From positions 21,126 through 85,125 of IMG/VR virus record IMGVR_UViG_3300020183_000041: DNA of 64,000 nucleotides. One strand, 5' to 3'. A model generated the notes under the pieces. That model was not told the origin of the DNA and did no database searches. It saw only the letters and a program-made list of their open reading frames with translations. Below, one piece after another: positions 1-64,000 of the stretch. The position numbers were made by a program, and so were the translations under genes. This stretch comes from a virus. The stretch's first letter is position 1, and each line of letters opens with the position of its first letter.

Positions 1-87
1 CTGCGCCCCCCGCAGGGCGGGGGAACTTCAACCCATTCGGTACGATCAGTCGAGATGATTGAGCATATATTCTCTCACCATACAAAC

Positions 88-128
88 ACTGGTGTGCAAG
101 GCAGTCTTCAGCGAACTGAAACACCAGC
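88..128 (+). repeat. Cassette hairpin element, copy 1
   Basis: ACTGGTGTGCAAGGCAGTC-TTCA-GCGAACTGAAACACCAGC; arms CTGGTGT/ACACCAG, TTCA loop. Confidence 0.85.
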
Positions 129-153
129 GATTAAGGGGTCACCTAATGTTCTC

Positions 154-186
154 TTTTAGTGTATGTCTAAACCCACATGGTATAGT
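154..186 (+). promoter_or_regulatory. Cassette 1 promoter (leaderless)
   Basis: TTTTA-GTGTAT(159-164)-16 nt-TATAGT(181-186), ATG 7 nt later at 194. Confidence 0.8.
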
Positions 187-193
187 GTTTGAC

Positions 194-451
194 ATGGGGA
201 ACAACCTGGTGACCGTGAATGCGGAACCGAACCTATACCCCATCAGGCCAATCCTGATGGAGGCTCTCGCAAGGGATACCAGCACAGGCTGGACCTTGCT
301 AGACGGGGTAATCGTCATGGAGGAAAGGAATACTCTCCAAGACGAATACGTTCGTCTGGTCGCCGACGAAAAGGCGACAGGGCAAACCCACGCAGGCAAA
401 AAGCGAGACATTGCTCGCCGCCTGCGGACAATCGCCAGACTTCTGGCGTGA
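194..451 (+). CDS. Cassette 1 protein, family A, N-terminal MGNNLVTVNAEP tag
   Basis: Start reassigned from 59 to the ATG at the predicted TSS; paralog of 656..973 (EAL..GW..T..D.I..EER..RR..TI.R). Confidence 0.8.
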   Translation: MGNNLVTVNAEPNLYPIRPILMEALARDTSTGWTLLDGVIVMEERNTLQDEYVRLVADEKATGQTHAGKKRDIARRLRTIARLLA

Positions 452-455
452 AATC

Positions 456-488
456 GGGCGGGGTCGAAAGACCCCGCCCTTTTTCTTT
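456..488 (+). terminator. Intrinsic terminator
   Basis: GGGCGGGGTC-GAAA-GACCCCGCCC followed by T-tract. Confidence 0.9.
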
Positions 489-549
489 GTCTTTGGATGG
501 CGTTCATGCATAGGACACGATTCTTTGAATATATATTTCTCATTACATC

Positions 550-590
550 GCTGGCGTGCAGAGGGTGCTTCAGCGCACTCAAGCGCCAGC
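550..590 (+). repeat. Cassette hairpin element, copy 2
   Basis: GCTGGCGTGCAGAGGGTGC-TTCA-GCGCACTCAAGCGCCAGC. Confidence 0.9.
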
Positions 591-615
591 CGTACTGGAC
601 TCGTTCCATTTTCAC

Positions 616-648
616 TTTTAGTGCATAGTTGGACTCACTTACTATAGT
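616..648 (+). promoter_or_regulatory. Cassette 2 promoter (leaderless)
   Basis: GTGCAT(621-626)-16-TATAGT(643-648), ATG at 656. Confidence 0.8.
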
Positions 649-655
649 ACTGGTT

Positions 656-973
656 ATGGGAAACAACCTGGTGACCGTGAATGCGGAGCCGAAAGAACAC
701 AAAAGCATCAATGAGGCACTACTGGCGGCGGTTGAGCGTAGCGGTTGGGTCAAGCCCGACCGCCCGATGTCTCGCCTTCCAAAAGGCGGGGCAACCGTGG
801 GCGACATCATTACCCTGAATGAGGAGCGCCTAGAAGCGCTTTGGAAACTGGGCAACCTCCGAACGGAGGCGGCACGGGGCGCAAAGAATGCCACTCTTCA
901 GGCGAAACTGGTCAGGAGAATAAACACGATTACCCGAATAATCAATGCGTTTGACGACGCACAACGCCGATAG
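656..973 (+). CDS. Cassette 2 protein, family A, N-terminal MGNNLVTVNAEP tag
   Basis: ATG 7 nt after the -10; first 12 codons nearly identical to cassette 1. Confidence 0.8.
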   Translation: MGNNLVTVNAEPKEHKSINEALLAAVERSGWVKPDRPMSRLPKGGATVGDIITLNEERLEALWKLGNLRTEAARGAKNATLQAKLVRRINTITRIINAFDDAQRR

Positions 974-988
974 TCTCCCCAGACGGAT

Positions 989-1022
989 AACCCCCTCGCC
1001 CTGTTGCTCGGGCGAGGGGGTT
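989..1022 (+). terminator. GC-rich hairpin without U-tract after cassette 2
   Basis: AACCCCCTCGCCC-TGTTGCTC-GGGCGAGGGGGTT; its downstream flank resembles window bases 19-51. Confidence 0.55.
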
Positions 1023-1087
1023 CCGCCAACCCGTCCCGTGCGGTGCAATCAAAAAATTAAATGAATATTCTCTTCACTCACTATTCG

Positions 1088-1128
1088 GCTGGTGTGCGAG
1101 AGGTGCTTCAGTTCTCTTAAACACCAGC
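1088..1128 (+). repeat. Cassette hairpin element, copy 3
   Basis: GCTGGTGTGCGAGAGGTGC-TTCA-GTTCTCTTAAACACCAGC. Confidence 0.9.
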
Positions 1129-1153
1129 GTTGTTTATAATGGTCTATTTTCTC

Positions 1154-1186
1154 TTTTAGTGCATAACCTAGGTCACTTGTTACTAT
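1154..1186 (+). promoter_or_regulatory. Cassette 3 promoter (30-nt leader)
   Basis: GTGCAT(1159-1164)-16-TACTAT(1181-1186); GAAAGG SD before ATG 1224. Confidence 0.75.
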
Positions 1187-1223
1187 TAGTCCTGTCAGTA
1201 ATAACCCCAACCGAAAGGCGATT

Positions 1224-1589
1224 ATGTTTGGAGAAAATGCAAAGAATGAGCAAGTCGGATTAGTGATGGAAATGTCAGTAGGTGTTACGGAGTATGCCGA
1301 CAAATTGGCTGCACAATCGACACCGCTTGCACGGCACGCAGCGTTGCAATTACACAATTCCATGCGGTCGGTAGCGGTTCTCACCGTACTCAACGCAGTG
1401 AGGCAGGAACCGATTACGAAAGACTACCTTTATCGCATTGTGTTCATTTTCCAAGACATTCTCAAGAATGTCTTGGAATACGAAAATGCAGGTCTGATTG
1501 TCGAAGTCGACAACCTTGACAACGAAGATGTGAAGATGAGCGACTTTCTTTCGGCACTGATGTACGAATTCACCGAATTGATGGATTGA
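1224..1589 (+). CDS. Cassette 3 hypothetical protein (acidic C-terminus, no tag)
   Basis: 121 aa ORF with SD, bounded by promoter and terminator. Confidence 0.8.
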   Translation: MFGENAKNEQVGLVMEMSVGVTEYADKLAAQSTPLARHAALQLHNSMRSVAVLTVLNAVRQEPITKDYLYRIVFIFQDILKNVLEYENAGLIVEVDNLDNEDVKMSDFLSALMYEFTELMD

Positions 1590-1621
1590 AAAATGGGGGG
1601 CTTCGGCCCCCCATTTTTTTT
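1590..1621 (+). terminator. Intrinsic terminator
   Basis: ATGGGGGG-CTTCGG-CCCCCCAT plus T-tract. Confidence 0.9.
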
Positions 1622-1689
1622 GTCTTGATGAATGGTGTTCATCAACGGCATGGCTTTCTTGAGTATGTATTCTTTCAATACCTGGATGT

Positions 1690-1729
1690 GCTGGTGTGCG
1701 AGGAAGCTTCAGCTGCCTTAAACACCAGC
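1690..1729 (+). repeat. Cassette hairpin element, copy 4
   Basis: GCTGGTGTGCGAGGAAGC-TTCA-GCTGCCTTAAACACCAGC. Confidence 0.9.
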
Positions 1730-1754
1730 GCTGTTAGGGGGTAGGTGTTCTTAT

Positions 1755-1787
1755 TTTTAGTGAATAGCCAAGGTCACTTGTTATAGT
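1755..1787 (+). promoter_or_regulatory. Cassette 4 promoter (leaderless)
   Basis: GTGAAT(1760-1765)-16-TATAGT(1782-1787), ATG at 1795. Confidence 0.8.
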
Positions 1788-1794
1788 GTTTCAC

Positions 1795-2118
1795 ATGAGC
1801 GACAAGCCCAAGGTGACTGCTAAGGCAGAACCGAACCGCAAGGTGAACCTTGCGGAACTGCAAGGAAAGATTGCCAAGAAAGGCAAGCCCCCGTACCGTG
1901 ACCCTGCGTTGGCGCAAGACCTGCTGACTCTTGGTGATGGCGAGGCAATCTTGTGGGTTCAGGCAACCGTGAACGTCACGGGAACCGACCCCAAGGCAAT
2001 CAACGCCGAAAAGATGAAGTGGCGCCAACGTGCTATTTCGGTTGCCGAGGGTGTGAACCTCAAGGTTCAGATCAACTGGTCAACCAATGGCGAGATGTAC
2101 ATCTCGCTCAAGAAGTAA
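1795..2118 (+). CDS. Cassette 4 small basic protein, family B (putative DNA-binding)
   Basis: MSDKPKVTAKAEPNRKVNL..KKGKPPY..RQRAISVA..INWSTNGEM; paralog of cassettes 5 and 6. Confidence 0.85.
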   Translation: MSDKPKVTAKAEPNRKVNLAELQGKIAKKGKPPYRDPALAQDLLTLGDGEAILWVQATVNVTGTDPKAINAEKMKWRQRAISVAEGVNLKVQINWSTNGEMYISLKK

Positions 2119-2132
2119 AAGAAAGGAAAAAG

Positions 2133-2164
2133 AAAAGGGAACCCGAAAGGGTTCCCTTTTTTTT
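2133..2164 (+). terminator. Intrinsic terminator
   Basis: GGGAACCC-GAAA-GGGTTCCC plus T8, A-tract upstream; same stem at 3410-3442. Confidence 0.9.
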
Positions 2165-2174
2165 GCCCAAAGTC

Positions 2175-2214
2175 GCTGGCGTTCTGGTCGCGCTAAAGCG
2201 CTTTGAACGCCAGC
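2175..2214 (-). repeat. Inverted-orientation hairpin element
   Basis: GCTGGCGTTCTGGTCGCGC-TAAA-GCGCTTTGAACGCCAGC; loop reads TTTA on the minus strand. Confidence 0.85.
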
Positions 2215-2300
2215 GCTGTTGGACAAACCTTTGGTCTCTCTTTATTACACAATTACTAATTCCTTGTAATAATTTAATATTACTCACAATATGTAATCGG

Positions 2301-2341
2301 GCTGGCGTGCGAGCGTGTCTTCAGCGCGCTTAAACGCCAGC
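2301..2341 (+). repeat. Cassette hairpin element, copy 5
   Basis: GCTGGCGTGCGAGCGTGTC-TTCA-GCGCGCTTAAACGCCAGC. Confidence 0.9.
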
Positions 2342-2366
2342 GGAATCGTACTCATCTATTCTTCAT

Positions 2367-2399
2367 TTTTAGTGCATTTCCAAACCCGCTGGGTATAGT
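2367..2399 (+). promoter_or_regulatory. Cassette 5 promoter (leaderless)
   Basis: GTGCAT(2372-2377)-16-TATAGT(2394-2399), GTG at 2407. Confidence 0.8.
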
Positions 2400-2406
2400 T
2401 CTAGTC

Positions 2407-2733
2407 GTGGCAACACAACAGCCGACCGCTAAGGCGGAGGCAAACCGTAAGGTGAACCTGAAAGACCTGCAAGGCAGTTTGTCTAAGAAGGGCAAACCTC
2501 CCTATCAGGACAAGGCACTAGCGGCAGACATTCTGTCGCTGGACCCAAACGACGCTAACGACGCATTCGTTTGGTCAAAGGCGGCGGTCGTTCTGACGGG
2601 AGACCCAAAGAAGGACAACGCCAACAAAATGCTGTGGAGACAGCGCGCCATTTCGGTTGCAAAGGCTACGGGTATCGTAATCCGTATTCAATGGACCAAT
2701 AATGGAGAAATGGTTATTTCACGTAAGGGGTGA
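2407..2733 (+). CDS. Cassette 5 small basic protein, family B
   Basis: PTAKAEANRKVNLKDLQG..KKGKPPY..WRQRAISVA..IQWTNNGEM. Confidence 0.85.
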   Translation: MATQQPTAKAEANRKVNLKDLQGSLSKKGKPPYQDKALAADILSLDPNDANDAFVWSKAAVVLTGDPKKDNANKMLWRQRAISVAKATGIVIRIQWTNNGEMVISRKG

Positions 2734-2747
2734 AATAATCAAAAAAG

Positions 2748-2778
2748 AAAGGACCGCCTTCGGGCGGTCCTTTTTTTT
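2748..2778 (+). terminator. Intrinsic terminator
   Basis: GGACCGCC-TTCG-GGCGGTCC plus T8. Confidence 0.9.
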
Positions 2779-2788
2779 GCCCAAAGTT

Positions 2789-2828
2789 GCTGGTGTTCTG
2801 GTCGCGCTAAAGCGCTTTGAACACCAGT
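2789..2828 (-). repeat. Inverted-orientation hairpin element
   Basis: GCTGGTGTTCTGGTCGCGC-TAAA-GCGCTTTGAACACCAGT; compensatory C-G to T-A change relative to 2175-2214. Confidence 0.85.
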
Positions 2829-2914
2829 TTGTTTGTCTTCAAGTTGGGGTATGGTTTATTACAAATTTACAATTTACATGTAATAAATTACATGATGTTT
2901 CAAATCCTAATTCG

Positions 2915-2954
2915 ATTGGCGTGCATGGAGGCTTCAGCTCCATTGTGCGCCAAC
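2915..2954 (+). repeat. Cassette hairpin element, copy 6
   Basis: ATTGGCGTGCATGGAGGC-TTCA-GCTCCATTGTGCGCCAAC. Confidence 0.85.
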
Positions 2955-2979
2955 CAAATTGGACTCTAATGGTTATTAT

Positions 2980-3012
2980 TTTTAGTGCATATCTGGGGTC
3001 ACTTGTTAGAGT
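2980..3012 (+). promoter_or_regulatory. Cassette 6 promoter (leaderless)
   Basis: GTGCAT(2985-2990)-16-TAGAGT(3007-3012), GTG at 3020. Confidence 0.8.
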
Positions 3013-3019
3013 AGTACCC

Positions 3020-3394
3020 GTGAGCACAAACAAGGTGACCGCTAATGCGGAACCAAAGAATACTCATGGCAATACCCCGAATGTCCGAGTCAACCTTTCC
3101 CAAATGGCTGGCAAACTTTCCCGCAAAGGAAAGCCTGCATACAAGGATGAGGCATTGGCAAAGGATATTCTGTCGCTAGACCCGACCGACCCCAATGATG
3201 CTTTCACCTGGGGAAAAGCAAAGGTTTCCCTTGTGGATGCCAACGGCGAGTCCCGTGACGAAGCCCAAATCAATAAGGAAAAAATGAAGCACCGCCAGCG
3301 AGCATTTTCGGTCGCAAAGCAGTTGCAAATCGAAATCCGTGTGATTTGGATGGTCGATGGTCAAATGGTCATCGCACTCAAAAACGACAAGTAA
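3020..3394 (+). CDS. Cassette 6 small basic protein, family B
   Basis: Start reassigned from 2702; MSTNKVTANAEP..RVNLSQMAGKLSRKGKPAY..RQRAFSVA..IWMVDGQM. Confidence 0.85.
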   Translation: MSTNKVTANAEPKNTHGNTPNVRVNLSQMAGKLSRKGKPAYKDEALAKDILSLDPTDPNDAFTWGKAKVSLVDANGESRDEAQINKEKMKHRQRAFSVAKQLQIEIRVIWMVDGQMVIALKNDK

Positions 3395-3409
3395 TTAGAA
3401 AGGAAAAAG

Positions 3410-3442
3410 AAAAGGGAACCCGAAAGGGTTCCCTTTTTTTTT
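3410..3442 (+). terminator. Intrinsic terminator
   Basis: GGGAACCC-GAAA-GGGTTCCC plus T9. Confidence 0.9.
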
Positions 3443-3452
3443 GTCTAAAGTC

Positions 3453-3492
3453 GTTGGCGTGCGGTCGGCGCTAAAGCGCCTTGCACGCCAAT
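3453..3492 (-). repeat. Inverted-orientation hairpin element
   Basis: GTTGGCGTGCGGTCGGCGC-TAAA-GCGCCTTGCACGCCAAT. Confidence 0.8.
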
Positions 3493-3579
3493 TAGTTTTA
3501 GAATTATCTTTTGCAAAACTTTAATATTTATTCAAATTACAATTAATAATGTAAAGACTAATTAAGTTTTTCAATATAC

Positions 3580-3623
3580 GATGGTGTTCAAACGATAACT
3601 TTATTTATCGTTTGAACACCATT
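3580..3623 (+). repeat. Divergent hairpin element of a decayed seventh cassette
   Basis: ATGGTGTTCAAACGATAA-CTTTAT-TTATCGTTTGAACACCAT; TTTAG follows at the conserved distance (G at 3654). Confidence 0.65.
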
Positions 3624-4193
3624 TGGATTTGAATTATTATTATCTATACTTTAGCACACTGTCAAATCAGATTCACTCTTTGTTACACAAAAGTTACAAT
3701 TCTAATTAGATTCACTATTAGGCCGCCGATACCCTTGGGATAGACCTGTGATAACTATGATCTTTCCCCCCGCTTTCTACACTACAATTTTGCCGGTCTT
3801 TAGGCAACAGTTTCACCATAAGAATACCCCTAGAGAGTATTCACCATTATAAACCTCAAATTACAGCGGGGTAAGTCTGTAACTATCTATACCAGAGTCT
3901 GGAGTAGAATAAATACAATTAAATTCATGATTAGGTCCATAATTAGATTCGTAATTAAATTTGTAGTCGCCAATTATTTACCTTAACGCAAAATTCGGCC
4001 TTCACAATATATGAGCATCAAAAATATATTAAAATTCGGGTTAGATATGTCTATATTCTCCTCTAGAGATAGAGAGTAGATAGAAAGCAAACAAATGTTC
4101 GCTTTTTTGATAGAAAATGATAGCATTTTGCTATATTTTTACTATAAATATTATAATTTTCTTTATTTTTATGCTGTTTTTAGGCACAAAAAA

Positions 4194-4231
4194 AAGGCTT
4201 AAGAATAAGTTTTACCTTACTCTTAAGCCTT
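4194..4231. terminator. Hairpin ending the leftward gene run
   Basis: AAGGCTTAAGAATAAG-TTTTAC-CTTACTCTTAAGCCTT with an A-run on the left (U-tract on the minus strand). Confidence 0.6.
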
Positions 4232-4307
4232 AAATTTGGGCACGCACACCCATATAAATATAATAAATATATTTATAGTTGTGTACGCTTCACTTGCTTT
4301 TGATTAG

Positions 4308-4346
4308 TTATCCACAGGTTTTGCTAGTCATTCACAGTCATCCACA
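4308..4346 (+). promoter_or_regulatory. DnaA-box-like cluster
   Basis: Perfect TTATCCACA at 4308-4316, TCATTCACA at 4328-4336, TCATCCACA at 4338-4346, beside an AT-only tract at 4252-4277. Confidence 0.4.
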
Positions 4347-4492
4347 GGTATATCTATATCTTCATCTAATTCACTGAAGTAAAAATATTCGAGAGTATCT
4401 CTATTCATACTCTCTACTTTAGCGATAGATTCATCTTCAGACCCCGCCGATACATAGATATTAGCTATGATTGTTACCCTATAGTTATTCAT
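4328..4492 (-). CDS. Hypothetical protein, 54 aa (not in ORF track)
   Basis: MNNYRVTIIANIYVSAGSEDESIAKV..; resembles 8971..9189. Confidence 0.6.
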   Translation of the reverse strand: MNNYRVTIIANIYVSAGSEDESIAKVESMNRDTLEYFYFSELDEDIDIPVDDCE

Positions 4493-4697
4493 CAGTACCC
4501 GATTTTTTCAAACACCTATGGGTAAAGATATCATCTATGTCTAATCTCTCCTTGCAACGACTACAAAAGAACCCCATTAACCTTTGTCCCGCGTCTGGAG
4601 GACTAACAGAATTAACCTTTGCATTTCCCTTAAGGATTCTCATCTCTTCAGGGGTAGCAAAATCCAAGAATCCGTTTTTATAAATAAGAGTAGTCAT
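4485..4697 (-). CDS. Small Zn-finger-like protein
   Basis: CSRC..HRC; overlaps neighbouring genes. Confidence 0.6.
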   Translation of the reverse strand: MTTLIYKNGFLDFATPEEMRILKGNAKVNSVSPPDAGQRLMGFFCSRCKERLDIDDIFTHRCLKKSGTDE

Positions 4698-4963
4698 TTC
4701 CCGCCGTTATCCTTTCCGATAATTGAAAGCCTACTGATAAGCTCAGAAGCAATTTCAAGATCAAAATTTTCAATTTGATCCCATATATCTGGACTGGTAT
4801 TAATTGTAATCCAATCATCTTTGGAAAGGTCAAAAATAAAATTTCCTCCCCGCAATTCTTGCTCTGTAGCAATCATAAAACGAATCTGATCACCATCAAA
4901 ATAGCCGACTACGGGGAAATAAAATTGGTAGTTTTCCTTATTGAAATCACTTGAAATGGACAT
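4694..4963 (-). CDS. Hypothetical protein
   Basis: ORF with ATGA coupling. Confidence 0.65.
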   Translation of the reverse strand: MSISSDFNKENYQFYFPVVGYFDGDQIRFMIATEQELRGGNFIFDLSKDDWITINTSPDIWDQIENFDLEIASELISRLSIIGKDNGGK

Positions 4964-5024
4964 AGTATTTTGCCACCCTTCGCTGTCATTTTCCTAATGA
5001 TAATTAACCCTGAATATTGGGACA

Positions 5025-5240
5025 TTAAATTATAGAATCTTGGTATTGAATTTGATTCATTTTTTCCAACCAAGCCTGTGTATTGAGACTTCTGCAATAT
5101 GTATTAGCTTGGTACTGCCAGTCAAATACTTTTTCTATTTGAACTTTTTCCTTATTAATACACCTCCAGACTTCCCATTGGAAAGCCGCTGGGCTTTTAT
5201 GTACTTCATAATAAATACGCGATATTTCTTCTGTTATCAT
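5025..5240 (-). CDS. Hypothetical protein
   Basis: ORF with AAGGAAAG SD. Confidence 0.65.
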   Translation of the reverse strand: MITEEISRIYYEVHKSPAAFQWEVWRCINKEKVQIEKVFDWQYQANTYCRSLNTQAWLEKMNQIQYQDSII

Positions 5241-5291
5241 ATCTTTCCTTTTTAAGAATTTAAACCGCAGTTTTGATATTAAATTTCATAA

Positions 5292-5480
5292 TTAAATCCT
5301 ATCATCATATCTGGCAAGATAGGGGTTTATTCTAGCCTCAAATTCTCTATCATCATATTCTTTTTTCTGGAATCCACCATCGTCCTCGCAGTCATGACCA
5401 TAATAAAATTCACTTGCTTCTTCTTCATTAAGAAGATCAAAAATTCTTCCACACTCACCGCATACTGTTTTTGTTTTCAT
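5292..5480 (-). CDS. Small Zn-ribbon protein
   Basis: CGEC..GHDC. Confidence 0.7.
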   Translation of the reverse strand: MKTKTVCGECGRIFDLLNEEEASEFYYGHDCEDDGGFQKKEYDDREFEARINPYLARYDDRI

Positions 5481-5982
5481 TGGTACACATCCTCAGTATT
5501 TTTTCTAATATCTCCGTATTTCCACTTAGGCAAATCACTAATTGGGTATTTATTTATCCAAGATTCATGAATTCTCGTATAATACATATTGTCAAAATAT
5601 TTGAATTCTCCATTTTCTGCAAAAATCCAGTTCTTTTCATCTAGAGCAACTTTCCATTGCCAAATATGAAAACTGTCATGGATTCCCTGCAATTTCTCAA
5701 GCATTGAAAGTGCTTTCTTACCCATATCCCATTCTGGATTAGATTTTATAACAGCATCCTTAACCGGGGTTGCATAAACTGATGCATTTTCTAATTCAGT
5801 GTTATACCAATTCTTGTCAATAATGCAGCCAACTGCACACATTAGTAATGGACCAGTTTCACCATTAAGTCAGGTCTTGCTCTATATGAGCAAGAACCTT
5901 CAGGATTAATGCTTTTTTGATTTTGAGTTAAAAGGTGATTTTTAACCTTAAGAAAAATATCTTTATCTGTTATTGTTTTCAT
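5477..5982 (-). pseudogene. Split or frameshifted paralog of 6148..6828
   Basis: 5842..5982 (MKTITDKDIFLKVKNHLLTQ..CSYR) and 5477..5842 (MCAVGCII) match the two halves of the adjacent gene; one base short of a single frame. Confidence 0.65.
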
Positions 5983-6147
5983 TGATTAATACTCCCTATG
6001 ATAATTAATTGTTACTTCTAATTGTTTAAATACAAAATAACTGCACAAGATATAACAACAATTACTCCATATTGCGATAAAGTACGCAACATGAATACCT
6101 CCTAATTTGGCTGGATTAGCCTGTATTTTGCCGTCTGGCTGTTCTAA

Positions 6148-6828
6148 TTAATCTTCTCTGCTGATGAAGTCAAAAAGATATGGTAGAAAACTATAAACTT
6201 TATTTTTACTATAAGTAGTATAATTTTCTTCAATTGATGCATCAATTTTACCACTACGTTTCATAGCACTTTTTGATGAATCCAATACAAGCCTGTCGAG
6301 GTCGAACATGCTTTCAGCAGTAAAATACTGCTGCATTTTGTTAAACGTTACCTCCCAATTTTCAACAGGAGACGTATCATGGATTCTTTGAACAAGAGTA
6401 AGCATAACTCTAGATTCATGGTTTGGGCTCCAGTTAGGATTTGAATTACAAATTGCATCCCAAACTAATCCATCATCAATGTTCACCCCCTCAAGACCTG
6501 CACTATAATACCGACCAGAAATAATTTGACCAATAGCACACTTTTTCAATCGATTATCATCATCAGGCATATGTTCAATGTATGAATTAATTCTGTCATT
6601 GATATTATCAAAATAACTGTCAGACATTTGGTAATCATTAAGGTCTTCATAAACTGAATCTTCGATAACTTCAGCAGTCACCTTTGCTTCAATTGCTTCG
6701 TATGTTGATTCAGATAAACCGCGATAAGAGCAATCTCCATTCCTCATTACAGACTTGCAACCTTGCACTAAAAGACCATCTTTAATCTTTTCAAAAATGT
6801 CATAATCAGTAACTACTTGAACGCTCAT
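6148..6828 (-). CDS. Conserved phage hypothetical protein (CSYRG..CAIG..QRIHD)
   Basis: AGAGGTGG SD before MSVQVV; paralog of 5477..5982. Confidence 0.75.
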   Translation of the reverse strand: MSVQVVTDYDIFEKIKDGLLVQGCKSVMRNGDCSYRGLSESTYEAIEAKVTAEVIEDSVYEDLNDYQMSDSYFDNINDRINSYIEHMPDDDNRLKKCAIGQIISGRYYSAGLEGVNIDDGLVWDAICNSNPNWSPNHESRVMLTLVQRIHDTSPVENWEVTFNKMQQYFTAESMFDLDRLVLDSSKSAMKRSGKIDASIEENYTTYSKNKVYSFLPYLFDFISRED

Positions 6829-7112
6829 TTTGCTTCCACCTCTTTCTTTTGGAACTGGTTTAACCACTCTACTTTGTTCATAAAAGCCTCTCTGCCTTTT
6901 TCGCTGTAGACACCTAAAAGATTTCCATCAAGAAGGCTGTTGATTTCTTGTTTGATTTTATTGATATCACGGGTTGACCAGTCTTCAGACTTTGAATCTG
7001 AAATCATCTTGTCAATTTCTATACGACCTCTGTTGTATTTGCTGTAGTCATCGCTCATTTCATGTGTCCAGTCAGCACCAACAATTCTCTTTGCCCATTC
7101 TTTATGATCCAC
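6825..7112 (-). CDS. Hypothetical protein
   Basis: ORF with GGAGG SD. Confidence 0.7.
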   Translation of the reverse strand: MDHKEWAKRIVGADWTHEMSDDYSKYNRGRIEIDKMISDSKSEDWSTRDINKIKQEINSLLDGNLLGVYSEKGREAFMNKVEWLNQFQKKEVEAK

Positions 7113-7113
7113 T

Positions 7114-7374
7114 TTATGCCTCCGATAGAGTAATTACAAAACTGTTTTTGTCTTTGTTGCCAAAGAATTGACCAGGCCCATTACCTTCAAAATCGCGTGA
7201 AGGATACAGAACTGAACCATCAGATAAAACAAGACAAGTTGGGTTAATTCTTTCATAATAAAAAGAATCCCATCCCTCTTTTCGCATCTCGGTATCAGTC
7301 ATTGTTCTAATCATTACAATACTTTCACCACAAGGCCATTGTGAGTCTGTTCTAAGATTAATAGTGTCTTTCAT
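7114..7374 (-). CDS. Hypothetical protein
   Basis: LYPSRDFEGNGPG motif; tight gene packing. Confidence 0.7.
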   Translation of the reverse strand: MKDTINLRTDSQWPCGESIVMIRTMTDTEMRKEGWDSFYYERINPTCLVLSDGSVLYPSRDFEGNGPGQFFGNKDKNSFVITLSEA

Positions 7375-7375
7375 T

Positions 7376-7684
7376 TTATCCTTCTGTCTTTAGTCTTTCG
7401 ATATAAATTTGTTGATACTTGTCTGTTTGTATTTCTCCATCTACAGAAACGAGATAAGCAGTAGCCGTAATAATCTTTTTATGCATATAAAAATTAATAT
7501 CTACTTGATCACAATACGCACACCATTCATCAAATTCATCATCTAATGAATAAGATTCAAGCTTGTCTCTATAGGCAGAGATATAACCTCTAGCGAATTG
7601 TCTTAAATCAAAGGTGGAAATATTTTTATGCAACCGTTTGAACTGGCTCTCCACTAAAACAACCTTTCTGAACAAGAATTTCAA
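7376..7684 (-). CDS. Hypothetical protein (true start probably near 7633)
   Basis: ORF in packed operon. Confidence 0.6.
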   Translation of the reverse strand: MKFLFRKVVLVESQFKRLHKNISTFDLRQFARGYISAYRDKLESYSLDDEFDEWCAYCDQVDINFYMHKKIITATAYLVSVDGEIQTDKYQQIYIERLKTEG

Positions 7685-7997
7685 AAAGCAAACCCCAGGC
7701 TGGGTCAGTATTTTTTGTAAGATTATTAAAATCTTTTACAAGTTTATCGCCAAGACCCATATTTGAAAGATTTTTCAAATACTCAGTCAAACCTGACTTT
7801 TCAATCTTCTCAGTTGTTGAGACATCGAAATGCTTTAAAATTCCACTCACAGGATTCTTTACATAAAGAGCAACACAATTCTGAATAGGAATGATTAAAC
7901 TAAATGAGCCATTAATTGCACTTTGAATTAATTGTTCCGATTCTGCTTTTTCATCTTTTTTTGCAACGAATTTCTTATTTGCTGGTTTAGTTGCCAT
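7626..7997 (-). CDS. Hypothetical protein
   Basis: ORF with GAGG SD. Confidence 0.7.
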   Translation of the reverse strand: MATKPANKKFVAKKDEKAESEQLIQSAINGSFSLIIPIQNCVALYVKNPVSGILKHFDVSTTEKIEKSGLTEYLKNLSNMGLGDKLVKDFNNLTKNTDPAWGLLFEILVQKGCFSGEPVQTVA

Positions 7998-8451
7998 TTA
8001 CTTTTTCCTCTTCTTTCTGCGTCATTTCTTTAAATTCAAACTTATAATAAAAAAGCAAGCCTTTTGCATCACTAAGTGAGAGTGACGGCCTACGCTTAAC
8101 AAATCTTTTAATCCAATTAGTAGATGACTCATATCCAACATTGGTAGAAAGATTAATATGCTTAGTAATAACTTCTGGAGAGAGATAGACGCGAGACGTA
8201 TTCACTCCATCGAATTTGCTATACAAAAAGAAGTCATCAAACCTTTCATACATCTTCCATCTTGCATACCATTCAGAACAATTTGTCTCAGTAATATTTC
8301 CAATACCTACTGATATAGAGCCAAAAATAAGACTCTTTGTTTCTGCATTAACATCTGAAACTTCTTTTCCGTTTTCCTGCCAAGTGACCCAAAGTTTATC
8401 TGGATTGTCTTTAAAAAACTTAACTTCTTCGGTACTCCAATTAAGGCTCAT
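7987..8451 (-). CDS. Hypothetical protein
   Basis: MSLNWS..VGIGNITE..HINLSTNV; ATGA coupling. Confidence 0.7.
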   Translation of the reverse strand: MSLNWSTEEVKFFKDNPDKLWVTWQENGKEVSDVNAETKSLIFGSISVGIGNITETNCSEWYARWKMYERFDDFFLYSKFDGVNTSRVYLSPEVITKHINLSTNVGYESSTNWIKRFVKRRPSLSLSDAKGLLFYYKFEFKEMTQKEEEKVNGN

Positions 8452-8792
8452 GAGTAAATCTTTTCCCACTCATAAGAAATTGCATCAACAATTTCAACAG
8501 GTACTTCTGTATTATTTCCCTCTTCATCAACTTGACCAAAGAGTACAATGTCGCCAGCAATATAATCTCCAAGCAAAATTCTTGCACCAGAGTTATACCA
8601 AGCATTTGTTGCTAAAATATTCTCATCAAGACTAAGAATTTTTCCCTCTTCGTTTATATAACCCTCTGCTTTGTAATTGGGAAAATAAACTGCTTCAATC
8701 AAACCTCCTACTGCTTTATTGATTTGATCATAATTCCATTCTTTATTAATTACTTCATATGTGCCATCTGTTCTTACCAGTAAAGCTTTCAT
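8448..8792 (-). CDS. DUF3846-like protein
   Basis: VGGLIEAV..YINEEGKILSLDENILAT..IAGDIVL. Confidence 0.75.
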   Translation of the reverse strand: MKALLVRTDGTYEVINKEWNYDQINKAVGGLIEAVYFPNYKAEGYINEEGKILSLDENILATNAWYNSGARILLGDYIAGDIVLFGQVDEEGNNTEVPVEIVDAISYEWEKIYS

Positions 8793-8795
8793 TTA

Positions 8796-8978
8796 TTACC
8801 GCTCCTGTCTCATATGTTTAAACATTTCATCCATTGCAAGCCTATTTGCTCTTTGATAACTAAGTTCGTGATTCCTAAACTCTTTTATAACAACACCGTC
8901 AACAATAACGTTTGCATCAAAAGAGTTCCATTCAATCAGGATTCTATCCGTTATTTGCTCTACAGCCATATCATCCAT
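8796..8978 (-). CDS. Hypothetical protein
   Basis: GGAGG SD. Confidence 0.6.
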   Translation of the reverse strand: MDDMAVEQITDRILIEWNSFDANVIVDGVVIKEFRNHELSYQRANRLAMDEMFKHMRQER

Positions 8979-9189
8979 TTGTTAACCTCCAATTTATTTC
9001 TTCATGATCTATTGAATGGATTGTTCCATCTGCGACAAACATAACGCTTTCGTATATTTCTCCATTAGATAGAATTCCATCATTATCATTGCCAAGCATA
9101 GCTTCATAAACAATACTTTTTGCTTCATCTTTGCTTTCTGCGTTTACGAAGTATCTTGCAAAAGTAACAACTGTATACGGTTTTGTCAC
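8971..9189 (-). CDS. Hypothetical protein
   Basis: Y.V....YFVNAESKDEA pattern; GAGGAG SD. Confidence 0.65.
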   Translation of the reverse strand: MTKPYTVVTFARYFVNAESKDEAKSIVYEAMLGNDNDGILSNGEIYESVMFVADGTIHSIDHEEINWRLTNG

Positions 9190-9413
9190 AACTCCTCTCC
9201 ATTTTCATCTGTGAATATGAGTTCTTTTATATTTGCTTGGTGCCCATAGCCACAAGAAAAATCATCTTTAGCCCATTCTTCAATTTGTTCCATTACATCT
9301 TCCATGTCTGGTTCTTCCTTATTATCGGCTCTAAGCATATCTACAATATCTTGAACTTGATAAGTGATACTTTTTATTACATTTACTCTCTCAGGAAATT
9401 CATTAGAGTTCAC
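9186..9413 (-). CDS. Hypothetical acidic protein
   Basis: Coupled ORF. Confidence 0.6.
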   Translation of the reverse strand: MNSNEFPERVNVIKSITYQVQDIVDMLRADNKEEPDMEDVMEQIEEWAKDDFSCGYGHQANIKELIFTDENGEEL

Positions 9414-9627
9414 GACAATACCCCGAGCAACTTATTCTTCCACATAGTGGGCATCCATCATCATAATCATCCTCATCACTATCTTCATCATATTCATATG
9501 AATCAGCAGCGTCATCTAGTGCCTGCCTTTGCGCTTCTTCTTTTGCATCAAGATAATGATTTCTAACTACTTCCCGATAATCTTCATCGGCAAGAGTATA
9601 ATCATCTCTATCTCTTTGTTCTATCAT
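9403..9627 (-). CDS. Acidic protein with C-terminal CPLC..C...C
   Basis: TAATG coupling. Confidence 0.6.
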   Translation of the reverse strand: MIEQRDRDDYTLADEDYREVVRNHYLDAKEEAQRQALDDAADSYEYDEDSDEDDYDDGCPLCGRISCSGYCREL

Positions 9628-9884
9628 TAGTTGTCCTCTGGAATACATTTCTCACAAATAAAAGAACCGTCTGGTTTTTGAAATACATCCATATACATCC
9701 AGTTTTGATAAACTGTATTGCAAGTATTGCATTCTATATCTTCATCTAAATTTATTCTTTCAGAGATATCTCTGCCAGTTGCTTCAATTATTTCAGATAT
9801 GTCTACCATAGAAATATCTCCCCAGTCAGGAGTTTTAAACATATTTGCAAGTAAATCCATTGCATGAGCATCAGAAATAATCAT
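9627..9884 (-). CDS. Hypothetical protein with CxxC..CxxC
   Basis: CNTC..CEKC. Confidence 0.6.
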   Translation of the reverse strand: MIISDAHAMDLLANMFKTPDWGDISMVDISEIIEATGRDISERINLDEDIECNTCNTVYQNWMYMDVFQKPDGSFICEKCIPEDN

Positions 9885-10236
9885 CACTTCTAAACCTTTT
9901 AAAAATTTTGACTCCATTATCTCTTAGCAAATAAGCAATCTGATCAATACATTCCCCATCATCAACTGTTGATGGCTGCTCTAAAATTTCTACAATTTTA
10001 TTTACAATGTACTCATTGTTCTTATGCTGGAATTCTAATTTGACTCTTTCTTTCCAAGCATAAAGTTCTGCAACAATCTCATCAAAAGATTGTTTTAATG
10101 GATACTCACCTTTATCATTAAGTAAATTTTGAAGATCATTATCAAGGGATATCCAAGATTCATATAAACTAGATGCACCATCTACAAAACATTCAAGATT
10201 ATACAAGAACGTATTTGTTTTATTTTCTCTACTCAA
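9871..10236 (-). CDS. Hypothetical protein
   Basis: GAAAGG SD. Confidence 0.65.
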   Translation of the reverse strand: MSRENKTNTFLYNLECFVDGASSLYESWISLDNDLQNLLNDKGEYPLKQSFDEIVAELYAWKERVKLEFQHKNNEYIVNKIVEILEQPSTVDDGECIDQIAYLLRDNGVKIFKRFRSDDYF

Positions 10237-10344
10237 TGCTTTACCTTTCTTTGTGTATATATAAAAAAAGAACTAGGCGAGCGTCAATATCGCTTCTTAC
10301 ATTATTAGATGAAAGGGGGAAATCTAATACGTTACCTAGTTTCG

Positions 10345-10417
10345 TGCTTTTAGTAGGACTCGAACCTACAACCTACAGATTAGAAGTCTGTTGCTCTATC
10401 CATTGAGCTATAAAAGC
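10345..10417 (-). tRNA. tRNA-Arg(UCU)
   Basis: GCTTTTA acceptor, ACAGA-CTTCTAA-TCTGT anticodon arm, GTAGG-TTCGAGT-CCTAC T arm; CCA not encoded. Confidence 0.95.
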
Positions 10418-10477
10418 AATTAGCATATTTATAATATATATACTAAGCATATGCCAGACTTAGTATAAGTTTTATAA

Positions 10478-10963
10478 TTACACTTTGAATCCCCAGTTAT
10501 TAAGTCCACTTGTTGTTTGTTCCAAAAGAAACTTTGCAACTTTAAGATTGCAGTGTACATCAAATAAAACTTGCAAATTTTTTGTACTACAAGTTTGTTC
10601 AGTTAGAGTTCTCCAACTGCTGTTGATTTGAACAAGACCAGAATCATAAGTTCCGTTCTTGTTTAGAGTCCAAACAATCTTGCCGTTCTTAAATTTTGCA
10701 TTAATTGCCTTGGGATTGCATCGTGATTCTCTCCAAGCAATGTAAGAGAAAATCTCAACAGGAAGCCCGTATTGTTCAAATGTCTTTTCAAACTTAGGAC
10801 ACCTTTTTTGTTTATCGGTAGATATTATTTTATTAACAATTGCAATCTGCTTGTCAAGTCTTTTATTTAAAATCTCTTCTTTTGCTGCAGCATGACCGTA
10901 CCACGACGAAAATACAATTAAAGCAAGAAGAGTTCCACATAGAAATTTATTTATGCGCTTCAT
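10478..10963 (-). CDS. Secreted lytic transglycosylase (SLT-like)
   Basis: Signal peptide; IAWRESRCNPKAIN..DSGLVQINSSW..NLKVA. Confidence 0.85.
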   Translation of the reverse strand: MKRINKFLCGTLLALIVFSSWYGHAAAKEEILNKRLDKQIAIVNKIISTDKQKRCPKFEKTFEQYGLPVEIFSYIAWRESRCNPKAINAKFKNGKIVWTLNKNGTYDSGLVQINSSWRTLTEQTCSTKNLQVLFDVHCNLKVAKFLLEQTTSGLNNWGFKV

Positions 10964-11135
10964 TTTCGCTCCTTTAGTTTAGTTCCTTTTCCCAAAGTGT
11001 TTTCTTTACACAATGGTATTAGCTTTCGCTAAGGTGTGCGAAACGAGGTCATAGCATATTTATCTACAATTCAATGCTCACTCGCTTCACGTTATATTTT
11101 GAATAGGCATCACCTCCATAAAATGAATAAATACA

Positions 11136-11144
11136 ATTATATCA
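11136..11144 (-). promoter_or_regulatory. Extended -10 promoter of the transglycosylase gene
   Basis: TGA-TATAAT on the minus strand, about 165 nt upstream of the ATG. Confidence 0.55.
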
Positions 11145-11170
11145 GTTAGAGTTTTAGGCTCATATATAGT

Positions 11171-11635
11171 TTAATCAAAATCAAAAACTACACGACCAAC
11201 AGATGTTTTCATTTCCCCATTGTCAAATACATTTTTCCAAACGTGCCCATCTTCTCCACGCCAAACAATATAACTATTATCTCTTACATATGGCGCGATG
11301 ACTCCTAGGAATAAATCTTGTTGACCGGTTTTATCATCGTAATGTAAATTAATTATATTTCCATATTCATCAAAACTAAGATCAAAACCAAGGCTTTGTA
11401 GTATCTCTGTTGCTGTCTTCAATTTTGCTGGATAATCTGCATCCATCCAAGAAAACCATTTTTCTGGGTGATAATCTAAACCAGCAGGTCTAGAAGATTT
11501 TACATCAGGACCAAAACGGCCTCCTGATTTGAGTTTGTCATACTTGTTTAACAAACACATATCTTTGTATGCTGATGGAAAGTGGCGCTTACTCATATAA
11601 AAATCAACTTCTTCTGTGCTAATGTAATACCCCAT
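11171..11635 (-). CDS. Conserved actinophage-type hypothetical protein
   Basis: MGY..WFSWM..YDDKTGQQ..IVWRGEDG..W. Confidence 0.75.
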   Translation of the reverse strand: MGYYISTEEVDFYMSKRHFPSAYKDMCLLNKYDKLKSGGRFGPDVKSSRPAGLDYHPEKWFSWMDADYPAKLKTATEILQSLGFDLSFDEYGNIINLHYDDKTGQQDLFLGVIAPYVRDNSYIVWRGEDGHVWKNVFDNGEMKTSVGRVVFDFD

Positions 11636-11667
11636 TATGTTTCCTTTCTGTTGTTTACTTTATAAAG

Positions 11668-11742
11668 TACCGCATCAGGGAATTGAACCCTGCAAATGGA
11701 TGTTTATAAGACATCTGTGTTCAACCAGCTCACCCATGCGGT
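11668..11742 (-). tRNA. tRNA-Ile(UAU)
   Basis: ACCGCAT/ATGCGGT acceptor, GATGT-CTTATAA-ACATC anticodon arm, CAGGG-TTCAATT-CCCTG T arm; atypical G at position 8. Confidence 0.85.
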
Positions 11743-11764
11743 AAGATTTACTTACAGATTAATT

Positions 11765-12145
11765 TTACTCTTTTGTGTCTAATCCATCGATGAAGTTTTC
11801 AATAAGAAACTTTGCATACTCTGGTCTATTTCCAAGCATCTTGCTAAGATTTTTTCTGCTTTGGTTGTACATATTATTATAAAACTTAATAGTTTCTTCC
11901 GTTGATTCAAGACGAGACTCAGCAATCATTTGTATCATCATGTACATATGTACCATTGAACCAAAGATAATACCAGGAAGAAAAACTGGATTATCAACAG
12001 CATCGTTCTTATAAGAATCCATCAATGTTGATAACATAGAACTACTATCTGGTGATGTATGTGCATTAAAAATTTGCATCGCAAAATCTGTAAACAAATC
12101 GTCTTGATGCTCTTTGAATGGTTTGACTTCCATATCTAAATTCAT
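11765..12145 (-). CDS. Hypothetical helical protein
   Basis: Start moved out of the tRNA to MNLDME; weakly similar to 17660..18007. Confidence 0.65.
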   Translation of the reverse strand: MNLDMEVKPFKEHQDDLFTDFAMQIFNAHTSPDSSSMLSTLMDSYKNDAVDNPVFLPGIIFGSMVHMYMMIQMIAESRLESTEETIKFYNNMYNQSRKNLSKMLGNRPEYAKFLIENFIDGLDTKE

Positions 12146-12180
12146 ATTATCATATCTGCTTCCTTTTTGCTTGGTTTCCG

Positions 12181-12254
12181 TGGGCATAGTGGGATTCGAA
12201 CCCACACTTTATTGATTTTAAGTCAATTGTCTCTGCCTATTGGACTATATGCCC
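12181..12254 (-). tRNA. tRNA-Leu(UAA), short variable loop
   Basis: GGGCATA/TATGCCC acceptor, ATTGA-CTTAAAA-TCAAT anticodon arm, GTGGG-TTCGAAT-CCCAC T arm. Confidence 0.93.
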
Positions 12255-12280
12255 CAACCTTTATTTACGGGTACATACTA

Positions 12281-12724
12281 CTAATAGTGCTGTAGTTTTT
12301 CCAGTTTGCTAATATATTTTGTAAATTTATCATAAAAGTTTTCGTGCCCTTCTTCATGCACTTTAGAGTGACATGATTTACATAAGAGAATCAAATTACT
12401 AAGACTGTCACTACCACCAATAGAAACTGGTTTAATGTGATGGACTTGCATATTATGTTGTTCTATTTCATTAAAGCATGACCTACATATTTTTTGATCT
12501 CTCTCTTGCACAATAGTTTTCAAATCAATTGGCACACCATGTCTGTATTTACCATTCTTTCTCTTACGTTCTTGTTTTTTGTAATTGGAATTTGTTACTT
12601 TTTTATCTATAGCTTTGATGCATTCTGGATTATTACAACATCTTTTCTTACGGTAAATAAAAGTATTTGACGATGAAAATCTTTCCATGCATCCAGCACA
12701 AATAACAAATCTATCTTTCGTCAT
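12281..12724 (-). CDS. HNH endonuclease
   Basis: RDQKICRSC..VHHIKPVSIGGSDSLSNLILLCKSCHSKVH. Confidence 0.9.
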   Translation of the reverse strand: MTKDRFVICAGCMERFSSSNTFIYRKKRCCNNPECIKAIDKKVTNSNYKKQERKRKNGKYRHGVPIDLKTIVQERDQKICRSCFNEIEQHNMQVHHIKPVSIGGSDSLSNLILLCKSCHSKVHEEGHENFYDKFTKYISKLEKLQHY

Positions 12725-13088
12725 TATTTTCCTTATAGACGATTTTTATTTCCGAAGAAGCGTCTAATTTATTGAAGACTTCTTCATAGTTTGCAACGTC
12801 TTCAATTGTTTTTCCATCTTTAATTATTTGAGAAAAATAATTAAAGTTTTTTGTTATCTCTCTATAAGTTGTTGAATTTGGATTATAGAAATATTCTTTG
12901 ACGAGTCCAGGGTCTTTTTGCTTTGTCGAATATTCAAATATTCTTGCAAACCAATTATCTGGTTTAAAACCAAACTGACGTTCGCAAATACGATTGGCTT
13001 TAGACATTACTTCTTGGACTGCGCTTACGTCATCAATTTTAATTGGGAATCTGTACTCAACTACAAAATAGTTTTCAAACTTAGGCAT
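12711..13088 (-). CDS. Hypothetical protein
   Basis: TAATG coupling. Confidence 0.7.
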   Translation of the reverse strand: MPKFENYFVVEYRFPIKIDDVSAVQEVMSKANRICERQFGFKPDNWFARIFEYSTKQKDPGLVKEYFYNPNSTTYREITKNFNYFSQIIKDGKTIEDVANYEEVFNKLDASSEIKIVYKENNDER

Positions 13089-13207
13089 TATGCACCGCCC
13101 CCCATAATAACAGCAGCCATTATAACTAATACGATAATAGCAAGGAAAGGGAATAGAACAAAAAATAAAATTGCCATAGTAAACCAGAAGAATTTACCGT
13201 ACACCAT
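13088..13207 (-). CDS. Small membrane peptide
   Basis: Hydrophobic MVYGKFFWFTMAILFFVLFPFLAII..; fills the gap between genes. Confidence 0.5.
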   Translation of the reverse strand: MVYGKFFWFTMAILFFVLFPFLAIIVLVIMAAVIMGGGA

Positions 13208-14891
13208 CGTTAATATCTCCAATACTAAATGCTCCCCGAACTGGGAAATAGATGCCATCACCATCACTTGTGATTTGACAAACGCCCTGTGGGTCAATTG
13301 CTCCAGCATTTGCATTGACAATGACAATGTTATTACCTACATTTACAATATATGCATTAAGCGTTTTTGAATATTCAGCTAGGTATTTGAAGTTATCTAA
13401 AAAATAAGTATTCTTATTTAAGATAATAACTCCACCCTGTGCTTCTTCAAAAATAGAATCTTTATAGAAGTCGGTCATCAATTTGCCAATTCTTGTATCT
13501 GCCAAATCTCTGAATTTTTTCCCAGCGATATCGTGGGAATCATTAATACCCGATGAATAATGATCATATTCATGAATGATTGTTGCAACAATTTCAGAAA
13601 CTGAACCGTAATTTGCATGGCTCTCATCAATCACAATAATTCTTTCTTTATTTTCATTTGTAATCAACATGCCAAGAACGCTTTCTTTTTTTGTTTTAAA
13701 GGTTGCAATTTTATCCCTTATATGGAAAAGACCTGGCTCAAAATAAGTAGCAATATCAATTGCCTTAGTAAGTTTAGGATATTTTGAAGTGTCAAAGTCT
13801 GTCTCATAATCAATATGCTCTCCAAGAATGCTCGTCACATTTTTGAAATTGAAAGCTTTCATGATATTAAGAGCAGAACGATTTTTAACAATTACGGGTT
13901 TGTACCCACGCTGAGTAATTGACAGAATTGATGAATCAGAATTAAAATTACCATCAACGATGATACCCTTTCCATCAGTCATTTTATTCCAAACGTCAAT
14001 CCATGATTTACGGGCATCTTCATTGATATGATATTCAAAACTTTGGCTCAGAGTTGAAAGCCTTGCAAGTTCCCAAATATCTGATTCAGTATCTGCATCT
14101 ATAAATTTCTCTAGATACTTTTCAATAACTTTTTCATCGGTTGTATTACCAATAATTTTTACAATAGCCCAGTCTAAATCCCACAATGTTTTAATAGTAC
14201 GCTCTTCATTAAGTTCAATGTCATCGATTTGGTAATCAAATATACTGTGGTATTCTTGATCAGTTTTTACAAGAATATTCTTGCAATAGAACCTTGAATC
14301 CGAATCAATTTTTTCTAAGATTTTACCCCAACACATGTCAGCAAGAACATTACGATTCACAGAAAAGTAGTTGTCGTACTTTTTAATAATGCTCATCAAT
14401 TCAGGACTCGCTGAAATATAAACAGAAAATTGACCCTCAACTGGTTTAAGCTTTTCCATTGAAGTTTCGTCATCTGTATTAACAGTAATGACGCATACAT
14501 TGTACCAACCATTATCTATAATTTTTGCGTTGTCCATTGCATTAGCGATTGGTTCACGCAAAATTTGAAATGGGTCTTCCCAAGAAAGAATACCTGCGTC
14601 AAGAGTGAAAGATGAAGACTTTTTGTAATCATCATATTGATAAACTACACAATCAATACCGTCTTCTTCTTCAACAACATAACGCAAAGTAAATGGACCG
14701 TTCTTGTCATATCCAGTAAAAAACCATTCAAGGCCTTTTCTCAAAGCAGCAATTGGTGCATATTTAATACCAGAACCAAATTGTCCAATTGTATTATCAT
14801 CATTTCTTTTGGTGCTAAAGCCAAGTTTTTCTAATGCAATCCTACTGACTTCATCTGCCTTGTTTGTAATTACAATATAATCTAGAAGCAT
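13194..14891 (-). CDS. GHKL (HATPase_c-like) ATPase with C-terminal HExxH motif
   Basis: LGFSTKR..TIGQFGSGIKYA, REPIANAMD, TIIHEYDH; start at MLLDY after GAAAGG. Confidence 0.75.
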   Translation of the reverse strand: MLLDYIVITNKADEVSRIALEKLGFSTKRNDDNTIGQFGSGIKYAPIAALRKGLEWFFTGYDKNGPFTLRYVVEEEDGIDCVVYQYDDYKKSSSFTLDAGILSWEDPFQILREPIANAMDNAKIIDNGWYNVCVITVNTDDETSMEKLKPVEGQFSVYISASPELMSIIKKYDNYFSVNRNVLADMCWGKILEKIDSDSRFYCKNILVKTDQEYHSIFDYQIDDIELNEERTIKTLWDLDWAIVKIIGNTTDEKVIEKYLEKFIDADTESDIWELARLSTLSQSFEYHINEDARKSWIDVWNKMTDGKGIIVDGNFNSDSSILSITQRGYKPVIVKNRSALNIMKAFNFKNVTSILGEHIDYETDFDTSKYPKLTKAIDIATYFEPGLFHIRDKIATFKTKKESVLGMLITNENKERIIVIDESHANYGSVSEIVATIIHEYDHYSSGINDSHDIAGKKFRDLADTRIGKLMTDFYKDSIFEEAQGGVIILNKNTYFLDNFKYLAEYSKTLNAYIVNVGNNIVIVNANAGAIDPQGVCQITSDGDGIYFPVRGAFSIGDINDGVR

Positions 14892-14907
14892 GTTTGCCTT
14901 TCTTTTA

Positions 14908-14934
14908 GGAGTGGGGGGTTTTACCCCCCACTCC
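14908..14934. terminator. G-run/C-run hairpin without U-tract
   Basis: GGAGTGGGGGGT-TTT-ACCCCCCACTCC, intergenic. Confidence 0.5.
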
Positions 14935-14944
14935 ATTGATTGAA

Positions 14945-15604
14945 TTAAGCTATGTTGTTATTAAGATTATTCAGAGGAATAATCGGTGCTTCGGCTGTGT
15001 TTGAACCAAGCAGTTCTTTGGCTTTTTGGATTTCAAGTTCTTTGAAATACTCGTTTAACTGAAGATTATAGTTGTGAATAATATCTGGAGTTGCAATCTG
15101 AATCCAATAATTTTTTTGTTCTTCAATGATTTTTTTCTCAAATATTCTTTTCTTTGCCTTGTCCAAAGCACGTTGAATATCTTCTGCAAAGTCATCGTTT
15201 GTGAGGCAGAGATATCTAAAGGCTTTCTCAACTGCTGCTGTAAAAGCAGAACCTAGACTACAAGTATAAGAAGGAGCATAATTATTTAGCAACTCTTCTG
15301 CTTTATTATCAATAATTGCCAAATCTACATAATCATCTAAATCTATATTTCTAAGATGACTTTCAATGTCAAAGTTGTAACTCATCCAATTTTCAATATC
15401 ATTGGTAATATCTAAAGTTTCCACAACAGAATTATGAACAGACTCTGAAATTTCTTCTTTCAACTCATCTTTCATTTCATCAAAATTAATATGAGTAGTT
15501 ACTTCAGTAGCAAGATGATCGTAATCAATTCTTTCATCAATGATATTGCCAATGTAAGTCTCGAAATCAGTTTCGCTTACGCTAATATTTGCATTAAAAT
15601 CCAT
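14945..15604 (-). CDS. Hypothetical acidic protein
   Basis: 219 aa ORF with SD. Confidence 0.75.
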   Translation of the reverse strand: MDFNANISVSETDFETYIGNIIDERIDYDHLATEVTTHINFDEMKDELKEEISESVHNSVVETLDITNDIENWMSYNFDIESHLRNIDLDDYVDLAIIDNKAEELLNNYAPSYTCSLGSAFTAAVEKAFRYLCLTNDDFAEDIQRALDKAKKRIFEKKIIEEQKNYWIQIATPDIIHNYNLQLNEYFKELEIQKAKELLGSNTAEAPIIPLNNLNNNIA

Positions 15605-15620
15605 TTTATTTTTCCTTTAT

Positions 15621-15992
15621 CTAATTTTTAATAATTTGAATATAGTCAGTCCAGCCAATTAATTCACTTGCATATTGCCATAAATAACTACCTTTACGGA
15701 CAGGTTTATCTGCATAATCGAACCAGTCCTGATAGACATATTTCATACTTAATATTTCATTATCGTCATCGACCGTTACCTCAATCCAATCGGCAGGTCC
15801 ACCCGTTGACAATAAAATTTTAATAACTCTATAGGAAGAAACTTCTAGTGCAAGACTTATAATTTCTTCATACCCCTCAGACGATATTTCTTCATTATCT
15901 GATGATAATTTTTCATAAATTTCTTCAAGATCATTTTGTCTCGAAGACATTGCACCATCAATTCTTTCAGCACACGTTGGGTTAGATTCCAC
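15621..15992 (-). CDS. Conserved phage hypothetical protein
   Basis: ILLSTGGPADWI..YQDWFD. Confidence 0.75.
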   Translation of the reverse strand: MESNPTCAERIDGAMSSRQNDLEEIYEKLSSDNEEISSEGYEEIISLALEVSSYRVIKILLSTGGPADWIEVTVDDDNEILSMKYVYQDWFDYADKPVRKGSYLWQYASELIGWTDYIQIIKN

Positions 15993-16170
15993 TTTTTATA
16001 TCCTTTTCTGCTGATTCAATTCCTGATTCATACTCTTTTAATATGTCAACATTGAAGCGTTCATAGTATGCACCAATCATTGCTTCCGATGGAACTTCAA
16101 TTTCATTTATTCTTTTGTGGTAATAACCAACAGCAAACCAATATTTCTGAGCGTATTTTGCCCCTTTCAT
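15982..16170 (-). CDS. Hypothetical protein
   Basis: Coupled ORF. Confidence 0.6.
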   Translation of the reverse strand: MKGAKYAQKYWFAVGYYHKRINEIEVPSEAMIGAYYERFNVDILKEYESGIESAEKDIKSGI

Positions 16171-16370
16171 TACTCAACCTCTTCCAACTCAACAATATCT
16201 TGGGTTCTGCAATACCAACAAGTTGTTTCAATTGTTTTTCTGAATAGAAAGAATAGTTGTTCTTCTTCGTATTTTGCACAATTTGGGCACGTGAATTCGT
16301 TGAAGAATTCATCAGGACCAGTGATTTCAATTTCATTACCAGATACCCCAGGCGGATAGTTTGAAGACAT
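16170..16370 (-). CDS. Small Zn-ribbon protein
   Basis: NYPPGVSGNE..CPNC..CWYC. Confidence 0.7.
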   Translation of the reverse strand: MSSNYPPGVSGNEIEITGPDEFFNEFTCPNCAKYEEEQLFFLFRKTIETTCWYCRTQDIVELEEVE

Positions 16371-16372
16371 TT

Positions 16373-17308
16373 TTACTTCCAGATTTTATTTACTTCAGTT
16401 GACATATTGAAAGATTCAATTCTATTGACTCTTAACTTAGAGTTGTAACTTTCAACAATAATGAATGGAAGAGTCGTATACTTAATAGGGCCTGTATTAC
16501 GAACATTCATGATTTTTGCTTGATTAAGCATTCCATCAATTGAGTTAAACTTTTTGAGAGTATTCACAATCCTGTCTCCATCAATTGCTTTGCCATACTT
16601 CTTAAATATTATTGCAAGCGCAGTAACTGCATCGACATTGAATGAAGAAGAATGTTCACCAAAAGCACTCTTTAATGATATTAGAGCATACCCAGTATTT
16701 AGATGACCGGCATTTTTATAAATTTCTTTAAGCGTTCCAATGCCGCGAACGACACCATTACCAGGAGCATTAGATGCTTTTAATCCAAGACTTGAAAGAA
16801 TGGAATTAAGACCCATAGCATCCTTATCATTTGCTGCAACTTGTGCTTTAAAAATATCAGAAGTTTTCGGCTTCGTCCTGTCTTGATTAATCAATGTAAA
16901 AATTCTTGCCTCATCTTCAATAGAAAGATTAAAATAGACAAGAGCATTTACAGTTTTATTTTCAAAACCAAGAAGCCGCAATGCTGCTATTCTATGACCA
17001 CCGTCAATTATTGCAATAACATTGTCTTCACGCGCTGAACAGATAATAATACCAAATGCATCAGGATCAAAATTCCGAGCAATGCTTGAAACTTTTACTT
17101 CATTAGGAAACCTCTGATAAGTTGAATCCAAATACAAATCACTTACTTTAACAAGTGACTCCATTGTTGAATACGAACCATCATCAAAAGATTTTGCTCC
17201 TTTGACTATATTTTTTCTAGTGACAATAGGTACATGAAGATTATTTTTTACTTCTGACTTTGAAAGTTTCCCATCGAAGTTCAGTTCAACTTTGTTTTGG
17301 CTTTTCAT
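16373..17308 (-). CDS. ParB/Srx-like domain protein
   Basis: TYQR..IIDGGHRIAA..EDEARIFTLIN. Confidence 0.8.
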   Translation of the reverse strand: MKSQNKVELNFDGKLSKSEVKNNLHVPIVTRKNIVKGAKSFDDGSYSTMESLVKVSDLYLDSTYQRFPNEVKVSSIARNFDPDAFGIIICSAREDNVIAIIDGGHRIAALRLLGFENKTVNALVYFNLSIEDEARIFTLINQDRTKPKTSDIFKAQVAANDKDAMGLNSILSSLGLKASNAPGNGVVRGIGTLKEIYKNAGHLNTGYALISLKSAFGEHSSSFNVDAVTALAIIFKKYGKAIDGDRIVNTLKKFNSIDGMLNQAKIMNVRNTGPIKYTTLPFIIVESYNSKLRVNRIESFNMSTEVNKIWK

Positions 17309-17309
17309 T

Positions 17310-17654
17310 TCACTCTCCTGTGAAAATTGTGTTTTTGAATATTTCTTTTACTTCAGTAACGCTTTTGTTTACAAACAAAGATGCTTGCAACTTTGTAATT
17401 TTTTTGATTTTTAAATTCTTTTTTATAGATGATCTTTCTTTTGAAGAAAATGAACCCCAAATTCCATAAACTTCTTCATTATTAATTGCAAAGGTAAGAC
17501 AGTCAGCAACAACTGTGCACGCTAAACACATTGCTTTTGCTTGAATTGAACTTTTTTTATTACTGATAGGTGAGTTTGTTTCTGCAAAAAAGATTTCTCC
17601 TTTGCCTATACATAAAGCTTCATCCATCCAATTGTTATTGCTAACTGTCATCAA
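17310..17654 (-). CDS. whiB: WhiB family transcription factor
   Basis: W.DEALC..AKAMCLACTVVADC..YGIWGSFSSKER. Confidence 0.9.
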   Translation of the reverse strand: MMTVSNNNWMDEALCIGKGEIFFAETNSPISNKKSSIQAKAMCLACTVVADCLTFAINNEEVYGIWGSFSSKERSSIKKNLKIKKITKLQASLFVNKSVTEVKEIFKNTIFTGE

Positions 17655-17659
17655 ACCTC

Positions 17660-18007
17660 CTACTGATTTTTTTCAAAACTATTAATCATTGGAATAATTA
17701 CATTATTATCAAATTGTTCAAGATAAGATTCTTTATTATTTTGTATAACTTTAAACAGCGCAATTACGTGCGAACAAAGTGCACTAATTACATCAAGAGA
17801 TTTATCATCATACTCTTTCCCCTCATCAACTGCTGCATTAATCATATGCATAATAAATGCAGCAGTTTGACTAGGGTCCTCAAAATTTGTATCTTTAATA
17901 ATACGAGTTACTGTAATGAAGCGATTGAGAAATTCATTGTCATCATCATTCAGACTCATAACGTGATTGCTTGTATTCAAATTATCAAAATCATCCATGT
18001 CAAACAT
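17660..18007 (-). CDS. Hypothetical helical protein
   Basis: TAATG coupling. Confidence 0.65.
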   Translation of the reverse strand: MFDMDDFDNLNTSNHVMSLNDDDNEFLNRFITVTRIIKDTNFEDPSQTAAFIMHMINAAVDEGKEYDDKSLDVISALCSHVIALFKVIQNNKESYLEQFDNNVIIPMINSFEKNQ

Positions 18008-18507
18008 TAGTACCAAATTTCCGAGCCATTTGCGTTTTTACTAATAAATTCTAACCACCATGAAGCATAAATCCAATCATTGATAAGACTATTTTCTTCT
18101 TCAAGATTTCCTTTAACTTCACTGTAATTCTTTACATAATTAATCCACTCTTCTGTATAATCTCTCATTGTCCACGAAAGATTTAGACAGTAACTTTCAG
18201 AAAGTCCTTCACCATCATCTGTTCCTTCCCCATAAAAAGCTGAACTATCATATGGAAAATCAGAATTGAAATTTGACATACTGCCAGTAAGATAATTTCC
18301 ATACTTACCTCTATACCAACAATCTGTACCAAACATTCCTAAAGTTGCTGCTGCATCTTTAGTAAGAGGATTTGATTCTTTTTGATTTTTCCAAGGACAA
18401 CCTCCACTCTTTTGAGTTTGTTGACAATCAATTTGTTCTTCTTCATTTATAATAGCTGTACCATGTTTTTTACATGGATATACTTTTGGTATGTTGTCAA
18501 GTCCCAT
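18007..18507 (-). CDS. Conserved phage hypothetical protein
   Basis: MGLD..CWYRGKYG. Confidence 0.75.
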   Translation of the reverse strand: MGLDNIPKVYPCKKHGTAIINEEEQIDCQQTQKSGGCPWKNQKESNPLTKDAAATLGMFGTDCWYRGKYGNYLTGSMSNFNSDFPYDSSAFYGEGTDDGEGLSESYCLNLSWTMRDYTEEWINYVKNYSEVKGNLEEENSLINDWIYASWWLEFISKNANGSEIWY

Positions 18508-18929
18508 TATGCAATTAACTTTCTCAAATGATCCATCAAAGGACCACTTGCTGTGACATCTTCATCAAATATAGAATCTTCACCACTAATTTCGAGTGCG
18601 GAACCAATAATCTTTGAATCCTTTACAGAAGCAGCAAGCATTAAACGTACTCGTCTACGTTCTGGATTTTTACTTGGTGCTATTTCTTCATCACTATCAT
18701 TATTAATTGGCGCAGCCCAGCCATAAGTAATAAGGCCAAGATAATCGAAACTGGCATGGAGTTTGTCGTCATCAACATCATCAATTAGTGAATAAATATC
18801 ACCATGTTGGTGAATTAATTTAAATTCAAATTGATTATTAAGACTATTAAGCCCATACATTTTTGCATTTTTTTCATTACGATCAAACAAAAGTGTTTCG
18901 TGGATTTGTTCAAGAATTGTATTGTTCAT
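18507..18929 (-). CDS. Conserved actinophage-type hypothetical protein
   Basis: GWAAP..APSKNPERRRVRL. Confidence 0.75.
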   Translation of the reverse strand: MNNTILEQIHETLLFDRNEKNAKMYGLNSLNNQFEFKLIHQHGDIYSLIDDVDDDKLHASFDYLGLITYGWAAPINNDSDEEIAPSKNPERRRVRLMLAASVKDSKIIGSALEISGEDSIFDEDVTASGPLMDHLRKLIA

Positions 18930-19507
18930 TCGCTTTCTTCTTCCTTTGAGTAGTATTCGTATAAGTATTCTTCATCAAAATAATTAGATATAATGTCTCC
19001 CTCTGTTCTTTCGACTTCTTGTCCATTAGCCCAAATATTTCTACCACAAAATCCCATTCCTGGTTCTTCATAATAAAGACAGAATATAAGATTAGGATAA
19101 TCGCCTGAGGCTTTGTTGAACAAATCTAATGCAGGACCCCATGCTGTATCAAAATTAAATCCAATACTGGCAATACCACCACGTTCAGAAACATGCTTTT
19201 CTTGAGCAACAAACAAATTGCTTTCTTGCCATTTGGTTCCCCAATTGTCAATTCGCCAACTATACCAATCAGCATAACCATACTTTTCCAGGTTAGCTTT
19301 TTGTTCATCTGTTGGATTCATTGGAGCATTACCAATTAGCAAATCAGCAGGTGTTGGATAAAAGTTTTCAAAGAGACAATATCCATCTACAGATTTGTAT
19401 TCCTTTTCAGAAAGGTGACTTGGGACTTCTTTGATTTTAGAAATCAAAATATCTAAGTCTTTTTCTTTACCAGCAATTACTAAATGATTTTCACACCAAT
19501 TAGGCAT
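18926..19507 (-). CDS. DUF1281/YubB ferredoxin-like fold protein
   Basis: MPNWCEN..DWYSWRIDNWGTKW..FDTAW..YEEPGMGFCG. Confidence 0.8.
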   Translation of the reverse strand: MPNWCENHLVIAGKEKDLDILISKIKEVPSHLSEKEYKSVDGYCLFENFYPTPADLLIGNAPMNPTDEQKANLEKYGYADWYSWRIDNWGTKWQESNLFVAQEKHVSERGGIASIGFNFDTAWGPALDLFNKASGDYPNLIFCLYYEEPGMGFCGRNIWANGQEVERTEGDIISNYFDEEYLYEYYSKEEESE

Positions 19508-19674
19508 TATTATTCTCCCTTTTAAATATAATCTTTGTCTGTAGTTGATGATTTTAAATATTAAAGTTGTAATTCATTTATTTATCTTCTTTATTTCGAT
19601 AATGATAATTTTTAATTAAAAACATTAAAGAGATTCCAATTGAAATTAATGATATGACTAATGTAGTTTTCATA

Positions 19675-20364
19675 TTAATCAAAAAGTGAAAGTTGATTTT
19701 TATTTGCTATGATTATTTTAATGTTTGTAAGTTCTTTTTGATTTGTCCATTCATCCCATTCCTCTATTGATTCAAGATTCCACAATTCTAAGTGATAAAC
19801 GGCGGTTAAGATTTCATCATCACTTGGATAAACATCGGCATCCACATCAACACAAATTCCTAGTTCATCCGACAAATATCTGTAGACTTGAGAAGACCAA
19901 GATTCAATGTTCGTATCAATCATTGATTTAATTGAGAAATGAAGATCTTCTAATGCATTAATTGCAGCATCATATGATCTTTCACTATATTCTCCATCAT
20001 CCCATACTGGGTAATCCAGTAGTTCGTCTTTACAAGACATAGCTTTTATGAAAGCTTTTGTAATATTGTCTTCTGTTATTTGTTTGTTTTCTTTTAGAAC
20101 ACGAACACACAACCTATCGACATGACCTACAGCCCAATGATTATAAGTTTCAATTCTAAAATCATCAGGGAATTCTGCCATTAATTCTCTAGACATTAAA
20201 TCAAAGTTCATTTCATCTAGAATGCTAGAGTCTCTGTTTTTGTCAATACCACAAAAACCCCAGGTTACAAACATATCATTTGAACCCCAGTAACCGAAGT
20301 CCTCTGGTTTCTCAATAGCATCATTTGCACACCGTAAAAGGTTTTCAGAATAGGACCAATTCAT
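19675..20364 (-). CDS. Conserved phage hypothetical protein
   Basis: RDSSILD..NF..HWAVGHVD..DYPVWD. Confidence 0.75.
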   Translation of the reverse strand: MNWSYSENLLRCANDAIEKPEDFGYWGSNDMFVTWGFCGIDKNRDSSILDEMNFDLMSRELMAEFPDDFRIETYNHWAVGHVDRLCVRVLKENKQITEDNITKAFIKAMSCKDELLDYPVWDDGEYSERSYDAAINALEDLHFSIKSMIDTNIESWSSQVYRYLSDELGICVDVDADVYPSDDEILTAVYHLELWNLESIEEWDEWTNQKELTNIKIIIANKNQLSLFD

Positions 20365-20367
20365 TCT

Positions 20368-20991
20368 TTAATCTTCGTTTCCGTTGGGGGGGATTACCAA
20401 CCATTCATTTTGTTCGTCATTAATATTGTTATATCCATTAAGTTTTAGTTCACCATTAGCAATACGCCTTAAAACATCTGCTGCGTGCTTATTGTCAATA
20501 TTCCAACTTTCATTTATCATTGGCAGAAATTCAAACTTGTATTCTTCTTTGACTTGAGTCCAGATAGATTCGACTCCGCAAAAGAAAAGATTTGTCGCTT
20601 CTTGATCATTTAGACCAAGATATTCTGTAGCAAAGTTTCCGACACTATGAGAATTATAGTCTGTATCACACATTTCTAAAAATTCATCATATTTTTTTCT
20701 ATCTTCGTAATAGAAAGTTGTTGCAGCCCAGCCAGCAATACATGCTGTTGTACCACAATTCAATTGTTTAGGGAAAGCATCACGAGTAAAGTTTTGAATA
20801 TCAAACATTTCATTACATGGAGAGTCTTCCCAATAATCTCTAGAGTCATATTCAATTATTTCATTAGTATCTGTATCGCATTCTTGAACCGTATCTTCAA
20901 AGTAATTGCCAAACCATGCACCCATATGAAATTGTTCTTTTGGAGCATTTTCAATATAGTCTGCAACTTTGAGCATATTCTCTACATTCAT
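20368..20991 (-). CDS. CGTTACIAGW-family hypothetical protein
   Basis: Paralog of 21648..22229. Confidence 0.8.
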   Translation of the reverse strand: MNVENMLKVADYIENAPKEQFHMGAWFGNYFEDTVQECDTDTNEIIEYDSRDYWEDSPCNEMFDIQNFTRDAFPKQLNCGTTACIAGWAATTFYYEDRKKYDEFLEMCDTDYNSHSVGNFATEYLGLNDQEATNLFFCGVESIWTQVKEEYKFEFLPMINESWNIDNKHAADVLRRIANGELKLNGYNNINDEQNEWLVIPPNGNED

Positions 20992-21038
20992 TGTTTTCTC
21001 CTAACTTTGAGTATATTTTCTACATTCATTGTTTTCTC
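20965..21038. repeat. 36-bp direct repeat, two copies (period 38)
   Basis: 20965-21000 and 21003-21038 with 2 mismatches; duplicates the RBS region and first codons of 20368..20991. Confidence 0.9.
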
Positions 21039-21046
21039 TGTTTCAG

Positions 21047-21247
21047 TTATTCTTCTCGCCAAATTGAATTTTGCAAAATGATAGATTTATTTTGGACTGG
21101 AGCAGGTTCAGATTTATTTGAAAACAAACAAGGCTCAGATTCCATCATCAATTTAATTAAAAGATTTGGTTGAACATTTATAATTTTTAATTCTTTTTGC
21201 TGTTCTTTAGCATATTCTTCTATGTCATAAGTATCTCTGCTGGTCAT
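21047..21247 (-). CDS. Hypothetical protein
   Basis: ATGA coupling. Confidence 0.5.
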   Translation of the reverse strand: MTSRDTYDIEEYAKEQQKELKIINVQPNLLIKLMMESEPCLFSNKSEPAPVQNKSIILQNSIWREE

Positions 21248-21441
21248 TTTGATTTTGCTTTCTGTATAGAAGAAACAACACCATTGGGTGAAACTTCCCA
21301 AGGTTTGGATTTCTTTGGTTTTGTTTCTTTTAAAAACCGTTGTTCAGTAGCAGACATACCATAAAGAATTGCTCCTGTAAAAGCAATAAGAAAAATCACC
21401 GCTCCAAAACAAAAAAGAGTTGCTTCAGACACGATTACCAA
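21244..21441 (-). CDS. Small membrane protein
   Basis: One hydrophobic helix. Confidence 0.6.
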   Translation of the reverse strand: MVIVSEATLFCFGAVIFLIAFTGAILYGMSATEQRFLKETKPKKSKPWEVSPNGVVSSIQKAKSK

Positions 21442-21626
21442 TCCCTATCTTTTAATGCAAGCATAAAAGTACCAAGAGCAAGAATTGATGGCACCCAAAT
21501 ACCAACATAAATGCCATTAAGTTTATCTTCGTTAGTGTCACTACTGAAGAATAGTGAAATGCTCAAAATCAAGCCAGCAAATGCTGCAAGAATTGTTGTT
21601 GATTTAAGTATCTTTGTAGGTTTCAT
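21435..21626 (-). CDS. Small two-TM membrane protein
   Basis: SISLFF..GIYVGIWVPSILALG. Confidence 0.75.
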   Translation of the reverse strand: MKPTKILKSTTILAAFAGLILSISLFFSSDTNEDKLNGIYVGIWVPSILALGTFMLALKDRDW

Positions 21627-21647
21627 TTTTTTCTCCGTTTTGTTTAG

Positions 21648-22229
21648 TTATTGATAATAGCCATCAAGGTCGTATTCAATTTGTTCATTTTCACTGATAA
21701 TGGTATCTACATAGGCATTAGACAAATCAATTTCTTTATTTGCAATTCTTCTCAAAAGATGAACAACATCTTTCTTTGGGAAAACCCAACTATCGGTATT
21801 ACCTGTATCAAAATCCCAATCATATTCATCCCGAAAGGCATGCCAAATAGAAGGATTTTCACAATAAAATAAGTTGCCGTATTCTTCAACACCAAGATCT
21901 AGATAATTAATCGCGGTATCTAAAACATTTAAACCAGCAACGTAAGTTTTGATATCATTGTCTATCAGATAGGAATAAAAAGCCCAACCTGCAATACAAG
22001 CAGTAGTTCCGCAATGCATTCCAAGAATTTCAAATGAACCTGTTTTGTCATCTATTTCAATCTCAAGGACACTTGTTTCACCTTCAACAATTTGTTCCAA
22101 TGTAGTGATTGCAGTTGCTTCATATTCATCTGTATTAATGTACTTGCCGAACCATGAGCCCATATGAATTTCTTCATTTGGTGAATTTGCAATAAGGTCA
22201 GCAACTTTTAAAATGTTTTCTTTATTCAC
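21648..22229 (-). CDS. CGTTACIAGW-family hypothetical protein
   Basis: ENILKVAD..HMGSWFG..CGTTACIAGWA..LRRIAN. Confidence 0.8.
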   Translation of the reverse strand: MNKENILKVADLIANSPNEEIHMGSWFGKYINTDEYEATAITTLEQIVEGETSVLEIEIDDKTGSFEILGMHCGTTACIAGWAFYSYLIDNDIKTYVAGLNVLDTAINYLDLGVEEYGNLFYCENPSIWHAFRDEYDWDFDTGNTDSWVFPKKDVVHLLRRIANKEIDLSNAYVDTIISENEQIEYDLDGYYQ

Positions 22230-22567
22230 AAAACACCTGCTTTCTGTAATTCTTCCAATGCTTCATTATCCCAATGCTCTGGGAGATTTTTATCAATTAC
22301 ATCAAAAACATAATTATAGCCAGATTCGTTGTCATCTACATATTTTGCAACAACTTCACCGTATTGACCAAAATCATGTTCAAACCATTTAATTGAAAAC
22401 TGAACATCATGTTCTTCTGCTTCTGGAAAAATTCTCTCAAGCTGATTGATATACGCTTCCATTTCGATTTTTGCAATTCTTTTAAAATCGTCATGGTTTA
22501 TTTGTACACAATCTTCTTCACAAGGAACAGGACCAAGTGTATTATAATCAACTCTTGATTTAGCCAT
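22226..22567 (-). CDS. Conserved phage hypothetical protein
   Basis: GPVPCEEDCVQ..FEHDFGQYGEV..LPEHWD. Confidence 0.75.
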   Translation of the reverse strand: MAKSRVDYNTLGPVPCEEDCVQINHDDFKRIAKIEMEAYINQLERIFPEAEEHDVQFSIKWFEHDFGQYGEVVAKYVDDNESGYNYVFDVIDKNLPEHWDNEALEELQKAGVL

Positions 22568-22568
22568 T

Positions 22569-22751
22569 CTAATCACCTAATTCTTTGTAGTAGTTAATCC
22601 ATTTATTTATAATTGAACGTAGCGTTATATTGTTATAAATATCATGTTCGTATCCATCAGAGATGCTTTTCCAATCAAAAATTTCTGGATTCAAGCCCTC
22701 ATTTAATGCTAACTCTGTTAGTTGTTTTTCAAAAATTTCCCAGTTATCCAT
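22569..22751 (-). CDS. Hypothetical protein
   Basis: TAATG coupling. Confidence 0.6.
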   Translation of the reverse strand: MDNWEIFEKQLTELALNEGLNPEIFDWKSISDGYEHDIYNNITLRSIINKWINYYKELGD

Positions 22752-22894
22752 TAGTATCCACCACCGCTTTCTTCATCTTCAAAATAGTAAGTATTGCTTG
22801 GATAAACAGATTGGTCATAACAAACTGGACAAATATTATCGTCAGGTTCTTCTTCAAACACTTCGTAACAAATGAGGCATTTATAAACTTTCAT
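22751..22894 (-). CDS. Rubredoxin-like Zn-ribbon peptide, 47 aa (not in ORF track)
   Basis: MKVYKCLICYEVF..ICPVC; coupled to genes at both ends. Confidence 0.65.
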   Translation of the reverse strand: MKVYKCLICYEVFEEEPDDNICPVCYDQSVYPSNTYYFEDEESGGGY

Positions 22895-23088
22895 CAACGC
22901 CCCCATCTAAAAACTGCCATTTCCAATTCCCATTCCTCAAAATCAAAATTGTAAGCAATGTCATAATTAATGTCGTATATTGGCAGTTTTTCTCTTTCAG
23001 GGAATTTAATTGGATTGGCAGAACCAAACTTATCGCGGATTTCTTTACGCCAAGAGTTGAGCATTTTTTCTGAAATATTGTTTTTCAC
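22894..23088 (-). CDS. Hypothetical protein
   Basis: Coupled ORF. Confidence 0.6.
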   Translation of the reverse strand: MKNNISEKMLNSWRKEIRDKFGSANPIKFPEREKLPIYDINYDIAYNFDFEEWELEMAVFRWGR

Positions 23089-23330
23089 TTATTTACCACC
23101 TTATGAATATCGATTCTTGCATCATACTTAAGTCTATAATTTGTACTAGATTCAGCAACAAAAGACTTTTCTATATTAGGAAGTTCATCTCTACTAATGA
23201 ACAAAATTGTATCTTCAATTGCAATATCTAGGCGATAGCCATCGTATGAAAGAAATTCTTTAACTGCTTGTTCAATTGAATCATGTTCTTCTATTTGTCC
23301 GTATTGATTTCTTGTATAAAACTCAGTCAT
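23085..23330 (-). CDS. Hypothetical protein
   Basis: AGGAG SD before MTEFY. Confidence 0.65.
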   Translation of the reverse strand: MTEFYTRNQYGQIEEHDSIEQAVKEFLSYDGYRLDIAIEDTILFISRDELPNIEKSFVAESSTNYRLKYDARIDIHKVVNK

Positions 23331-23331
23331 T

Positions 23332-23697
23332 TTATTTACTCCTTTTATCAAAGTGATCTTTTGTGCCATAAATTGTTTCTGTTGTCCCCTCTTCAAAAGT
23401 CCAAGAGTATTCGCAACACAATGGATAATCGTTTGCTCTATACGAAACAGAATGCCAACCTTTTTGATTAGCGTACTTTGGAATCATTCTAATTAGCTTC
23501 AAAGAACAATCATGGCAAAGAGTAATTTTCTTTTGACAACTGTTCTCAATATCATCATGGAACAATCCATAACCACCAATTAAATATACATCCAATCCTC
23601 TTTCTGGAGTTGGAGCATTGAATTCATCTACTTCATATTGTTTTTGACACATGTCGCATATTGTTATATTCATGCCCTTTTCCTTTTTCCTTCCCAC
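23332..23697 (-). CDS. Cys-rich hypothetical protein
   Basis: CDMC..GGYG..LCHDC. Confidence 0.7.
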   Translation of the reverse strand: MGRKKEKGMNITICDMCQKQYEVDEFNAPTPERGLDVYLIGGYGLFHDDIENSCQKKITLCHDCSLKLIRMIPKYANQKGWHSVSYRANDYPLCCEYSWTFEEGTTETIYGTKDHFDKRSK

Positions 23698-23700
23698 AGT

Positions 23701-23934
23701 TCAAAGTTCATTTATGACTTTAACAAAGTCATTTGCTTTTGACCAAAAAACTCTAACTTGAAGATTGTTATAGTGAGCAGATTTACGAATTGCTTTATTA
23801 ACATCTTCTTTTTCTTCTTTAGAAGAAGCTGTTATTTCAATTTGCATACATTCACCAACTCGAATTGCAGATACTTTTCGATGAATGTATTTTTCTAAGT
23901 CTGTGCTAAATTCAACATACTTTTGCATCGTCAA
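23701..23934 (-). CDS. Small protein, possible distant family B fold
   Basis: VGE..I..AIRKSAH..NLQVRVFWS. Confidence 0.6.
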   Translation of the reverse strand: MTMQKYVEFSTDLEKYIHRKVSAIRVGECMQIEITASSKEEKEDVNKAIRKSAHYNNLQVRVFWSKANDFVKVINEL

Positions 23935-23946
23935 ATTTACCTTTCT

Positions 23947-24324
23947 TTATTGTGGATATTCATCATAGTCATTTTCAAGCTGAACACAAAGATAGTCTTT
24001 GTCAAGACAGTCTTGACAAAGATTTATTTCATGCTTTGGGCTTCGATAATTTGCAATTGCCATTTCTTTGTATGTCTTTGTTTGAAGACATTCATGACAA
24101 ACGCATTCTTTGTTTGCAAGATTTTTTTTGAAATACCTTGCTCGTTGTTTTGCATTTTTGGAATTACGCTTACGCTCTGATTCAATTTTTTCAAGCATTT
24201 CAGAAATCAGTTGAGCTTTGAGTTTGGTTTTTTCAGCCCTTGTCAAGGTTTTAATGTATTCAACTCTGAGCCCTTTTGTTTTCATGAAGCTAATGATTTG
24301 ATCTGAAGTGAATTTATTATTCAT
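23947..24324 (-). CDS. Basic protein with CxxC..CxxC
   Basis: CHEC..CQDC. Confidence 0.65.
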   Translation of the reverse strand: MNNKFTSDQIISFMKTKGLRVEYIKTLTRAEKTKLKAQLISEMLEKIESERKRNSKNAKQRARYFKKNLANKECVCHECLQTKTYKEMAIANYRSPKHEINLCQDCLDKDYLCVQLENDYDEYPQ

Positions 24325-24644
24325 GATTGTTTCTCCACATTCTTTACTGCTCGGTACATCTCAACTGTTTTTTCAATCAATTCGATTGCGCGATGATTGA
24401 AACCACCAATATGCCAATAATATTTGCCATACGGTGTCTCACACATTTTCCAATCGTAAATGGTTGCAATTGTCCCATCTTCAAATTGAACTACCCATTC
24501 GCAAGTTACTTTTTCAAAGGAATAATCTTGAGGGCCATAATTTGGTTTACCAAAAATTTCAACAATTTCATCAAATGTTGATTGGACATAGCCTTGAAGA
24601 CAAGTACCATTTGCTTTAATATTTTCTGCTGTATTAAATTTCAT
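24321..24644 (-). CDS. Conserved phage hypothetical protein
   Basis: GTCLQGY..FGKP..KVTCEW..ATIYDWK..WHIGG. Confidence 0.8.
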   Translation of the reverse strand: MKFNTAENIKANGTCLQGYVQSTFDEIVEIFGKPNYGPQDYSFEKVTCEWVVQFEDGTIATIYDWKMCETPYGKYYWHIGGFNHRAIELIEKTVEMYRAVKNVEKQS

Positions 24645-24946
24645 TATTTTCTCCAGTTTTCAATGACATAGGCATTAATTTTTTTATCAATAGTTTCACA
24701 ATGAAATGGGTCATAAGGAGTTGAACGAATTTCATTTGCAAGTTTTGGATTAACTTGCCTAAGGACATTGAAATAAGTTTGCCCCTCTTTACATTTTGGA
24801 TTTTCAAGTTTTGCTTGTTCAAATTTTGTCGCAAAAATTGAAAACTCAAAGAAAACATCGTACAAATCTTCAATTTCTTTTTCTGTCATGTGTACTTCTT
24901 TATTTCGAATTTTTCTTATAATTTTTTCAAAGTTATCATCATTCAT
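24644..24946 (-). CDS. Hypothetical protein
   Basis: GQTYFNVL..IRSTPYDPF. Confidence 0.7.
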   Translation of the reverse strand: MNDDNFEKIIRKIRNKEVHMTEKEIEDLYDVFFEFSIFATKFEQAKLENPKCKEGQTYFNVLRQVNPKLANEIRSTPYDPFHCETIDKKINAYVIENWRK

Positions 24947-24955
24947 TTTTTTCCC

Positions 24956-25183
24956 CTAATCGTTTGTAATCAAGTCATTTCTGACATTGAGAGTTTTTAA
25001 TTCATCTTTTTTAATCCAGAAATAGTTGCTCTTATGCAAAAGAGCGGGAGTATAGATTTTTCTAAACTCCCGCTCTGACTTATCAAGTCCTATTTTTTGA
25101 CAGGTTTCTGATAAACAATACTCATAGCCTGCTTCTAATCGTTCATCAATGAATTCCGACGAACAATAAATACAAATTGCCAT
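24956..25183 (-). CDS. DksA/TraR-like C4 Zn-finger protein
   Basis: CIYC..ERLEAGYEYCL..C..HKSNY. Confidence 0.55.
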   Translation of the reverse strand: MAICIYCSSEFIDERLEAGYEYCLSETCQKIGLDKSEREFRKIYTPALLHKSNYFWIKKDELKTLNVRNDLITND

Positions 25184-25188
25184 TTGAA

Positions 25189-25353
25189 TTACCTCATTGC
25201 TTCCCTACGAATATCTTTGAGTTTATCTGGGTAACTATGCCATTCTTTTGCAGCATCAAAACCAACGCCTTCACCTGGATGATTATCTTTGATAATCTTT
25301 TCAAGAGCAATCATTTCTTTGATTTTCTCTTGTTCTTTTTTGCTCAGTATCAT
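25189..25353 (-). CDS. Hypothetical protein
   Basis: GAAAGGA SD before MILSKK. Confidence 0.55.
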   Translation of the reverse strand: MILSKKEQEKIKEMIALEKIIKDNHPGEGVGFDAAKEWHSYPDKLKDIRREAMR

Positions 25354-25354
25354 T

Positions 25355-25708
25355 TTATCCTTTCTGAATAAGCCATTTACCCTCATCATTCTGAACAATT
25401 TGAATTGATGTATCAATTTGCAAATCAGCAAGCAACTGCAACTGATAATCAATCAGTTCTTTTCTTTTTTCACTATCAAGTACAAGATAGAACTTCTCAT
25501 TATCAAAATCAAAGAGAAAACCATCATTTAATGATTTACGAATTGCATTACGATTCCAACTCATAAGCAACTCTGTGCCTTTGTCATCACCCCAATAATT
25601 TCTTTCACTCAATGGAGTATCAAACAAACTCTTTGTCTTTTTCTTTGCTTTGCCACGCCGAATAAGTTTGTCTTGTATTTGAGCAAGGTTTACTTTTGTA
25701 TTTTCCAT
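25355..25708 (-). CDS. Divergent homolog of cassette family B
   Basis: MENTKVNLAQIQDKLIRRGK..IQIVQNDEGKWLIQKG versus RKVNLAELQGKIAKKGK..IRIQWTNNGEMVISRKG. Confidence 0.7.
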   Translation of the reverse strand: MENTKVNLAQIQDKLIRRGKAKKKTKSLFDTPLSERNYWGDDKGTELLMSWNRNAIRKSLNDGFLFDFDNEKFYLVLDSEKRKELIDYQLQLLADLQIDTSIQIVQNDEGKWLIQKG

Positions 25709-25709
25709 G

Positions 25710-26168
25710 TTACTCACCAGCCTTTTGATTTTCTTCAGGAAATTCATTACTTGAAGTCAAGTGACTTGTAATATTGATTACTTCATTACCAATTTTAGCA
25801 ATGTTCATTGTATTTATACACTCACTTGCAATAGCACTAGCAGTATGTTTTCTGCGAGGACCAAATGAGGATTTAGAATAACGACTGCCATCTGGATAAC
25901 CAACGGGCAATACTTTAACATTCTCATCATCATTTGAAATGACTTGTTCTGTAAGGTTTGCTAGACTCAATGCATTAAGGATAATACCAGCATTGAATGT
26001 ATAACCAAGGTTTGTGTAAACCTGATACCATTCGCAACCATTATCTAGCATTGCATCTACACGAATGACAATACCATACTCATTATCATCGTCAGAAATG
26101 TCAATACCAATAAGTTTGTCACAAATGACATTATACTTGGACTTTGAGTTTGCATTACGATTACTCAT
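25710..26168 (-). CDS. Hypothetical protein, first gene of the early operon
   Basis: Directly downstream of a strong promoter. Confidence 0.75.
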   Translation of the reverse strand: MSNRNANSKSKYNVICDKLIGIDISDDDNEYGIVIRVDAMLDNGCEWYQVYTNLGYTFNAGIILNALSLANLTEQVISNDDENVKVLPVGYPDGSRYSKSSFGPRRKHTASAIASECINTMNIAKIGNEVINITSHLTSSNEFPEENQKAGE

Positions 26169-26251
26169 AGAACCCCCGTTCTAAATGATTTATCTATGGA
26201 TTTGCAAAACATTATCATTTGGGTATCAAATGATACCCCAACGACCCCAAA

Positions 26252-26280
26252 ATAGTATCACAGTCGGGTTCCAAAGTCAA
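26252..26280 (-). promoter_or_regulatory. SigA-type promoter for the leftward small-gene region
   Basis: TTGACT-17-TACTAT with TG extension; palindrome GGGTATCA-AA-TGATACCC at 26221-26238 just downstream. Confidence 0.75.
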
Positions 26281-26550
26281 GCCAAATTGAAACAAACCAG
26301 AAATTTTTTTTACCCTGCAGGAAACTCTGCATTATTTATTAGTGAGAATATTAACGAGCTAATAAATGATTTGGTGGAGCTTCATGATCGCTCAAATAAA
26401 AGATTGCCAAAGAGCTTGATAATCGGTTGATAAATGATTAAATAAATAATTTACGGGGCCCTATTTGAATTAGATTTATCTTAATTTTTAGTATGCAGTT
26501 CACAAGCCATACACACTTTTTATGTAAACCTGATTTCCAAACACATTTCA

Positions 26551-27420
26551 CTATTTCTTTCGTTTATTTTTTTTCTTCGGAAAAGAAGGCGCAGGCTTGT
26601 CTACATTACCTTTTATTACATTGTCTTCAAGAAATGTAAGCATTGTTGCTTTATATTTCATCCTGCCAATATGAGTCATTTCTATTGATGGATCAACCCA
26701 TACTTTACCACCGATTTCTTGCCAGTATCTACAAAATCCATAATCTTCAGAAAGAAAACGATTCTTCACAGGTTCAACATAAGAATTGAAAAAAGCATAA
26801 GACCAGTTTTTTTCTTCTTCTGTAAGCGAACCAGTATCGTCACTATACTTGAGTTCTGGATACTTCTCAATCATCTTTTCAAAAACCGATCTTTTAATAA
26901 GCATAAAACCAGTTCCTGCATCATAAATCTCTATAGCACCATTATCAACATTTAAATTAAGATTCTCTACGCCTGCAACCGGATTAACAACAAATCTCAA
27001 ACTTCTTTCTAGCAATTTATCTGCCGGAATACCGCGTTTAACATTTGCTTCAACACGATTCCAAAGGACATCTTTTATTGGATACGAGCCAGTCATTATC
27101 TCTTTATTATGCCATAAAAGTTTTAAAATATCTTCTGGTGAGAAACCTAAATCAACATCAATAAACATGATATGAGTAAACTCTGGGTTAGCCAGAAATT
27201 TGGCAACTATGTTGTTTCTAGCTCTATTTATAAGAGAATCAGAAATTGTTGCAACAGAAAAAGTCAAGCCAATTTCTTTGAACATCATTGCTGTTCTCAT
27301 CATTGACATAAAAGTAGGTTCTGTAATTAGTTGATCATAACATGGCATTGCAATCATTGGATGCCATGATTTGATTTGTTCATTTGTAATTTCAATTTCT
27401 TTTTGTTCAAAAATTGTCAT
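26551..27420 (-). CDS. GT-A fold glycosyltransferase
   Basis: SLINRARN..FIDVD..GTGFMLIKRSVF..LSEDYGFC; TATAAT 6 nt before ATG (leaderless). Confidence 0.8.
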   Translation of the reverse strand: MTIFEQKEIEITNEQIKSWHPMIAMPCYDQLITEPTFMSMMRTAMMFKEIGLTFSVATISDSLINRARNNIVAKFLANPEFTHIMFIDVDLGFSPEDILKLLWHNKEIMTGSYPIKDVLWNRVEANVKRGIPADKLLERSLRFVVNPVAGVENLNLNVDNGAIEIYDAGTGFMLIKRSVFEKMIEKYPELKYSDDTGSLTEEEKNWSYAFFNSYVEPVKNRFLSEDYGFCRYWQEIGGKVWVDPSIEMTHIGRMKYKATMLTFLEDNVIKGNVDKPAPSFPKKKNKRKK

Positions 27421-27435
27421 ACCGTGATTATACAC

Positions 27436-27471
27436 AAAAAAAAGGCCCTGCATTGCTGCAGGGCCTTTTTT
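27436..27471. terminator. Bidirectional intrinsic terminator
   Basis: A8-GGCCCTGCA-TTGC-TGCAGGGCC-T6. Confidence 0.9.
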
Positions 27472-27484
27472 GTTTACTTCTTTG

Positions 27485-27829
27485 TCAGGCTTTTGTCTTG
27501 ACGTTTGTCTTGACGGACTTTATATCCTTTGCAGTAACTGCAACATCTGCCTTCTTGTTTCCGTTAGTCTGGACTTTGAAAAACAAAGAATTAGTCTTGC
27601 GGTCAAAGTGAATAGTAACCTTAAGATTAAGCTTCTTTGCTTGAGCACGAATTCTCTGCTGGAGAGAGTTGAACTTTTTGCCTTCTTGAACATTTTCAAT
27701 TTGAAATGCTTCTCCATTTTTTGAAGATGCAGTCAAAGAGTCAATAATCATCTGCAATTCTGCACTGGTTCTACCAGTACGGGTAATTTCAGGAAAAGTA
27801 TCAACTTTTTTGATGCTCATTGTGGACAT
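27485..27829 (-). CDS. Small basic putative DNA-binding protein, possibly related to family B
   Basis: KKVDTFPEITRTGR..QQRIRAQAKKLNLKVTIHFD; has its own promoter and terminator. Confidence 0.75.
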   Translation of the reverse strand: MSTMSIKKVDTFPEITRTGRTSAELQMIIDSLTASSKNGEAFQIENVQEGKKFNSLQQRIRAQAKKLNLKVTIHFDRKTNSLFFKVQTNGNKKADVAVTAKDIKSVKTNVKTKA

Positions 27830-27904
27830 TTTTGGCTCCTTTATCTTTTATGTTTTGGTTTATATTTTTGTTAATTGTGGGTAGAGACACCCTTGCAGTT
27901 ACTA

Positions 27905-27932
27905 ACCCTAGCACCTACGTTCGCAGATGCAA
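27905..27932 (-). promoter_or_regulatory. Promoter with cassette-like geometry
   Basis: TTGCAT-16-TAGGGT. Confidence 0.5.
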
Positions 27933-27961
27933 GTCGAACAGCAAAATTATTTAAAAAATTA

Positions 27962-28159
27962 TTATTCTTCTAATGTATCTATTGAAGATTCTTTTGAATA
28001 CTGAACAAAATCTCTTAGCTTATTAAAAGAAATCTTAAGTGCAATATTTTCCATCATTAATCTAGAGTTAAGCAGCAACAATTCGTTTATGATTTCGTCT
28101 GCTGTCGGTGACAAATCTTCTGTTTTATTTTTATTATCTGTTTTATTGTTATTAGCCAT
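27962..28159 (-). CDS. Small coiled-coil hypothetical protein
   Basis: TGATG coupling to terminase. Confidence 0.6.
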   Translation of the reverse strand: MANNNKTDNKNKTEDLSPTADEIINELLLLNSRLMMENIALKISFNKLRDFVQYSKESSIDTLEE

Positions 28160-29898
28160 CATAGCGATTCTAACCATCTTTCTATATCGTTTGCTCCCAC
28201 TTGCTTTTTGCTGTAGGCAGGGGTCATGTGTTTGACAGAACCATTATACAGGTTGACATTGCCGAATTCTGGTATATCTTCATCAAATTCATAGTCAAAA
28301 TCTGAACCAAGGATTTCTATTGTAACTTCTGATTCAACTCCAATATTTTGAATACAATTGTAAGTGGCACCAGCAAGAGAGTCGGCTAAATCTTTTGAAC
28401 CAGAATTCGGGTGATCGATTTTATTATTAGAAAATAATCTAAGTTTGAGCAGTTCTTCTTCAACAAGAAGTTCACTCCAATAACCCCTAAGTCTTGTATC
28501 ATAAATTGATGTCATTAATGTGTCATAATCTGTTTTTTTAACGCTATGGAAGTCGGCATTGATGCCTTGTGCTCTTAAACTTTGTATCATTTCAATTGAC
28601 TGCCATCTATCAAATGTTACTAATCCAACATCGAATTTACGGCACAAATCAACAATCATTTGTCTTACAGAAGCAAAATTAATTTCTTCACCTGGTTTAG
28701 CTTCCCAAGAATAAATTAAATCAACATTTACAACAGGAAGATTTTCTACACCCATTGATGTTTTAACTTCTTTTAGTCCTGAACAATGAACCATACATAG
28801 AGCAGATCTATCTCTTTTAAATCCAAGATCTATATGTATGAAACGAGTATGAGCATCTTTGTTATTAAACCACTTTTTAAAATTGCCCTCCTCGTCTATT
28901 GGGTCTTCTCCATAAACAAAAGCTTTTCTCACAAGATCCGCATCTCTAAAATATGCGTCTTCCATATTTGGTGGTTCACATTCAAATCTTGCTTTTGCTT
29001 CAATTGGATTTCTTATGTATTCAGATTCTAATTGTTCTCTCTCAATTGTTGGATTCACTTCCCAAGTGGCAGCTTTTATAAACCAGGTTTTTGGTTCGTT
29101 CTTGTCTTTTGCACCAAAATATCTTTGCTGAATAAAATCACCTTTGTATCGCGGGAAAGAGAGCAAAATAACTTTGCCCACTTCTGGGAACCTTGACATT
29201 ACAGATAATTTACTCATATTATAAATAGCAGAAGCGGAGCCTTTAGATCTTGTATCTCCTCTTACTTCGGCATCTGTTTTGAATGCTGATATCTCATCCA
29301 AAATAATTGACATAACTTCATAACCTTCCCATCCTTCACTTTCTGAGTGACCTGAGAAACAACGTACTGGTCTAGAGAAAAAGAATATTTCAGAAACACG
29401 TGGTTCAAAGCCAACCGAATTGAAATATGGTGAAGAAAGTAGTAGATTCTTCAACGGCTCAAAGAACACTCTTTGAGCTTGCTGTGCGTTTACAGCAAGA
29501 TTTAACAAATCAATATAAACACCTTTAGCTTTACCAAAATAATTTAAAGGATCTCTAAGACAATGAAGTTGATAGGCAGTATACGCAATAGATATTCTGG
29601 CACAGTGGTCTTTGCCAGAACCTTTACCTAACATGCAAATTACTTCATTGTCTGTATATTCTTTATAATATTCAAACCCCTTTTTTTCTCCCATTATTTT
29701 GGCCAGAGTAGGTGCTTTAAATATTTGAGTGCTGTGACGGACAATCTCTAATTGAATTGGCGATAGTGGAGGTAAACCTAAATATTTTTTATCTGTTACA
29801 AATATTTCAATTGGAACAGGTTCTTCAACTAATTCATCTTGTTTTAACAATTTATCAAAATCATCAAAATTTAAATTTATACCAAGATAATCAGGCAT
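28159..29898 (-). CDS. terL: Terminase large subunit
   Basis: Walker A LGKGSGKD, Walker B IILDE, nuclease HIDLG, FDRWQS, DHP..SKDLAD. Confidence 0.92.
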   Translation of the reverse strand: MPDYLGINLNFDDFDKLLKQDELVEEPVPIEIFVTDKKYLGLPPLSPIQLEIVRHSTQIFKAPTLAKIMGEKKGFEYYKEYTDNEVICMLGKGSGKDHCARISIAYTAYQLHCLRDPLNYFGKAKGVYIDLLNLAVNAQQAQRVFFEPLKNLLLSSPYFNSVGFEPRVSEIFFFSRPVRCFSGHSESEGWEGYEVMSIILDEISAFKTDAEVRGDTRSKGSASAIYNMSKLSVMSRFPEVGKVILLSFPRYKGDFIQQRYFGAKDKNEPKTWFIKAATWEVNPTIEREQLESEYIRNPIEAKARFECEPPNMEDAYFRDADLVRKAFVYGEDPIDEEGNFKKWFNNKDAHTRFIHIDLGFKRDRSALCMVHCSGLKEVKTSMGVENLPVVNVDLIYSWEAKPGEEINFASVRQMIVDLCRKFDVGLVTFDRWQSIEMIQSLRAQGINADFHSVKKTDYDTLMTSIYDTRLRGYWSELLVEEELLKLRLFSNNKIDHPNSGSKDLADSLAGATYNCIQNIGVESEVTIEILGSDFDYEFDEDIPEFGNVNLYNGSVKHMTPAYSKKQVGANDIERWLESL

Positions 29899-29928
29899 TG
29901 CAATAGTTATCCTTAAAAATATAACATG

Positions 29929-29995
29929 TAAAGGCCTTTTTTGACTTCACAAATCCTAGGTAAAGACCGTTTTTGACTTCACAAATCCTAGGTAA
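29929..29995. repeat. 32-bp tandem repeat, two copies
   Basis: TAAAG(G/A)CC(T/G)TTTTTGACTTCACAAATCCTAGG at 29929-29960 and 29961-29992, then TAA. Confidence 0.9.
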
Positions 29996-30017
29996 TGGCA
30001 AAAAAATAGGTCTCAAA

Positions 30018-30599
30018 TTATGAATCATCATCGACCTCATCTACATCAATTGGTTCTTGTTCATCCATTATTTCAAATGCAATTGCCAATTCTTTACGAA
30101 CTTCTTCTGCAACTTCTGGGAATTTAGAAATAACATCACGCAAAACCCTTGAAAGCACTTGATTAACATTTTCAGCCTTTTGCATCCGACCAATGTATTC
30201 AGCATCGGAGTTATTTCCTCCCATTAATTTATGCAATTGGGCTTTTTTTGTAGCAAGTTCTCCAGCAAGTTTAATTGCTTGAATTCTTGCAGCAACCATT
30301 CCGTGGTCAGTTGCAATGTTAATTGTTTCCCAAGCCTCTTTGCTCAATTCATCAAATTCTTTAAGAGCTTTAATTGTATTAAACTGTATTCTTTCAAGAA
30401 AATAAGGGTCTTCTTCTGCTTGCCTGCTAATTATTTTTTTATATTCTTCAATATGTTCTTTGACAGCATCAACATTGATTGACATTAAAGAAGCAATTTC
30501 ATGCAACGAATATCCTTTGACATGCATTAGGCCAACATCTTCAACATCTTTTATTTTTTCAATTAAATTTTTACTTTTTACTTTTTCAATATCTGACAT
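30018..30599 (-). CDS. HTH protein, probable terminase small subunit
   Basis: N-terminal HTH (GYSLHEIASLMSINVDAVK), helical body, immediately upstream of terL. Confidence 0.6.
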   Translation of the reverse strand: MSDIEKVKSKNLIEKIKDVEDVGLMHVKGYSLHEIASLMSINVDAVKEHIEEYKKIISRQAEEDPYFLERIQFNTIKALKEFDELSKEAWETINIATDHGMVAARIQAIKLAGELATKKAQLHKLMGGNNSDAEYIGRMQKAENVNQVLSRVLRDVISKFPEVAEEVRKELAIAFEIMDEQEPIDVDEVDDDS

Positions 30600-31645
30600 A
30601 TTCTGTCGTAATATTCCTTTGTTATGTTTTCCCAAGACCATTGATCAAAATAAGAAATAGCATTGTCATATGTAAATTTAGAGATTTTATCGTAATTATT
30701 AATTACATACAACATTTTATCACACAAATCATCGAAATTTGGCAAAGCCCATTGCCCACAACCAGCATATATGCCTGACATTTTATTTGTGCCCCATGAA
30801 TAATCTAAAGGAATTGATAAATGTGCATATTCAGTACAGGAAGTAGCGTTTGTACAAATTGTAGGAATGCCTTTAGCAATCGCTTGAAAAGGCAACATAC
30901 CCCAACCCTCACCGCTAGTTGGATAAATCAAACAGTCTGCTTTGTCGTATATTTCAGCCAATTCTTTAATTGAAACATCTTTTTCAATAACTTCAATATT
31001 TGGATGATTGTATATTGAAACCATTTGCCCAGAAGAGTCGTAAAGACGAGCGTCGGGAGCATCTATGCTTTTATAGATTAATTTATACCGATCATCTTGA
31101 CCAAAAAGTTTTACAAATGCATTTACCGCAATCTGGCTATTCTTTCGTGTTGATGGAGAGCCTATGCTAAGAAAAGTAAATTGATAGTTTTTTAATTTTC
31201 TTAAAACTGGAAAAAAGAATTCAGAATGAACTCCTAATTTAAAATTGTAAACATCTTTGTTAACACCAGAGTCTATAAAAACATCTTGGGCCCATTTAGA
31301 TGTAGTCCAAATTTCATCCATTTGATTCATTCTTTCAACCCACTCCTCTGGAAGGCGGGTCGTTTCCCAATAAGTAAAACCAACATTATGGTTGGCTCCA
31401 CTTGCATAATCAAGCGGAAGTTTGTTATTTATTAATAAATCACAAGATGTATCTAAATTATTTTGTGATTCGTACAGTAAATTTATGCGATTATCTAAAC
31501 AATGCTGAATGCTTGGTGGTATTGCACAGTTTCGTTCAATATTTAAACCAAGAGATATAAGATTTTTATAAATTTCGTCTGTTGAAACTTTATATCCTTC
31601 ATTGCGAGTTTGTGTAGCGCTTATACTATTCCATATAATTTTCAT
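30578..31645 (-). CDS. Glycosyltransferase family 4 (GT-B)
   Basis: YWETT..RKN..YPTSGEGWGMLPFQAIAKGIPTI. Confidence 0.9.
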   Translation of the reverse strand: MKIIWNSISATQTRNEGYKVSTDEIYKNLISLGLNIERNCAIPPSIQHCLDNRINLLYESQNNLDTSCDLLINNKLPLDYASGANHNVGFTYWETTRLPEEWVERMNQMDEIWTTSKWAQDVFIDSGVNKDVYNFKLGVHSEFFFPVLRKLKNYQFTFLSIGSPSTRKNSQIAVNAFVKLFGQDDRYKLIYKSIDAPDARLYDSSGQMVSIYNHPNIEVIEKDVSIKELAEIYDKADCLIYPTSGEGWGMLPFQAIAKGIPTICTNATSCTEYAHLSIPLDYSWGTNKMSGIYAGCGQWALPNFDDLCDKMLYVINNYDKISKFTYDNAISYFDQWSWENITKEYYDRICQILKK

Positions 31646-31647
31646 TA

Positions 31648-32403
31648 TTATTCTTTTGGATCAAATGCTAGGACTTTACCGCCCTCGCCAGCAGCTTTTT
31701 CTAGTTCTTCAATTGAATACCCATGTTGTTTAGTAAATTCAACACGATAATTAAACCATCCAGACGTTCCAACCCAAAATTTTGGATCAGTATCTTTTGC
31801 CAATTTTTCCAATTCCTCCGATTCTAGAAGAAAACTAAGAACGCCAAGAGGCATGTAGAGCGTCATATCATAATTTTCATGTTTATCTTTTGCATAATTA
31901 CGAATTATATCCTGGAATTCTTTAACTATTTTTTGGACAGGCTGGCCAGAATAAAAATCAATATTGCCATAAGCATTTCTTTCTCTTGGGCAATAATTAT
32001 CAACTGGAGTTACTGTGCCAAAAGAGCGACATACAAACGGCCTAAAGCCATATATGCTACACCCACCTTTATAAAAAGCACAATATCTTTTAGATTCACC
32101 ACCAGGCTTCCATGTGTCATCATACATAGCTTCTTTCAAGGAAGTAACAACATCATCCATCCACTGGTTTGCATACTCTTCGTTTTTATCTTCTACATAA
32201 AGATAATATTGCTGAGTGAGTCTAAAAGCTATGTTTGCACATTCAAACATAGGTATAACTAAACCAATATGACAGCATTCGCCAGAACCAAGGCACTTGT
32301 ATTTTGTTTGATTTTGTTTAGCCTCAATAATCCTGATTTGATTATAAATCATATCAAGCCGTGTAAAATTTACAATATCATTAGCAGTAACGCTTCTTTT
32401 CAT
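31648..32403 (-). CDS. YkgJ-like Cys-cluster (Fe-S/Zn) protein
   Basis: CLGSGECC..CAFYKGGCSIYGFRPFVCRSF. Confidence 0.8.
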   Translation of the reverse strand: MKRSVTANDIVNFTRLDMIYNQIRIIEAKQNQTKYKCLGSGECCHIGLVIPMFECANIAFRLTQQYYLYVEDKNEEYANQWMDDVVTSLKEAMYDDTWKPGGESKRYCAFYKGGCSIYGFRPFVCRSFGTVTPVDNYCPRERNAYGNIDFYSGQPVQKIVKEFQDIIRNYAKDKHENYDMTLYMPLGVLSFLLESEELEKLAKDTDPKFWVGTSGWFNYRVEFTKQHGYSIEELEKAAGEGGKVLAFDPKE

Positions 32404-32699
32404 TTCCAGTTCCCAAAACCTTTTTTTCTTACTCTATTGAGTTTTCTTTGTTCTCTTCTTTTCTTTTCAACTTCTTGTTGCATTGGTGATTTAGGCTTTC
32501 TTAAGGAAGTTGAAGAAAGATTTCTTCCTTTTCCTCTGTATTTAAGTAAATCATATTTTTTACACCAGTTATATACAGCTTGTGGAGTAACTTCAATATT
32601 ATAAGTCTGTTTTAGAAGTTTACAAATATCTGTAAGATTCATTCTTTTCTGAACGTAGTGTTCGTATAACCATGATTTATCTTTATAAACATCAGCCAT
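32400..32699 (-). CDS. HTH DNA-binding protein
   Basis: YKDKSWLYEHY..TDIC..VTPQAVYNW. Confidence 0.7.
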   Translation of the reverse strand: MADVYKDKSWLYEHYVQKRMNLTDICKLLKQTYNIEVTPQAVYNWCKKYDLLKYRGKGRNLSSTSLRKPKSPMQQEVEKKRREQRKLNRVRKKGFGNWK

Positions 32700-33270
32700 T
32701 TTGTGTTTTCCAATACCAGATTGCTATACCTACTGCGTCAACAATATCGTCATCACCAAAGTCCAACTCATCCGTGTTAAAGTATTCTTCAATTATAACA
32801 CGAACTCTTCTTTTTCTTTCTTCTTTTTTTTTCAATTCAATATTTTTTTTACGACCATCATTAGATAAAATTTCTTTATCTTTTGTTGTTAGGTTTTTAT
32901 AACCAACACCACTTCTCCAAACTAGAGGACTAACATCAAAAACGCGCTTGCAAGAAAGAGAAGTAATACCCCAAGTGTAGCCAATAATATAAGAAAGAAG
33001 CCTGCTGGTTTGAAAATTTTGAATATAAACTGATTGCTCTATAATACAAACATCTGGATTATATAATTTACAAATACCGGAAATACCTATTTTTATTTGA
33101 GAAAATTTTTCTTCAATTGAAGCACTTTTTAAAAAAGAAATTTTATCAGATTTAATCAATCTGATTTTTTCCCCGTCGCGTTCTGTAATGCACCAAGCAA
33201 GAGAGTGTGAAGCTGGATCAACGGAAAGAATACGATTAACTTTGTCTTTTTTTAAATAACCCAAGGCCAT
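32692..33270 (-). CDS. RuvC-like resolvase
   Basis: ILSVDPAS..IIEQ..DDIVDAVGIA. Confidence 0.85.
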   Translation of the reverse strand: MALGYLKKDKVNRILSVDPASHSLAWCITERDGEKIRLIKSDKISFLKSASIEEKFSQIKIGISGICKLYNPDVCIIEQSVYIQNFQTSRLLSYIIGYTWGITSLSCKRVFDVSPLVWRSGVGYKNLTTKDKEILSNDGRKKNIELKKKEERKRRVRVIIEEYFNTDELDFGDDDIVDAVGIAIWYWKTQNG

Positions 33271-33272
33271 AC

Positions 33273-33581
33273 CTATACTTCGCCTCTAAGTTTTTTTTCA
33301 TCCCAACCCCAAGAAACAAGTCTTTTTATATATCTCTCTTGCTTACAGGATTCACAAACATCTTCTTTATTATATGAAGACAATATAGTTGTGCAATTTT
33401 TTGTCTTGCATATTCTTTTTTTATTTTTATTATTTTTTTTTGCGTGATAGGCTTCAAGTAATTTTTTGTTAGTTACAATTTTCCTACATTCTGCGCTACA
33501 GTAGATCGAGTTATATACTTTTGCTATAAAAACTTTACCGCAATCTTCGTTTTTACAGAATCTTTTCTCTTCATTGAACAT
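33273..33581 (-). CDS. Cys-rich Zn-finger protein
   Basis: CKNEDC..YCSAEC..CKTKNC..CESC. Confidence 0.75.
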   Translation of the reverse strand: MFNEEKRFCKNEDCGKVFIAKVYNSIYCSAECRKIVTNKKLLEAYHAKKNNKNKKRICKTKNCTTILSSYNKEDVCESCKQERYIKRLVSWGWDEKKLRGEV

Positions 33582-33599
33582 TTAAATATTTTTAGCATC

Positions 33600-34349
33600 C
33601 TAGAAAGACTCTTCATCCGATACTGAATTAACTCCATCTTCACCCCAACACATATTTGCAAGATCGCAAGCAACACAGTTAGCAGACGATCTCTTATATG
33701 GTTGTTTAGGTATTTTCTTATCCAAGAAGTTAGTATAGATTTTACTATACTTAATAAATAGTTTACCAATAAATTCGTTGTCGCGTTCTATATAAATGGG
33801 TAAAATTTCTTGATTATTCTTATTCTCATAAATAACATAACCACTTGGTAAGTCCAAGCATTTCATATATATTTGAGCCTGTCTATAATGCTCATCTTTA
33901 GGCTTATTATACAATTGCCGATAATGGAAGCCTTCTGAAGAAATTGACTTAAGCTCAATTAATTTATGCCCATACCAGTCAATTATTCCGTCAGCAGTCC
34001 CCTCAATCGGAGGATTCTTATAAGTAATGGGAATTTCTTCATCAACAAGAATACCCATTTCTCTAAAATAACCATAAAGCCTTTCATGGACAGCGTGACC
34101 ATTGTCAAAAATACGGTATGTCTGGGGCTTAAAAGAGGCCTGAACATCTGCGCCTTCAAAAAGATAATACCAGTATCTCGCACATTGGTTTGTATAACTT
34201 GGATGAAACCCATTTACTTTTTTATGAGTTACGATATTCCTTTTAATCAAATGGTCATCAATAGCGTCCTGGAGTGATACTTCTATTTTTTGTTCTGATA
34301 TTTCGTCTTTAATTGGATTTTTTAATTGTTTAAGAGATTTTAACATCAT
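33600..34349 (-). CDS. Cas4-like PD-(D/E)XK exonuclease
   Basis: HPS..CAR..GHAVHE..GTADG..IELKS..QAQIY..CVACDLANMC. Confidence 0.88.
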   Translation of the reverse strand: MMLKSLKQLKNPIKDEISEQKIEVSLQDAIDDHLIKRNIVTHKKVNGFHPSYTNQCARYWYYLFEGADVQASFKPQTYRIFDNGHAVHERLYGYFREMGILVDEEIPITYKNPPIEGTADGIIDWYGHKLIELKSISSEGFHYRQLYNKPKDEHYRQAQIYMKCLDLPSGYVIYENKNNQEILPIYIERDNEFIGKLFIKYSKIYTNFLDKKIPKQPYKRSSANCVACDLANMCWGEDGVNSVSDEESF

Positions 34350-34660
34350 ATAACCTTTGCTGCTATTTTAAGTGCGTTAATATTCTCCAATAGGGCTTCA
34401 TACATTGTTTTCCATACGTCATTTACAAACTTATCTTGTTCTGACATAGAACTAGATTTACGTTTAAAAGCCTGAGATTTAATAATCATCATAGTTCTGT
34501 AACCAGAAAGTTTATTAAGATATTTAATTGCTTGCATTCCTACATAATGCTCTGGATGGTCAATAATATCTTCAATTATTTTTATGCATTCAATAAATTC
34601 TTCTGCTCTGTCTCCCATTTGTTTAGAGAGCCATTCTGTATCTACAAGAATATCTGGCAT
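34346..34660 (-). CDS. Hypothetical protein
   Basis: Helical ORF in the recombination operon. Confidence 0.7.
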   Translation of the reverse strand: MPDILVDTEWLSKQMGDRAEEFIECIKIIEDIIDHPEHYVGMQAIKYLNKLSGYRTMMIIKSQAFKRKSSSMSEQDKFVNDVWKTMYEALLENINALKIAAKVI

Positions 34661-34675
34661 CTATGTCTCCATTTT

Positions 34676-34975
34676 TTATTCATATTCTGATCCTTCAATA
34701 AGTTCTTTTAAAACATTCCAATCAATAATTCCAACCTTTATATCGGAATCTTCGCCTAGAACAACGGAAATAAGGGGATGTTTATAATTAGATTTCCAGG
34801 CATCTTTGCGAAGTTTAATCCATGCATCCCTGGTAAGAGTAAATGTCTTGCCATTATGTTTATAATCAATAACAAACTGATTCATTGTTGCATCCCCTTT
34901 TTTAAGACCCCTGCCTGAATTTTTTACAGGTTTAGCACGATCACGTTTGGCTTCTTCTTTTTCGGTTCTTTTCAT
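34676..34975 (-). CDS. Hjc-like Holliday junction resolvase/endonuclease
   Basis: E..KNSGRG..KGDA..IDYK. Confidence 0.7.
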   Translation of the reverse strand: MKRTEKEEAKRDRAKPVKNSGRGLKKGDATMNQFVIDYKHNGKTFTLTRDAWIKLRKDAWKSNYKHPLISVVLGEDSDIKVGIIDWNVLKELIEGSEYE

Positions 34976-35097
34976 TTTAATTAATTTCTGTATCTGAAGA
35001 TTTAGATATTTCTTTATGAAGTTGATAAATATTATATGTGACCATTACAACAATAGATATTATTAGTATCAATAGAATTAGCATATATTTAACCTTT

Positions 35098-35379
35098 TTA
35101 CACTGTAGAGGCGTACTTGTACACCGCTTCCTTTGCCCAAAGATAAGCATCTCCATTTTTTTTAATTTCAATATTTTCATATGGAACAGCTATTCTTCGG
35201 TATAATTCCATTTTAGCGCATTCAATAGCGCCAATAATTGAATTGATTGTACTATATGACAATCCTTTTTTTTCAAGGTAATCATCACATAATGCAGTAA
35301 TTATAAAATTCAATTCTCCTTCATTTTCAACACCTCTTTCTGGGATTTGGTGTCTAATTTCTTCTTTTATATAAGGCAT
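35098..35379 (-). CDS. Conserved phage hypothetical protein
   Basis: MPYIK..GELNF..ECAKMELYRRIAVPYE..KNGD. Confidence 0.8.
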   Translation of the reverse strand: MPYIKEEIRHQIPERGVENEGELNFIITALCDDYLEKKGLSYSTINSIIGAIECAKMELYRRIAVPYENIEIKKNGDAYLWAKEAVYKYASTV

Positions 35380-35386
35380 AAAACTC

Positions 35387-35797
35387 CTATGCTGGGTAGT
35401 GCGTAATTATATAATCAACAGCCTCATCTAATGTTGGAACAATTTTTGTAGCCATGTATTTCATATATATACGATTTTTATTATCATTTGGACAAATTAC
35501 AATGATTGGCTGATTATGCATCTTGGCCCAAGCCATTTCAAAATCTGTACCAATATAAGGTCTATTTTCTAGAATATATTCCACTAATAATAAATCTGAG
35601 CGTTCTTGCATAAAAATATTTTTTTGTGCAATCTCTTCTGGAGACATATATTCATGCTCTGGTATTGCTGTTGGGTCGTAGACGTTATATTCAAATTGTT
35701 GCAATTTAAAGCCAGCGTCTTTGCGCCATACTGTTGCAAAACTCCCTACGTGGTCAATAGCCCCAGCAAGATATACAGTAGTTTTTAAACGAACCAT
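35387..35797 (-). CDS. Nucleoside 2-deoxyribosyltransferase-like protein
   Basis: VYLAGAI..WR..SDLLLV..GTDFEMAWA..PIIV. Confidence 0.8.
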   Translation of the reverse strand: MVRLKTTVYLAGAIDHVGSFATVWRKDAGFKLQQFEYNVYDPTAIPEHEYMSPEEIAQKNIFMQERSDLLLVEYILENRPYIGTDFEMAWAKMHNQPIIVICPNDNKNRIYMKYMATKIVPTLDEAVDYIITHYPA

Positions 35798-35816
35798 TTA
35801 TATTCCAGACACCTTT

Positions 35817-36731
35817 CTATGTAAGTATGCTTTTTGAGATCTGAAGTCTATCATGGTCGCTCAGGTCAATTGAAGAGAGACCGTTCCATTTTTTATCACC
35901 ATAGTTGTACCAAGCACCACGACGTTGAATAATATCCATTTCAATAGCAATATCTATTAACTCACGAACTATATCTATTTTCCCTTCTTGTGGAAGAACA
36001 TAGTAATAACCGCTCGCTCCAATAGTAGGAATTTGTTTTGTCTTTTCAATTGTCCACACCGCTCTCTGAGAGGTGATAGTGTTGGTGTCATCTCTTTCCA
36101 TTTCTTTCTGCGACATAGAAAGAAATAGTTTAATAATATTATGCATATTGTGATGGACAGTATTGCCCATCTTTGCTTTTGTTACCGCATACATACCGCT
36201 AAGATCGACGGTTTGATGGGCAATAAAAAGCATCAAATTACGTTCTTTATGCAGATAGTTAACAAGTTTTTGCAATAAGAAACCTTGAGATCTTGACTGT
36301 AGACCCATCGCCTTGCCGCCTTCGGGCTTGTCATAAAACTCTTCTTTGATGATGTTCGAAAGTGAATCAAACAAGAAAATATGTTTTTCAACATCATTAT
36401 TTAAATACTGGTGAATGGACTTCATAATCTCTTCAACAATTGTTGATTGAACAACAACAATATCACTTACATCAATACCGCATTTTTGTGCATATTCATC
36501 ATTATATGAATATTCAGAATCCACAATGACTGGACGGTAGCCCCTTGTTTGAGCCTCTGCCAGAATCCTAAATGACATTGTAGTTTTACCTACAGATGGG
36601 GTCCCCCAGAATAAATGAGTTGCACCAGTATTTAATCCACCACCTAAAGCTCTATTTAAACCAATGCTTGGTGTTGGGATTACCTCATGCACAGGCATGA
36701 GATCGCCTTTGCGTTTATCTACTAATAGCAT
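35817..36731 (-). CDS. recA: RecA/UvsX-like recombinase
   Basis: LNRALGGG..GTPSVGKTT..VDSE..FDSL..GAWYNY. Confidence 0.9.
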   Translation of the reverse strand: MLLVDKRKGDLMPVHEVIPTPSIGLNRALGGGLNTGATHLFWGTPSVGKTTMSFRILAEAQTRGYRPVIVDSEYSYNDEYAQKCGIDVSDIVVVQSTIVEEIMKSIHQYLNNDVEKHIFLFDSLSNIIKEEFYDKPEGGKAMGLQSRSQGFLLQKLVNYLHKERNLMLFIAHQTVDLSGMYAVTKAKMGNTVHHNMHNIIKLFLSMSQKEMERDDTNTITSQRAVWTIEKTKQIPTIGASGYYYVLPQEGKIDIVRELIDIAIEMDIIQRRGAWYNYGDKKWNGLSSIDLSDHDRLQISKSILT

Positions 36732-36763
36732 TTCTCTCCTTTTTTGATGTTTTAATTATATCT

Positions 36764-39700
36764 TTATACATTTTTTAATCCTTTTCTTTCAATATAGTCA
36801 TCAATAGAAATAATTCCGCTGTCGCTTTCAATCTTGTATGAATCAAGTCGAGTAAGTGCATTCTGATCCTCAATCTTTTCAAGCCGTGCTGCAAACCATG
36901 TATTTGTATTTAACAGGTGCCTAACCTTTTTAAGTGTATTGGGGAATACGACAACCTTGAAAATTCGTTTTCCGTCCCAGCAATAAAGGTTTGCCATTTC
37001 TTTCTTGGTGGATGTGATGAATTTTCTCATATTAAAGACATACATTAGTGTTTTTTCATCTTCAACATAGCCTAATCCTGTGTTGTGTAACCAGCCATAT
37101 TCATGGTCATCATGCTTTTTCCAGAGCATTGCTAAATCATAAAGAGTCGTACCGTAATATTCATAGGCATCACAGAAATCATGCAATGTGCGATCACCAA
37201 TCAATGCATAAACATAATCCCTTGTGGCAAGCTCTGTATTTCTATCCGCAAATACGGTTGATGATCCGGAATTATCCTCAAACTCAATGCGAAGATATTG
37301 GGGGGTCTTTTTGGTGGAGCGCACAACGGCTTTTACCAACGTCAATGGCGAAGCCGTTTCATGAAAGTCTACAAGTTTGCCAACGAATTCGTCCATCTCA
37401 TTCGGTTCAGCGTTGCTATTCAATGAGAACCCCAAAACGGGCAGATAGTACTTCTCATGGTCATATGACGATATATGGCCCAATGAGCAGAACGCTCCGA
37501 CTTTTTCTAAGTTTTCTCGCACGTTTGCACGCACCGAAGTCTTTTTACATCTATTGACAAATTCTTCATAAGAATTAAAAGGACGCTTTGCAAATATTTC
37601 TTGAATTGCCGATTCACCACAAAGGGCAACGTTAGACAATCCAAACTGGATGTATTCTTCATCACCATTCATTCCAACAGAAAAGTATTCATTTGATGTA
37701 TTTATATCAGGGGGAACAATCTTAACCCCAATACGCTGGGCTTCCATAAGATAAGCAGTAATCTTATCACCTGCTGTTTCATTGTAAAGCATCGACCAAA
37801 CGAATTCAAGAGGGTAGTTTATTTTCAGCCACATAGTCTGGTAAGACAACATAGAATAAGCGACCGCATGGGACTTGTTAAACATATAGAGGGCTGCAAG
37901 CTCAAACTCAGACCAGATTTTTTTTGCCTCTGATTTAGAGATATATTGATTATTTACAAACTTCTCTTTGAATTCATCAAAGCCAGCAGCATCACGCTTC
38001 TTACCAATTATCTTTCTAAGCCTATCTGCTTCTGACCACGAAAACCCCGCCATAACGACAGCCATTTGCATTAACTGTTCTTGAAAAATGACTGTGCCGT
38101 ATGTTTCTCTAAGGATATCTTGAACAATCGGATGAGGATACCTTGGCTTCTCAATACCTTTCTTGCAATCAATATATCTTTGACCCTGTGACAATAAAGC
38201 ACCTGGTCTAACAAGAGCGTTAGAAACAACTAAGTCATTAAAATTATCAATACCCATCCGCTCAATTAGATTGCGGTAGGCGGCAGCATCTGCTTGGAAA
38301 ATGCCAACAGTATTGCCTTCATTAAAGTTTAAATAAACATTTGAGTCATCTAAAGAAAGAGATTGCTGTGTAACATCTATACCACGAAGTTCTTTGATCT
38401 TGGCAATGCAGTCTTTTATAACAGAAACCGTTTTAAGACCCAAAATATCAATCTTGATTAACCCGACAGACTCTGCGTCTTCCATATCGAACGCTGTAAC
38501 AATAGACCTGCCCTCTCCGTTAGTATCCTTTTTTGTTTCTACGGGGCAGACACTACTAAGAGGTATCGATGAGACAACCATTCCAGCAGCATGGACACCT
38601 GCATTTCTAATCCGACCCTCAAGTTTCTTTGCAATTTTTGGAATATCAGGATACTTGGAACAAAAGACCTTGCCTTTTGGTGAACTCTCTAGTTCTTCAA
38701 GTGTTTCAAAGTAAGGAGTGATGTTATTAATTTCCTCAAATGGAACCTGATAAACGCGAGATATGTCTTTAATTACAGACTTTGGTTTAAATGTTCCATA
38801 TGTCGAAATTGCAGCAACGTTATCATGACCCCATTTATCTCTTAGATAGTTCCTTACCTCTGTTCTACGCTTATCCTCAAAGTCTAAGTCAATGTCTGGA
38901 TAGTCATTTCTTTCTGGATTAATAAATCTTGAGAACAGTAGGCCATACTTAATAGGATCTACTTTTGTTATGTCCAACAGGTAGGCAAGGACAGAACCAC
39001 CAACAGAGCCTCGACCCGTCCCTCTGCCAATGTGATTATTATCAGCCCACTTAACAAGATCCCAAACAATCAAGAAATAGTCAGAAAAACCAAGCTGTTC
39101 AATTATTTCCAATTCTTCATTAAGACGAGTTTTGTATTCATCTCCAAGCTTTTGGGTCTGAATTGTAAATTCCGCAACCTCACGAAGATAGTGATTAGAA
39201 TCAAGAACTTTAGAATACTTAGGCAATAAATTTCTTTTTGTTATGATCTTTGCTGTGCACTTGTCAGCAACTTCCATTGTATTTTCTAAATACTCCTGAT
39301 CATCAAATCCAGATTCTGTAAACCATGAGTAAACAGTTTCTGCATCTGCAACATATGGATTGATCTTGTCAAACCGCAAAAACCGTTCTGGGTACATAGC
39401 ATTGATTTTGTCAATAATGTCTGCATTTTTATCATGGATAATACTCAAATTATTCCGAGCAACACGCACATCACCAGCATTAAGACTGGGGTACTGAGAA
39501 ACCATCAATAGAACCTCTTCTGTTCCCCGATCTTCATGGGATGGGAAATGGCAATCAGCAGTTGCTACAACCTTTTTGTTATAAGCATCAGCAAGAGATA
39601 TTAATGACTCATTTAGAGACTTGGGATTCCATGCTTGGATTTCATAGTAAAAATCATCACCGAATATTTTAATGAATTTTTCTGATAGAGCCTGGGCTTT

Positions 39701-40153
39701 AGCAAAGTCATTTGCTTCTATTGCTTTAGATATTGCTCCACCCATGCAACCAGAAAGAGCAATAATGTCATTATCCACCACCTCTGACAGCAGATCGAAA
39801 TCAACTCTTGGCCTATAATAAAAGTTCTTTGTCCAGCCAATCTGTGATATTTTAAATAACTTCTCAAGACCGGCATTGTTCTTAGCCAATAGAATTAAAT
39901 GAAACCGTTCGTATTTTGTTTGAGAATCTGAATTAACAGATGGAACAAAATAAGCCTCAACACCAAATAATGGTTTTACCCCGTGTTTTTCACAGGCACT
40001 TTGGAACTTTAATACACCACCCATTGTGCCGTGGTCTGTTATTGCTGCTGCATACTGACCGTTGGTACTTGTAATTTTTGCTATTTCAGTTGGTGTTGAC
40101 ATTCCATCAAGCAAGGAATATTCGCTATGGCAATGAAGATGGACAAAATCCAT
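36764..40153 (-). CDS. dnaE: DNA polymerase III alpha subunit
   Basis: PHP motif HLHCHSEYSLLDG, GRGS, PDIDLDF, KIDILGL, FNKSHA. Confidence 0.97.
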   Translation of the reverse strand: MDFVHLHCHSEYSLLDGMSTPTEIAKITSTNGQYAAAITDHGTMGGVLKFQSACEKHGVKPLFGVEAYFVPSVNSDSQTKYERFHLILLAKNNAGLEKLFKISQIGWTKNFYYRPRVDFDLLSEVVDNDIIALSGCMGGAISKAIEANDFAKAQALSEKFIKIFGDDFYYEIQAWNPKSLNESLISLADAYNKKVVATADCHFPSHEDRGTEEVLLMVSQYPSLNAGDVRVARNNLSIIHDKNADIIDKINAMYPERFLRFDKINPYVADAETVYSWFTESGFDDQEYLENTMEVADKCTAKIITKRNLLPKYSKVLDSNHYLREVAEFTIQTQKLGDEYKTRLNEELEIIEQLGFSDYFLIVWDLVKWADNNHIGRGTGRGSVGGSVLAYLLDITKVDPIKYGLLFSRFINPERNDYPDIDLDFEDKRRTEVRNYLRDKWGHDNVAAISTYGTFKPKSVIKDISRVYQVPFEEINNITPYFETLEELESSPKGKVFCSKYPDIPKIAKKLEGRIRNAGVHAAGMVVSSIPLSSVCPVETKKDTNGEGRSIVTAFDMEDAESVGLIKIDILGLKTVSVIKDCIAKIKELRGIDVTQQSLSLDDSNVYLNFNEGNTVGIFQADAAAYRNLIERMGIDNFNDLVVSNALVRPGALLSQGQRYIDCKKGIEKPRYPHPIVQDILRETYGTVIFQEQLMQMAVVMAGFSWSEADRLRKIIGKKRDAAGFDEFKEKFVNNQYISKSEAKKIWSEFELAALYMFNKSHAVAYSMLSYQTMWLKINYPLEFVWSMLYNETAGDKITAYLMEAQRIGVKIVPPDINTSNEYFSVGMNGDEEYIQFGLSNVALCGESAIQEIFAKRPFNSYEEFVNRCKKTSVRANVRENLEKVGAFCSLGHISSYDHEKYYLPVLGFSLNSNAEPNEMDEFVGKLVDFHETASPLTLVKAVVRSTKKTPQYLRIEFEDNSGSSTVFADRNTELATRDYVYALIGDRTLHDFCDAYEYYGTTLYDLAMLWKKHDDHEYGWLHNTGLGYVEDEKTLMYVFNMRKFITSTKKEMANLYCWDGKRIFKVVVFPNTLKKVRHLLNTNTWFAARLEKIEDQNALTRLDSYKIESDSGIISIDDYIERKGLKNV

Positions 40154-40683
40154 TACGACCTTTCAAGGTTTAATTCATAAAGACTGCCCACACTCGGCAA
40201 GTCATCCCAATATTCGCTATTGTACCATGCCCGTCTCAAGACTGCGTTCATATTGTTTTCTTTTAAAAACTCAACAAAGAAAGGACTATCTTCTATAAAA
40301 ATAGAATTTTCATTATCGACATTTGATATAAAAGAATATTTGTTTTCAAAATTAGAATAAATTGGCAATGAACACGGTATACGCCAGTCATCAATGTTTT
40401 TATTTAAAATACTTTGATGGTCAGGAACATCTCGCTCGCTAACAGCGCATATGTTATGGCCATACAAAAACCAAGAATTTAATTGATGATAAGCATCTTC
40501 AAAACATTTAATATTTTTCCAAAAAATATTTTTTTTTATTATTTTTGAAATAATATCGTCATGCTCATTATTCAATATCCAATTTGAATAATCATATTTA
40601 TCATGACCTTCTTTTTCACAAGCCCTGTCTAAGGTTGCTACTATATCAAAAATAACGCCATCCGCATCAACATAAATTTTCAT
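40153..40683 (-). CDS. HAD-family 5'(3')-deoxyribonucleotidase-like protein
   Basis: YVDADGVIFD..FIEDSP..WYN. Confidence 0.75.
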   Translation of the reverse strand: MKIYVDADGVIFDIVATLDRACEKEGHDKYDYSNWILNNEHDDIISKIIKKNIFWKNIKCFEDAYHQLNSWFLYGHNICAVSERDVPDHQSILNKNIDDWRIPCSLPIYSNFENKYSFISNVDNENSIFIEDSPFFVEFLKENNMNAVLRRAWYNSEYWDDLPSVGSLYELNLERS

Positions 40684-40698
40684 TAAGACCTCTCAATC

Positions 40699-40728
40699 TG
40701 AATGGGGGGGGGTACCCCCCCCCATTCA
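40699..40728. terminator. Perfect 30-bp palindrome after the SSB gene
   Basis: TGAAT-G9-TA-C9-ATTCA. Confidence 0.55.
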
Positions 40729-40734
40729 ACAACA

Positions 40735-41385
40735 TCACCAAGTGTCTTTTGTAATTTCACCAGTTGTAAAATATGCCTGCTGCTTTTCATACGGAAGAGT
40801 TAAATACATATTTTCCAAATCGTGCATTGGCAACTTCTTAATATCTTCTGGGGCATCTGCCACAGACAGAGGGATTAAACTATAACTGGTGTCTGAAGCA
40901 GATGAGCCAGTTCTGGAATACTTATAATACTTATCAGTAATTGTTCCAAATTCCTTAGCATACTCAATGAGTACAAGCCCAATATGATTTTTGCTAAATG
41001 TAGTGTCAAGAACACGCGGTTCCCAAACACCAGGCTCTATCTCAACAGCAATATTAATAAGAAGATGCGGTTTTGGCTTCCAAGCCTTGTCGTGGACTGA
41101 CTGTTCCGTTGCCCAGCAACGGTAGTTAAATTTTTCAAGGGAAGAAGTCGATGCCGCTCGCCACTTCCAATTAATTGGAGAAGTAACGACTGGAATAGTA
41201 ATCCCAGTCCCTAACTCTTCATTAAAATTAGTGGAGTCTTCGGTAAGTTCTTGGCGGAAACGAATCTTAAAAGAGTCGCCAGCGGACAGGGTTAAGTATT
41301 TCTTAAACCCAGAACCTTGTTTTGATTGTGATGGTACTGCTGTTTTTTCTAATTCTTTAAGTGTTTTAATGCTTGAAAATGTCAT
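40735..41385 (-). CDS. gp32-like ssDNA-binding protein
   Basis: KIRF..YKYSRTG..DTSYSLIP; position between primase and polymerase; AAGGA SD. Confidence 0.65.
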   Translation of the reverse strand: MTFSSIKTLKELEKTAVPSQSKQGSGFKKYLTLSAGDSFKIRFRQELTEDSTNFNEELGTGITIPVVTSPINWKWRAASTSSLEKFNYRCWATEQSVHDKAWKPKPHLLINIAVEIEPGVWEPRVLDTTFSKNHIGLVLIEYAKEFGTITDKYYKYSRTGSSASDTSYSLIPLSVADAPEDIKKLPMHDLENMYLTLPYEKQQAYFTTGEITKDTW

Positions 41386-41395
41386 GTTGTTTCCT

Positions 41396-42289
41396 TTATA
41401 TGATTTGAATTGTATTCTCAATTGAGAATTGTATTTGTTGTTTTGTCATTTCGCCTGGGTCTTTGCAGCCTTCGGCTATCTTTGCTTCAGTAATTTTTTT
41501 ACCTCGACAGAGATCTATTATATCAGAGCGCATGGCAAAACCTGCTTCATCATTGTCTGAAAAAATAATGATGTGATCAAAATATCTTTTCAACATTTTT
41601 ATTTGATTTGAAGACACTTGAGCGCCCAGAGTTGCGACCACGTTGTAATATCCAGCTTGATAAACCATCATTGCATCAACAGAGCCCTCAGTAATTATAC
41701 AAGAAGGGTAATACTTTGCATTTTGTATATTAAACAAAACATCTGCTCTTTTAAATCCCTTATTGTAAAGGTATCTTGGCTGCTGGTGGTCCATCGTTGC
41801 TCTACCAATAAAACCAACTAATTTATAATTAGCATCACGAACTGGAATGACTATTCTTTTTTTAACATCAGAATACCCGACTTCAAAATATTCCAATGTT
41901 TCTAAGTCTATGCCTCTTTCTACAAACTGGTCGAGAACTTCTATTTCTTCCTTGTTTGAATAGTTAATTAATATATTATCTATATCAAGTTCGTTTGAAT
42001 TTTGTTCTGATTTAAAGCCACGTTCTATTTCTTTTGCAAGAGCAACTGGGTCGATAGCAATATTTTTAGAATAAGATTTACCAGTAATTTGACGATAAAG
42101 CTGTCTAAAATTACCACGCTTGGCGCAAGATGGATTAAAACACTGCCACAGTCCCGTTTTTTTATTTATATAAAAAGCAGCACTATTTAAATTCTTATGG
42201 AATGGGCAAAAAATATTGAGTTCACTACCACTATCAGTAATAACGTCAATATTATAATTCTTGAATAGTTCAAGAATTTGGTTCTCCAT
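41396..42289 (-). CDS. dnaG: DNA primase (CHC2 Zn finger plus TOPRIM)
   Basis: CPFH..CFNPSC..GFIGR..ITEGSVD..FSDNDEAG..KDPGE. Confidence 0.92.
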   Translation of the reverse strand: MENQILELFKNYNIDVITDSGSELNIFCPFHKNLNSAAFYINKKTGLWQCFNPSCAKRGNFRQLYRQITGKSYSKNIAIDPVALAKEIERGFKSEQNSNELDIDNILINYSNKEEIEVLDQFVERGIDLETLEYFEVGYSDVKKRIVIPVRDANYKLVGFIGRATMDHQQPRYLYNKGFKRADVLFNIQNAKYYPSCIITEGSVDAMMVYQAGYYNVVATLGAQVSSNQIKMLKRYFDHIIIFSDNDEAGFAMRSDIIDLCRGKKITEAKIAEGCKDPGEMTKQQIQFSIENTIQII

Positions 42290-42290
42290 A

Positions 42291-42515
42291 TTACTTATAA
42301 AAAACGATTTTGAATTTGAAGATGTTTGCATTTGCATCATAATCAGTAAAAAGCTCACTTTTTTTAAAAGCACCGTGCATTATTCTATATTCGTCTTCTA
42401 TCCAAGGCCTCAACCTTACAACAGTTTCAATGTCACGGGCTTCGCCATTAATGAACTTTTTAGTTTGATTTAAATATCCCACTCTTCTGACCACTTTCCT
42501 GTTTCGAGGTTCCAT
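42291..42515 (-). CDS. Hypothetical protein (start uncertain)
   Basis: Fills the gap between helicase and primase. Confidence 0.55.
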   Translation of the reverse strand: MEPRNRKVVRRVGYLNQTKKFINGEARDIETVVRLRPWIEDEYRIMHGAFKKSELFTDYDANANIFKFKIVFYK

Positions 42516-43687
42516 CTAAGATAGAAACCAAAATGAGTAGAACGTCTTACTTTTCTGGATACAACTTGAAATAGATCCGAATTGTATTCTCTGTGTATAG
42601 CAAGAACAAGGTCTGCGTCATAGGCAAGTTGTTTACTCCATGCGACCTCTTCTAATTCTGGTGGTCGTTCAGAATGACCATCACTCATCGTTACAGCAGC
42701 AACATCGATGATAGGAATACCATTTTTAACTGCCATTCTCTTGAAAGCCTTAGACAAGTTTTTGGCTTTTTCGGTTTCATTTCTAGCACCACTAGCATCA
42801 TCAAAAAGACTATGATAATCAAGAATGACAACATCTGGCTGATACTGATCGATCTTTGCCTGAACCATATTTTGATCTGCTGTTTCAAGGCCCTCAGAAG
42901 TAACAAGATGAATAGCGTGCTTACCAGAAAAAGTAGCCTCTGCCCACTGTTTATACTTATCTACAACTAATGGGTTAGCACGAACAAGATCTGAATTTGT
43001 AAAATTACCTTCTCCATTGTTAAGCAAAGTATCAAGTCTTTGCCCCTCTTGCTGCTTATTCATTTCTAGAGAAATTATTAGCGGTCTATACCCAGCCTTC
43101 CATGCATTTACTGCAAAAAGTCGCGCAATAAAAGATTTGCCAACACCAGTCCAACCAAGCAACACAACAAAATCTCCTGATTGCCAACCACCAAAAGATT
43201 TATCAATTACGCCAATACCACTAGGTATGCCTTGAAGTTCTTGATTACCTTTTTCTGCTCTGGCTCTCAGATCATCAAAGCGATCACGCCATTCACCTAC
43301 TAAATCTGTATCTTTGAGGTTACTGGAATATTTATAAAGCTTTGATGTATTTTCCATCAAATAAGATAGGGCTTCCCTAGGGCCAACGTCGCCAAGCATT
43401 GAATTTGCTTTGGATACAATGACTCTGGTTTGATATGCTAAAGATTCTTTTTTAGCATCATCAATATAATACTCCAAAGGCTCTGGAGTAGAAATAAATT
43501 CAAACTCAGGGTGGTGCTGTTTTACTGTTTCTCTTGATGGCACTTTCTTATGGCTGTCGTAATGAGAAACGACAAAATTCCATATATCACGATATTCAAT
43601 GAAGACATTCTCTACGCCTCCATTTACTGCTCCGACAAAATCATTAGTTGAAATTATTGAATTTAAAAGACGAACTTCGTAGTTCAC
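42470..43687 (-). CDS. dnaB: DnaB-like replicative helicase
   Basis: GWTGVGKS, SLEM, ILDY, AYDAD. Confidence 0.92.
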   Translation of the reverse strand: MNYEVRLLNSIISTNDFVGAVNGGVENVFIEYRDIWNFVVSHYDSHKKVPSRETVKQHHPEFEFISTPEPLEYYIDDAKKESLAYQTRVIVSKANSMLGDVGPREALSYLMENTSKLYKYSSNLKDTDLVGEWRDRFDDLRARAEKGNQELQGIPSGIGVIDKSFGGWQSGDFVVLLGWTGVGKSFIARLFAVNAWKAGYRPLIISLEMNKQQEGQRLDTLLNNGEGNFTNSDLVRANPLVVDKYKQWAEATFSGKHAIHLVTSEGLETADQNMVQAKIDQYQPDVVILDYHSLFDDASGARNETEKAKNLSKAFKRMAVKNGIPIIDVAAVTMSDGHSERPPELEEVAWSKQLAYDADLVLAIHREYNSDLFQVVSRKVRRSTHFGFYLRWNLETGKWSEEWDI

Positions 43688-43986
43688 TCATTTACCATTC
43701 TGTCGTGGGTTTCCTTAACTAAATTCTTAAATCTATTTTTGGCTTCTTCTTCAAATTTTACCTTGTCAATTAATGACCTTGATTCAATTGCAAAATCAAA
43801 AACCAAAAATGGACCATGATTTACCTTAATAAAAACATCAACTGCTTTCTTTAAGAATTCTGCATCATAGTGCTTCGCCAAAGCGTCTGCAACCGCTTCC
43901 TGCCGTGGAGAATCGGGTATGAAAAGTTTACGATATTTGTCGCATAAACTTTTGAAGTACTCTATCAGTTCTGGCCCAGTTATCAT
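43684..43986 (-). CDS. Hypothetical protein
   Basis: ATGA-coupled to helicase. Confidence 0.7.
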   Translation of the reverse strand: MITGPELIEYFKSLCDKYRKLFIPDSPRQEAVADALAKHYDAEFLKKAVDVFIKVNHGPFLVFDFAIESRSLIDKVKFEEEAKNRFKNLVKETHDRMVNE

Positions 43987-44263
43987 CAGTATCTTTCTTT
44001 GTCTCCTTCCATATTCCTAATAAAAATTCATATTCAGATATACCACCATTTACTCCGTAAAACCCAGTTTTATCAGAAACGTCAGATTCCCATGCTTGTA
44101 AAAAACATTCACGGCGAACCGTGCATTTCTCACATCCAATTTTGGCATATACAATATCTTCTTTATTATAAGACAACCACGCTTCTGATTTTGGGTCAGA
44201 AGCACAAACTGCTTTTTTTGCCCAATCGTTATTTATATAATCATTTAGAAGGTTCATTATCAA
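43928..44263 (-). CDS. whiB: WhiB family transcription factor
   Basis: WAKKAVC..AKIGCEKCTVRREC..YGVNGGISEYE. Confidence 0.85.
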   Translation of the reverse strand: MIMNLLNDYINNDWAKKAVCASDPKSEAWLSYNKEDIVYAKIGCEKCTVRRECFLQAWESDVSDKTGFYGVNGGISEYEFLLGIWKETKKDTDDNWARTDRVLQKFMRQIS

Positions 44264-44447
44264 GCTCTAAAAGCTTGGTTTCAATCTGGGCATCAATCGC
44301 TTCCCATAGTTTCTTCCAAGCCGTATCGTCATCGACAGACGAGGCTTTTGTTTTTGCACCCGCATCAAGCCTCAAGGATTCATAATTACCAAGATTCTTA
44401 GTAATCCCAATAGAAGCCCAGATTTCAATTTCATTTTGATTTGACAT
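44241..44447 (-). CDS. Conserved phage hypothetical protein
   Basis: GITKNLGNYESLRLD. Confidence 0.75.
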   Translation of the reverse strand: MSNQNEIEIWASIGITKNLGNYESLRLDAGAKTKASSVDDDTAWKKLWEAIDAQIETKLLELDNEPSK

Positions 44448-44889
44448 TGTTTTCCTTAATCGTTAATTTTACTTTGTTATTAAGATTTTTAATTTTTGTA
44501 TCAAGATTTTTTACTTTTTCCAAAACTGGTCGCCCTCTGTTTCTAGACCCAAAAAATTCTACCATCTCATATACTGCTTCTTCACTATAGTACCGCCAAG
44601 AAGAGTAACCAGTATATTCATCACCAAATTTTTGTGCGCCTGGGATTAAGCCGCGTTTTTCATATTTCCTGATGGTATCTGGTCTTCTTTCTACAATTTT
44701 AGCGACCTCTCCAACCGTATATATTCTTTTTAACAAAAGTTCATTTTGCTGGTACGGAATAAGAACAGTTTTATTATTTTTTAAAGATTGGATAAAAATT
44801 TTATTTCCTGATCTATTAATTCTTTTAATTTTGACAATTGAACCAGAGTATAAATAAAATTTATTTTGAATCAGTTTTGTTGTTAACAA
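44431..44889 (-). CDS. MerR-type HTH protein
   Basis: YTVGEVAKIVERRPDTIRKYEKRGLIP..WRYYS. Confidence 0.85.
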   Translation of the reverse strand: MLTTKLIQNKFYLYSGSIVKIKRINRSGNKIFIQSLKNNKTVLIPYQQNELLLKRIYTVGEVAKIVERRPDTIRKYEKRGLIPGAQKFGDEYTGYSSWRYYSEEAVYEMVEFFGSRNRGRPVLEKVKNLDTKIKNLNNKVKLTIKENNVKSK

Positions 44890-45094
44890 TCTGCTTCCTC
44901 CGTTGTTTTGCCTTTTTTAATTTAGTTAACAGGGAATCTAGCTCAACAATACTTATATCTTTGCTATCTGAGCATTTGATACAGGTAATATCCACCCACA
45001 TTTCACCAAGCGCATAATAGTCTTCACCTACTGTTTTTATACCCCCACATTTACTACATGTGAATCGTACTGAAGCATATTTTCCCAATGCCAT
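44861..45094 (-). CDS. Zn-ribbon protein
   Basis: CSKCGG..CIKC. Confidence 0.65.
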   Translation of the reverse strand: MALGKYASVRFTCSKCGGIKTVGEDYYALGEMWVDITCIKCSDSKDISIVELDSLLTKLKKAKQRRKQIVNNKTDSK

Positions 45095-45095
45095 G

Positions 45096-45296
45096 TTACT
45101 TTAATGTTGCAGCACTATTTGGATCGCCAATTTTCGTAGCAACAAATCCTTTCAAGACACTAAGGCCTGCAGCAGCAGCAGCAGTTGCTGCTGACTTTAA
45201 TTCATCAACTCCACCAATGGTATAAATAGCAATGAAAGTCTGGACTGCTGTCCAGAATGCTCTTTCAACAATATCTTTTGTCAATTTAATATTCAT
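45096..45296 (-). CDS. Holin-like membrane protein (r1t type)
   Basis: DIVERAFWTAVQTF..AAAAAGLSVLK. Confidence 0.75.
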   Translation of the reverse strand: MNIKLTKDIVERAFWTAVQTFIAIYTIGGVDELKSAATAAAAAGLSVLKGFVATKIGDPNSAATLK

Positions 45297-45303
45297 ATTT
45301 CTC

Positions 45304-46476
45304 CTAATCAAGCCAGCAGTTATATTCTGCTGTAACTATTCCTCGCTCTGGATGAACATACATAAGCGGTTGTGAAGGTCTTCCTATTGAAGCAAGACTT
45401 TCCATTGCATATGTATTTGTTGATTCAGGGCTTCCAGATATTCTCATCTGAACTGTATTAAATGTCATTTTAGTTGGAGTATGGAAGTGCCCACAATAAA
45501 CATCTGTAAAATCTTCCTGTATTGCCCCAACTTTCCATCCATAAACTTTTTTCTGGAAAGAATAAAAAGTTGAAAGACTGCCAAATTGATCACCATGAAT
45601 TAGTAATGACTTATAGTTACCAATTTTATCAATTGCGTACCAGTTTCTTTCTCCATGACCATCTGGTATAACAAATTTAATTCTTTTTTCTTTTTCAAAA
45701 ATTAATTGCGTAATACGATAGAGCATTCGATCAGCATTAGTTTCTGGATCGTGATCTCTTCTTGCTCTACCACCAATTGAACCATGATTACCAATTATTC
45801 CAAAAAATGTAATTGTTTCAAAATTTTCCAACATTGATGTAATAAAATTTTTCATGATTCTTGGACCATCAACTGTAATTTGTCGATAAAGACCGCCATC
45901 AACCAAAAAAGATTGACCTGGGAATATCAATTCACCTTCAACAATATCACCAAGACACCAGATGTGAAGATGCTTAACAGGATGATTTTGACGTTGAATT
46001 TCTGTTAGATTAATAATTTTATCTGCATATTTCTTAATTCTATCTTCACATACAGTTGAGTTATAATCAGGTGTAACTTTTGCAAGCTGCCAGTCCGCAA
46101 GAATCGCAACCGCAACCTCCTCTCCAGATTTTCTTTTGTCGCTTTCTGGCTTAGGAACAGGATTGTATTTCCAATCAGATATTTCTAAATTATCTTTTAC
46201 TGCTCTATAAACAGCGTCAGCAAGATGATCTTCTTTTGCCTTGAGTTTTTCATACTCTTGCAAAAGTTTTGTATATGAAATCTTCAACTCTGTTTCTGTC
46301 TTTGGTTCTTCACCAGAAAAAACGTCCTTGGGAGTAGGCACTATTCCATTCTCTTTTCTAAATCGGCAGAGCCCCGTGGAGTCAATTGTCTTTCTACAGG
46401 TTGGGTCTGCATATCTTTGATTTGCCGTGTTTGGCTCAAATTCCATTGGGCACTCATCGGCTTCGCAAATCTTCAT
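45304..46476 (-). CDS. Calcineurin-like metallophosphoesterase/nuclease
   Basis: ADWQ, LGDIVEG, GNHG, HGD, GHFH; TATAAT 7 nt before ATG (leaderless). Confidence 0.85.
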   Translation of the reverse strand: MKICEADECPMEFEPNTANQRYADPTCRKTIDSTGLCRFRKENGIVPTPKDVFSGEEPKTETELKISYTKLLQEYEKLKAKEDHLADAVYRAVKDNLEISDWKYNPVPKPESDKRKSGEEVAVAILADWQLAKVTPDYNSTVCEDRIKKYADKIINLTEIQRQNHPVKHLHIWCLGDIVEGELIFPGQSFLVDGGLYRQITVDGPRIMKNFITSMLENFETITFFGIIGNHGSIGGRARRDHDPETNADRMLYRITQLIFEKEKRIKFVIPDGHGERNWYAIDKIGNYKSLLIHGDQFGSLSTFYSFQKKVYGWKVGAIQEDFTDVYCGHFHTPTKMTFNTVQMRISGSPESTNTYAMESLASIGRPSQPLMYVHPERGIVTAEYNCWLD

Positions 46477-46507
46477 AGGGATAATTATACACCAATAATG
46501 GGCGATA

Positions 46508-46948
46508 TCAATCGAAATAGGGCGGTTTTCTTATGGGGTCTAATCTTTTATTTAAGGGTTTTTTTATTATTTTTTTTCTTTGTTTCATATTGGCCCGAAG
46601 TTTTTCTCTATGTTTCTCAGAAGGTCTTTTCCCTTCCCTATGAATTGCGCTATGCTCTGAATGAGAGCAAAGAAAAAGATTCTCTAAACGATTGTCGCTT
46701 TTAATTTCATTAATGTGATGGACAGTTTCCCATTGATTTAAATATCTATTTACATAGGCTTCCATGACCGCACGATGTTCGTATATATAACCTTTAATGT
46801 TTGCGGGATGATCTGGCATTAATATTCTTACATAGCCTTTATCATCAATATATTTACCGCCCCCATAGTTTGGGTTCATTTCTCCAAGAGCCGTTCTCTC
46901 AGACCAACTTATATCTGTCCTTTGAGAAGCAAGTGGGCGTTTTGTCAC
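46508..46948 (-). CDS. HNH endonuclease (HNH_3 type)
   Basis: EHRAVME..VHHINEIKSDNRLENL..H..H. Confidence 0.9.
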   Translation of the reverse strand: MTKRPLASQRTDISWSERTALGEMNPNYGGGKYIDDKGYVRILMPDHPANIKGYIYEHRAVMEAYVNRYLNQWETVHHINEIKSDNRLENLFLCSHSEHSAIHREGKRPSEKHREKLRANMKQRKKIIKKPLNKRLDPIRKPPYFD

Positions 46949-46951
46949 AAA

Positions 46952-47617
46952 TTAAACCGATCCACCAATATCTTCAACATAAAATTGTATTCTTTCAGTC
47001 CCTAAAATAGAAAAGGACGGAGCGTTATTTACTTGAGGTGTTCCATCATCTCTTATAACACTTACATAATATCTTTTATTCGTAATACCAGAACTAAGAC
47101 TATCAGCAACAAAGCTGTATGTTCCAGCGCCAATTTTTGATGGATAAGAAGATGGGGTTTTTAATATATGATTTGAAATATTTGCATTTGCAGAAGCTAC
47201 ATTGATAAAACTATAAGTGTGTGGTGTAACTTTCCAAGTAATAACCTCTAATGGAGCAGATGTTGTACCTTCACTAATCCGAATAAGAAATGTTGAATCT
47301 TCAGCACCAGCATTATTGATAGTAATCCCTGGAAATGAAAGCATAAATCTATAATATCTATTAGCACCAACTGTAATTAAATTATTAACCCCTCCACCGC
47401 CTTCGTTTTCAAGAGCAATAATTTCATTTTCTGTATTAAAATTAGTGTAGGGTCCAAGAGTTCCTGTTATGGTTGTTTTTATTTTGATAAGCCCTTTTGG
47501 ACTATCATCAGTGGCATCTTTTACCTGACTGATATTTGTTGACATTTGTTGGAGTCGTTCGCTTGTAATCGGGGTAACGCCCGACCAAGAAACAAATGAA
47601 TAATTTTCGTAAGCCAT
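46952..47617 (-). CDS. Minor tail protein
   Basis: W..TPITSERLQQM..N; C-terminal VEDIG; position in tail module. Confidence 0.7.
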   Translation of the reverse strand: MAYENYSFVSWSGVTPITSERLQQMSTNISQVKDATDDSPKGLIKIKTTITGTLGPYTNFNTENEIIALENEGGGGVNNLITVGANRYYRFMLSFPGITINNAGAEDSTFLIRISEGTTSAPLEVITWKVTPHTYSFINVASANANISNHILKTPSSYPSKIGAGTYSFVADSLSSGITNKRYYVSVIRDDGTPQVNNAPSFSILGTERIQFYVEDIGGSV

Positions 47618-47626
47618 ATCTATCTA

Positions 47627-49492
47627 TTATACTCCATTTTCTAATATTTCTATCTTTTTGTATAATTCCTGAATTAAATGCATCATTGCTGGGATAATTG
47701 TTAAATAATTCCATGCTTCTGGACGACCCTCTTCATCAACTGTTGCACCGATTGGATATTTATCAAACATATCTTCAGCAATAAATCCTATAAGATATTT
47801 ATTCAAAAAGGAATCATCCTCTGACAAACATTCATTTTTGTATTTGAATTGTTTTACTCCTACAGATAGCAATCTCATTGGATCTAACAGATCCATGTTT
47901 ATATCAGAAATTTGTTCTTTATATCTGATTGATGAAGGTGCCGCTTTACGAAGAAAACCGCCCGTTTGTGCATTGACCCACCATGCAGCAGCACCGTTTG
48001 CTGTGCCTATATTATTTGTTGCAGTCCTAAAAAAATCACCATCAGCATTTATATTTCCACTATTTGTAGTAGAAAGAGACCTTCCAGTTATCCCAGCACT
48101 GCTGGTTACAGCACCGCCATCAAATGTTCCTTTGAAAGTACCAAAATAATTTGGTGCGGTGATAGTATCTGTGGTTATTGACGATCCAGTAATTGAAGTT
48201 CTAGCACCATATGCATAAACGCTAAATGCTCCTGGATAAATATATGCTTCAGCATATGAATCATCATAAATTCCATATTGAAAAATTCCACTTGTTGGAG
48301 AAATAAATGTAGTATAGTTTGTTCCACCAACATTAACATCTTTTTGAAGTCTTGTAGAAGTAATATCCCAGCCACCAATTGAACCAGAACCCGCTGTCAC
48401 GCTACCGCTAAACGAACCAGAGCCAGCAAAAGAAACATTTCCAGAACTATCTATCCTAAAATTTTTAGATACAAATTGACCACCATCAAGATCCAATCTT
48501 GTTCCCGCAGTTGAATATGTATCTGTCCCATTCCAATTAAAGTTAGTTGAATCAACAGAACCTGTTCTTATTTTTCCACCACTAATCGTAGTCGCTCCAG
48601 CATTAATTCTCCCTGCTGGATCAGATGCCCCTGTTGCAGCATTAGAAACAACAGTTGAGGCAGCGGTTGCGCCAATTGTAACGCTATTGCTAATTACACC
48701 AGTAGAAAAATTTATATAACCATTGCTATATAATACTGTTGACCCGCCAGTGATATTAGATGTGTTAATTGTCCATCCACCAATTGTTCCTGAGTTAGAA
48801 GTTATTGTTCCCGAAATCGATGCAGATGTTGCAGATAACGTACCACTCGCTGATACAGTGAAGTCTCCATTTGTGATTCTACCATTAGAAAAAACTGTTG
48901 TATTACCAAATGTTGCTGCTCCATTGCTATAGAGGATTGTAGATCCACCAGTAATATTTGATGTATTAATCGTCCAACCAGCAATATTACCAGAAGTCGC
49001 TGCAACAGTTCCTCTTACCGTAACATTGTTAAACTCAGCAGAGCCTGTATTTGATATAATCCAACCAGAATTCCCTGACGAGTAGTTATTGCTTTGAATA
49101 ATATTGTTAACAAGAATAATGTTTGAAACAAGCTCATCAGCAGTTATTGTATTTGCAGAAATTTCGTTTGCAGTTATTGTGTTTGCTCTAATTATATTTC
49201 CATTAAAAGCACCTGGTTCTAATCTAATTCCTGCAGGTTCTAGTATTGATGAGTTAACAACTCTTTTAATTAATTCTTCAAATGCAATTCTATTGTTTTC
49301 TTGTTTTATTGCTCTATCTCTATTAATATCTGTTCCAACAAATGTTGGAGAAAAGTCATAAACTGAATACACATTTGTATCTATTAATGATGAATTTTGT
49401 CCACTATGTGAGTGACCACCTGATGGAAAAAATACAATTGAATTTTCTGACGCCCCAATTGAACCAGAAATTGTTTGTCTAATTCTTGCCAC
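47627..49492 (-). CDS. Tail fibre/spike with C-terminal S74 chaperone domain
   Basis: ANTITA and SG.I.GW.I repeats; SSIRYKEQI..GFIAED..IQEL. Confidence 0.85.
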   Translation of the reverse strand: MARIRQTISGSIGASENSIVFFPSGGHSHSGQNSSLIDTNVYSVYDFSPTFVGTDINRDRAIKQENNRIAFEELIKRVVNSSILEPAGIRLEPGAFNGNIIRANTITANEISANTITADELVSNIILVNNIIQSNNYSSGNSGWIISNTGSAEFNNVTVRGTVAATSGNIAGWTINTSNITGGSTILYSNGAATFGNTTVFSNGRITNGDFTVSASGTLSATSASISGTITSNSGTIGGWTINTSNITGGSTVLYSNGYINFSTGVISNSVTIGATAASTVVSNAATGASDPAGRINAGATTISGGKIRTGSVDSTNFNWNGTDTYSTAGTRLDLDGGQFVSKNFRIDSSGNVSFAGSGSFSGSVTAGSGSIGGWDITSTRLQKDVNVGGTNYTTFISPTSGIFQYGIYDDSYAEAYIYPGAFSVYAYGARTSITGSSITTDTITAPNYFGTFKGTFDGGAVTSSAGITGRSLSTTNSGNINADGDFFRTATNNIGTANGAAAWWVNAQTGGFLRKAAPSSIRYKEQISDINMDLLDPMRLLSVGVKQFKYKNECLSEDDSFLNKYLIGFIAEDMFDKYPIGATVDEEGRPEAWNYLTIIPAMMHLIQELYKKIEILENGV

Positions 49493-52400
49493 TACATAAC
49501 CTTCCTTAATGTTACTGAATGATCCAATGAATCACCAACATTCAAACTGTGACCAACAACCCAATAATCAGTATTTGATATATCCATTGTATCAAGAGAA
49601 GTTATCTTTACGCGGTCTCCGAGCTGAATTGTTGGTAAAGCTATCGATGATATTGTCAAAATTGGTACTGGTTCTGAGAGTTTTGAAATAAAAAAATCTG
49701 CAATCTTGGTTGCATGCAAAGCATCTGTAATATATGAATTATCTATAATAATTTCTTTTAATCCATACTTTTTGACATCTGAGGCAAGACTTGAACTTTG
49801 TTTTCTTACCTGGGCTGCCTGCTCTGTTGTCACAATGGGTGTTCCAGCAATAGAAGTCAACTGGACCTCACCTGTTAGTGGGTTTGTTCCTTGTAGGAAA
49901 ACAAATTCGCCAGAGCTGACTGAATTAGAAGCAACAATGATTAACTCCGCGCCATACGATGTTGGTTTAAAACTGTGAATCTCAACAAGATTGGGATCTT
50001 CATACTGTATTGCGCTAATAAATGGAAGTTGGATATTAAATGCCGGTGCCTTATCAAACTTAGCATCAAAATATTTTACTTCTCTAACTTTTGTATTTGC
50101 ATTATGTGTTGTTGCTGTTGTGTTAAACTGAGATCTCTCAACACCCAAAAATGATGTTGAGTTTATTGAAGTATACTTAACTATCTCATTATCAATTTTA
50201 AGATATCCATTTTTAGAAAATGGAGGATCATCTGTTGTATTTACTATTACAGTATTTGAATTAGATGTTAAGTTTGCTGCAAGAGTAACAACTCCAAGCG
50301 TTGTGGGGTCTGGAGCATTCCAAAGCCCTTGGCGACCCTGCAGTGAGGATGCCAGACCCGACACGTTCACAGTTACTTTATTAGTAATCAATTGAACATT
50401 GTAATCACCAGAAATAATATTTGTATTACCAGACAATGACTGTTGTACTTGAGAATGCTGGGGTATAGAAGATTCAAAGAATCTATAGAAGTGATCGTAT
50501 CTTGCTCTATCTAGTTCATCAATATACATTCTTCCAAAATCAGCTAATGAAACAGTATCTATAATATCTCTAACACTTGTATCATTGCCATAAAAGAAAG
50601 GGAATACAGTTAATGGTTGAATCTTTGTTGTAATATATCTATTTAATATTTGATCACCAGTTAATGCTTTATTATAAATAGTAAATTCATCAATTGTAAA
50701 AGATCTTTTTGTTGAAGACATTGTTTCACCATAAGGCGTGCTTGGATTCGTGTATTCAACATAACTAGCACCTCTACCACCTATCGTTATATCCAAATTA
50801 GCCCAAGAGTTAATATTGTGTACAGAGCCTTCAGTATCTAAATGTTGACCATTAATATAATATTTTAAACTTGATCCATCCTTGACAACAACAATATGAC
50901 TAAACTCAGAAGTAGAAAGAGCAATGTCTGAAGATACGGTTTTGGTCCCGCCAGATGTTTTTAATTTAAATCCATGACCAGAAGAGTTGTTAAAGAATTC
51001 AAACCCAGCAGTTGGGTTTGAATTTGCCCAGTTGCTTATATATTCTCCATCACTACTAAATACAGTTGGTAATTTTGCATAAATTTCAATTGTCCAATCA
51101 CCTGTGTATGTATTGCTAGAACTATTCACAATATTTAAAGCATTAGAGTATGGAATTCTTATATATGCATTATTTTCCAATAAAACAGATTTATTATCAA
51201 CCTCAGAAACCAAGCCAGTTGTTTGACCAAGTTTTGGAGAAGATACATAGACTCCATAATTTCTATGATGATTACAGTTTTTATTAGCAATTAAAGGAGA
51301 AGCATCATTTGCACCAAGTGAATCAAAAGCACATATTGTATAACAATCATCGGCATCAATAATGAAATCAGAACCTCCAGTATTACCCCATAATTCTAGA
51401 GAGAAATTGTTTGTAGTATAGAAAAACTCTATTCTGATCTTGTATGGCTTACCAGCGTCTAAATCAAGATTTTGAGATATTGAACTAGATACATCAGTCA
51501 AAGAACCTGGATGATCAAACCATTCATTAATAATTAAATTATCATCTAAGTAAAGTCTCGTACCACCATTTTTTATTCTTAAGAAAATTTCTTGGACACC
51601 AGACTCACTAGGGACATAAAAACCATCTATAATTCCGTTGTAATATGAATCAATCAATTCACCGCCATATGATGTGAATGAATAATCAGAAAGTTCAAGA
51701 GCTGATGTTGTTGGTGATGAAATGCTTTTACTTAATGCAACATAGTCTGGGGCTACAAAAGATTTCTGCCCCAAAGCTTTTTCTAATTCAGAAAGTTGAC
51801 GATCAATGGCATCTCCAAGAATATCTTTGACAAGAGATTCTTTCCCAGTAGGCATAGCCCAAAATCTTGCTCTTAATCCAGATGATGGAACTATTTGATT
51901 TGATGATCTATCAATCGTTGGCTCGTTAAATGAATATTGAGCAATACCGCCAATTCTTCTTGGTTCATCAGTATGTCTTACAAGTTGATCATAATCCGCT
52001 TGTGGGAAATGACAAGAGAGTAATAATGATCGAATCGCATCACCAGCAGTAACGCTTTCTTCAAAATAGCCTAATGTTATTTGTTTTTCTGAAAGATATT
52101 TACTCCAGTCATTGCATTTAATAGATACCTGCATTGAGCTTCCACCAGACCACTCATCAACATAGAAAGTTCCTGCATGAACATATTCATATGGGTCGAA
52201 TGTAACAACAGCACCTACTGTATGGCCCTTGGCAGTGGTATTGTTGTAGCCCCTTTCTGCTATTTGTAAAATTTTATCACTTGTCTTTTGACTAATAAGC
52301 AGCATCTCTTCAGACTGAGTGTCTTTATCTACAAATACTGTATAGTAAGTCCCAACATCACCCCCATCTGGAAAAATATTGGTATCCTCAACGGTCAGGG

Positions 52401-53367
52401 TTGAAGAGTTTGCGGCTATATTTGCTTTTAAAATGGTATTTGAAAGTATATTTTCTGTTTTTTTAATTCTCCAACCATTTGCTATAGTTATTTTTAAATC
52501 TTTTTTCATATATTTACCATAGTCAGATGACTGATTGAATGGATTAAATATTTTTGTTGAGTTATCCAAACTTATCGAAGCGGATGACGATCCAGACCCC
52601 GCGATGGGAAGGCTTGTTTCATGTAAATCCCTTGTTCTCTCAACAGAGTGGTTTATTACATAATCAGAAATATCTGTTTCATAAATTGGAGAAACTTCTT
52701 GCAATCTTGCATAGTCTTGAGGATTCACCGTTGAATGAACAACAACTTTAATTTTATACACATCCTGTGATGCCAAAGAAGCCGACACGTTATGATCTCT
52801 AAAATATTCACCATCTGCAATAGAGCCGTCTTCTTGTAAGATTAAAGTTAAAGATTGATTATATACATATAATGTATAATCACTAATTCTTCCATAATAT
52901 TCAGAAGTAGCTATTCTAATTCTATTAACTTTTCTTTGAGTGAATTGCCACTCTGCATATGGATCTGTAGCAAACCCATAGCCAGTATATGTATTTGAAG
53001 CAGATGAAGAACTTACAGAACCTGACCACCACCCATATTTGTAACCATCATCAAGATTTGACGGGACTGTATACCATTGACCATTTGCTGTAATTACCTT
53101 GCCATCAACATCTTTTGCATCACAAACACCCCATGTAAAAGATTGACGATCTTTACCACTCATCCCGTCTATTGGAGAGAAATAATACCCAAGATCCCCG
53201 ACTGAATTAGAAGCATGACTGCTATTTGTTGTCGCTGTCAGTGAGTCCACATGACGACTATCAAGCCATTGAATTACAATTTTTGGCTTAACTTTTTGGG
53301 CATAGGAAGTTATAGCAGATGTAAATGTGTTAGATAAAGTTTTACCATATATATCGCTCGAAATCAT
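49492..53367 (-). CDS. Large tail tip protein with PA14-like and LamG-like domains
   Basis: RLYLDDNLIINEWFDH..YKIRIEF; WTIE..HIVVV..YINGQ..IDEFTIYNKALT. Confidence 0.8.
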   Translation of the reverse strand: MISSDIYGKTLSNTFTSAITSYAQKVKPKIVIQWLDSRHVDSLTATTNSSHASNSVGDLGYYFSPIDGMSGKDRQSFTWGVCDAKDVDGKVITANGQWYTVPSNLDDGYKYGWWSGSVSSSSASNTYTGYGFATDPYAEWQFTQRKVNRIRIATSEYYGRISDYTLYVYNQSLTLILQEDGSIADGEYFRDHNVSASLASQDVYKIKVVVHSTVNPQDYARLQEVSPIYETDISDYVINHSVERTRDLHETSLPIAGSGSSSASISLDNSTKIFNPFNQSSDYGKYMKKDLKITIANGWRIKKTENILSNTILKANIAANSSTLTVEDTNIFPDGGDVGTYYTVFVDKDTQSEEMLLISQKTSDKILQIAERGYNNTTAKGHTVGAVVTFDPYEYVHAGTFYVDEWSGGSSMQVSIKCNDWSKYLSEKQITLGYFEESVTAGDAIRSLLLSCHFPQADYDQLVRHTDEPRRIGGIAQYSFNEPTIDRSSNQIVPSSGLRARFWAMPTGKESLVKDILGDAIDRQLSELEKALGQKSFVAPDYVALSKSISSPTTSALELSDYSFTSYGGELIDSYYNGIIDGFYVPSESGVQEIFLRIKNGGTRLYLDDNLIINEWFDHPGSLTDVSSSISQNLDLDAGKPYKIRIEFFYTTNNFSLELWGNTGGSDFIIDADDCYTICAFDSLGANDASPLIANKNCNHHRNYGVYVSSPKLGQTTGLVSEVDNKSVLLENNAYIRIPYSNALNIVNSSSNTYTGDWTIEIYAKLPTVFSSDGEYISNWANSNPTAGFEFFNNSSGHGFKLKTSGGTKTVSSDIALSTSEFSHIVVVKDGSSLKYYINGQHLDTEGSVHNINSWANLDITIGGRGASYVEYTNPSTPYGETMSSTKRSFTIDEFTIYNKALTGDQILNRYITTKIQPLTVFPFFYGNDTSVRDIIDTVSLADFGRMYIDELDRARYDHFYRFFESSIPQHSQVQQSLSGNTNIISGDYNVQLITNKVTVNVSGLASSLQGRQGLWNAPDPTTLGVVTLAANLTSNSNTVIVNTTDDPPFSKNGYLKIDNEIVKYTSINSTSFLGVERSQFNTTATTHNANTKVREVKYFDAKFDKAPAFNIQLPFISAIQYEDPNLVEIHSFKPTSYGAELIIVASNSVSSGEFVFLQGTNPLTGEVQLTSIAGTPIVTTEQAAQVRKQSSSLASDVKKYGLKEIIIDNSYITDALHATKIADFFISKLSEPVPILTISSIALPTIQLGDRVKITSLDTMDISNTDYWVVGHSLNVGDSLDHSVTLRKVM

Positions 53368-54428
53368 TACACTTCTTCCAAAGTCAAATTACAATCCCAA
53401 TAGTATACATCATTTTGTAAATCTCTTCTTACAAGAGTCTCTGAGTAATCTCTTATAAATACATTATATGATGTTTCTGTATATGGTGTTGCGTCATCTG
53501 AATCATTATTTATAACTTTTAAAACGTGAACATCTGGATCTGAAGCCAGCTCTCTTATGAAGTCTCTTGCATATCTTTTATCAACTGTGTCATATCTTGA
53601 ACTTGGTAAGAACACCCAGGAAAGACTAAAAGAGTTCCGACCAGCGGAAGAAGATCTTTTGTAATATCTTGATTTAAGATTATTCCAATTTTTATTTTCA
53701 ACAAATACCATAGATTGATCGCTTGTTAAAGTGCGGCCTTGATTTGTTAAAGGTTTATCATCAATCACAAAAAGCGTCCTGTAGTGTGATGTATCTGGTA
53801 CGTCATTGACAGCAAATTTAATAGCTGTTGCAAGAATCTCAACACCAGTCGTTATATTTATTTGTGCAAGAAGAATCTCTCCAGCAATGGTGGTGACAAT
53901 GGTAAATGGATTTATAGAACAAGAAGCTGCTATTAATCTTCTTCCTGTGAAGTTTGCTGTGACCTCGCCAGACAGAGCACATATTGCTTTTGCTGATTTT
54001 ATTGATGTTGCTTGTAATGAGCTATCACAAGGTATTGCAATAGCAAATAAAGCTTCTTTATACACTAGAATTTGCAAATTAGAAATAATATTAATTGAAG
54101 AAGAAAGTAATTGAATTTTATAAGCAATAACGTTCAAATTAGATTGAATGCTTGTTGAACTTGAGGCTGAAGTTATTTTAGACGTATTAGTGGATACATC
54201 CGAAGTAACATTAATATTACAAGACGCAGATTTTACTGCAAGACCAAGACTTACATTATATCCTTGACATTCAATATTGACTGATGCGTTTGCAATTTTT
54301 AAAACTGATACTGAAACATTTGAAGTGCAATTTATTGACGATGACCCAAGTTCGACACTAATATCATTATAAAAATCAACACCGCTTTTAAAAGATTCTG
54401 TTATATTATAATAAAATTGAGATGACAT
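53367..54428 (-). CDS. Tail protein (Ser/Ile-rich N-terminus, distal-tail-like C-terminus)
   Basis: C-terminus is paralogous to 54428..54826 (FSLSW.FLP..TVD..YSETL..RD..LEEV). Confidence 0.7.
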   Translation of the reverse strand: MSSQFYYNITESFKSGVDFYNDISVELGSSSINCTSNVSVSVLKIANASVNIECQGYNVSLGLAVKSASCNINVTSDVSTNTSKITSASSSTSIQSNLNVIAYKIQLLSSSINIISNLQILVYKEALFAIAIPCDSSLQATSIKSAKAICALSGEVTANFTGRRLIAASCSINPFTIVTTIAGEILLAQINITTGVEILATAIKFAVNDVPDTSHYRTLFVIDDKPLTNQGRTLTSDQSMVFVENKNWNNLKSRYYKRSSSAGRNSFSLSWVFLPSSRYDTVDKRYARDFIRELASDPDVHVLKVINNDSDDATPYTETSYNVFIRDYSETLVRRDLQNDVYYWDCNLTLEEV

Positions 54429-54826
54429 TAAACTTCCTCAAAACCCATTGAAACATCATAATAAGCACATCTATTTTCGACATCTCTTTTTATTAATGTT
54501 TCTGAATAACTTGTGGCATACACAGTGAATGACTCGTCTGAGGATTCTGGGGACAATTTAGTGACTAAGGAAATAGTGCCTCTTTTTTGAGCAAGAGACT
54601 TGAGAAAATCCCTACCAGCTCTGCCATCCACTGTGTACGCCGCCAAGTTTGGCAAATATGTAAAAGATAGGTTAAAAACCTTCTTATTCTTTCGAATATA
54701 TCTTTTATTAATGCCTGAATCTAATTCCACATCAGATGCAGAAATAGATTCATTATCACTGAACTTTTTACCGTGCTCAGTAATTTCTGTACCGTCTAAC
54801 GTAACCATTTTAGTAATTGACATCAC
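54428..54826 (-). CDS. Distal tail-like protein
   Basis: Directly after the tape measure gene; ends FEEV. Confidence 0.7.
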   Translation of the reverse strand: MMSITKMVTLDGTEITEHGKKFSDNESISASDVELDSGINKRYIRKNKKVFNLSFTYLPNLAAYTVDGRAGRDFLKSLAQKRGTISLVTKLSPESSDESFTVYATSYSETLIKRDVENRCAYYDVSMGFEEV

Positions 54827-57800
54827 ATACCCCGATTAATCCCGTTATACGTCCTAACAACTCTGCTTTCTAATCCAGCAGCTTTTTGTCTATTAGGCAA
54901 AACTTTAACATTGTAATTTTTCATCATAGAATCAAACCATTGGTCTTCACCGATAAAATTATCAACATAAAAATTGTAATTATGAATTGTTTCATTTTCT
55001 GTCTTGATAATCTCAGTTTTGAATTGATTGCCTATTTGAGGCATCCCAATATTTGGAGCTTTATATCTTGGAATGCCAAATTTAAATCCATTTACATAGT
55101 CAAGGAACATTTGTCCAAGGCCAGATACTGCTTTTGCATTTATTACATATTCTCCACCATGCAATAACGCTGGGACACCTTGCTGTGAGAATCCAGGAAC
55201 AGAACCGCCAATAGCCATAGACTTTTTGATAGATCCTCCATAATATTTCTTTTGAACACCAGCGCTACCAAAAAGCCCCAGAGCCTTTGCAGTAACAGCA
55301 CCAAGATTTCCCTGCGGATCTTTGACTTCTTTTGCCAAATATTTTTTCTGGAATGCAAGAACAGCTTTTTTCATTGGTTGATCAAATTTTTGACTCAAGT
55401 TGCTATCTGCGGAAAGCATCTGATATTCAATGAGTTTAGCCTTAGCTGCTGATATGATTGGGTCTGTATCACCAAGTTTAAATACTTTATCTTTGCCAGC
55501 TTCTGTTAGGAACATCTTTCTAGAGATACCCATAGCAGAAGACTTTTCTCCAGCTCCACCAGCTTCTGCTTTTTCAGCAGCTGCTCTTCTCTCTGCTTTC
55601 ACCTGTTCTTCATCAAGTTGTTCAGTAGCAGATCTTATTGCTTCAGCTACAGCAAGATTTTTTACTTCCTCGTTTAAACTTTTAATAACTTCTGCAAATG
55701 CCGACCCCGCTTCGGTCTTCATCTTGTAGAATTCTGCTTTTATAGCCTCAGTTGCATCGTTAATTGCTTTTGCATAAACTTTCTCTGGACTATTTGGATT
55801 GTTTGGATCTGCAAAATCTGTTCCTATTTTTGTAATTTCAGCAATACCTGCGCTATATGCAGGAATAATAGAATTATTAAAGCCATCAGTGTAAGCTTGG
55901 CTTGTTCCAGATAGCATTAATCCAGTTATTCCCAAAAGAGATGCTGGATCTTTTGAATTGACATCTGTACCGTATTTTGTTGTTGCAGCCTGAATTAATG
56001 TGTCAAGACTCATATTGAATGAGCCAACTGTTGGATCTGTATTTTGCTGTATCAACCCAGGAAGAGCGGAATAATATGTCTGGAATGAGCCCTTCATAGC
56101 ATCTGATGTTTTTGTAGCTTCATCTTGTAATGCTTTAAATTGTTTTGTTAATTCCTCTTTTGTGAGGGTTCCGTTTTTACCAATACTTTCTACAAAATCT
56201 TCAAAACTCTTTATGTCTTTATCAAATTTTTCTGATAATTGTTCTTTTTGCTGCTGAATAACCTTCTTTGCCTGTTCGCGATTTTGAGATTGAAGTGTTT
56301 TATTGCGATCTTCATCCATTTTGCTAAGATCTTTATTAAACTCTTTATTATCTTTTTCTTCTTGCAACCCTAGCAATCTTGCATCATCAATCCTGCCTTC
56401 ATAAATTGCAAGAGCTCTTTGCTTGATATAACCATCTCTCTGGAGGGCTCGCTCTGCAATTTTTAATCTTCTATTTTCTTCATACTCTTTTGTTGCAGTA
56501 AGGCGCTCTTCTGCTTCAGCAAGAGCATCGATTGCCGCAACTTGATCATCAAAGAATTTAAGAACGTCTTGTTTTTGTTTTTCAAGACCTTCTCTAAATT
56601 TATCTTTAAACTTCCCAATAGCCTCACTAAGACTATTGATAACTTTATCAAAGAAATTAGCTTTTAATGCTTTTGCTCCCTCGTCAATCGCCTCAGCAAT
56701 TGTTATACCTCTAGCAGTAGCCTGAGATGGTGTTTGTGCATCTGGTTTTTTATCTTTTCCTCCGACATCTTTGCCAATTCCTTTGCCTATGGTTTCTGCG
56801 GTTTTTAAGCCACTGATCCAGTCTTTTATACCCCTACCAATACCAACAACCCAATCACTCGCACTCCCTATGGCATCCATAGTGCTGTTTGCAACGCTAT
56901 CAACACCACCAAGAATTTTATCTTGAATATTCTTTAAAACGTCATCCCCCATTTCGGTAATATCTCTAATAGAACCAAGAACTGCTTTAACTCCATTACC
57001 TATACCCTCAGTTACGGCTATCGCTTTCTCTTCTGCGGTTTCCAGACCAGAGTTAAGTCCGCTAGTTGCTTCATTTGCGATACCTTTCACTGAATCGCCA
57101 ACTTTTTCAAAAATATTTCCTATTGCATCAGCTGGTTTTGCCAGGATATCAACAGCCATACCAACAAGGCTATCCAAACCAATTTTGTCATAAAACCATC
57201 CAAGTCCAAAACCCAATTTCTTTGGTAAATCAACAAGAATTGTTCTTAAAAATTCAGCAAACATTTCTGCCATTTTTTGAAGAATCTTTCCCCATCCAGA
57301 AATCAATCCGCCAAAAATACCTACCAATTTACCGACTAATGTTATTGCCCCACCAGTTAATGTAAACAATGCTTTAATCATCAACTGTACGGATTCTTTG
57401 ATCAAATCAACAAGTGCTTTTTGTAGATTTGTCCATATCCGTACAACTTCTTGGACTAGCGCAACAACAGCTCTTGGTATTGCAAAAAATGCATTAATAA
57501 TTCCTTTGAGTAAATATTGAATAACAATTATTACAGCATCTGCCATTCTTTCAAATATATTTGTTATTAGACCAAGAACTTTAAATACAATATCAATTAA
57601 GAATATAAATGGAGTTTTAAATATTGTAATTAAACCTGTAAATACCTTACTTGCTGCTTCTTTCATTCCATCGAAAGCTTTACCCATAGCCTTCTTGGAC
57701 TCCTCTCCACCGCCCTTGAAATAACCAATAAGATTTCTTATGAACTGAATTATTGGACCAATAAATCCAATAATTCCCTTAACTGCCAGAGATACACCGC

Positions 57801-60800
57801 TCAAAACTCTTCTGATCACTGGTTCAAGAGTCTTTTCAAAGAAGGCTTTAAATTTCTCAGTAAATGCCAAAACTTTTTCAGAAATTGAACCAACGACTTG
57901 TCTTATGTTTTCACCACCATCTTTTGCATCTTTAGCACCACTGCCAAACAAAGAAGCAAAGAAGTCTTTAAAGACTCCGACAAGAACTCCAAAGATAGCT
58001 TTAATATTTTCAAAAGCGGCTTTAAAGTTATCCATAATATTTTGGGCTTTACCACCCATATTCTCAAATGTCTTTTTAAGAACCATTATTGCAAGCGCAA
58101 TTGCTGTAATTATAATCAATATTGGAGCACTAACCTTAGAGAATCTTTGCATCAATCCAATTACTTTATTCATAGGACCGGCAAGAAGCATTCCTGCTGG
58201 GCCAAGTTGATAGGTGAGCATGCTCGCCATAGAACCGCCCATTCCGATGGCTCCCTTAAATGCCTTCCCAACCCCACCCATTGTCTTTCCAATCATTCCA
58301 GCGCCGCGAGATGTCGTACCGTCTTGATTTGTAATAACATCTCTTCTGAAGAGACCCTTCTTTGTTATAGTGCTTCCATTTGCGCCTTCAACTGTTCTTG
58401 CTTGACCGCCGACCCCGAACAACCCTTGCGTGACTGCAAATACTGGTCTTGTAATTGCCCGACCAGCGGCTTTAAGAGGAACTGCAGCAACCCTGCCAGC
58501 AGCTAGTGCAATCTCCTTAGCACCGTTCGCTAGAACCTTCCCAGCAGCCGTCAAACCCCTTCCAGCCATATTTAAAGCTTCTTTTGGATCAGTGAACGCT
58601 TTATGGATAAATTTAGCTGTATTTGAACCAGCAACCAGTAAACCGCCAACCCCTAGTTGCAACATCTGGACTGTCTTGAGGAATACCTGTCCAGCTTGTG
58701 TATTCTGAATAAAATCAAGACCGCCAAGAGCAATGAATATTTTTTTAGCAGTGTTTACAACTTGTGGCATAACTGACTGAATCTGTGCGCCTGCTGCTAT
58801 TAAACCTTTCGCCATTATGATTGTAGAAGTAACTGGCGATTTGATAATTTCTTTTTCAATTTGATAAGCAGTCTTTATCATCTTTTTACCAATTGAAATT
58901 GTTGTAGTTTTAGCAGTCTCCATTGCATTCAGTATGGGAGGACCATAAAGGTTTCCAATTGCCTGAATGTTATCTTTAATTGGAATAAGTTTCATTGCAA
59001 ACTTTGATGGAATTACCCCAACAACTTTAGAGAGTCTTGTTATTGGAGCAAATAAGAGACTCTCTGCTTTAGCAATTTGTCTTGCTTCAATTTCTGTTTT
59101 TCTTATCTGCCTAGAGGAACTTGCTGGACCAATACCTCTTTCTTTTTCAACTCTTGCTTTCGCCATTTCATAGCGTTCTCTTGGATTTAATGCATATCTA
59201 ACTTGCTGAGCATCTGTGCCAATTTTTTTAGCAATAATATTCTTTAACAAAACGGCAATTTCGCTAAGTCCGCCAGTTGCAACAGCAGATCCAACTCTTG
59301 CAACACCTCTTCCTGTTATTGGGATGCCAGCAATTTCACGAACTTTTGGTGTAGGTGGTACATATTTATCTTTACTTGGGCGTGGTGGGATAAGAGCCTT
59401 AAGTTGATCAAAACTACTCATACCCATTGCAATAGGGGTTAGACCAGACGTTCCTGCTGCCGCAGCAGCAAGCTTGGCTTCTGCTGCAGCCCTTCTTGTG
59501 TTTGTCCAAACTGGATTTATTGTGGAGATGCTTGCTCGCTCAGCCAAATTGCGAACACGATCACGGACTGTCTTTAATTCATTTGTAGCACTTACTGAAT
59601 CAAGAAGCTTTTTACGCAAAAGATCTGCAGCATTAACATACACTGGTCCAGATGGGGGCTTCGCTGCATTTTCTTCCATAAGTTTTTTCAAACTTGCTGG
59701 GGTTAATATTGGCTGTTGTGGAATAGCAGATGATGGAACATCTCGCTCAGGGGGTGAAGCCTGTGGGGTTGTTGTTGTGGGTTTTGGAGCTCTTGGAAGT
59801 TGAGGAATAGCTGGAGTTGTTTGAGCTGCGGCTTGTGTTGCTTTTTCTATTGGTTTAACTGCTACTTGTTGAATTGCAACATCTGTTGCAACCCCGAGTT
59901 CAGAAAGTTTGTCAATAATAATTTTCTTATAATCTTTTGCTTGTCTTTGTTTTCCTGTCTCGTCTCTAGTTTTTGCACCAGCTACATACTCTGCAAGATA
60001 TCTTAATTCTTGAACTGTATATTGTTTTAATGAATCCATGCTTGCGCCATATACTTTAACTTGTTCAGCGACCTGCTGCATTCTTGCTCTTATTTGTTCT
60101 CTTGTTTCTCCAGCAACTTTAGTAGTTGTTTCTTTTGGAGTTATTGGTATAACTTTTCCTTTATTAGGACCAAATTGAGGCGTGACCTGTCCAGCAGCCT
60201 GCTCGCCAAATTTCTGTAATTTGGCTCTTTGTTGCATTACAGCAGCATAAAGTGATTCAAGACTTCCGTTTCCGGCAACAACTGTAGCCTTAATTGCTTC
60301 TACGACTTTTGTAACATCACCTTTGACTTTTGAAATTGGAGCATCAAGACCTGCTGCTGCTTTTGGTGCTCTGTTTCTAAGTTCAGCAATAAGCGCTTCA
60401 AATTGTTTAGCTGGTAAATTAAGAGTAGCTTGAAGTTGCTGAAGAACTGTATCAAAACCAAATGCTCCACCGCTAATTTTTGGAAGACTAGCTAGAGCTT
60501 TTGCTTGTGCTTGTTCCATTTCAGCTTCTAATTTAGTTTTTACTTTTGAAAGAATGCCTATTTGCTTTTTATATCCTTTACCTTTAACTTCACCAAGTCT
60601 ATTTATTTCAGCTATTAATTCTTGAATTTGTTCTTCAAATTCATTAACTTGTTTTATCAAAGCCCTTCTTTGAGCAGTATCAAGTTTTTCTAAACCCTTT
60701 TGCGGAACTGGTCTTGTAGAAGCAGCAGGCATTGGATAACCGCCGAGGGCTCGTGGTTTTATTGGCTTTGGAGTAGGAGCTTCTCCAACAACTTTTATAG

Positions 60801-63800
60801 CCGCTTGCGCTTCTGTAAGTTCTTTCCTACCTAAACTAATTTCTTCATCAATTTTTTTTATTTCTTTTTTTAAAGAAAGAATTTGTTTTTCTCGTGCAGA
60901 CATTGTTGCTTTTAATTTTTCTTTAGCCTCAGTAGCTTCATCTTTTGCAACAATCGTTTGTTCTTTCAATTTAACATCGGCAGCAGTATGTGTTACCTGT
61001 TTAGCTAGACTAGCTAAAGTTGCTTTTCCTTCTTCTATTGTTAAAAGCAGTTCCGTTTCTTTGCCTTGTTCTTTTCTTTGTATACTTTCAAGTTTATGCA
61101 AAGTTGCAATTTTTTTTGTATGTTCTGCTTCTGATTTTCCTATTGCTGCAGCAATTTTATTAATATTTTTTAATGTCTCACCGACAAGAATTTTCGCAGC
61201 AACAGGTCTTGCTGCTACCATTGCTGATTTGATTAAACGATCATATGTCGCTCTTTGTTTTTTATTTAAAGAAGCAATTTTTTGTTCTATTGCTTTATCT
61301 TGAGCAACAGTATCTAATTCTTCAAATGCTTCTGGTTCTTTAATCTTACCCAATTGTTCTAAAAGCTCAATTTTTCTTTCTCTGACTAATTTATTAATTG
61401 TTTCTGTTAATTTATCTTCTGGTATTGCAATTGGTGCAAACTGTGCAGACGTAGCAAGTGGCAAATCAGTGTCGTATGGGCTTATCTTTGGGCCTGTTGG
61501 TACTGTCGGTATTTTTGGATATGCACCTAATTCTTCTTCGTGTGATGCATAAGGTGAATATTGTCGACTTGCCATAGGCAATGTTGGCTTTATTTCTTTT
61601 TGTCTATTTAATATACTAAATAATTTATTCCTTGATTCTGTTGTATACGGAGTAAGTTGTTGTTTAGTACTTACTCCAGTCTCTGGATTCTCCACCATCT
61701 CGAATGGTGTTCTTATTTGCTCAAAAGCTATTCTAAGCTGTCTTCTAGCTGAAGAAACACCTTCAGCAACGCGATCCATGCGTTCTCTTAATGGAGCAAG
61801 TCTTGCTCTAATTACTGAATCAATAACAACTTCAGAAGCAGTTGGCATTGATGCAATAACTTTTTGTATAACTCGTTGAACTTCTAAATCAAGTTTTTTC
61901 TGAAGGCCTTCATAATATTTTAATTTTTTACGAAGACCTGTAACAATTCGGGCATGCATTTTCCCTTCAACAGCAGTCATCTCTCTTGGAGGCACACCTT
62001 CTTCTGCAGGTTTGCCTTCTATCATTTCTTTTTCATATTTTGCATCAGCTGTTGCTTGTCTTGCTGTTGTGTGTCCTAAAGCTGCAAATAAAGGATTAAG
62101 ATAGGTTGCTGATCTGATATTAAGAGCTGTTTTCTGTCCACCAGCAAATGCGTTTAGCCTTTCTTGTGCGCCAGCACCAGAAAGTGATCTTTTAAGTGTT
62201 TCAAAAGTTCTTTTTTGTATAGAAACTGCAAAGTCACTCATTTGTGCGACAGTAGAGGGTATCTCAAGCCCAAGGTTTGTTAGCAATTCAATAAAAGATT
62301 GTTTTGTAAGTTTAATTTTTTTAGAAACAGATACAGCAGTTTTCTTAGCTTCAGATACTTTTGTTTCTGTTTCTTTGGCAACGGTTTCTGCTTGTTTAAT
62401 ATCATTTGATGCCTGTTGAGCAACTTGATTTTGAGAAGATGTTGCTTGAGTTGCAGCAGGTACAAGTGGTGCTGGTTGTGTTGTTGCTGCTGCTTTGGTC
62501 TGATTTTTAGATTGTGCAACAGCCGTTGGAGATGCTGTTATACCTAATTTACGTCTTTGGGCAGAATTGGCTATTTCTTGATCTCTTTCGGCTTTCCTTG
62601 CGACAACGAAAGGAATCGATCCAAACATTCCACCCATACGACGCTGCGCTTGTGCGGCAAAATTTTTGAAGTCCATCACGTCGAAAGCGAGATCTTTTAG
62701 ATTTTTTAGCGTAGATGGCAAAATTTTTGAAGTAACTCGTTCGACAGCCTCTGCTACTTGTGGAATTGCTGGTCTTAATGGTCTTTTTCTTGTTCTTGTT
62801 CCACTAGAAGCATTCTGTCCGCCTCCTGTGGGTTGTGGTGCTGGTTGTGTTGTTGTTGGCTGTGCTGGTCTAGAAGTCGTTGTCTGCTGAGCTGGAGGTG
62901 CGTTTGGCTGAGAAGGCTGTCCTGGTCTTGTACCCGTTCCTGTATTGACAACACGCCCAGGACTGCAAATACACTTTTGAATTGCCTGAAGAATTGCCAT
63001 TAACTTTGTATAATATTGGGCAGATACTGGTTTTTGCTGTCCAGTTGTTCTTGTCGTAGCTGTTGCTTGCCCCGCAGAAGAAGTTGAAGGTGTTTTAACA
63101 ACACCAAATGGTGTTATAATACCGCCTGCTGCTGAATTTGCTCCAACCCTTGGAGTTAAGCTGCTTGTTTTCTTAGATGCTCTTTGTGTAGCTTTAATTA
63201 CGGCTTCATTCATTCCTTTAATCAGGTCTATTGTGTATTGCTCAATGACCTTTGCTGGATTTTGTAAATTCCGTGTAGCGGTGACAGTACTTGCATCCAA
63301 GCCCGAAAGGTTTGCCGACCCAGTAGGTAACACCATCTGATCGAGGGGGCCAGCCTGTGTGCCCCTTTTTGCTGCAACTGTATTTGCAGCCTGAACTCTT
63401 AAATATTCTTTTCTGCCAACTAAACCTTTAATTGATTTTTGATATATTGATTTTTCAGCAAAAGAAATTTTTTCTCCAGCATCAATTTTTTCTTGAATTG
63501 GGGCGGCTCTTTCCAGTCTCTTTAAATTTGCTTTAGAAACAAAAATATTTCCATCTTTCCCAACTTTTCTAAAATTTCCTCCTAATCTTGTAAGAAGGCT
63601 TGTAGATTCTGCAATTGTTCCATTTAAAGAAACCATATCATCTTTAAATTTTAATACACCCTTAGAACGCATCATTGAGAAAGAACCAGCAATTTGAGCA
63701 ATAGCACCAAAAGTCCTAAGAACAGGGCCAAGTGTTGCAAGAAGAATCAAAACAACACCAATAAGTTTCTTGGTTCCCGATGGGAGGAGCTGAATCCATG

Positions 63801-63999
63801 TACTAATTTTTTCAAGAATTGGATTAATTGCTGAAAGCAAATCACCAAATACAATCGTTAGCTCTCTTGCTATTGATTTAATATTTTCTCTTGACCGACC
63901 ATAACGAACTTGCAAAGAGCCTTGAACCCTTTCTAGCTCTGCTTCTAATGTCTCTTTCGTAACAGCAGTTCCAAACATTGCTCCAGATAATATTTTTCC
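54823..63999 (-). CDS. Tape measure protein (5' end outside the window)
   Basis: More than 3050 aa and open to the window edge; amphipathic repeats, coiled coils, GGSVPG..VPALLHGGEYVINAKAV motif. Confidence 0.9.
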   Translation of the reverse strand, partial: GKILSGAMFGTAVTKETLEAELERVQGSLQVRYGRSRENIKSIARELTIVFGDLLSAINPILEKISTWIQLLPSGTKKLIGVVLILLATLGPVLRTFGAIAQIAGSFSMMRSKGVLKFKDDMVSLNGTIAESTSLLTRLGGNFRKVGKDGNIFVSKANLKRLERAAPIQEKIDAGEKISFAEKSIYQKSIKGLVGRKEYLRVQAANTVAAKRGTQAGPLDQMVLPTGSANLSGLDASTVTATRNLQNPAKVIEQYTIDLIKGMNEAVIKATQRASKKTSSLTPRVGANSAAGGIITPFGVVKTPSTSSAGQATATTRTTGQQKPVSAQYYTKLMAILQAIQKCICSPGRVVNTGTGTRPGQPSQPNAPPAQQTTTSRPAQPTTTQPAPQPTGGGQNASSGTRTRKRPLRPAIPQVAEAVERVTSKILPSTLKNLKDLAFDVMDFKNFAAQAQRRMGGMFGSIPFVVARKAERDQEIANSAQRRKLGITASPTAVAQSKNQTKAAATTQPAPLVPAATQATSSQNQVAQQASNDIKQAETVAKETETKVSEAKKTAVSVSKKIKLTKQSFIELLTNLGLEIPSTVAQMSDFAVSIQKRTFETLKRSLSGAGAQERLNAFAGGQKTALNIRSATYLNPLFAALGHTTARQATADAKYEKEMIEGKPAEEGVPPREMTAVEGKMHARIVTGLRKKLKYYEGLQKKLDLEVQRVIQKVIASMPTASEVVIDSVIRARLAPLRERMDRVAEGVSSARRQLRIAFEQIRTPFEMVENPETGVSTKQQLTPYTTESRNKLFSILNRQKEIKPTLPMASRQYSPYASHEEELGAYPKIPTVPTGPKISPYDTDLPLATSAQFAPIAIPEDKLTETINKLVRERKIELLEQLGKIKEPEAFEELDTVAQDKAIEQKIASLNKKQRATYDRLIKSAMVAARPVAAKILVGETLKNINKIAAAIGKSEAEHTKKIATLHKLESIQRKEQGKETELLLTIEEGKATLASLAKQVTHTAADVKLKEQTIVAKDEATEAKEKLKATMSAREKQILSLKKEIKKIDEEISLGRKELTEAQAAIKVVGEAPTPKPIKPRALGGYPMPAASTRPVPQKGLEKLDTAQRRALIKQVNEFEEQIQELIAEINRLGEVKGKGYKKQIGILSKVKTKLEAEMEQAQAKALASLPKISGGAFGFDTVLQQLQATLNLPAKQFEALIAELRNRAPKAAAGLDAPISKVKGDVTKVVEAIKATVVAGNGSLESLYAAVMQQRAKLQKFGEQAAGQVTPQFGPNKGKVIPITPKETTTKVAGETREQIRARMQQVAEQVKVYGASMDSLKQYTVQELRYLAEYVAGAKTRDETGKQRQAKDYKKIIIDKLSELGVATDVAIQQVAVKPIEKATQAAAQTTPAIPQLPRAPKPTTTTPQASPPERDVPSSAIPQQPILTPASLKKLMEENAAKPPSGPVYVNAADLLRKKLLDSVSATNELKTVRDRVRNLAERASISTINPVWTNTRRAAAEAKLAAAAAGTSGLTPIAMGMSSFDQLKALIPPRPSKDKYVPPTPKVREIAGIPITGRGVARVGSAVATGGLSEIAVLLKNIIAKKIGTDAQQVRYALNPRERYEMAKARVEKERGIGPASSSRQIRKTEIEARQIAKAESLLFAPITRLSKVVGVIPSKFAMKLIPIKDNIQAIGNLYGPPILNAMETAKTTTISIGKKMIKTAYQIEKEIIKSPVTSTIIMAKGLIAAGAQIQSVMPQVVNTAKKIFIALGGLDFIQNTQAGQVFLKTVQMLQLGVGGLLVAGSNTAKFIHKAFTDPKEALNMAGRGLTAAGKVLANGAKEIALAAGRVAAVPLKAAGRAITRPVFAVTQGLFGVGGQARTVEGANGSTITKKGLFRRDVITNQDGTTSRGAGMIGKTMGGVGKAFKGAIGMGGSMASMLTYQLGPAGMLLAGPMNKVIGLMQRFSKVSAPILIIITAIALAIMVLKKTFENMGGKAQNIMDNFKAAFENIKAIFGVLVGVFKDFFASLFGSGAKDAKDGGENIRQVVGSISEKVLAFTEKFKAFFEKTLEPVIRRVLSGVSLAVKGIIGFIGPIIQFIRNLIGYFKGGGEESKKAMGKAFDGMKEAASKVFTGLITIFKTPFIFLIDIVFKVLGLITNIFERMADAVIIVIQYLLKGIINAFFAIPRAVVALVQEVVRIWTNLQKALVDLIKESVQLMIKALFTLTGGAITLVGKLVGIFGGLISGWGKILQKMAEMFAEFLRTILVDLPKKLGFGLGWFYDKIGLDSLVGMAVDILAKPADAIGNIFEKVGDSVKGIANEATSGLNSGLETAEEKAIAVTEGIGNGVKAVLGSIRDITEMGDDVLKNIQDKILGGVDSVANSTMDAIGSASDWVVGIGRGIKDWISGLKTAETIGKGIGKDVGGKDKKPDAQTPSQATARGITIAEAIDEGAKALKANFFDKVINSLSEAIGKFKDKFREGLEKQKQDVLKFFDDQVAAIDALAEAEERLTATKEYEENRRLKIAERALQRDGYIKQRALAIYEGRIDDARLLGLQEEKDNKEFNKDLSKMDEDRNKTLQSQNREQAKKVIQQQKEQLSEKFDKDIKSFEDFVESIGKNGTLTKEELTKQFKALQDEATKTSDAMKGSFQTYYSALPGLIQQNTDPTVGSFNMSLDTLIQAATTKYGTDVNSKDPASLLGITGLMLSGTSQAYTDGFNNSIIPAYSAGIAEITKIGTDFADPNNPNSPEKVYAKAINDATEAIKAEFYKMKTEAGSAFAEVIKSLNEEVKNLAVAEAIRSATEQLDEEQVKAERRAAAEKAEAGGAGEKSSAMGISRKMFLTEAGKDKVFKLGDTDPIISAAKAKLIEYQMLSADSNLSQKFDQPMKKAVLAFQKKYLAKEVKDPQGNLGAVTAKALGLFGSAGVQKKYYGGSIKKSMAIGGSVPGFSQQGVPALLHGGEYVINAKAVSGLGQMFLDYVNGFKFGIPRYKAPNIGMPQIGNQFKTEIIKTENETIHNYNFYVDNFIGEDQWFDSMMKNYNVKVLPNRQKAAGLESRVVRTYNGINRGM

Positions 64000-64000
64000 A

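Follow-up and report, generated by a model that had tools for sequence, protein, structure and literature searches.

The 64-kb stretch of DNA analysed here (the window) opens with the right-hand six-tenths (units 5-10) of an array of ten cassettes, all on the + strand, located at 19.3-24.7 kb of an 85-kb viral contig. The array is probably a hyperplastic set of autonomous one-gene expression cassettes driven by predicted actinobacterial leaderless promoters, and it resembles the PeSL cassettes of T4-type phages in the gain, loss and replacement of whole units. It forms an island of high GC in the AT-rich genome of a lake phage that encodes WhiB and infects Actinobacteria. In this model the -10 would be read by the host RNA polymerase with its primary sigma, and the -35-position box, uniform per genome and different among close relatives, by a factor that the phage specifies or modifies. 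The near-identical modules would serve as the homology patches through which whole cassettes are exchanged, and transcripts would start at the ATG or GTG itself (leaderless mRNA) or with a short stem-loop leader carrying a Shine-Dalgarno.

Layout and genomic context of the array

The initial annotation described six tandem units in the window, and all six were found where it placed them, with the ends of the hairpin (T1) one base too far out. They are only part of the array, since four units lie to the left of the window (loops at genome 19319, 19850, 20383 and 20741), where a further cassette had been suspected from bases 19-51. The order within a unit is an optional Box A, the T1 hairpin, a 31-32 nt spacer, the -35-position box, 16 nt, TANNNT, about 7 nt, a start codon or leader, an ORF and a terminator. 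Each unit is self-contained, as had been proposed: it brings a promoter-like site, an ORF and a terminator of its own. The features are, in window coordinates:

1-23, +, 3' part of the unit 4 terminator hairpin (rest of unit 4 and units 1-3 at genome 19.3-21.1 kb)
59-83, +, Box A, unit 5 (TTGAGCATATATTCTC...)
89-127, +, T1 hairpin, unit 5 (outer stem CTGGTGT/ACACCAG, loop CTTCAG)
154-186, +, promoter-like site, unit 5 (TTTTAGTGTAT, 16 nt, TATAGT)
194-451, +, unit 5 ORF, 85 aa, family E; ATG start 7 nt past the -10 and no Shine-Dalgarno; leaderless by geometry
456-487, +, intrinsic terminator, unit 5
525-546, +, Box A, unit 6
551-589, +, T1 hairpin, unit 6
616-648, +, promoter-like site, unit 6 (TTTTAGTGCAT, 16 nt, TATAGT)
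656-973, +, unit 6 ORF, 105 aa, family E, paralogue of unit 5; leaderless by geometry
991-1020, +, GC-rich hairpin ending unit 6, without a T run
1061-1084, +, Box A, unit 7
1089-1127, +, T1 hairpin, unit 7
1154-1186, +, promoter-like site, unit 7 (TTTTAGTGCAT, 16 nt, TACTAT)
1194-1223, +, predicted 30-nt leader of unit 7, read from the sequence (GTCAGTAA...GAAAGG Shine-Dalgarno)
1224-1589, +, unit 7 ORF, 121 aa, orphan; ATG at 1224
1588-1627, +, intrinsic terminator, unit 7
1659-1682, +, Box A, unit 8
1691-1728, +, T1 hairpin, unit 8
1755-1787, +, promoter-like site, unit 8 (TTTTAGTGAAT, 16 nt, TATAGT)
1795-2118, +, unit 8 ORF, 107 aa, family A; leaderless by geometry
2133-2168, +, two-way terminator, unit 8
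2176-2213, unstranded, T2 hairpin after unit 8, near-perfect palindrome, loop CTAAAG
2243-2272, unstranded, AT-rich ATTACA...TGTAAT palindrome replacing Box A, unit 9
2302-2340, +, T1 hairpin, unit 9
2367-2399, +, promoter-like site, unit 9 (TTTTAGTGCAT, 16 nt, TATAGT)
2407-2733, +, unit 9 ORF, 108 aa, GTG start, family A; leaderless by geometry
2748-2781, +, two-way terminator, unit 9
2790-2827, unstranded, T2 hairpin after unit 9
2857-2888, unstranded, AT-rich palindrome replacing Box A, unit 10
2916-2953, +, T1 hairpin, unit 10
2980-3012, +, promoter-like site, unit 10 (TTTTAGTGCAT, 16 nt, TAGAGT)
3020-3394, +, unit 10 ORF, 124 aa, GTG start, family A; leaderless by geometry
3410-3446, +, two-way terminator, unit 10
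3454-3491, unstranded, T2 hairpin, closing element of the array
3581-3622, unstranded, perfect 18-bp inverted repeat, arms with the TGGTGTTC half-site, as in T2

A T2 hairpin stands behind every family-A cassette of this array. Box A resembles the -35-position box of related phages, and its distance to T1 varies from 26 to 36 nt (counted by eye).

The boxes of the window, GTG(C/T/A)AT, lie at 159, 621, 1159, 1760, 2372 and 2985. In five units an ATG (194, 656, 1795) or GTG (2407, 3020) stands 7 nt past TANNNT without a Shine-Dalgarno, an arrangement in actinobacterial style that makes these units leaderless by geometry. The remaining units have GAAAGG or GGAGA ahead of the ATG, within a short leader that opens with a stem-loop. 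The claim that the start codon always follows TANNNT by 7 nt is thus correct for five units of the window and fails for unit 7, with its leader. Transcripts are predicted to start about 7 nt past TANNNT, at 194, 656, 1194, 1795, 2407 and 3020; promoters and leaderless starts alike are predicted from geometry alone. The pattern GTGNAT-N16-TANNNT occurs ten times in the window (six times in array units, four times scattered) against 2.78 expected, a count reached by none of 100 shuffles, and neither T1 nor the TTTTAGTGNAT box occurs outside the array in the 85-kb contig. The distance from T1 to the box, said to be constant, is identical in nine of the ten units and one base longer in unit 1.

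As already noticed in the initial annotation, the array lies on the strand opposite to that of the rest of the window and is richer in GC (49% vs 35%). The proposed location at a genome terminus or close to it was not borne out: each of the three viral records has the array in its interior, at 19-25 kb of 85 kb, at 54-58 kb of 100 kb (a record that is 96% complete) and at 50-54 kb of 61 kb. Nor is it an assembly chimera, since independent contigs from other runs span L001 6262-11274 and 12537-13994, that is, both array junctions, and since it is present in 24 lake-water runs. Two WhiB genes of the phage score above the Pfam cut-off, and this family matched solely Corynebacterium among 14 control genomes. 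A 3051-aa ORF matches tape-measure proteins; such a very long tape-measure gene is found in long-tailed phages. Together with the two WhiB genes, it identifies the host as an actinobacterium. The closest relatives of the DnaE-type polymerase are those of Streptomyces phages (38% identity). We found no description in print of similar arrays in actinophage genomes.

Related arrays and the -35-position box

A covariance model of T1 was built from the ten hairpins of the array. In keeping with the profile scan that had been suggested, within this phage it matched only the array (window 85-3627 at E<=1; genome 19,298-24,083 at E<=0.001), and related arrays were found at 2 viral and 17 metagenome loci, which reduce to about 11 different arrays and form three clades. 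All of them keep the geometry and are richer in GC than their own flanks wherever flanks are covered. Nine arrays yielded 46 cassettes, 44 of them with an ORF, which fall into 17 BLASTP families.

The proposal that the cargo is swappable agrees with what was seen in five close relatives, whose flanks are 84-94% identical and whose cassette sets differ by whole cassettes. Families C and A alone occur in all five; B is present in four, D in three, and six families in one each. The three indel junctions examined (L127 7228-7282, 9077-9112 and 9183-9274) all lie in a repeated module or terminator, at different sites (spacer and box; terminator; T1 and promoter). These three junctions suggest PeSL-type recombination, the repeats leaving the exact crossover points unresolvable, and PeSL cassettes, one of the analogues originally named, are the appropriate one.

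In this phage the box is GTGCAT in eight of ten units, and GTGTAT and GTGAAT in the other two. It is GTGCGT in all seven units of L123. In L119, L120, L127 and L128, with flanks 84-90% identical to those of L123, every counted unit has ATACAT or ATACAC. None resembles TTGACA. Such a difference between lineages suggests that a factor reads the box, probably one that is specified or modified by the phage. A need for such a factor would speak against expression that is strictly immediate-early. No candidate protein reading the box was found: sigma region 2 was not detected, and a 208-aa ORF gave a sub-threshold region-4-like match and no Pfam family. With the contig 82% complete, the missing part could hold a relevant gene.

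The T1 hairpin

Each unit has one T1, a covarying hairpin of 38-41 nt. All ten of the array fold better than their own shuffles (z -2.1 to -6.6). Across 35 sequences 95.9% of cells pair, compared with 86.2% in shuffles, and 42 cells changed on both sides against 11.4 expected, values that none of 500 shuffles reached; the copies are related by descent, and these figures, like those on strand, overstate independence. When the partner was shifted by 1-3 columns as a control, 30-50% of cells paired. The + strand gives the better fold in 46 of 52 unique hairpins, with 103 G.U pairs on + and 20 on - (Wilcoxon p = 9e-9), again among copies that share descent. Purine transitions swap U-A with U.G and A-U with G.U, as in column pairs 11-47 (UA 21, UG 14) and 15-42 (GU 16, AU 15). 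T1 thus appears to be selected for pairing within one strand, that with the polarity of the coding strand, which points to RNA or single-stranded DNA.

The placement of T1 points the other way. In 40 unique hairpins with a recognisable promoter, its end lies 32 nt from the box in 21, 33 in 12, 28 in four (an artefact of the chosen stem boundaries) and at other distances in three, and 38 of the 40 have 16 nt between box and -10. Thirteen T1-to-start modules from four genomes align with only 1-nt indels, whereas the upstream terminator lies anywhere between about 20 and 90 nt away from T1. This placement points to a role at the DNA level, and we infer that T1 belongs to the promoter module and not to the upstream terminator. 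Sequence is conserved in the outer stem, the 2x2 internal loop and the loop, and T1 is the probable binding site of a specific factor.

One possible role, which we hold tentatively, is that of an RNA element on read-through transcripts, either an attenuator or insulator ahead of the next promoter or a site for binding or processing by an RNA-binding protein. Pairing kept on the + strand only, with its interchange of Watson-Crick and G.U pairs, favours this role, as does unit 6, whose closing hairpin has no T run, so that transcripts could plausibly run on into the T1 of unit 7. Attenuation or insulation is also the role assigned to the PeSL stem-loop, and passages of PMC2839356 report that PeSL stem-loops attenuate transcription. 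However, T1 is not followed by a T run and canonical terminators already stand upstream; T1 keeps its distance to the promoter in three clades but not to the terminator before it, which a plain terminator would not need; and the conservation in sequence fits it poorly. No larger RNA fold joining T1 to the start region was found, and no Rfam family matched T1.

Slightly less likely is an upstream promoter element acting as DNA, with a regulator that would bind the TGGYGT/ACRCCA arms, or a hairpin extruded from them and centred near -86, and control the promoter at a fixed distance. The regulator could be an activator or repressor made by the phage, or else a protein specific for the structure; T2 and the 3581-3622 repeat would be further sites for that protein. 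The offset of 32-33 nt is kept in 33 of 40 modules though the spacer sequence differs among clades, and two units of the third clade, counted by eye, likewise have 32. The first unit has a T1 although no cassette precedes it; the same half-site recurs in T2 and the perfect repeat; and T1 and box are about 53 bp apart centre to centre, roughly five helical turns (arithmetic from the coordinates). A duplex operator, on the other hand, needs neither inner-stem covariation nor one-strand pairing, cruciform extrusion is disfavoured by internal loops and wobble pairs, and no candidate binding protein was found.

The integron analogy of the initial annotation fared badly. That T1 is a strand-specific single-stranded recombination site (attC-like or IS200/IS605-hairpin-like) for cassette excision and insertion is highly improbable, even if the array looks the part, with single-ORF units between hairpins that keep their outer stems, vary and covary in the centre and pair on one strand, and even if close relatives differ by whole cassettes. 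A tyrosine recombinase was found in none of three records, one of them 96% complete (the controls matched in 14/14 genomes), and a Y1 transposase in neither of the two records searched. The three junctions lie at different places, every cassette has its own promoter-like site, and the T1 alignment holds no GTTRRRY-type core.

Scarcely credible is a phage N4-type hairpin promoter for a phage-encoded or virion-borne RNA polymerase, the TANNNT geometry being incidental: a sequence-specific hairpin favouring one strand does sit at a fixed place ahead of each small gene, and the contig is incomplete, but N4 hairpins have 5-7 bp stems and 3-nt loops on the template strand adjoining the start, whereas T1 favours the coding strand and ends 66 nt ahead of the start codon, the 3051-aa ORF gives tape-measure and not virion polymerase matches, no phage RNA polymerase was detected (PF00940 was unmatched, a weak test in that the control also matched nowhere), and host-type promoters predict both what five units show, an ATG or GTG 7 nt past TANNNT, and what the rest show, this box ahead of a leader with a Shine-Dalgarno.

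The cargo genes

The cargo of each unit is one small orphan ORF. None of the 19 cargo proteins scanned reaches the Pfam cut-off, and one matches a PHROG weakly (E 0.0036). By analogy only, the cargo may act in host takeover or anti-defence and be expressed early. For family A, 35 database proteins were found, those of the window included. The family-E ORFs each contain a small stem, covarying in unit 5 (inside 205-231) and inside 667-693 in unit 6.

The cassette array and its setting

The array stands at the left edge of the window, in a single viral contig of 85,125 bp that is classed as linear by IMG/VR and rated as 82% complete by CheckV. The six units described by the initial annotation were all recovered in place by a check of the sequence, and its hint of a further cassette to the left was borne out: four more units, with CTTCAG-loop hairpins at genome positions 19319, 19850, 20383, and 20741, precede the window and bring the total to ten (units 1 to 4 outside, units 5 to 10 inside). 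A covarying hairpin (T1) lies upstream of the promoter-like site of each unit, with a hexamer (the box) at the -35 position, and the whole module from hairpin to start is compact, at about 110 bp.

Hairpin, promoter and start features of units 5 to 10
89-127, 551-589, 1089-1127, 1691-1728, 2302-2340 and 2916-2953, + strand: T1 hairpins, from sequence and folding
159, 621, 1159, 1760, 2372 and 2985, + strand: first base of GTG(C/T/A)AT, followed by 16 nt, TANNNT and 7 nt
194, 656 and 1795, + strand: ATG starts of units 5, 6 and 8, without Shine-Dalgarno
2407 and 3020, + strand: GTG starts of units 9 and 10, without Shine-Dalgarno
1224, + strand: ATG of unit 7, preceded by a 30-nt leader with GAAAGG

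The pattern GTGNAT-N16-TANNNT has 10 matches in the window against 2.78 expected, a count reached in 0 of 100 shuffles, and six of the ten are array units. Over the full contig there are nine copies of the TTTTAGTGNAT box, every one within the array; unit 2 carries TTTTCGTGCAT instead. As the initial annotation had it, the array is GC-richer than its surroundings (49% GC against 35% in the rest of the window) and lies on the + strand, most other coding in the window being on the - strand.

An assembly chimera, which had been named as an outcome that would undo this picture, was checked and is not what was found. The array is contained in 24 lake-water metagenome runs, none of which is recorded as RNA, and 21 of these contain half or more of its sampled words. 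Contigs of four runs besides the likely source span positions 6262-11274 of L001 (genome 12,001-26,000), from the AT-rich left flank into units 1 to 8, and L001 12537-13994, from the array end into the right flank. These contigs, which bridge the junctions of flank and array, are interrupted only at repeated segments made of a terminator and a second class of hairpin (T2, loop CTAAAG). A 1129-aa ORF is a DnaE-type polymerase closest to those of Streptomyces phages (38% identity), and two WhiB genes score above the Pfam cut-off, a family detected only in Corynebacterium among 14 control genomes. Taken with the lake-water runs and the bridging contigs, this establishes that the GC-rich island is real DNA of a lake actinophage. 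T7-type RNA polymerase (PF00940) was not found, in a weak test whose control matched nowhere and whose contig is 82% complete. The 3051-aa ORF at the contig end, from which an N4-like phage had first been suspected, matches tape-measure PHROGs, and that suspicion was rejected.

The island in an AT-rich genome is kept in the relatives for which flanks are available. One conjecture is that it might let the first-expressed genes evade Lsr2-type silencing of AT-rich DNA. Ahead of the array, a + strand block (L001 2685-7215; genome 14.7-19.2 kb) holds four tRNA genes (Thr, Ile, Ser, and Asn), encodes a proteasome-subunit-like protein, and includes one ORF that matches the PHROGs for both endonuclease V and 2OG-Fe(II) oxygenase. 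Behind it, an AT-rich stretch of roughly 700 bp (3630-4330) separates the array from the point at which the minus-strand genes end. This stretch has no ORF longer than 47 aa, four copies of a TAATTAGATTCACTATTA-like repeat, and several promoter-like sites; at the equivalent position, relatives carry GGTAAGGGA...TTCAAATTATGG repeats. It may serve as an origin or an operator field, or be a terminus.

Two units deserve a separate mention. Unit 1 closes with about 26 consecutive C and then a stretch of G (L001 7727-7752; genome about 19,727-19,752), at which the contigs of other runs break; 7720-7766 was flagged as a place where reads appear to be cut. Unit 3 (L001 8366-8680; genome 20,366-20,680) has a complete hairpin-promoter scaffold, yet no ORF of at least 35 aa, and a strong RNA fold (-108.6 kcal/mol, z -4.95) was computed for the 205 nt downstream of its predicted start. 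An ORF-less cassette is also present in the array of L123, a related metagenome locus, and both may be non-coding RNA cassettes.

The T1 hairpin and the promoter-like site behind it

All ten T1 copies fold better than their own shuffles (z -2.1 to -6.6), with compensatory changes in 5 of the 12 consensus pairs. The initial annotation had proposed scanning with a hairpin profile; a covariance model of the ten copies matched the contig only within the array and found one array per related record. Across nine loci, 35 copies were aligned to the model: the share of paired cells is 95.9%, against 86.2% in shuffles, and both sides have changed in 42 cells against 11.4 expected, each value being reached in 0 of 500 shuffles; when the partner was slid by 1-3 columns, 30-50% of cells paired. 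Sequence is conserved in the outer stem (YKGGNGT/ACNCCMR), in a 2x2 internal loop, and in the loop (YTNAG), and the inner stem is variable and covarying. In the variable pairs U-A is exchanged with U.G, or A-U with G.U, which on the opposite strand makes A.C mismatches. The + strand folds better in 46 of the 52 unique copies and carries 103 G.U pairs against 20 on the - strand (Wilcoxon p = 9e-9); as the copies are akin by descent, these strand statistics and the pairing statistics overstate independence, the direction of the effect still being clear. T1 pairing is maintained on the coding strand only. No Rfam family matches T1, the four tRNAs alone exceeding the gathering score in L001 4000-14000, and no larger RNA fold was found that joins T1 to the start region.

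Pairing on one strand points to a role of T1 as RNA, or possibly as single-stranded DNA, and it is this that favors the reading of T1 as an RNA insulator, which we regard as possible and hold tentatively. T1 itself has no T run, and the canonical terminators are separate and upstream of it.

The position of T1 speaks for a different kind of role. A recognizable downstream promoter is present in 40 unique T1 copies of the window phage and its relatives, and the box lies at an offset of 32 from the T1 end in 21 of them, of 33 in 12, and of another value in three; the offset of 28 in the remaining four is an artefact of the stem boundaries chosen. Box and -10 are separated by 16 nt in 38 of the 40 modules. 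In a third clade (metagenome locus L135, two units read by eye) the offset is also 32, despite quite different hairpin and spacer sequences, and an alignment of 13 modules, drawn from four genomes and running from T1 up to the start codon, needs single-base indels only. The distance from the upstream terminator to T1 is variable (about 20 to 90 nt), and even the first units of the arrays have a T1. T1 is accordingly part of the downstream promoter module. Its fixed distance to that promoter points to a role at the DNA level and favors an operator or activator site, a reading that we find slightly less probable than the RNA insulator, to be set against the coding-strand pairing.

The box differs between lineages. 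In the window phage it is GTGCAT in eight units, GTGTAT in one, and GTGAAT in one; in L123 it is GTGCGT in 7 of 7; and in L119 and L120 (viral loci) and L127 and L128 (metagenome loci) it is ATACAT or ATACAC in all counted units, with flanks 84-90% identical to those of L123. Boxes are thus uniform inside one genome and different between genomes, and none is like TTGACA; a sigma-70 scan detected none of the six window units. This may reflect co-evolution with a recognition factor specified by the phage or homogenization of the modules through gene conversion. A putative recognition factor is suggested by the box being lineage-specific and by the rigid geometry of the hairpin. No sigma region 2 was found in the phage, the one match to sigma region 4 is below threshold and in an ORF without a Pfam family, and no gene that varies between L123 and L119 in step with the box could be singled out.

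A TANNNT about 7 nt before an ATG or GTG without Shine-Dalgarno is present in units 5, 6, 8, 9, and 10 and in many units of the relatives. We infer that the host polymerase would initiate about 7 nt past TANNNT, so that half of the units would give leaderless messages and the others short structured leaders. The box would be read by the putative factor, and the cassette genes would be early accessory genes. That T1 is a new promoter-coupled, strand-specific folded element of coding-strand polarity, at an exact distance from the lineage's box and recognized by a phage-specified factor that steers the host polymerase to private leaderless promoters, seems unlikely to us. If true, freshwater actinophages would have a promoter system that depends on a hairpin, has no relation to the one in N4, and doubles as a cassette-exchange joint.

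An optional element upstream of T1, Box A, was also noted.

59-83, 525-546, 1061-1084 and 1659-1682: Box A (TTGArTATrTATTCTC...)

It resembles the -35-position box plus upstream T-rich element of related phages (TTGAATACATATTCT) and is missing from several L120 units. On reading the sequence, Box A was rejected as a promoter, there being no -10 at a fixed distance and the distance to T1 being variable. It may be a second binding site or a remnant of module duplication.

Cassette turnover among related phages

The cargo of units 8 to 10 forms one family, family A, for which 35 proteins match in the database at E<=0.001, a count that includes those of the window itself. Several of the database proteins are annotated with N-terminal extensions that are translated hairpin and promoter, the first sign that the scaffold is conserved elsewhere. 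A profile of three family A sequences found no relative in viral and metagenome contigs. With 36 sequences, the profile found two viral loci (L119 and L120) and 17 metagenome loci, which come to about 11 distinct arrays in three clades once duplicates are removed, all with T1 copies; it found none in genome contigs. A blastn comparison of positions 1-3700 with 50,697 phage records gave no match, and hence none to a cultured phage. A promoter-pattern scan of viral contigs gave at most single matches per contig, regarded as chance, and two more pattern scans brought no contigs beyond those already found. The L119 and L120 arrays follow the same tRNA-Asn and 2OG-oxygenase neighborhood and have a GC of 0.43-0.49, against 0.32-0.37 in their flanks.

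In nine arrays, 46 cassettes were listed by a hairpin finder that overlooked a few copies detected by the covariance model; the 44 with an ORF are grouped by BLASTP into 17 families.

Order of cassettes in related arrays (letters are cargo families)
L119: B D C A A A
L120: J K L (one missed) C A A
L123: B M D C (no ORF) N A A
L127: B D C A A
L128: B C O A A

The comparison of cargo between relatives proposed in the initial annotation thus shows content that differs among five phages with flanks 84-94% identical. Family A is the sole family common to the window phage and these five close relatives. T2 comes after the terminator of every family A cassette in the window, L119, L120, L123, L127, and L128 arrays.

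2176-2213, 2790-2827 and 3454-3491: T2 hairpins, near-perfect palindromes with loop CTAAAG
3581-3622: perfect 18-bp inverted repeat with the TGGTGTTC half-site of T2, beyond the array

Cassettes turn over at the modules. The three junctions examined all fall inside repeated segments, each in a different part of the module.

L127 7228-7282: spacer and box, matching two places in L128
L127 9077-9112: terminator, flanking the O cassette of L128
L127 9183-9274: T1 and promoter, flanking the additional L119 cassette

Because the junctions lie in repeats and at differing module positions, they speak for turnover by homologous exchange and not for exchange at one fixed site. The same spread of positions makes it highly improbable that T1 is a recombination site; tyrosine recombinase (PF00589) was found in none of three records, with controls positive in 14 of 14 genomes, and Y1 transposase was not found.

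In integrons, named as an analogue in the initial annotation, the cassettes lack promoters, and an IntI-type tyrosine recombinase joins them at one set position within attC. The array shares with them tandem one-ORF units, strand-biased hairpins in between, conserved ends, and variable centers. It differs in having its own promoter-like site and terminator in each unit, no visible attC core motifs, and junctions that are not fixed, and with the PF00589 result the analogy does not hold.

None of 19 cargo proteins scored above the Pfam cut-off, and the weak PHROG match of one (E 0.0036) was dismissed. The AlphaFold model of family A (pLDDT 83.9) has no PDB fold match at E<=0.001, and the protein atlas gave only unnamed viral clusters with scores below 0.9. 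In the model, a compact helix-and-strand domain is predicted after a low-confidence N-terminal arm, in which the three paralogues (1795-3394) have a common K(K/R)GKP(P/A)Y motif. The pool of orphan cargo offers candidates for host takeover or counter-defence.

Comparison with known promoter and repeat systems

Phage N4 has a giant virion RNA polymerase that reads a short template-strand hairpin directly upstream of the start. That T1 is such a hairpin promoter is the least probable of the readings, since the 3051-aa ORF is a tape-measure match and T1 is long (38-41 nt), is favored on the coding strand, and ends 66 nt ahead of the start codon. In T4 middle promoters, sigma is appropriated and a MotA box stands in place of the -35. 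The array likewise has a normal -10 and a phage-specific box at the -35 position, whereas its box differs between sister phages and its upstream hairpin has no T4 counterpart; no MotA- or AsiA-like protein was identified in the phage.

The closest parallel raised by the initial annotation was with the PeSL (promoter-early stem-loop) cassettes. Many copies of a promoter and stem-loop composite precede small orphan genes in hyperplastic regions of T4-type myoviruses, and close relatives vary by insertions, deletions, and replacements with junctions inside the motifs (PMC2839356, PMC4122927). G-T pairs in the stems are highlighted, and the stem-loop is a G/C-tract terminator in five different positions relative to the promoter (PMC2839356). 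PeSL cassettes also give rise to mini-circles when adjacent motifs recombine; the contigs of other runs aligned to the array showed no such joints. The array has the same repeated intergenic promoter and stem-loop, small orphan genes, and variable region (ten units here, arrays in 19 related loci), and junctions between close relatives lie in the motifs in 3 of 3 cases. The analogy thus holds for motif-borne cassette turnover; it fails for the consensus -35 and for a terminator stem-loop at variable positions. Here the host is actinobacterial, with a long tape-measure gene in the phage; TANNNT is kept as the -10, and the sigma-70 -35 consensus is replaced by GTGCAT, GTGCGT, or ATACAT per lineage; half of the genes are leaderless by geometry; T1 is conserved in sequence and architecture, distinct from the canonical terminator, and fixed at 32-33 nt ahead of the box; and the whole array is a GC-rich island. 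If this reading holds, gene shuffling at repeated regulatory joints extends beyond the T4-like phages of Gram-negatives, and its new setting would be uncultured phages of the abundant lake Actinobacteria.

Among actinophages, the Cluster K mycobacteriophages carry SAS, a 13-bp consensus (GGGATAGGAGCCC) immediately upstream of start codons and scattered over the genome; about half of the copies have an adjacent 17-bp imperfect inverted repeat with a variable spacer (ESAS), and the consensus varies by lineage (PMC3203893). The likeness is that of an oriented, start-linked actinophage repeat with an upstream inverted repeat and a lineage-specific consensus. Unlike the array, SAS occupies the ribosome-binding position with an unrelated sequence, and is described there without a cassette array, terminator-promoter unit, or leaderless geometry. 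Reading by eye, we found the SAS motif as quoted in PMC3203893 upstream of no window start. Literature searches returned no description of such arrays in actinophages.

In leaderless units of Actinobacteria, the transcript begins at A/GTG itself, and a -10 TANNNT precedes it by about 7 nt. Five of the ten units have this TANNNT, 7 nt, and ATG or GTG without Shine-Dalgarno, and the WhiB genes make the host phylum fit the style. The difference is in ten near-identical copies with an extra scaffold of hairpin, spacer, and box; leaderless is meant here by geometry only. If the reading holds, the cassettes of lake actinophages would combine leaderless promoters with an additional conserved hairpin; the compact module is a ready test object for actinobacterial transcription and leaderless translation.

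The first codons of all five leaderless ORFs contain a small stem, CCGY...GCGG, covarying with CTGC...GCAG.

205-231, 667-693, 1809-1835, 2418-2444 and 3031-3057: small start-codon-proximal stem, within the leaderless ORFs

In relatives the same nucleotides, with the loop one base shorter, are read in another frame (DRKAEP against VTAKAEP in the window phage), and a nucleic-acid element is therefore a likelier explanation of the common N-terminal "tag" than a peptide signal.
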